From assembly GCA_049999805.1 (NCBI GenBank), contig JBNGIO010006079.1, positions 179,272 to 199,271 of the forward strand: a stretch of 20,000 nt of DNA, in the 5' to 3' direction. Made by a program: the position numbers and the translations under genes. Within the stretch, counting starts at the first letter, position 1, and each line of letters opens with the position of its first letter. Source of the stretch: Folioceros fuciformis. Its lineage: Eukaryota. The notes under the pieces were generated by a model. It had not been told where the DNA came from. It worked only from the letters and a program-made list of their open reading frames with translations, and did not search any database. Of the stretch, positions 1 to 20,000 are shown piece after piece.

Positions 1-38
1 TGTTGAAGGTAACGACAGACGAGCTCACCTTTTGGTGT

Positions 39-138
39 NNNNNNNNNNNNNNNNNNNNNNNNNNNNNNNNNNNNNNNNNNNNNNNNNNNNNNNNNNNNNN
101 NNNNNNNNNNNNNNNNNNNNNNNNNNNNNNNNNNNNNN
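39..138. other. Assembly gap (100 N)
   Basis: Run of exactly 100 N, a typical placeholder for a gap of unknown size. Confidence 0.99.
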
Positions 139-507
139 CGGATTCCCAGTGTGGTTGTAGCAAAGTTCTTCAAGCTCTTCACGGACACTGATGCCGTTAA
201 GGGTGGCAGTACTCAGTCCAAGGAGCAAAGGAATCTGCTGATCAGTTACATCCTTGTTCTTGGGTTAACCGTGGATGACTTTGTCGCAGATCCACATGAT
301 CTGGCTGTTGAACTCAAAATGACCGTGAACCAGGTGAAGCCTTACTATGTGGAGTTGGGTTGTAAGATGGAACAACAGAAGGGAATTGATAGGTCAGCTG
401 CATCTGTCGACCCTCATTCAGGACGAGGGAAGTTCAGGGTGACTTTGCCTATCCCGCTGAAATTCCCTTTGCTGAACCCAAAGTTCAAGAGAGGCAGGGG
501 GAGGTAG
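139..507 (+). CDS. RPA49: 3' end (partial) of RNA polymerase I subunit A49/PAF53 (RPA49/POLR1E-like)
   Basis: The frame is open from the gap edge (RIPSVVVAKFFKLF) through LLISYILVLGLTVDDF..D..DLA.ELKM...YYVELGCK and VTLPIPLKFP to a basic tail KRGRGR and TAG at 505-507. I recognise this as the plant A49-like C-terminus. The 5' part is lost in the gap. Confidence 0.8.
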   Translation, partial: RIPSVVVAKFFKLFTDTDAVKGGSTQSKEQRNLLISYILVLGLTVDDFVADPHDLAVELKMTVNQVKPYYVELGCKMEQQKGIDRSAASVDPHSGRGKFRVTLPIPLKFPLLNPKFKRGRGR

Positions 508-1355
508 CGAACGTGATTAGCACGTTCCTGCCTCACGACATGCAATCATCTCTCTTACAACTCCCTGCAGGATGAGCTTTTGCTACAACGTAACAGGTTG
601 GACACGGGCAGCATGCTGTTAAATGCGTGTTTGCTCCCTAGTCACTGCAGCTTGAGTGACTTGGTCTGTCTGCGCATCCCAAGGCGCTGGGAGCTTTGGA
701 TACCACTCACATCTGGAGTGCGACCTCGACAGAGTGTTTATGAAGGTTGAGGAACCTTCGAAAGCGACCTTTGCACTCGGGCCAAGGCAGTCCACGCAGC
801 GTCCGAGAAATTGGAGTGGTGATATGGCCTGACTTTGGAACGGCCACAGTCCGGTATACTGGTCTGCAATTCTGTGCATTCACGAAGAACATAGTTGTGG
901 GCTAACGAGACCATGATCTGAGTATCCAACTTGCATGCAATTCAAAATCCTTTGGTGGGGAACTGTGCCTTGAGCATGTATACTTGTGGAGCTCGGCTAG
1001 TAGAGTCGGGAAAGCAAATGTTTTCACTTGGTTGTTCACGAACTCTGATCTTCGAATTTTAGGAAACCCAATGAGGCTGTGCTTTGAGATGCGCTGCTCG
1101 GATGTGTCACAGTGAGGCGTGTGCATCACGGCATGTATGTGTAGTTGCAGATTGTCTGCGAGAGCTGCTTACAGATATAAAAGATGGACCACCTTCCTCT
1201 GCACAGCCTGTGTTTGGGCTGCTCTGCAACGGCAACTCTGGAATGAAAATTCTGAGGCTGCTCTACGACACCAACTATCGGGCTTGCCACACGAACTTCA
1301 ACGTTTAATGAAAATGTGAAGAAATGAACAAGGGTTCAATTCTTCGGTGTTTGCC

Positions 1356-1455
1356 NNNNNNNNNNNNNNNNNNNNNNNNNNNNNNNNNNNNNNNNNNNNN
1401 NNNNNNNNNNNNNNNNNNNNNNNNNNNNNNNNNNNNNNNNNNNNNNNNNNNNNNN
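1356..1455. other. Assembly gap (100 N)
   Basis: Run of exactly 100 N. Confidence 0.99.
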
Positions 1456-2003
1456 GTCCGTCGTCTGATTCTTGCTTGCCTTCTCAAGGCCCCGGTGTCT
1501 TACATTATGGCATGCATGTGCACTCAGATCCATGCTTCCCCGACCGTTTAGTACGAGACCTTGTGGAGTAAGTAGAGGATTCCGATTCCCTCTATGACAA
1601 TCCATGGCTGATTGTTTTTGACATGTTGGGTGGCTCTTGTTGGGTGAGATGTCTGATCTGACCCTTGTAGTCAGACTTCTCGCCGCGAGATCCTCCTTAT
1701 TCCTCCTCGCTCCTCTCGATCAACCTTTACCGGGAAGGCCTCATCGGTTATGGGATTCAACAGGTTACGAGCTCCATACCATCTCTTTCCAACAACACTC
1801 CGTCGTGGCTTCACCTGTTAAGACTCCAACATAGAGCTACCCTTAACATTTCTGGTCATCGGAACGCAAGAGTCCTCAGTAAGCAGCGGCAGGGACGTCA
1901 CTACACATTGCATTCTGTTTTCCCTGGGTATGACGCAGACCATGGGTGGCCGCTTATCTTGAAGTGCAGCCTGGAGTGTGCTAGCGGGGCTTCACATTGG
2001 ATT

Positions 2004-5000
2004 ATGGGGAGTACGAAAAATGTTGTTGGGTCCATCAGCGCTGGCAGAGGGAGCGTTCTCAGTGATTCACATCAACTAGGGGCGGATACTTGGGCTGTGC
2101 TAATCTCAGGGTTTGCCAATTCCGGGCAAGCTAGACAGGCTCTGGAAATCTACGAGGAAATGCGGCAAGATGGAGTTGAGGCAAAGCCACATACCCTTGT
2201 GGATTTGTTGAAGGCTTGCACTTGCTTGTTGGACTTGAAACGTGCCAAGCGGATTCACGCAGACGTGGTAAGAAGTGGTCTCGAGACAGATTTGTATGTG
2301 GGCACGATGCTTGTAAATACTTACGCGAAATGTGGAAGCGTGGAGAACGCTAGGCGGGTGTTTGAGGAAATGCCCCATCGAGATGTGGTATCCTGGAATG
2401 CCATGATAACGGGGTATTCCCAGATGGGCAAGGGTGAAGAGGCTTTGAACCTGTATACAAGGATGCAACAGGAGGGTGTGGTCCCCACTGACAGAACATA
2501 TGTCGGGGCACTAAAGGCTTGCAGTAGCATAGTAGAATCGAGGGAGGAAAACGGTGGTGATCTGACGCTTGTTAGAGAACGATGCCTGGATACTGTGAGG
2601 GCAATTCATGGTGCGGTCCAAAAGGGTAGGTATGAGTCGAATGTGTTTGTGGGAAACATGCTAGTGGATGCGTATTGCAAATGTGGGAGCCTTGAGGATG
2701 CTGAACGGGTGTTTGAAGGAATGCCTGCTCATTCTGTCGTTTCCTGGACTGCCTTGATGTTTGGGTATGCCCAGACGGAACAAGGTGAAGAGGCTTTGAA
2801 ACTGTATAGGCGGATGAGAGAGGAAGGTGTGGTTCCCGACGACCGAGCATATGTCAGCGCACTCAAGGCTTGCAGTAGCATTGCCGAATTGTGGGAAAGC
2901 AATGGCAATGATGGACTATCGAGAAGGCAACACCTAGAAACTGTCAGATCCATTCACTCTGATATTCGCAGGGGAAAGTTAGAGCTGGATGTGTTTGTGG
3001 GAAACATGCTAGTTGATGCGTATGCAAAGTGTGGGAGCTTGCAAGATGCAAGGCAGGTGTTTGAGAAAATGCCACATCGTGACGTAGTTTCTTGGAACGC
3101 TCTGATCTTGGGGTACTCCCAAGCAGACGAGGCTGAGAAGGCTGAGGAGGCCTTGCAGTTGTACACACGCATGCGACAAGAAGGTGCCAGTCCTAACAAC
3201 CGGACGTACGTTGGTGCACTGAAAGCTTGCATTGTCATCGGAGGATCAGGAAATGGGATTGTTAAAGAAAAATGCATGGAAACTGTGACAGCAATACACG
3301 CAGACCTTGGCAATGAGAAGAGTGATTTAGACAAGTTCGTAGGGGCAATGCTGGTGGATGCATATGCGAAATGTGGGAGTCTGGCCAATGCCAGGTTGGT
3401 ATTTGATAAAATTCCTCATCGTGATGTAGTGGTGTGGACCGCCATGATTTTGGGATGTGCACAGATGGAGAAGGGGGAAGAGGCTTTACAGCTCTTTAAT
3501 CAGATGCAAAAGGAAGCCGTGATCCCAAACGAGCGAACATATCTTGGTGCACTCATGGCTTGCAGTAGCATTGCAGAACGTGAGAACACAGAAGGCAATG
3601 CTGAAACACTCCTTAAACAAAATTGTTTTAGAACAGTGAAAGCCATCCACACAGATGTTGAGAGGGCCGGGCTTGAGTCGAACCGGTTCTTGGGGAACAT
3701 GCTAGTGGATGCTTACTCCAAATGTGGGAGTCTGCAGGATGCTAGACGAGTTTTTGAAAGCATGCCTCAACGTGACGTGGTTTCATGGAATTCCATGATC
3801 ATCGGCTGTGCCCAGATGGAGAAGGGTGACGAGGCTTTGCAGTTGTTTGCAAAAATGAAACAGGAGGGCGTCGTCCCAAACGACCGAACATACGTAGGTG
3901 CCCTCAACGCCTGCGGTAGTGTGGCCGCTCTGGAGAAAGGGAAGGAAATTCATGCCCAGATTTTAAACGCTGGCTTGGACGCTGGCTCCTTCATGTGTAA
4001 CAGTTTGATAGATATGTATGGCAAATGCTCGAGCATGGAGGTTGCCCGGCAGTTGTTTGAACTGATGCTCGTCAAAGATATCGTGGCGTGGAATTCCTTG
4101 ATAGGTGGGTATGCCAGACAGGGGGAAAGTGAAGCTGTCTTCGAGCTGTTTGACAGGATGAGGCAGGAGGGTGTACAGCCCAACGAGATCACGTTTGTGG
4201 GTGTCCTCATTGTATGCAGTCATGTGGGTCTGGTGGACAGAGGACAGCAGTACTTCGAGGCTATGAGCAAGGAATTCGGCCTCACTCCTACTATCCAACA
4301 CTACAACTGTATGGTGGATCTGCTCGGCCGTGCAGGCCAGGTATGCAAGGCCATGGAGACTGTGATGACGATGCCCGTCCAGTGTGACAGTGCAGTCTGG
4401 AAATGTGTCCTTGGGGCATGTCAAAAATGGGCAAACGTGGAGCTTGGAAGGCAGGCATTCGAATATGCTACCAGGTTGAATGCAAGTGATGCTGCACCCT
4501 ATCTTCTAATGTCAAACATCTATGCTGCAGCTCACATGCCGGAGGAGGCAAGGAAGGTGCGGGCCATGCGAGTGAACTCACAAGCAAGGAAGGAACCAGG
4601 ACGCAGTTGGTGGATGGATATGTGCGGAAATGCCCACGTGTTCGTAGTCGGGGATCAAATCTCTCCAAACCAACCTAAACCTGTATGCCCAATTGGTACA
4701 ACTTCTGTAGAGAATGAACAAGAACACATACCAGTCGGGAAATTCTCTCTGTGTTGTAGGAGAAGAAGAAGCAGAGTGACATACTTGCATTGTCATATTC
4801 GTTCAATCACGGACTTATCTCTTAGTAAAGGAGGAATTCCTTATTCTCGACTACCCGTCCGCTACCTATGTTCTGGGATCCCAAACGTGTTTCATTCTTT
4901 CTCCGTCGGTCCTTGTCATAGGTGTGTGCCTGGATTCCTATTCCTACGCAAGCAATCAGTAGGCCTTGAGATTCGCTTAACTCCGACCAATTCGATTGGT

Positions 5001-5006
5001 CCTTGA
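2004..5006 (+). CDS. PLS-class pentatricopeptide repeat protein (organellar RNA editing factor): 21 PPR motifs, E1, E2 and a truncated WW-type DYW/E+ region
   Basis: Continuous ORF, open from 1908, first ATG at 2004. Six P-L-S triplets start at 2082 (VVSWNAMI.GY, TYVGALKAC, NMLVDAYAKCGS...A..VF..MP.RD). They are followed by P2-L2-S2 (EITFVGVL..CSH.GLV..G, HYNCMVDLLGRAG), E1 (VW..VLGACQKW.NVELG), E2 (Y.LMSNIYA) and the PG box EPGRSWW at 4593-4613. The true start or an upstream exon is uncertain. Confidence 0.93.
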   Translation: MGSTKNVVGSISAGRGSVLSDSHQLGADTWAVLISGFANSGQARQALEIYEEMRQDGVEAKPHTLVDLLKACTCLLDLKRAKRIHADVVRSGLETDLYVGTMLVNTYAKCGSVENARRVFEEMPHRDVVSWNAMITGYSQMGKGEEALNLYTRMQQEGVVPTDRTYVGALKACSSIVESREENGGDLTLVRERCLDTVRAIHGAVQKGRYESNVFVGNMLVDAYCKCGSLEDAERVFEGMPAHSVVSWTALMFGYAQTEQGEEALKLYRRMREEGVVPDDRAYVSALKACSSIAELWESNGNDGLSRRQHLETVRSIHSDIRRGKLELDVFVGNMLVDAYAKCGSLQDARQVFEKMPHRDVVSWNALILGYSQADEAEKAEEALQLYTRMRQEGASPNNRTYVGALKACIVIGGSGNGIVKEKCMETVTAIHADLGNEKSDLDKFVGAMLVDAYAKCGSLANARLVFDKIPHRDVVVWTAMILGCAQMEKGEEALQLFNQMQKEAVIPNERTYLGALMACSSIAERENTEGNAETLLKQNCFRTVKAIHTDVERAGLESNRFLGNMLVDAYSKCGSLQDARRVFESMPQRDVVSWNSMIIGCAQMEKGDEALQLFAKMKQEGVVPNDRTYVGALNACGSVAALEKGKEIHAQILNAGLDAGSFMCNSLIDMYGKCSSMEVARQLFELMLVKDIVAWNSLIGGYARQGESEAVFELFDRMRQEGVQPNEITFVGVLIVCSHVGLVDRGQQYFEAMSKEFGLTPTIQHYNCMVDLLGRAGQVCKAMETVMTMPVQCDSAVWKCVLGACQKWANVELGRQAFEYATRLNASDAAPYLLMSNIYAAAHMPEEARKVRAMRVNSQARKEPGRSWWMDMCGNAHVFVVGDQISPNQPKPVCPIGTTSVENEQEHIPVGKFSLCCRRRRSRVTYLHCHIRSITDLSLSKGGIPYSRLPVRYLCSGIPNVFHSFSVGPCHRCVPGFLFLRKQSVGLEIRLTPTNSIGP

Positions 5007-5403
5007 GACTTGATTCCCCGCCGCCTACCGTGGTGGTTGGCTTTTGAAGTTCATGAGTTCTGTGATTCTTGAATCTGCCAGCGCGAATCGCCGTGACCCA
5101 CACCGTCAGTGACGGCCTTATCTTGATGCGACGGGAAAACTGTCAAAAGTTGTCAACCTCAGCGATGAAGCCATGTAACATTAGACGACATGATCACGAC
5201 ACCAGAGCGCAGCGAGCCCGTAGCCGAGATTTGTTGGATTGTAGCCGTGGTAATCACGAGAGTAGCGTGCACACCTAGAGGCTCTGTTGTACGCACTGGA
5301 GCAACTCATTGCACCACCACAGCAGTTGGTGATGGATGACGACTGGCTGTTGTGGAGTAGCAGAACGAAGGCAGATGATTCGAGAAGGACCGCATCGCAG
5401 CGT

Positions 5404-5684
5404 CACGTGTAAGCGGGACGCGGGAATAATGCTGGACTAGTACAAACTTTGTGGTTTCTAGACTGGATTGTGAGGCCAGTGTTAGAGCCCGGCTTGCCCT
5501 GTCGGGCGCCAGGATGAACAGGTTCAACGAATGCAGGCGGCAGTGACCCGAGATGCAACCAGGCCTGTAAAGCCCTAGTCACAGATGCAACTAGGCTGGG
5601 AATGCTGCAACCTCATTGGCCTCGCGGGATTACCGTCAGTGCATGAACCTAGCCACGCTGGGATAATGGAAGAAAACGTATATA
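5404..5684 (+). promoter_or_regulatory. Putative Lhcb promoter: G-box CACGTG 5404-5409, reverse CCAAT 5615-5619, EIL-type site ATGAACCT 5643-5650, GATA/I-box-like GGATAA 5661-5666, TATATA 5679-5684
   Basis: Motifs read directly from the sequence. A TATA box about 100 nt before the ATG, with GATA, CCAAT and G-box motifs upstream, is typical of cab/Lhcb promoters. Function is untested. Confidence 0.55.
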
Positions 5685-5780
5685 CAGGCGTCCAAGTGTA
5701 CCCTCCTGCAGCAGCTGACTTGTCTCGTCTTGCTCACTCCGGGCTACAGCTCCCGCTGTGCATCCAGTAGTGGGACAGCC

Positions 5781-7075
5781 ATGACGGCCATTTCCGCCTC
5801 CATCAGCAGCTCCACCTTCGCAGGCCAGTCCGTGCTCAAGGGCGCCAGCGAGCTTTCCCGGAAGGTTCATGGCGGCAAGGCCGTTGAGTCGAGGATCACC
5901 ATGAGGAGGACAGCCAGCTCCAAGCCCGACAGCATCTGGTAGCCCTGTTTACTTGCTCCTCAATTTGCTGCAGCTGTGCACTGTAGTCTTTCGATGCAAT
6001 GCAATGACCTCTTCATTCATTCTACGAGATACTTGCCTCCGCGCAATGGATTCTCCACTTTGATTGCATCCCAACGTTTCCAGCTTCTTGTTTTCCTCCG
6101 TGCAGTAGATTTTCCCCTCTTCTTGCTCAGGTTAAAGGTCTACGTATTCACCGCCTTGACCTTTGCGCAATGGACTCTCTTTTCTATCTACTCTTTCTCT
6201 ATCTGTTGTGGCGTAGATGCTATCTACAATGAGCTTATGCCCTTGGCTGCGTTATACTCGCGTTCAAGTGCTTTGCTCCTCCTCAATGAGCTGCGTTTGT
6301 TACCCTCTCACCTAGACCATGGGATGCAATCGTCCAGACCTGTTCGTTCTTGAATGCATCGAGCTAGCCAGCCATGAGACATGCAACGCGATCTAAATCA
6401 AGGAACACGGATCTTGCTTGTAGGTACGGCCCAGACAGGCCCAAATACCTGGGCCCGTTCTCCGGCGAGCCCCCGAGCTATCTGAAGGGAGAATACCCCG
6501 GCGACTACGGCTGGGACACAGCCGGTCTGTCGGCCGACCCCGAGACCTTCGCCCGGAACAGGGAGTTGGAGGTCATCCACTCTCGCTGGGCGCTTTTGGG
6601 AACACTAGGAATTGTGACCCCTGAGATTTTGGCGCTCAACGGGGTGCCGATCCAAGAACCGGTGTGGTTCAAGGCAGGCGCTGTCATCTTCTCCGAGGAG
6701 GGGCTGAATTACCTCGGTAACCCGGCTTTGATACACGCGCAGAGCATTCTAGCGGTGCTGGCTGCTCAGGTGATTCTCATCGGCGCCGTGGAAGGTTACC
6801 GCATTGCAGGTGGTCCCTTGGGCGAGGTGACAGACCCTCTCTATCCCGGGGGCGCCTTCGATCCTTTGGGCCTAGCAGACGATCCCGATGTCTTCGCCGA
6901 GCTGAAAGTGAAGGAGATCAAGAATGGCAGGCTGGCACAGTTCTCTGCCTTCGGATTCTTTGTGCAGGCCATTGTAACTGGCAAGGGCCCCATCGAGAAC
7001 CTGTTGGACCACCTTGCCGACCCCGCCAACAACAATGCCTGGGCTTACGCTACCAAGTTCGTGCCGGGGAACTAG
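5781..7075 (+). CDS. Lhcb2: Major light-harvesting chlorophyll a/b-binding protein of PSII (Lhcb2/LhcbM-like); join(5781..5938,6424..7075), 269 aa precursor
   Basis: Exon 1 encodes a Ser/Ala-rich transit peptide and [14 protein letters not shown]. Exon 2 encodes [14 protein letters not shown]...ELEVIHSRW...AVEGYR...[10 protein letters not shown]...KEIKNGRLA...DHLADP.NNNAW. Splicing restores the WYGPDR trimerisation motif in frame (810 nt). The RRT N-terminus and this intron position are Lhcb2-like; strict orthology is not established. Confidence 0.95.
5939..6423 (+). other. GT-AG intron (485 nt, phase 2) of the Lhcb gene
   Basis: Donor TG|GTAGCC and acceptor CTTGCTTGTAG|G split the Trp codon. 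The interior is pyrimidine-rich. Confidence 0.92.
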
Positions 7076-7886
7076 ACTGTTCCTCCTACACCGTGTTAAC
7101 TCGATAGAAGCAAGCACGTTCGGAATCACATTTGTCCGGACGGAGCGCGTAGTTTAGCGAAATGCCTTTTGTACAGCGTCGCTCCACAATAATGTACACA
7201 CTGTGAATGTGCTTTGCCTATGAAGTTCTATCAACCGCTGTGCAACTTTGTCCCACTGCCGTCCATTGCATATCTCATTCCCGTGGGAAACTGAAAATAT
7301 GTAATATTTTTTATCCACAAACTTTATAGACATACTTTATTAAAGCTCAATATCATGTCAAAATGACATACCATCATATGTAAATAAACTATATACTATA
7401 TATGTATATTATACATGATATTATTTTATCAATACAAGTAGACGTTCTAGGTTATTTTGCAAGCTCACAATTAAGTTGATCTTGATGTCTCCTTGAGATT
7501 ACATAATGCATATAGATTGTGAACCTAGCTACTTGTGTTGTTACACTTCAAGAAAGGCAAAGGGCAACACCTTTTGAGAGGATATTGCTTAGCTTCCCTA
7601 CTAAGTGTCTGAAATCGAGCTTCCTTGATCCAAAATGGAACGTAACCTTGGGGAAGACAAATCGGTGAGCGAAATTCTTAACCAAGCTAATGAAGTGATG
7701 TGGGATAAGACTTGCATAGATGCTAGTCATCAACAACCATGCAACACAATCTGTGAACAAACCATTCGTGGCAAACCACATAGGATTGAAGTTAGCGAAC
7801 GACAATGGAGTGCAAGTCATGAAGAAGCTATAATAGCATGTAGACAACCATGTCTATGGAACTTTATGCACAAATTAGAGATGATC

Positions 7887-7982
7887 AACTATGGATTGAA
7901 GCAAGTAAACAGCCATGGACAGCCTGTGCAAGGGAACAACCATGGACTAGTGCAAGTGAACAGCAATGGAATGTTGAACAGC
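7887..7982 (+). repeat. Degenerate tandem repeat, unit about 24-27 bp (CATGGA..GCAAGTGAACAGC-like), about 4 copies, cut off by the LTR
   Basis: aactatggattgaagcaagtaaac / agccatggacagcctgtgcaagggaac / aaccatggactagtgcaagtgaac / agcaatggaatgttgaacagc. Confidence 0.6.
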
Positions 7983-8171
7983 TGAGATTATAAACAGTAC
8001 CAAAGAAGCAAGGGCAGAAAGGCAATATCAATCATTATGTGTAAGAAGACCTACAAATATGTCAAGGGGCATAAGTAGTTATAACTGCTAGTCTATCCCT
8101 AACTACCTAAGATGTAACCCTAAGTACATACTAACAATGTATATAATAAGTAATTATTATTTTTCCTAACA
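7983..8171 (-). repeat. 3' LTR (189 bp)
   Basis: Matches 14581-14769 at 185/189 positions by manual alignment, with no indels. TG...CA ends. Confidence 0.96.
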
Positions 8172-8181
8172 CTCCCACTCA
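8172..8181 (-). other. Polypurine tract
   Basis: Minus strand TGAGTGGGAG immediately precedes the TGTTAGG start of the 3' LTR. Confidence 0.85.
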
Positions 8182-8395
8182 TTGTGTACGTATGTCTTAG
8201 CGATACGCCCACCGAACCTGTCCAGAATAGAATAACCCAAAATCGTCCACTCAAGTGTACCAGCAGAACGGGTTCTCTGCACGCGTACAGCAGTGACTGT
8301 CCCGTGCGACATAAAATTCACAGCGCCCAGCCGCAATTCGCATCCCTAATCTCTGCATCAGCTGGACAGAGTTGGAGCATCCACAGCTGGTGAAG

Positions 8396-9349
8396 ATGGC
8401 GAACGATGGCGCGTCCAGGACTTCTGCTCGTCAACAAGACACCACAGTCTTCAAAGAGGAGATCACAGAGAAACGCCAGCTGCCACACACCGCTACGTCG
8501 ACTACAGCACCACCTCGAAACACAGTCCAGGGGTTTGCATCAGCTGCAGAGGAGAGACTGCCCGCTTGAGTGGTAGAGTTCCTTGCACCACGTCCAGTTC
8601 AGCCAAAAGCTCCAGAGTGCATCTGTGAGGCCGAAGCTCTCTTGTGCCCTCGACACGGCAAAATTCCAAAATGGGTGCAACAGTCAGGCTTTGAAGGCAA
8701 CTCAGCGCTGCTGGTGGCCAGTGTGCAGAATTCCAGGAGTCTGCACCTGAGGAACCTGTTGACGCTCCCACTTTTGCTCACAAGCGCTTCTCACCGCGTG
8801 GTCCTTTGAATGCAGTGAAAGCTCTACCACAGGAGGAGGACGAATACATCATGTTGCCTACGCCTCACAACCCAAGACCCTTCACACTGCCTAGAGGAAA
8901 CCGGACCAGGACTGTGAGGTTGATAACAGACGGCAACGGGATCAATGACCCTCTCACTCCTTAGACATACACCTGTATTGTGACTGGAATTACAATGATC
9001 AGAGAGGACTGGTTCAAGTGGGGTGGAGAGCACGGAAACTTCATATCATTTTACAGTAAGTCACTCGCTCACCTCTGAATTGGTTTGCACACTATTGCTG
9101 TGCCTTGAGCATAAGCTGTGAACTTACAACCTAACTACAATGTCTGAACAGAGAATGCATGAGGAGGCTGGAGTGGAATATCCTATGGAAGACGAGGACA
9201 CAGATGAAGAACCAACAGACCACAATTTTGACTCCAACTTTCAGGAACTCCTTAGAAGGAATCAAAATGAGGACAGACCTAATCTGTTCTTTGGTGAGCC
9301 AGATAACAGTGGCTCAAACTCCGATAACAATTCTGTGTCTAATTTCTAA
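8396..9349 (+). pseudogene. Possible degenerate antisense extra ORF(s) in the Copia 3' internal region
   Basis: ATG 8396 (AAGATGGC context) opens a frame to 8809 with one internal TGA (LPA*VVEFL, plausibly W) and a CxC-x7-CPRH motif. An acidic segment ends at 9349. Continuity between the pieces is unclear. Confidence 0.4.
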
Positions 9350-9416
9350 GTTATGAAATGCCAACATCTGTGTGTGACTCTGTGACACTTGCTGCAGTCA
9401 GGTGCTGCAGAGCTCT

Positions 9417-11365
9417 CTATCTTACAAGGTAAGAGGAGTCAAGGAATCCTATGGCTTCTTTGAATTGCACATGTTTCCCCTTAGGTAGAGCCTTCGTTAA
9501 AACATCTGCAGCATTCGAATCTGTAGGGATATATTCGAGATGCACCTGTCCAGAAGATACTGCTTCACGAATGAAATGATGGTGCACTTCAATATGTTTT
9601 GTCCTCGCATGGAAGACTGGATTTTCAACCAGAGCCAAGGCACCTATGCTATCACAGTGAATTGTAGTAGGCTGCACCTGCTCTTGACCCAAATTTTTTA
9701 GTAGCCTCCGGAGCCATATGGCTTCCTTCGCTGCTTGTGTAAGAGCATAATACTCTGATTCAGTCGAGGACAACGAAACTGTGGTTTGCTTTTTCGAAGA
9801 CCAGGTTATGGCACCGCCTGCCAGAAGAAAAACATAAGCCGACATTGACTTCCTGGAGTCAGAATTTGCTGCCCAGTCAGCATCACAGTACCCTATCAAA
9901 GTAAGTGGCTCTCCTTTATGATGTTGCTTTGTATAATGAATGCCGTGACTACTTGTACCCTTCAGGTACCGTAGGATCCTTTTAACGGCAGACCAGTGTG
10001 TTCTGCCAGGTTGCTTAAGGAACTGTGAAGTAGTACTAACTGGCAACGCTATGTCTGGTCTCGTGTTATTGGAGCAGAAAATCAGCGAGCCAACGGCCTG
10101 TGCATAAGGTACGTCCTGCATTTCCTGTTTTTCTGAATCAGTCACTGGTGAATGCTCCAGTGTGAGTTTACTACCTGCTTCCATAGGAGTTGCAGCAGGT
10201 TTAGCCTCCGTGAGCTTATACTTATGTAGCATATCAAAGATGTATTTTTCTTGATGGATAACCAGTGTGCCACTGGACTTATCTCGCAGGAGTTGAGTAC
10301 CCAAACAGTAAGAGAGTTCCCCAACATCCACCATATCAAATCTGCCAGATAAGAGACCTTTAACTCGGTTGATACCTTCAAGATTAGTACCAAGTAGAAT
10401 ACAGTCGTCTACGTACAAAGCTAACACCACATAGCCTGTCTCCTGTTGCAGGAAGTACACATTAGAATCTGCATCACTCTTCTTGAAGCCGAGGTCACGT
10501 AGAAACTCATCAATGCACTGGTACCAAGCCCTTGGTGACTGTTTTAGACCGTAGATAGTTTTCAATAGTCTGCAGACCCAGTCCTCACGTCCCTTAGCTT
10601 CATAACCTTCTGGCTGCTGCATATAGATCTCTTCTTCCAGCTTACGATGCAAAAACGCAGTCTTCACATCCATTTGATGGATGAACAAGCTGAAAAATGC
10701 AGACATAGCAAACAGGGCACGTAGGGACTGTGCCTTAACAACGGGGGAGAAAGTGTCATTATAGTCGAGCCCTGGGACTTGAGAGAAACCCCTAGCCACA
10801 AGGCGAGCTTTGTACCTCGCTATAGTTCCGTCAGCCTTATACTTGAGTTTAAACACCCATTTGCTGCTGACAATCTTCCTCCCCTTAGGCGGGGGACAAA
10901 GCTCCCAAGTCTGATTGTGGATAAGAGAGTCATACTCGGAGGTAATAGCTGCAATCCAATGACAAGAGTCGGGACCTGTGACTGCGTCCTCGTAGGATTG
11001 AGGTTCATAGCCAGGTTGGACAGTGACATGGACAAATTCTCCCACTATCTCATTCGGGTTCACTCCCACTGCCCGAGGCACTCTCCTAGTACGCCAGTCC
11101 TTAGCCTCATAGGGTTGTTCAAGCCATTGGTCTCGTCCACGATGCACCCTTGCAGACCTTCTAGGCTGAGGAGGCATCACATACTCTACAGGGTCATCAA
11201 CAACAAGTTCAGAATCATCAGCTGGAGGGGATTCAGGCACACCATCGAAGGGATCATCTTCTTCAGCTAAATCTGAAGCAGCAGCAGGTGATCCAGGAGG
11301 ATCCAGTGGAGGAACAGGGAGAGAATCTGGTGGGAGAGCAGGAGGAGGGTCTGGTGGGAGAGCAC
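9417..11365 (-). pseudogene. Copia pol: Pro-rich linker, reverse transcriptase and RNase H
   Basis: KWVFKLK, YKARLVARGFSQVPGLDY..TFSPV, QMDVKTAFLH, YGLKQSPRAW, LYVDD, YCDADWA, SSTESEY, HARTKHIEVHHHFIRE, ADVLTKAL. Confidence 0.96.
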
Positions 11366-12346
11366 CTAATCTGGAGGATCTGTGACATCAGAAGCATCAA
11401 AAACAGGAAAGTCTACAATATCTGTAGGCTCTGACTCATCTGACTCAGTGTAAACAGGATGTTTAGGAGTGGGATAAGTATCTGCATCTGACAAATCAAC
11501 AGGGAGATCAGCAGGAGGTGTAAGGACAGAGCGCTCATCAAACGCCACAGTGCGAGCATGAGACACTTTACGAGAAACTGGATCAAACAGTTTATAACCA
11601 TGAACTCCAGGTGTGTAGCCGATAAACACATGTCTTTTTGACTTGAAAGAAAATTTCTTCCTAAGCTTGTCTGGTATATGTGCATAGGCTATACTACCAA
11701 AGACACAAAGGTGGGAAATATAAGGCTTTACTCCTGTCCACGCTTCAAAAGGAGTTACATGTGATAAGGAAGAAACAGCTATCCTGTTCTGCAAGTAAGT
11801 AGCAACTTGAACAGCCTCTGCCCAGAAACGTATAGGTAGCCTCCCCTGAAAAAGTAGAGCCCTGGCAGCATCTTGTATTGTTCGATGTCTACGTTCTTCT
11901 ATTCCATTCATATCAGAATGATAAGGAATAGTTAGCTGCCTTGTGATGCCACGTTCCTGACAGAAATCTTGAAAAGCCGAGGATAAGTATTCCTTCGCAT
12001 TATCAGATCTTAAACTCTTCAGCTTACGCCCTGTCTGACGTTCAACATATGCCAGGTATCTTTTAAAACTGTCAAACACATCACTTTTATGCTTCAGCAA
12101 CTCAGTGAATGTAAAGTGAGTTTTATCATCTTCAAAGAGAACAAAATACTTGGCACCTCCCCAACTTGGTGTGGACATAGGGCCACAAATGTCTGAATGA
12201 ACCAAGTCTAACACTTCTGTCTGTCTCCGTGGTTTGCCAGATCCAAAGTGAGATTTAAACTGTTTCCCATGAACACATGCAACACACAACTCCAAATCTG
12301 GTAAGTCAGAATCTGTAAAACCTGTAACCATCTTGTCCTTCAACAA
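11366..12346 (-). pseudogene. Copia pol: integrase, frameshifted at both ends
   Basis: CVAC of the HHCC finger, VHSDICGP, LRSDNAKEY, NGIEERR (DDE) and the GKGY-like VHGYKLFD. An apparent 1-bp deletion near 11368 (GAT TAG instead of GAT TTA GGT) shifts it out of the RT frame. Confidence 0.95.
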
Positions 12347-13845
12347 ACCATCTTGTCCATCATGGCTTTAATGTTTGGATGTCCAAGCCTGCAGTGCCAT
12401 CTGAAGGCAGCGTATGATTTACTAGATGCAGACTCCACTACCTGGGCTGATGATGGTTGGACATCTGAGACAAAATCTAGGATATACAAGTCATACAGGG
12501 GAGTACCACGAGCTATGACATCTGAAGGTGAATTCAGCCTAGTGATAACATACTCTAAACCTTCAAACAAAATGTTGTACAGACCTGTTTTTCCTAAGGC
12601 CATAGTACTAACAAGATTTTTCTTGAGTGCAGGGACATGGAGTACATTCTCTAACTCCCATGTCTTCCCGTTCTTTAGAGTAACTATCACTGTACCTATA
12701 CCTCTAATAGGTATATGAGAATTATCTCCTAGAACAACAGCATGTTGACAAGGTAACTGTCTATAACTTACAAATGACTTCTTAGAAGAGCACATATGAT
12801 TAGATGCACCACTGTCTAAGAACCACTGATTTTTGTCCTTTGACACTGAGGACAGACAAGCCACAAGCAAACCAGGTGTTGTAGCTCTTGCCACATTTGA
12901 TTCATGCTGCTTTCCTTTTCCAGCATCATCTCTTTGCTTAGCCCTGCAATCTCTAACCCAGTGACCTGGCTTGTGGCAGTAATTGCACACACCAGGCTTC
13001 TTCCCGGGCTGCTGTGAGCTGGAGCTGGAATCAGGTCGGGATGCTTGTCCCCTGCCCCTTCCAAATCCTCCACGCCCACGCCCCCTTCCTCTGCCGCGAC
13101 CTCTGCCGCGGCCAGACCAAAGTGCAGTATCACTTTGCTTATGGGATGAGCTCGACGAACCCTTGCCAGTCATATGCTTCCTGTTGGCTTCTGCTTGAAG
13201 CAGGGCTCCAACTAGCTTTTGTACAGTCAAGGATGTCGTTGCTGGGGTTGTTGCAGTTGCTGGAGTAACAGTTGCTGTTGCTTGAATACTTGTGCTCCAA
13301 GTTTCATAGCTTGGAGGAAGGGCCAACAAGAACTGTACAGCTGCTCTACTCTCATCAATGATGACTCCGCATGCTGCAAGTCGTGCTGTTGCTGCCCTGA
13401 ACTTTGCAACAAAGCTTTCAACTGACTCATTTTCTTTCATGTGCAAATTTTGCCAGTGGTTGGTGGCGGCTCCCACTGAAATCAAATCCTTTGCTTCATA
13501 GGTATCATTCAACAATGTCCAGACTTCATGTGCATGCTTGGCCATCTTGATATGAGGAATCATTTCTTGTGAAACTGAACCAACAAGAATTGTCTTTGCT
13601 TTTCTATCCTTATGACTCCATTCTAACGCATCCTTCTGCATCCATAGTACAGGGTTCGTCCCCCCTGGTGTCATCATACCAGAGGGCTGCCCAGCCAACC
13701 TTTTTGGAATGGTGCCGTCAGTGACTTCCATCAGAAGTCTTTCTTCAAGAATTGTACGAACCCTAAATGACCAAGCATCAAAATTGTGTGGAGTAAGGCG
13801 ATCCTTCTCCTGTAGGCGATCAGAGGTCTAGTCTGCTGTCGCCAT
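12340..13845 (-). pseudogene. Copia gag, protease and pre-integrase region
   Basis: ATG 13845 gives MATAD*TSDRLQEKDRLTPHNFDAWSFRV, with a premature TAG at 13830-13828 in frame with ORF 13731-12340. Contains FLLALPPSYE, a (GR)n tract, zinc knuckle CNYCHKPGHWVRDC, protease WFLDSGASNH and WHCRLGH. Confidence 0.94.
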
Positions 13846-13859
13846 TTTACTCAGCTTTC

Positions 13860-14423
13860 TTATGAAGGGAAGGACCTCAGATCAGCAAGCTGCTGTCTGA
13901 GATTAGTAATATCTGATGCATGGTTCTTCACTTCCAATTCCAGACCTACTGCTGAAACTAACTCAGATTCCCGCTGTTTCTCCAGACGATCTAAACGAGA
14001 TGTTAGAAGGTCCACACGTCTGGAAGTCTCCAAGACAGCGGACTTAACATTCAGCAGTGAATTAAGAAGTACATCAAATTGCTTTAAATCAAAGTGCTTC
14101 GAATTATCTTGTACAGGAAAAGGAAGTTGACAACATCTACAAGTAGCAGGTAACTGGGGTAATCGGCAAGATGAATCTGGTGCAAACTGCCTGCCTGGAA
14201 CTGCAGATTGATGCGCTCCCACTTGACTGGAATTATAGGTTTCAAGAAACGTCTGCAGAAACCGTACTCGCTCCTCTTGCTGTGCTTGTGAAAGCACGTT
14301 CTTGAAATAAAGGTTCTCAAATTGAACTCCGAAATCTTGTATTTCTAATGTTGGCGTCGCAAGACATCGACCCTGCCTACTTGCTGATGTCCAATGATTC
14401 CTGCAAACGCCTTTCCTCGGCAT
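13860..14423 (-). CDS. Extra 187-aa ORF between PBS and gag, with a predicted C-terminal coiled coil; function unknown
   Basis: Intact ATG-TAA ORF inside the element. Heptad-like pattern LLNSLLNVKSAVLETSRRVDLLTSRLDRLEKQ...ITNLRQQLADL. It ends 14 nt before the gag ATG, in a different frame. Confidence 0.65.
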   Translation of the reverse strand: MPRKGVCRNHWTSASRQGRCLATPTLEIQDFGVQFENLYFKNVLSQAQQEERVRFLQTFLETYNSSQVGAHQSAVPGRQFAPDSSCRLPQLPATCRCCQLPFPVQDNSKHFDLKQFDVLLNSLLNVKSAVLETSRRVDLLTSRLDRLEKQRESELVSAVGLELEVKNHASDITNLRQQLADLRSFPS

Positions 14424-14563
14424 CGTGCCGGTTCCGCATTAGCAAATGCCTATTCTGCTCTTTTCTCTAATGAGAATTATTCATAATCCAAGAAACACCA
14501 TTATCAAGTCCTCCCCACATTAAATCTAAGAGGAAGTAAAGAGCAGAAAGGCATGGATCAGCA

Positions 14564-14577
14564 TGGCTCTGATACCA
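14564..14577 (-). other. Primer binding site complementary to the 3' end of tRNA-iMet
   Basis: Minus strand TGGTATCAGAGCCA, 3 nt inside the 5' LTR end. Confidence 0.95.
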
Positions 14578-14580
14578 AGC

Positions 14581-14769
14581 TGAGATTATAAACAATACCA
14601 AAGAAGCAAGAGCAGAAAGGCAATAGCAATCATTATGTGTAAGAAGACCTACAAATATGTCAAGGGACATAAGTAGTTATAACTGCTAGTCTATCCCTAA
14701 CTACCTAAGATGTAACCCTAAGTACATACTAACAATGTATATAATAAGTAATTATTATTTTTCCTAACA
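14581..14769 (-). repeat. 5' LTR (189 bp)
   Basis: Direct repeat of 7983-8171, adjacent to the PBS. Confidence 0.96.
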
Positions 14770-15162
14770 CAGGAGATGTAACAGGAATTGCTAAGGGCCC
14801 AGGAATAGGAGGCGGCTGCAGTGGAAAAAGTGCAGAAACTGGCGCACACGTATAAGCGGGAACGAGACAAAGCTCGAAGTCGGGTGAAGGGAAAAGGAAA
14901 GGCTAAGCGAAATAGCCAAACTACGACGGAGGTAGCCGAAGAGGCGACCGGTCAGAGAGAGACCACGCCGGTAGAGGAAAGCCTAACCAAGGTAGAAGAG
15001 GCAGCAACTATCGAAGAGCCTGCAACCGGCAGAGCTGGAATGGCAACCCGCACCAGGAGGACGGGGCAGGGCAGAGCGGCATCTAGAGGGATGGAGGATC
15101 TCCCAGTGCCACTAAAGAGCAGAAGACAGGCAGTTTGGGATAGCCCACGGGAGGAGGGGTAA
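14770..15162 (+). pseudogene. Remnant of a coiled-coil/basic/low-complexity accessory ORF, 5'-truncated by the Copia LTR
   Basis: Reads QEM*QELLRAQE*EAAAVEKVQKLAHTYKRERDKARSRVKGKGKAKR... from the LTR junction. The TAA and TAG stops are consistent with CAA/CAG deamination. Confidence 0.55.
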
Positions 15163-15951
15163 GCACCTCATCCGCAGCAGAAGGCCAGATTGTATTGCAG
15201 CATCCGGATGAGGCAACTTATGTTCCTGGCCTTTATGTGGATGGGGACCGTGTGCTAAACTTAACTGTCCATGTGCGTGTGGAACTAGGAGGGACAAGGA
15301 CCTACTGCCTGCAACTGAGGACTCGCAGGGGATCCTTCTTCCACTATTGTTGAGTGTGGAGATTGCCCCCTTACTATTCGAAGGCAGTCTTGGAGGAATT
15401 AAAGGGGGAGGAAGCACGCACATGGGTGGAGCGAGAGCCCGTGATGGTCCTCAGCAATAGGCGAATGGAGGGAGGAAGGAGCACCCCTCAACGAGGCCCA
15501 CCCATGCCGCCACTGGAAGGGTCAAGCAGCAGTGGTGAGGTGGAAATCTTGTGGGAGGATTTGTTTGACCAAAGGTGAGGGAGGAGGGCTCGAGGTTGGC
15601 GGGCGAGAGGAGCACGACGACCGGATAGGAGGCAAGCGCGGCGATAGAATAGGCCATAGTTATTACATCTTAGAATAGTATACTGTAGGATCTGGAGAAA
15701 ATGCTTTCTTGGACCTAATGCCACTCATAATTAAGAGCGCTTGCCTGTTCGCAGACTAGAATTAATGGCGGCTGCGGACCCGCCATCGCGTACAAGAGGC
15801 CTGTTGGCGCCTCACTGAGCAGTGAGAAATTGACATTCCAACCTGTGGGACCTTGGCAATGGTCGCTGCAGGATAGGAAGATTCGGGCAGATGAGTGCAT
15901 GCAGCGTTCCCGGGTGAAGGTGTGGGCGATTTCTCTGCTCCACGACGGGGG

Positions 15952-16523
15952 TATCGGGGATGAATCGGGGGAACATCTCGCTGAGTGGAAGGCAAACTTC
16001 CCCTATTCCTGGTAATCTATGGTGTGTGTCGCAATAGGAGTGAAGGGGAACGAACCCGCCCTATGCGGAGTGGAAGGAGAACGATCCTTCCCTTATTCCC
16101 TGGATCGACAGAGCTGTGACTTGCGGTTGAGGTGAGGGGGACGAATCCGCCCATGAGCGGAGTGGAAGAAGGGGTGCCTGCTTCCCTTATTCCCTGACTC
16201 TTCAACTGCTCTTCAAATACAGTGGTGAGAAGTGAGCTGAGGTGAAGACTGACTATGCGTTATTGTCGAGGGAGGGAAACGAATCCACCGACTCACGGAG
16301 TGGAGGGAGATTTCCTCCTTCCCTTATTTCCCGATTGTCGGTTGCAACCTAGTCCTAGTGTTGGTGTGAGTGAGTGTTGAGATATGATCGTGTAAGAAGG
16401 TGAGAAGTGAAGGAACGAGTGAGTCGAGACGAAGAAAAGTGAGTCACATCGTGGCCTAGGTGAGGGAGACGAATCCGCTGACCCACGGAGTGGAGGGGAA
16501 GTTTCCCTTCCCATATTTCCTGA
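15952..16523 (+). repeat. Five dispersed copies of a ~60-nt motif GGGRRAY-GAA-YCC/TCG..GA-GT-GGARG..TTCC-CHT-ATTYC, a predicted three-way-junction RNA
   Basis: Copies at 15952-16014, 16045-16101, 16136-16195, 16274-16332 and 16464-16521. The junction nucleotides are conserved; the stems vary but keep pairing. Confidence 0.8.
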
Positions 16524-17221
16524 ACTATTGGCGGCGAACAAGTGTGCTGTGAGACTGAGTGTTTGAGGAGAGAACTAAGATTGAGACGAGATTGCTGGAG
16601 ATTTCTAGGACGCTGTGAAACACTGTTAAGAGTTAGTGGTGTGAAGAATCGCTGAGAAACCACTGGGGAATCGTGGACGCTACTGAGGGTTGGAGATGTT
16701 TGGGAGTGAGTTTGTGAGGAGTAGCTGTGCGTTGGAGGTTGGGTGTGTGCTGAAAGCACTGTGTGGGTGTGAAGTGTGGGGGGTGGTCGCCCAACAGGAC
16801 CGGTTTGTTAAAGTGTGTATCTGTGGGTGTGAGGAGTGTTCAACAAACCCGACCCGCGACTCAGGGGATTCTTGGCAGAAGCCCGTGGGTAGAAACCCGC
16901 GGTGGTACCTGCGCCGACATATGTTAGTTAGGGCTTTGGGTGGGACCCACCACGGTAGTGGAACCCGCTATTAGTTGTGGAAACCCCAATCGGTCGTGGA
17001 GGTGCGGATGGTCGTGGAGACCCCAACCGCAGTTGTTGAGTAGGGACCAAAGTTGTAGAGCTGGGACCGCGGTAGCTAGACTAACTGGGGGTAGTGGTAG
17101 TTGAACTGATAGGTAGTAAGGCAGTAGTAGACAAGGTTTGACCTAGGCAAGAGTCAGTATTAGAAGAAATCTATGTTACTTGGCACAAATCATTCCCTTG
17201 GGATCGAATCCCACGGCTACA

Positions 17222-19282
17222 ATGACATAGAGGGTTTGTGTGGACCTCGCGATGTCCTTGGACACAATATTTTCCTCCACATACTGTATGTACAGAATAG
17301 GGAGGCTCCTTCCACTCATGCATGGGTCAACAAATTCGAGTAGAGCGACGAGGTGATGGGGCTACCTTGGCTGATTCAAGCTCTACAATGGGTGTAGTGA
17401 TAGGCTCAACTAAAGAAGTGTCTGTGTTAGGAATAACTAAAGAGTCACTTTCATCACAAGGGTCTGCTGAAGATGGTGGAGGTGTTGGAAGGTGCAGCAC
17501 TTCTGAAACCTTTCATCTTCGCCATCATCATAATTGGAAACCGAAACTATTTCCGTTGACTCCTAAGAAGAAGAAGCATCCTTGTCGTCAAAGAAACTAA
17601 CCTTATCAGTATCTGTAAGGGCTGAGTCTTCGATGCCATGAATAAAAGAAGGAACAGGGGTAGCATCCAGAAGCAAGGCAACAGTATGATGGCGAAGAAG
17701 AGCAGTGTCGTGGAAAACCACACTCCGAGATAAAGTAAGTTGATGGGTGACAGGGTTGAACAACTTATAGCCCTTCACCTCTTTTGAATAGTCGAGAAAA
17801 ACATGTCTGGATGCCTTGGGATCAAGCTTGGAACGCAGTGCTAGAGGAATGAGAGCATAGGCAGGGGCACCGAAAATTCGTAGGTGTGGAACTCGGGCTT
17901 CTTGCATGTCCATCTTTCAAAAGGGGTCACGGGACCAAGCTCCTTTGTTGGCAGTCGATTCTATACATAGTTGACGGCCATCAAAGCTTTGGCCCAATAC
18001 CCAAGGGTAAGTCCAGCAAAAGATAGAGAAGCCAAAGTAGATTCCTATAAAGTTCTATTTTTGCGTTCCGAGAAAGCATTCTGCTCTGGAGTATAGGGAA
18101 CTGTCAACTGGTGAAGGATTCCTTCCTGTGCATAGAATGATGCAAATGCATGACTGGTGTACTCACCACCATTGCCCATTCGCAGAATTCAAACCTTACA
18201 AGAAGTCTCGAGTTGAGCATAGCGAACATAGGACTTGAAGCAGTCAAAAGCTTCACTTTTGTGTCGGAGTAAGAAAACCACATAGTATCTGCTCCACTCA
18301 TCGATGAAGGTCAAGAAATAGTCTGCTCCTCCAAAAGAGCTGGTGGACATGGGACCACATATGTCGCTATGCACAGTGTGAAGCAAGCCATCAGCACGGC
18401 TAAGGGCCATATCCTTAAAGGGCAATGAATGTGCTTTACTCAATTGATAGGCTTCATAGAAGGCATTCTTATCGAAAGAGAATTCCAGAGGCTCATGATA
18501 ACTCTCACCTTTGACAAGAGAATTGAGATGTTGGAAGTTGACATGTCTAAGATGACGGTGCAACAATTGTGTGGAGGGTACCTCTGTGGTATGAATTGAC
18601 TGAGTAGTACCTATTACAATCTTGACGTTCAGGAGGTATAAGTCATGAGAAGGTGAGCCTGAGAAAAGATCATGCCCTAACCTGGAGCTTGTGACATAAC
18701 ACCCTTGCTGATCAAAACACACTTGGCAGTGATGTTCCTGTGACAACTTTAGGACAGACATCAAGTTCTTAGTCATTGAAGGGACATAAAGAACATTTGT
18801 GAGTGTAAGTCTAGAAGAGTTAGGCAAGGAAACGATGGCTGAGCCTGAGCCTTTGATGGAAAGTCCACTATCGTCTCCCAGTAAGACAAACTGTTTTGCA
18901 TTAGCAGCAAGAGTGAAAGAAGAGAAGGCATGCCTATGAAAGCAAATGTGACTTGTGGCTCTAGAGTCAAGAAACCATGTGTCATATTGTACTTGTGTAG
19001 ACGACAGGCAAATTGCCATGATAGTGGGCTGCTTAGCCTTGCTAGTGGTGACGTTGCTTTCTGGAGGATGATCGTGTCTAGGCTCTCCTCCTTTCTTCTT
19101 ACGGCAGTCTCGTTCATAATGGCCAGGTATCTTGCACCAGTTGCAAACAAAGGTCTTCTTAATGATCACATCACGTTGTGGGTTTGTATAAGAACCACGT
19201 CCTCTACCACGCCCACAAAAGCCACCTCGGCCTCTTGATGTGAAGAGTACTCTGGTGTTGCTGGAAGTGGAGCCCTTAGGCT
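17222..19282 (-). mobile_element. Older degenerate Ty1/Copia fragment (gag C-terminus, protease, integrase, linker), truncated at both ends
   Basis: RGRGG tract, zinc knuckle CNWCKIPGHYERDC, WFLDSRATSH, VHSDICGPM, RSKLDPKA...KGYKLFNP and RRSTR. Several frameshifts and stops. RT, RNase H and LTRs are absent. Confidence 0.92.
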
Positions 19283-20000
19283 TGTGAAAACTCCTTGTGT
19301 GCTCTTCAGATATGAGGGCGCCAATTACTTCCTCGAGGGTTACCTTCGGTGGCTGGCCAGTTGTGGAGGCAAAACCCCGGGCACTGATTGCCGACGGGTC
19401 CCACCTTTAGTGGCCACACTTATCCCACTGTCGTTGAGACATTGGGTTTCGTTCCCACGAAGGAGCGATGGGGTTCCTTGCTGCTGTGGATGGAGGGTCG
19501 GACTTGATCGACTCGATGACGGATTCGAGGGCTCCCCTCCAGCTCCGATCAGGCGTAGGACAGGCCTCGCTGTCCGGCGGTCAGCTGCACGTCTTTCGGT
19601 GCCCACAAACTCACTCCAGTCACTACAACGACTCTAACCTCTCAGATCTGCGTCTTCCTTCACTCACTTCACTCACTCTCTCGCTCCAGCACCAACACCA
19701 GCAACTACTAGCAACCAGCAACGACACCACTACCTTCTACACTTCCCTACGGACTCCTCCTACCCGGCGAGAGTCACTAGACTAACCCCAAACAAAAGGA
19801 AGAAGGGAACACACTCCCCTCTTGGGTATCTCCTCCCCACAACCTTACCAGACGCCATGAGACATGGTCGGCCTACAGCACTTGACCAAGCAAGGAACAA
19901 GAGTGGATAGGTTGAGAGAAAGACACACCCTTTACAATCAAGAGCTAGGGGCAAGCCCCTACACCCTGGTCATTACACCTTGTGATCCTACCAGACACTA
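19283..20000. mobile_element. Putative LTR/non-coding end of a further retroelement inserted in Copia-2 gag; runs off the window
   Basis: Gag similarity stops at about 19283, where TGTGAAAAC begins. Composition shifts to a C/A-rich plus strand (G/T-rich minus strand, like 16500-17200 on plus). No convincing ORF. Confidence 0.45.

What the first reader, a model, noticed from the sequence alone, without database searches (positions are those of the whole stretch)
5781..7075. Sulfur-free LHCII: every Met and Cys is missing from the mature antenna protein
Seen: the 228-aa mature protein (from RRTAS) has no Met and no Cys. The only Met residues are the initiator and the processing-site Met (5901). 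Against canonical LHCII the changes are RWAML->RWALL (CTT 6593), LGCV->LGIV (ATT 6611), WACQ->LAAQ (GCT 6764, a variable site), ILMG->ILIG (ATC 6779), GRLAMF->GRLAQF (CAG 6938) and FSMF->FSAF (GCC 6947). Most need 2-3 base changes per codon. The chlorophyll ligands (E65, H68, Q131, E139, E180, N183, Q197, H212 equivalents), WYGPDR, the frame and the splice sites are intact, so this is not decay. Established: RWAM and RLAM are near-invariant in LHC helices B and A, and sulfur-sparing antenna isoforms are known in cyanobacteria (Calothrix/Fremyella cpc3 phycocyanin) and Chlamydomonas (LHCBM9, only partly S-depleted). Inference: a dedicated S-starvation LHCII paralog, which I do not know to be described in land plants. 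Resistance to oxidation is an alternative explanation.
Basis: partly seen in the sequence, partly recalled or inferred. Interest (0 to 1): 0.92.

Follow-up and report, generated by a model that had tools for sequence, protein, structure and literature searches.

The report
Sulfur-free LHCII antenna gene, bryophyte type
This is an intact, spliced gene for the main light-harvesting protein of photosystem II whose mature form has no sulfur-containing amino acid, a state shared with liverwort, peat-moss and some green-algal relatives and probably a way to save sulfur.

Summary
A two-exon gene (5781-5938, 6424-7075) encodes a 269-aa LHCII precursor. Its 228-aa mature part has 0 Met and 0 Cys, and all chlorophyll ligands and WYGPDR are kept. 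A contig of a public run joins exon 1 to exon 2 exactly at the predicted GT..AG intron.

The gene is not unique. Of 243 homologs aligned over at least 200 residues, 20 have no sulfur residue and 2 have one. These include Calypogeia, Riccia, Sphagnum, Mesotaenium, Coccomyxa and Myrmecia. Canonical paralogs with 4-8 sulfur residues occur in the same species. No named fern or seed-plant hit has fewer than 4.

Chance is unlikely (P 1e-6 to 2e-3). Purifying selection is strong (dN 0.115 against saturated dS).

The best reading is a sulfur-sparing LHCII isoform like algal LHCBM9. Regulation by sulfur is untested in any bryophyte. The transcript also looks abundant in a run with no known sulfur starvation, so "dedicated to starvation" is not shown. 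Resistance to oxidation remains a live rival. Six literature searches found no description in land plants. I rate it a new member of a known kind, with moderately high interest.

The parts
5781..5938 (+). Exon 1. It encodes the transit peptide (5781-5903, ending with Met41 at 5901-5903) and the first 11 mature residues plus two bases of the Trp codon of WYGPDR.
   Evidence: Sequence and translation. An X1 contig covers 5828-5937 with 0 other letters and joins to 6423.
5939..6423 (+). Intron of 485 nt, GT..AG, lying after the second base of the Trp codon.
   Evidence: ends GT..AG. table 5: joint 5937->6423 skipping 485, GT..AG, in a contig of depth 1598. A contig within the intron has depth 3.7. 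The Sphagnum-type loci L013-L015 have an intron at the same place.
6424..7075 (+). Exon 2. It encodes the rest of the mature LHCII (YGPDR to VPGN) and the stop TAG at 7073-7075.
   Evidence: Pfam PF00504 at E 1.5e-46. Solved LHCII chains match at E 1e-121 to 1e-124. X1 contigs cover 6423-7200 with 0 other letters.
6593..6595 (+). CTT Leu at the RWAM site (spinach M73).
   Evidence: Met in 70 of 74 rows with at least 4 sulfur residues; Leu in 19 of 20 rows with at most 1.
6611..6613 (+). ATT Ile at the LGCV site (spinach C79).
   Evidence: Cys in 64 and Met in 7 of 74 sulfur-rich rows; Ile in 20 of 20 sulfur-poor rows.
6764..6766 (+). GCT Ala at the variable WACQ site.
6779..6781 (+). ATC Ile at the ILMG site (spinach M135).
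   Evidence: Met in 74 of 74 sulfur-rich rows; Leu in 18 and Ile in 2 of 20 sulfur-poor rows.
6938..6940 (+). CAG Gln at the GRLAM site (spinach M188).
   Evidence: Met in 74 of 74 sulfur-rich rows; Gln 11, Leu 8 and Met 1 of 20 sulfur-poor rows.
6947..6949 (+). GCC Ala at the FSMF site (spinach M191).
   Evidence: Met in 62 of 74 sulfur-rich rows; Asn 9, Ala 8, Thr 2 and Val 1 of 20 sulfur-poor rows.
7076..7200 (+). 3' untranslated region, at least as far as contigs reach.
   Evidence: X1 contigs cover 6794-7168 and 7139-7200 with 0 other letters. The true transcript end is not determined.

Best explanation
The gene encodes a working major-antenna protein (LHCII, Lhcb1/2/LhcbM type) from which every Met and Cys of the mature chain has been removed, and the loss is maintained by selection on elemental composition.

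Shown: the gene is intact, spliced and under strong purifying selection. It keeps all pigment ligands and the trimerisation motif. The sulfur-free state is specific to one paralog line and conserved in liverworts and Sphagnum beside canonical sulfur-containing paralogs.

Inferred: the protein enters LHCII trimers in place of canonical subunits. The most abundant thylakoid protein then costs no reduced sulfur, which frees Met and Cys for other proteins when sulfate is scarce. This would matter in rain-fed, nutrient-poor, aeroterrestrial habitats. Chlamydomonas LHCBM9 and its Parachlorella homolog do the same in part.

Whether the gene is switched on by sulfur shortage or runs as a standing share of the antenna is open. 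I lean towards basal expression that rises under sulfur limitation.
For: 1. The mature protein has 0 Met and 0 Cys, with ligands and WYGPDR intact. PF00504 matches at E 1.5e-46 and solved LHCII trimers at E 1e-121 to 1e-124.

2. A spliced contig sits exactly on the predicted intron at depth 1598. Exon contigs have 0 mismatches and depths of 1018-1669, against 3.7 for the intron contig.

3. The distribution is discrete. Of 243 homologs aligned over at least 200 residues, 20 have 0 sulfur residues, 2 have 1, 21 have 2-3 and 200 have 4 or more.

4. Sulfur-free and canonical forms occur in the same species: Calypogeia fissa (0 and 8), Riccia fluitans (1 and 4), Sphagnum (0 and 5-6), Coccomyxa viridis (0 and 5).

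5. All sulfur sites are replaced, with P 1.4e-6 to 2.2e-3. Sulfur residues outside the five core columns are also absent in 20 of 20 sulfur-poor rows, while 28 of 74 sulfur-rich rows have at least one.

6. Different lineages use different replacements at the same sites (Gln or Leu; Ala, Asn, Thr or Val). In the Sphagnum-type gene three of these codons (TTG, GTG, CTG) are one base from ATG and yet are not Met.

7. Between the window and the Sphagnum-type gene, dN is 0.115 and pS is 0.72, which is saturated.

8. Other oxidisable residues are not depleted: W 4.9 vs 5.1, Y 9.4 vs 7.9, H 3.05 vs 3.09.

9. Precedent within the same family (passage read in PMC4724957): Chlamydomonas LHCBM9 has at least three fewer sulfur amino acids and rises more than 1000-fold without sulfur. 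Its Parachlorella kessleri homolog rises 2050- and 5106-fold while the other LHCB genes fall or stay flat.
Against: No member of the bryophyte group has been tested under sulfur limitation, so regulation is pure inference.

The transcript looks abundant in the one holding run, for which no sulfur starvation is known. LHCBM9, by contrast, is described as barely detectable with sulfur present. Contig depth is a poor measure of expression, so this is only a hint. It still weighs against a strictly starvation-only isoform.

Marchantia polymorpha and M. paleacea gave only canonical hits. P. patens is reported to have 14 LhcbM more than 90% alike (passage). The isoform is therefore dispensable for some bryophytes.

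I could not check that the Parachlorella gene or LHCBM9 belongs to the same sequence group. Supplements are closed and the sequences were not at hand.

Avoidance of Met and Cys oxidation predicts the same composition.
Confidence: 0.5

Rival explanations
1. Oxidation-proof antenna. Met and Cys are the residues most readily oxidised by singlet oxygen and peroxide, which LHCII itself generates. A sulfur-free LHCII would therefore last longer under high light, desiccation and rewetting. Sulfur economy would be a side effect.
For: Named carriers are largely aeroterrestrial or lichen-associated by my recollection, not from a call: Coccomyxa, Myrmecia, Mesotaenium, liverworts, Sphagnum. The abundant transcript without known sulfur starvation fits a constitutive protective role (weak). 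LHCBM9 is described as protecting PSII and stabilising trimers and supercomplexes (passages in PMC5441897).
Against: Trp, Tyr and His, which are also oxidisable, are not reduced in the sulfur-poor rows. Buried and variable sulfur sites are lost alike. The only experimental data in the family tie such an isoform to sulfur supply.
Confidence: 0.25
2. Pigment-site specialisation. The Met residues of the two LHC motifs (RWAM and GRLAM) line the carotenoid and chlorophyll core. Replacing them tunes xanthophyll binding or quenching, and the loss of the remaining sulfur residues is incidental.
For: The clade also differs from canonical forms at non-sulfur positions, for example the lumenal-loop stretch PIQEP...LNYLGN and Tyr for Phe at residue 77. 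LHCBM isoforms are reported to differ in quenching properties.
Against: It does not explain why every non-conserved Met and Cys is absent as well (0 of 20 rows against 28 of 74). It also does not explain why lineages reach the same sulfur-free end with different residues at the same sites.
Confidence: 0.12
3. Chance or relaxed constraint. The sulfur residues were lost by drift in a redundant paralog.
For: LHCII has few sulfur residues (4-8), so total loss needs few events. Some canonical-clade paralogs have already dropped to 3.
Against: Hypergeometric P is 1.4e-6 to 2.2e-3. The state is kept across liverworts and Sphagnum under strong purifying selection. The core sites are 88-100% sulfur residues in sulfur-rich rows.
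Confidence: 0.03
4. Pseudogene, algal contaminant or assembly artefact.
For: Two runs of N lie in the window (39-138 and 1356-1455). Trebouxiophyte proteins share the same replacements.
Against: The frame is open, the transcript is spliced, and contigs are 100% identical. The gene lies between a plant-type PLS-class PPR gene and copia elements. The intron position is shared with bryophyte LHCII genes. The nearest relatives are liverwort proteins.
Confidence: 0.01

Closest known systems
Chlamydomonas reinhardtii LHCBM9 (sulfur-starvation-induced LHCII isoform)
   Same: Same protein family (major LHCII). It has fewer sulfur amino acids than its paralogs and coexists with canonical isoforms. It is interpreted as allowing sulfur to be recycled (passage in PMC4724957) and as protecting PSII under starvation (passages in PMC5441897 and PMC8230411).
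   Different: LHCBM9 is only partly depleted ('at least three fewer'), whereas this protein has none. LHCBM9 is a recent type I paralog within Chlamydomonas. This gene belongs to a liverwort clade outside the canonical embryophyte LHCII clade. Induction by sulfur loss is shown for LHCBM9 and untested here. I could not align LHCBM9 itself because the sequence was not at hand.
Parachlorella kessleri LHCB1 (1779_t), an LHCBM9 homolog
   Same: It is a trebouxiophyte LHCII, rises 2050- to 5106-fold without sulfur, and is the only LHCB gene to rise. Other trebouxiophytes (Coccomyxa viridis, C. subellipsoidea, [Myrmecia] bisecta) have fully sulfur-free LHCII with the same RWAL, LGIV and RLAQ replacements as the window.
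   Different: Its sequence and sulfur count could not be seen because the supplement is closed. Whether it belongs to the sulfur-free group is unknown.
Canonical land-plant LHCII (Lhcb1/Lhcb2/LhcbM; solved structures such as 1rwt, 2bhw, 5zji, 8c29, 8htu)
   Same: About 80-85% identity. The alignment to 1rwt residues 17-231 is gapless. All chlorophyll ligands, the ion-pair arginines and WYGPDR are kept, and the two-exon structure matches bryophyte genes.
   Different: Canonical proteins carry Met at RWAM, ILMG, GRLAM and FSMF and Cys at LGCV. This one carries Leu, Ile, Gln, Ala and Ile.
Sulfur-depleted phycobiliprotein set of Calothrix/Fremyella (cpc3), reported as 'adaptive eradication of methionine and cysteine' (recalled, not read here)
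   Same: Complete removal of Met and Cys from an abundant light-harvesting protein encoded by a separate paralog.
   Different: It is an unrelated protein family (soluble phycocyanin) in cyanobacteria. Its induction by sulfur starvation is established, by my recollection.
Moss Lhcb9
   Same: An LHCII-like extra isoform found in bryophytes.
   Different: Lhcb9 binds Chl 603 through Asn and is reported only from mosses (passages in bioRxiv 10.1101/2023.01.18.524345). The window protein has His at that site.

Membership tests
Major trimeric LHCII (Lhcb1/2/LhcbM type; Pfam PF00504) | Chlorophyll a/b-binding domain | tested here: met
   PF00504 at E 1.5e-46, 159 bits (cut-off 22.3), covering the full profile 1-162.
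Major trimeric LHCII (Lhcb1/2/LhcbM type; Pfam PF00504) | N-terminal trimerisation motif WYGPDR | tested here: met
   Present across the splice junction: W is split by the intron and YGPDR starts at 6425. PMC8230411 names the motif as needed for the trimer (passage).
Major trimeric LHCII (Lhcb1/2/LhcbM type; Pfam PF00504) | Chlorophyll ligands and helix ion pairs (E65, H68, R70, Q131, E139, E180, N183, R185, Q197, H212 in spinach numbering; the list of residues is recalled) | tested here: met
   All are present under the gapless mapping to 1rwt.
Major trimeric LHCII (Lhcb1/2/LhcbM type; Pfam PF00504) | Closest solved relatives are LHCII trimer subunits, not Lhca or minor antennae | tested here: met
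   Single-domain best matches are LHCII chains 8c29_G, 5zji_X, 8htu_U, 1rwt_A and 2bhw_A at E 1e-121 to 1e-124.
Major trimeric LHCII (Lhcb1/2/LhcbM type; Pfam PF00504) | Binds pigments and forms trimers in thylakoids | not testable with these tools
   Needs reconstitution or proteomics.
Sulfur-sparing antenna isoform (LHCBM9 kind) | Fewer sulfur amino acids than paralogs | tested here: met
   0 in the mature protein, against 4 or more in 200 of 243 homologs.
Sulfur-sparing antenna isoform (LHCBM9 kind) | Coexists with canonical paralogs in the same genome | tested here: inconclusive
   No genome is held for the window. X1 contigs show other LHCII-type sequences in the same run, but their sulfur sites were not displayed. 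The feature is met in named relatives: Calypogeia, Riccia, Sphagnum and Coccomyxa.
Sulfur-sparing antenna isoform (LHCBM9 kind) | Induced by sulfur deprivation while canonical isoforms decline | not testable with these tools
   No run under sulfur limitation was available, and only one holding run was found.
Sulfur-sparing antenna isoform (LHCBM9 kind) | Orthology with Chlamydomonas LHCBM9 | not tested
   The LHCBM9 sequence was not at hand. Sulfur-poor rows are scattered on the chlorophyte side of the tree. One clade of all 15 rows with at most 1 sulfur residue is neither found nor rejected (p-AU 0.10).
Moss Lhcb9 | Asn ligand of Chl 603 | tested here: not met
   His stands at the H68 position. 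The Asn ligand is described in the Lhcb9 structure preprint (passage).

The most novel reading that the evidence does not exclude
The sulfur-free LHCII is one ancient paralog line of the green lineage. It would have been present before chlorophytes and streptophytes split, kept in trebouxiophytes, Mesotaenium-type algae, liverworts and Sphagnum, and lost in vascular plants and some bryophytes. On this reading a second, sulfur-free major antenna has run beside the canonical one for about a billion years. The 'invariant' Met of the LHC motif is then dispensable for pigment binding.
Probability: 0.2. Interest if true: 0.8.

Novelty: new member of a known kind. Interest (0 to 1): 0.6.

Why it matters
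LHCII is usually called the most abundant membrane protein on Earth (recalled). A version with no sulfur at all would be a large lever on a plant's sulfur budget.

The finding extends the LHCBM9 idea from Chlamydomonas to land plants, and from partial to complete depletion.

It shows that the Met of the LHC motif (GRLAM, Met in 74 of 74 sulfur-rich rows here) can be replaced by Gln or Leu in proteins that stay under strong constraint.

It names tractable organisms in which elemental sparing in plants can be tested directly, namely Riccia fluitans and Sphagnum.

The protein would also be invisible to 35S labelling and resistant to Met oxidation, which makes it a handy natural control for LHCII turnover and photodamage studies. 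If it does spare sulfur, it is a template for lowering the sulfur demand of crop antennae.

Tried and rejected
- Own-genome search for paralogs: no genome is held. The paralog set of this species could therefore not be listed.
- Cluster look-up for accession numbers: switched off.
- Sequencing runs: no RNA holder is listed. The single holder, X1, is only guessed to be RNA. I read it as RNA because its exon contigs are about 300-450 times deeper than its intron contig and one contig carries the spliced joint. A processed DNA copy is not strictly excluded.
- Runs X2 and X3 (other organisms): only conserved LHCII pieces 90-95% alike were laid, which is uninformative.
- Sulfur-responsive promoter core (GAGAC/GTCTC; motif recalled): 2 in the 1 kb upstream (5005 and 5722). 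About 2 are expected by chance for a 5-mer on two strands, so this is no evidence.
- Single versus multiple origin: the quick tree puts the 9 bryophyte rows with at most 1 sulfur residue in one clade at support 73. The careful tree splits them on weak branches. The AU tests reject neither one bryophyte clade (p 0.369) nor one clade of all 15 such rows (p 0.10, log-likelihood 28 lower). The question is unresolved.
- Papers not held: Grewe 2014 and Nguyen 2008. What I say of them comes from passages in other papers or from recall.
- Additional file 7 of PMC4724957 is a supplement and is closed. It may hold the Parachlorella gene needed to test whether the sulfur-induced gene is sulfur-free.
- One search was badly framed because the minimum number of terms did not force LHCBM9. 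It gave nothing useful.
- Metagenome scan: I translated 43 of the 80 loci (L001-L043). 3 are sulfur-free (L013-L015, Sphagnum type). The identity figures for L026, L032, L042 and L043 are not valid because their lengths differ, so I did not use them.
- Structure prediction and complex prediction were not run. They cannot place pigments and would not separate the explanations.

Full report
**What is there**

The window holds a two-exon gene on the + strand. The ATG is at 5781 and exon 1 runs to 5938. A 485-nt GT..AG intron (5939-6423) cuts the Trp codon of WYGPDR after its second base. Exon 2 runs from 6424 to the TAG at 7073-7075. The 269-aa product has a 41-residue presequence ending in Met. 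The 228-aa mature part starts at RRTAS and contains no Met and no Cys. Their distances from ATG or TGY are 2, 2, 2, 1, 2 and 3 bases.

**It is a real LHCII**

Exon 2 matches Pfam PF00504 over the whole profile (E 1.5e-46). It also matches solved LHCII trimer subunits at E 1e-121 to 1e-124, and aligns without gaps to residues 17-231 of spinach 1rwt. Under that mapping E65, H68, R70, Q131, E139, E180, N183, R185, Q197, H212, Y24 and WYGPDR are all kept. M73, C79, M135, M188 and M191 are L, I, I, Q and A. It is not moss Lhcb9, which ligates Chl 603 through Asn (passage), because His stands at that position here.

**It is transcribed and spliced**

One public run (X1, coded; its kind is only guessed) holds 79% of the sampled words. 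When laid on the window, it gives exon contigs with no mismatch at depths of 1018-1669. One contig joins 5937 to 6423 across a GT..AG gap of 485 nt at depth 1598. One contig inside the intron has depth 3.7. This pattern is what cDNA gives. The database has no RNA label for the run, so I treat the label as unproven and the splice as shown. Depths of contigs cannot rank genes. The high figures are only a hint that the gene is well expressed in a sample with no known sulfur starvation.

**It is not alone**

Three protein searches returned 253 homologs, of which 243 align over at least 200 residues (10 were dropped for short cover). Sulfur residues in the aligned part are distributed as follows:

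| Met + Cys | Homologs |
|---|---|
| 0 | 20 |
| 1 | 2 |
| 2-3 | 21 |
| 4 or more | 200 |

The sulfur-free set includes:
- an unnamed transcript 94% identical to the window;
- Calypogeia fissa, and Riccia fluitans with a single Met;
- several Sphagnum proteins;
- Mesotaenium endlicherianum;
- Coccomyxa viridis, C. subellipsoidea and [Myrmecia] bisecta;
- environmental sequences.

The same species also carry canonical forms: Calypogeia 8, Riccia 4, Sphagnum 5-6 and Coccomyxa viridis 5 sulfur residues. No hit named as a fern or seed plant has fewer than 4. Marchantia polymorpha and M. paleacea appear only with canonical forms. A preprint states that the 14 LhcbM of P. patens are more than 90% alike (passage). 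The isoform therefore seems absent from some bryophytes. The searches list only the best 120 hits each, so this is 'not seen', not 'absent'.

**More than chance**

In an alignment of 113 rows, five columns carry Met or Cys in 88-100% of the 74 rows that have at least 4 sulfur residues. The 20 rows with at most 1 have Leu, Ile, Gln, Ala, Asn, Thr or Val there. Against seven canonical references, all 4-8 sulfur sites fall among the 34-48 differing sites of 217 (hypergeometric P 1.4e-6 to 2.2e-3). Sulfur residues outside the core columns occur in 28 of 74 sulfur-rich rows and in 0 of 20 sulfur-poor rows. Lineages reach the same end by different residues: Gln in liverworts and Coccomyxa, and Leu in Sphagnum, at the GRLAM site.

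Three metagenome loci (L013-L015, of 43 translated from 80 fetched) carry the Sphagnum-type sulfur-free gene. They have the same intron position as the window. Against the window, dN is 0.115 while synonymous sites are saturated (pS 0.72). Three of their replacement codons (TTG, GTG, CTG) are one step from ATG. The sulfur-free state is therefore maintained under strong constraint.

**Phylogeny**

The six sulfur columns were removed before tree building. In a careful tree of 72 rows, the window groups with the unnamed transcript, Calypogeia and Riccia (100/97). An environmental sequence joins them next (98/91). This group lies outside the well-supported canonical embryophyte clade (34 rows, 98/90). 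The Sphagnum sulfur-free pair (100/99) sits weakly (81/73) beside that canonical clade.

A single bryophyte sulfur-free clade is found in the quick tree of 113 rows (support 73) and is not rejected on the careful one (p-AU 0.369). One clade of all 15 rows with at most 1 sulfur residue costs 28 log-likelihood units and is not rejected either (p 0.10). On the 113-row tree the state changes at least 6 times. Two sulfur-free environmental chlorophyte rows sit next to rows with 5-6. My reading is recurrence among green algae and an old paralog line in bryophytes, with the deep history unresolved.

**Why no sulfur**

Within the same family there is experimental precedent. Chlamydomonas LHCBM9 has at least three fewer sulfur amino acids and rises more than 1000-fold without sulfur. 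Its homolog in the trebouxiophyte Parachlorella rises 2050- to 5106-fold as the only LHCB gene to do so (passage in PMC4724957). Trebouxiophyte proteins found here share the window's replacements. I could not see the Parachlorella sequence because the supplement is closed.

I therefore favour sulfur economy (0.5). Oxidation-proofing is the main rival (0.25). It predicts the same loss of Met and Cys and fits the apparent constitutive expression. However, Trp, Tyr and His are not depleted. Pigment-site tuning (0.12) does not explain the loss of non-conserved sulfur residues. Drift, pseudogene and contamination are disfavoured.

**Literature**

Six full-text searches were run: LHCBM9 with sulfur terms; LHCBM9 with 'land plants'; sulfur-sparing terms with light-harvesting; 'sulfur-containing amino acids' with LHCII; sulfur with Lhcbm and liverwort; and sulfur-free/-depleted/-poor with LHCII or Lhcb. 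They turned up no description of a sulfur-free or sulfur-sparing LHCII in a land plant. The library lacks most subscription journals, so this is not proof of absence. Of the papers cited I saw passages only. Grewe 2014, Nguyen 2008 and the cyanobacterial cpc3 work are recalled or cited at second hand.

**Verdict**

The gene is a new member, in land plants and with complete depletion, of the known kind 'sulfur-depleted antenna isoform'. It appears undescribed, and it is directly testable.

Noticed in passing
window 1671-5006 (+): A long open frame (1111 aa, stop to stop) encodes a PLS-class pentatricopeptide-repeat protein with an E motif (PPR_2 E 1e-113; E_motif E 1e-12). This is the plant organelle RNA-editing type. 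It lies directly upstream of the LHCII gene.
   Followed up: partly
window 9417-13827 (-): A Ty1/copia-type LTR retrotransposon. gag and the Pol beta-barrel lie at 12340-13827, integrase at 11366-12367, and reverse transcriptase (RVT_2, E 6e-73) at 9417-11387. These are three successive frames, so the element has frame breaks.
   Followed up: partly
window 17563-19406 (-): A second copia-like fragment (Pol beta-barrel, GAG-pre-integrase).
   Followed up: partly
window 39-138 and 1356-1455: Two runs of 100 N, which are scaffold gaps.
   Followed up: no
window 5904-5912 (mature N-terminus RRT): The predicted mature protein starts with RRT. These are the same first three residues as the phosphorylated LhcbM2/Lhcb2 tail that docks LHCII to PSI (passage). 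The nearest relatives do not share this start, so it may be specific to this gene.
   Followed up: no
run X1 laid on window 6480-7062: Besides the 7 contigs at least 99% alike, 9 contigs are 95-99% alike. One leaves the window at 7062 into a different stop and 3' end. This suggests a second close copy or allele of the sulfur-free gene in the same organism.
   Followed up: no
proteins P0195-P0252 (chlorophyte hits): A broad intermediate class with 2-3 sulfur residues (RWAL and LGIV, but Met kept at ILMG and GRLAM) is common in chlorophycean and trebouxiophycean LHCBM, for example Haematococcus, Sanguina, Chlamydomonas moewusii, Apatococcus and Symbiochloris. Sulfur content in LHCII is therefore graded and not two-state in green algae.
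   Followed up: partly
L013-L015, 724-2148: Metagenome contigs carry the Sphagnum-type sulfur-free LHCII gene (98-100% to P0050). It has the same two-exon structure and the intron in the same codon phase as the window.
   Followed up: yes

Follow-up and report, generated by a model that had tools for sequence, protein, structure and literature searches.

Among the phenomena described at the DNA level, the hypervariable tandem sub-repeats of the Tat/Ogre lineage of plant LTR retrotransposons come closest to the present case. The 3′ untranslated region of these elements commonly contains tandem repeats that differ in sequence and length, for which illegitimate recombination or abnormal strand transfer is held responsible (PMC7004042). 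The array described here, which lies in a 20,000-nucleotide stretch of DNA (the window: the whole stretch that was analyzed), resembles these sub-repeats in that it occupies a non-coding stretch of a high-copy plant repeat and the number of its units is variable. Unlike the Tat/Ogre sub-repeats, the units of the array share only a 65-nt core; the cores are separated by unrelated spacers of 26-123 nt, and TRF detects no array. Furthermore, no retroelement domain or gag-pol is present on the plus strand near the array, and its position in an LTR element is putative. Another process at the DNA level is replication template switching, which is reported to create and maintain hairpins (PMC8794818).

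The nearest working analogy at the RNA level is a type of retroviral packaging signal that is built on three-way junctions. In the HIV-1 core encapsidation signal, the junctions are reported to offer unpaired or weakly paired letters to nucleocapsid, and the sites act together (PMC7395439). What the array might share with this signal is the idea of several junction sites acting jointly. Unlike the HIV-1 signal, to which it has no sequence or family relation, the array consists of five near-identical modules and not of one composite leader fold; no gag is linked to it and its binding partner is putative. Mobile repeats are a frequent setting of hammerhead and other small ribozymes. Like the hammerhead, the modules have a three-helix junction, GAA before the second helix and a mobile-repeat setting. 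Unlike the hammerhead, they do not contain CUGANGA, the helix after GAA opens with U-A and not with A-U, and there is no Rfam match. The xrRNAs of flaviviruses are tandem three-way junctions, which protect downstream RNA from 5′-3′ decay. The array is similar in that small three-way junctions stand in several copies in an untranslated region; however, the modules have neither an Rfam match nor evident pseudoknot partners, and their host is a plant genomic repeat. Finally, the tandem G.A/A.G under P1 of modules 3-5, which in module 3 lies between P1 and an outer stem, recalls the GA motif of the kink-turn and box C/D RNAs. In module 3, however, the loop beside the GA pairs is 1 nt versus 2 nt, and not a 3-nt bulge versus none, and modules 1 and 2 are without GA pairs.

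The window is plant nuclear DNA. Its plus strand encodes a PPR gene (1908-5006) and a chlorophyll a/b-binding gene (6374-7075). Within the PPR gene, at 2283-3937, four copies of a 263-nt unit were observed, which are 69-73% alike and spaced by 351 and 690 nt; these point to internal duplication of PPR-motif blocks. The minus strand carries an apparently complete copia element (7980-14770) with 190-nt LTRs (7980-8172 and 14578-14770; 98% alike), a primer-binding word at 14566-14577 and open reading frames for gag-protease (12340-13731), integrase (11366-12346) and reverse transcriptase (9417-11240). Pfam recognizes gag, protease-barrel, integrase and RVT_2 domains in this element, and its ends show no matching 5-bp target-site duplication. 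The minus strand also carries a fragment of a second copia (17327-19367), which runs from gag at about 19367 to the end of the integrase at about 17695, and the open frame extends to 17327. Its protein is 35-44% identical to that of the first copia, and neither a reverse transcriptase nor a 3′ LTR was found after the integrase. Upstream of the gag of this fragment, the region 19640-19800 is CT-rich and contains words of the CTTCACTCAC type; its minus strand has a GTGAG-rich flavor like that of the plus-strand spacers of the array, and no alignable similarity was found. The array lies between the two copia elements and outside both of them, and its modules are on the plus strand. Therefore, the statement of the first-pass annotation that the array is in a retroelement is unsupported by the local annotation: the array is in neither copia of the window, and the repeat that hosts it is not classifiable.

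This host repeat is the segment 14776-17177, an unclassified repeat to which no strand was assigned. It is cut on the left by the copia LTR, the end of which is at 14769, and on the right by an element of about 107 bp (17175-17281). Contigs of two DNA runs (X1 and X2) from one sample were placed on 14500-17700 at a likeness of at least 80%. The number of contig pieces placed was 986 for X1 and 855 for X2; most of them were less than 95% alike, and pieces started at 14776 and ended at 17177. Because so many contig pieces over 14776-17177 are less than 95% alike, the segment belongs to a repeat family that is present in this organism in many diverged copies. In the window, the host element has no recognizable gag, pol, LTR pair or terminal repeats, and none of its 13 open reading frames contains a Pfam domain. 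Two overlapping, orphan open reading frame remnants, whose frames differ by one, are located on the plus strand at 14809-15162 and 15144-15353 and stop about 600 nt upstream of module 1. Near 15155, most contigs are one base longer or shorter than the window, and there are hints of a longer plus-strand frame in the host family, which ends about 600 nt before the array. Word-index searches found no homologue of the 117-aa and 69-aa open reading frames. HMMER gave three matches for the host open reading frames (InlB B-repeat, SH3_5/amidase and CHU_C/laminin-G; E 2.6e-7 to 9.8e-7); these are unrelated bacterial repeat proteins and the scores are summed weak repeat matches, so they were rejected. 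Because neither open reading frame piece has a Pfam domain or a credible homologue, the host repeat stays unclassified. In another run (X5), which we guessed to be RNA, module 3 and the 3′ half of module 4 had relatives on a 1054-nt contig, and most of 14500-17700, including 17175-17281, had no cover.

Two further observations were made in and beside the host repeat. Some 260 nt beyond module 5, the stretch 16779-16803 has six consecutive G and then TGGTCGCCCAACAGGACC; the G-run and TGG (16779-16788) could mark a polypurine tract with the beginning of an LTR in the host repeat, or its tRNA primer-binding site. The element of about 107 bp has a summed contig depth of 9247 (X1) and 6375 (X2), where its neighbors have tens to hundreds. 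The loose contig ends on either side of it are diverse (at 17281, 28 contigs with an agreement of 0.39), TA is present on both flanks, and the element contains a stretch like a tRNA T-arm, GGGATCGAATCCC. We regard it as a probable SINE or MITE of very high abundance.

On the plus strand, 15951-16525 contains five diverged copies of a motif of about 65 nt, as found by reading of the sequence, by a repeat finder and in two MAFFT alignments. Module 1 (15951-16015) is the most diverged copy: it is composed of P1 (15952-15961/16005-16014; 10 bp with three G-U), GAA (15962-15964), P2 (15965-15984), GU (15985-15986), P3 (15987-16001) and CCU (16002-16004). Module 2 (16042-16105) has GGGGAA/TTCCCT as P1, GGAAGGA/TCCTTCC as P3 and CCGC/GCGG as P2, plus C.A at the position where the other copies have U-A. 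In module 3 (16132-16199), GA/GA is present under P1 (16136-16141/16190-16195), P2 is TCCGC/GCGGA and P3 has nine positions with one A.G mismatch. Module 4 (16270-16336) likewise has GA/GA under its P1 (GGGAAA/TTTCCC); its P2 is just TCC/GGA, followed by A.C and C.A, and its P3 is GGAGGGAG/CTCCTTCC. Module 5 (16460-16525) again has GA/GA under P1 (GGGAGA/TTTCCT), with TCCG/CGGA as P2 and GGAGGGGA/TCCCTTCC as P3. The modules start 90-190 nt apart, with spacers of 26-123 nt. Across the five aligned copies, the junction linkers GAA and GU do not vary, and C-(C/T/A)-T, followed by A, forms the third linker. Thus, the arm pairs listed in the first-pass annotation are all present as written, including the A.G in P3 of copy 3 and one G-U in P3 of each of copies 4 and 5; the linkers that it described were confirmed in the alignment, and the tandem GA/GA that it saw in copies 3-5 is present directly under P1.

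A covariance model was trained on copies 2-5 only, with 16 core pairs, and both strands of the 20 kb were searched with filters off. The training copies scored 75-84 bits (75.1, 80.5, 82.9 and 83.6 bits for modules 2, 3, 4 and 5, respectively) and copy 1 scored 27.7 bits (E 2.8e-5); the next-best score in the window was 12.1 bits. Building such a model had been proposed as a check, and it found the held-out copy 1 in the window. A strict motif pattern gave four matches in the window versus none in 200 shuffles. Five homologous copies are thus present at the place that had been claimed, on the plus strand only, and the repeat greatly exceeds chance expectation. When 14770-17600 was compared with the window by self-blastn, three motif-motif pairs were the only matches besides the self-match (62-68 nt, 73.5-82.5% identity). 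By semi-global alignment, ten motif pairs gave z values of 4.4-22.1, and fifteen pairs of spacers or flanks gave -0.7 to 2.6. TRF reported no tandem array at the modules (none of its 11 rows in the window). The loops vary among the copies, and the junction letters and helix bases are kept; the claim that loops and spacers diverge freely was borne out by the variable loops and by spacers that cannot be aligned (z -0.7 to 2.6). Because the homology stops at the 65-nt core and the spacers are unrelated, the core appears to be under constraint, and we rate this as the strongest sign of constraint. Thus, the array is a kept core among unrelated spacers and not an ordinary head-to-tail tandem repeat. 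The repeat and its shared, foldable three-way-junction architecture are real.

The pairing was examined across the five copies. From the model-fitted alignment, RNAalifold recovered the identical 16 pairs. Of the 79 helix cells, 96.2% pair, versus 46.8-77.8% in six controls in which the partners were slid by 1-3 columns. The background pairing with slid partners (47-78%) is high because, in P1 and P3, the 5′ arms consist of purines only and the 3′ arms of pyrimidines only. With this composition, partners that are swapped or slid still pair at 70-78%. The covariation score was reached by 1 of 500 shuffles, although, as the tool warns, related sequences can exceed shuffles without structure. In an arm-swap test, the 5′ arm of each copy was paired with the 3′ arm of every copy (120 permutations per helix). 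The true assignment was matched or beaten by two permutations for P3, four for P1 and 36 for P2, with a joint fraction of 4.7e-4; in P3, the mean number of pairs was 7.4 of 9 within a copy versus 6.6 with arms swapped. Several double changes preserve pairing. Position 4 of P1 is G-C in three copies and A-U in two, one position of P2 is G-U in copy 1 and C-G in the other copies, and the foot of P1 is C-G in copy 1 and G-U or G-C elsewhere. Positions 7 and 8 of P3 are A-U and G-C in copy 4, and G-C and A-U in its closest relative, copy 5. Pair-breaking states are found in P2 of copy 2 (C.A), copy 4 (A.C and C.A) and copy 5 (C.A), and in P3 of copy 3 (A.G). Only 3 of the 16 core pairs are changed on both sides, in four cells, and two of them depend on the alignment of copy 1. 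The word covarying in the first-pass annotation is stronger than these counts. Overall, the five copies give moderate support for a selected fold. Selection on the three-way-junction fold is plausible on the basis of five related copies, which are too few for a real covariation test.

The predicted folding energies differ among the copies. In copy 1, the minimum free energy (MFE) fold is the three-way junction. In copy 2, the junction lies 1.3 kcal/mol above the MFE and accounts for 0.32 of the ensemble, and in copy 3 it is kept even within the fold of the whole 601-nt array. The junction fold of copy 4 has -19.5 kcal/mol versus an MFE of -26.6 kcal/mol (7.1 kcal/mol worse), and that of copy 5 has -20.3 versus -26.1 kcal/mol (5.8 kcal/mol worse). 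In these two copies, the junction fold takes at most 0.02 of the ensembles, and the MFE fold pairs the 5′ purine run with the P3 pyrimidine run. Thus, the junction is the MFE fold or near it in copies 1-3 only. Taken singly, the copies have modest z-scores (plus strand, -1.0 to -2.0; minus strand, -0.2 to -1.7), and the minus strand is weaker in all five copies. The whole 601-nt array (z -0.51 plus, -0.50 minus) is no more stable than shuffles. Additional outer stems had been described on copies 2-5. Around module 3, 16123-16132 pairs with 16200-16209 (outer stem 16123-16209, plus strand) in the MFE folds, and this flank duplex (-17.0 kcal/mol) was equaled by 1 of 500 shuffles. As good a duplex was found in 24 of 500 shuffles for copy 5, which is marginal, and in 318, 386 and 402 of 500 for copies 1, 2 and 4, respectively. 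Thus, the outer stem stands for copy 3 and marginally for copy 5, but not for copies 2 and 4.

The contigs also contain relatives of the modules. In contigs of X1 and X2, joints between modules were found, for example at 16348>16458, 16364>16450, 15819>16125 and 16151>16065. Between modules 4 and 5, some contigs jump 109 or 85 bases; in one contig 305 bases are skipped, which removes modules 1 and 2, and another returns from module 3 to module 2. These varied module-to-module joints show that the module number varies among the family members. In the relatives, the printed letters of P2 include TCCA..TGGA and TCCAC..GTGGA, which give A-U where the window has G-C (copies 2, 3 and 5) or A.C (copy 4). 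As read from these letters, the exchange between G-C and A-U passes through a non-pairing intermediate, and it is independent of the five window copies.

Known families were searched for the motif. With Rfam 15, no match in the window reached the gathering score. In 15700-16800 there were five matches at E<=10, the best of which, on the minus strand, scored 17.3 bits (gathering 40); the best snoRNA near-miss scored 11.4 bits versus a gathering score of 42. ARAGORN found no tRNA gene in the window, and no tRNA was among the Rfam matches at E<=10. The first-pass annotation did not recognize the family, and the absence of a gathering-score match in Rfam agrees with this. A reading of GAGTGG and CGAATCC as pol III boxes A and B was rejected: their order is reversed, and neither ARAGORN nor Rfam finds a tRNA. 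In a scan for bacterial promoters and terminators, P3 of modules 4 and 5 looked terminator-like, which is irrelevant in a plant nucleus. A pattern scan of metagenomes listed at least 118 loci; the best model scores were 23.0 bits (L061) and 20.1 bits (L075). These matches, L061 1572-1653 and L075 397-478, share a near-identical stretch and were taken as chance matches, helped by the pre-selection; for L061 the reason is that the stretch reads as a long open coding sequence. A stricter pattern had no match in viral contigs or in genome contigs. Among the 11 loci of a looser viral scan only L119 scored (25.7 bits), and it was attributed to chance since three of the six P1 pairs are broken and the copy is single. 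Thus, relatives outside this organism were found neither in the viral and genome contigs nor among the metagenome matches listed. A search of full texts in the literature found no description of the motif.

We propose, with a probability of roughly 0.4, that the array serves as a modular docking element that acts in cis as RNA. Formation of the fold in RNA, the strand, the partner and the effect are all points that we infer. In our proposal, the array would be five modules of one RNA element in a non-coding part of a plus-strand transcript, and the carrier would be a dispersed, probably non-autonomous mobile repeat. Each module would form a small three-way junction in the order P1, CGAA, P2, GU, P3, CNUA and P1′. 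The kept unpaired junction letters, together with the first base pairs of each arm, might constitute the recognition surface, and the loops and the distal parts of the arms would be free to vary. Several modules in a row may provide avidity for a binding protein. The likeliest partner would be a Gag- or nucleocapsid-like protein supplied by a helper element, or an RNA-binding protein of the host, and its binding may mark the transcript for packaging, export or protection. The number of modules might shift by recombination or by template jumps between modules. A functional module had also been suggested from the first reading. The motif-limited homology, the kept junction and helix letters, the drop upon arm swapping and the A-U of the relatives speak for it; the pairing of 47-78% with slid partners, copies 4 and 5 lying 6-7 kcal/mol off the MFE and the array z of -0.5 speak against it.

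The latter three points are shared by the main rival, a possible though doubtful explanation in which the modules are DNA-level sub-repeats of the untranslated region or LTR of a mobile element and have no function as an RNA fold. The units would then arise and vary by unequal recombination or by template jumps of a polymerase or reverse transcriptase, and what is conserved in the blocks would be DNA, such as repeated promoter or enhancer boxes. Purine/pyrimidine composition would account for the apparent helices, together with template-switch mutations, which generate and repair short inverted repeats. The variable module number among family members, the high background pairing, the lack of a thermodynamic signal for the whole array and the preference of copies 4 and 5 for other folds are all consistent with this explanation. 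The 3′ untranslated tandem repeats of Tat/Ogre provide a precedent (PMC7004042), as do the hairpins that template switching is reported to create (PMC8794818). However, a model of DNA boxes leaves unexplained why the three kept blocks are mutually complementary in a closed three-arm layout. It also does not explain why P1, the arms of which are about 50 nt apart, stays paired through an exchange between G-C and A-U, or why P1 of copy 1 stays paired through a one-base shortening of both arms. Furthermore, the array is not head-to-tail (none of the 11 TRF rows) and its spacers are unrelated. Template switching gives perfect Watson-Crick arms, whereas the array has 11 G-U. Thus, template switching is the main neutral alternative for P2 and P3, and it is a poorer fit to the long-range P1 and to the abundance of G-U pairs.

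The docking element that we propose would act on the plus strand, and plus as the sense strand of the host repeat is only a lean, in favor of which an upstream open frame has the same orientation. The frequent G-U pairs had been taken as pointing to the plus strand. In the arms, however, G-U outnumbers A-C by 11 to 4 (p=0.12), which is not significant, and 8 of the 11 G-U are in P1. An element on the minus strand, either as an antisense RNA or as a part of the truncated copia fragment on the right, is improbable. On that strand, the 11 G-U, including the 8 in P1, become mismatches, and the z-scores are weaker in all five copies. Both copia elements are on the minus strand; however, no LTR-like repeat or reverse transcriptase at 14770-17327 ties the array segment to the second copia fragment. 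On the minus strand P2 would be longer in copies 2, 4 and 5, because the four A.C become G-U, and the C.A just below the junction, which is kept in copies 2-5, would pair as G-U, too. The best Rfam near-miss is also there, although its 17.3 bits are far below 40. Among the five variants listed for module 3 in the relatives, from a table with 920 further rows, two are in loop L3, two are C>T opposite G and one is at the existing A.G. The C>T changes among these listed variants keep their pairs, as G-U, on the plus strand only.

Still less probable is an exonuclease barrier or stability element, which, like the tandem xrRNAs of flaviviruses, would shield the downstream transcript from 5′-3′ decay. 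The three-way junction, the kept junction letters, the several spaced copies and the non-coding stretch suit such a barrier. No xrRNA family of Rfam matches at E<=10, however, and inspection by eye, unscored, revealed no kept complementarity between the 5′ flank or a loop and the junction for a ring-closing pseudoknot. It is very improbable that each module is a putative small self-cleaving ribozyme of a new class, because, although the compact three-way junction, about ten kept junction letters, free loops and location within a mobile repeat resemble one, the array contains no CUGANGA (none of the 13 matches on both strands of the window falls in 15951-16525, in agreement with the earlier view that a hammerhead core is lacking), no ribozyme family matches at E<=10 and the second letter of the third linker varies (C/T/A).

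Beyond the docking element itself, we considered whether the array may represent a new class of junction-centered functional RNA, which would be multiplied in cis by a plant mobile repeat and selected for its own spread. This is unlikely. Such a class would consist of small ribozymes, of folds that block exonucleases or of sites where a retroelement protein docks with high affinity, and the assessment covers these three forms jointly.

Plant mobile elements have very few defined cis-acting RNA structures. A compact module that is kept amid decay and is present in many genomic copies would offer ready material for covariation analysis. Should the fold not be under selection, the array would serve as a caution that purine/pyrimidine arms can mimic covariation in a few repeat copies. 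The motif may be a new RNA signal. If this is true, it would help to explain by what means the RNA of non-coding or non-autonomous repeats is recognized for packaging, export or protection.
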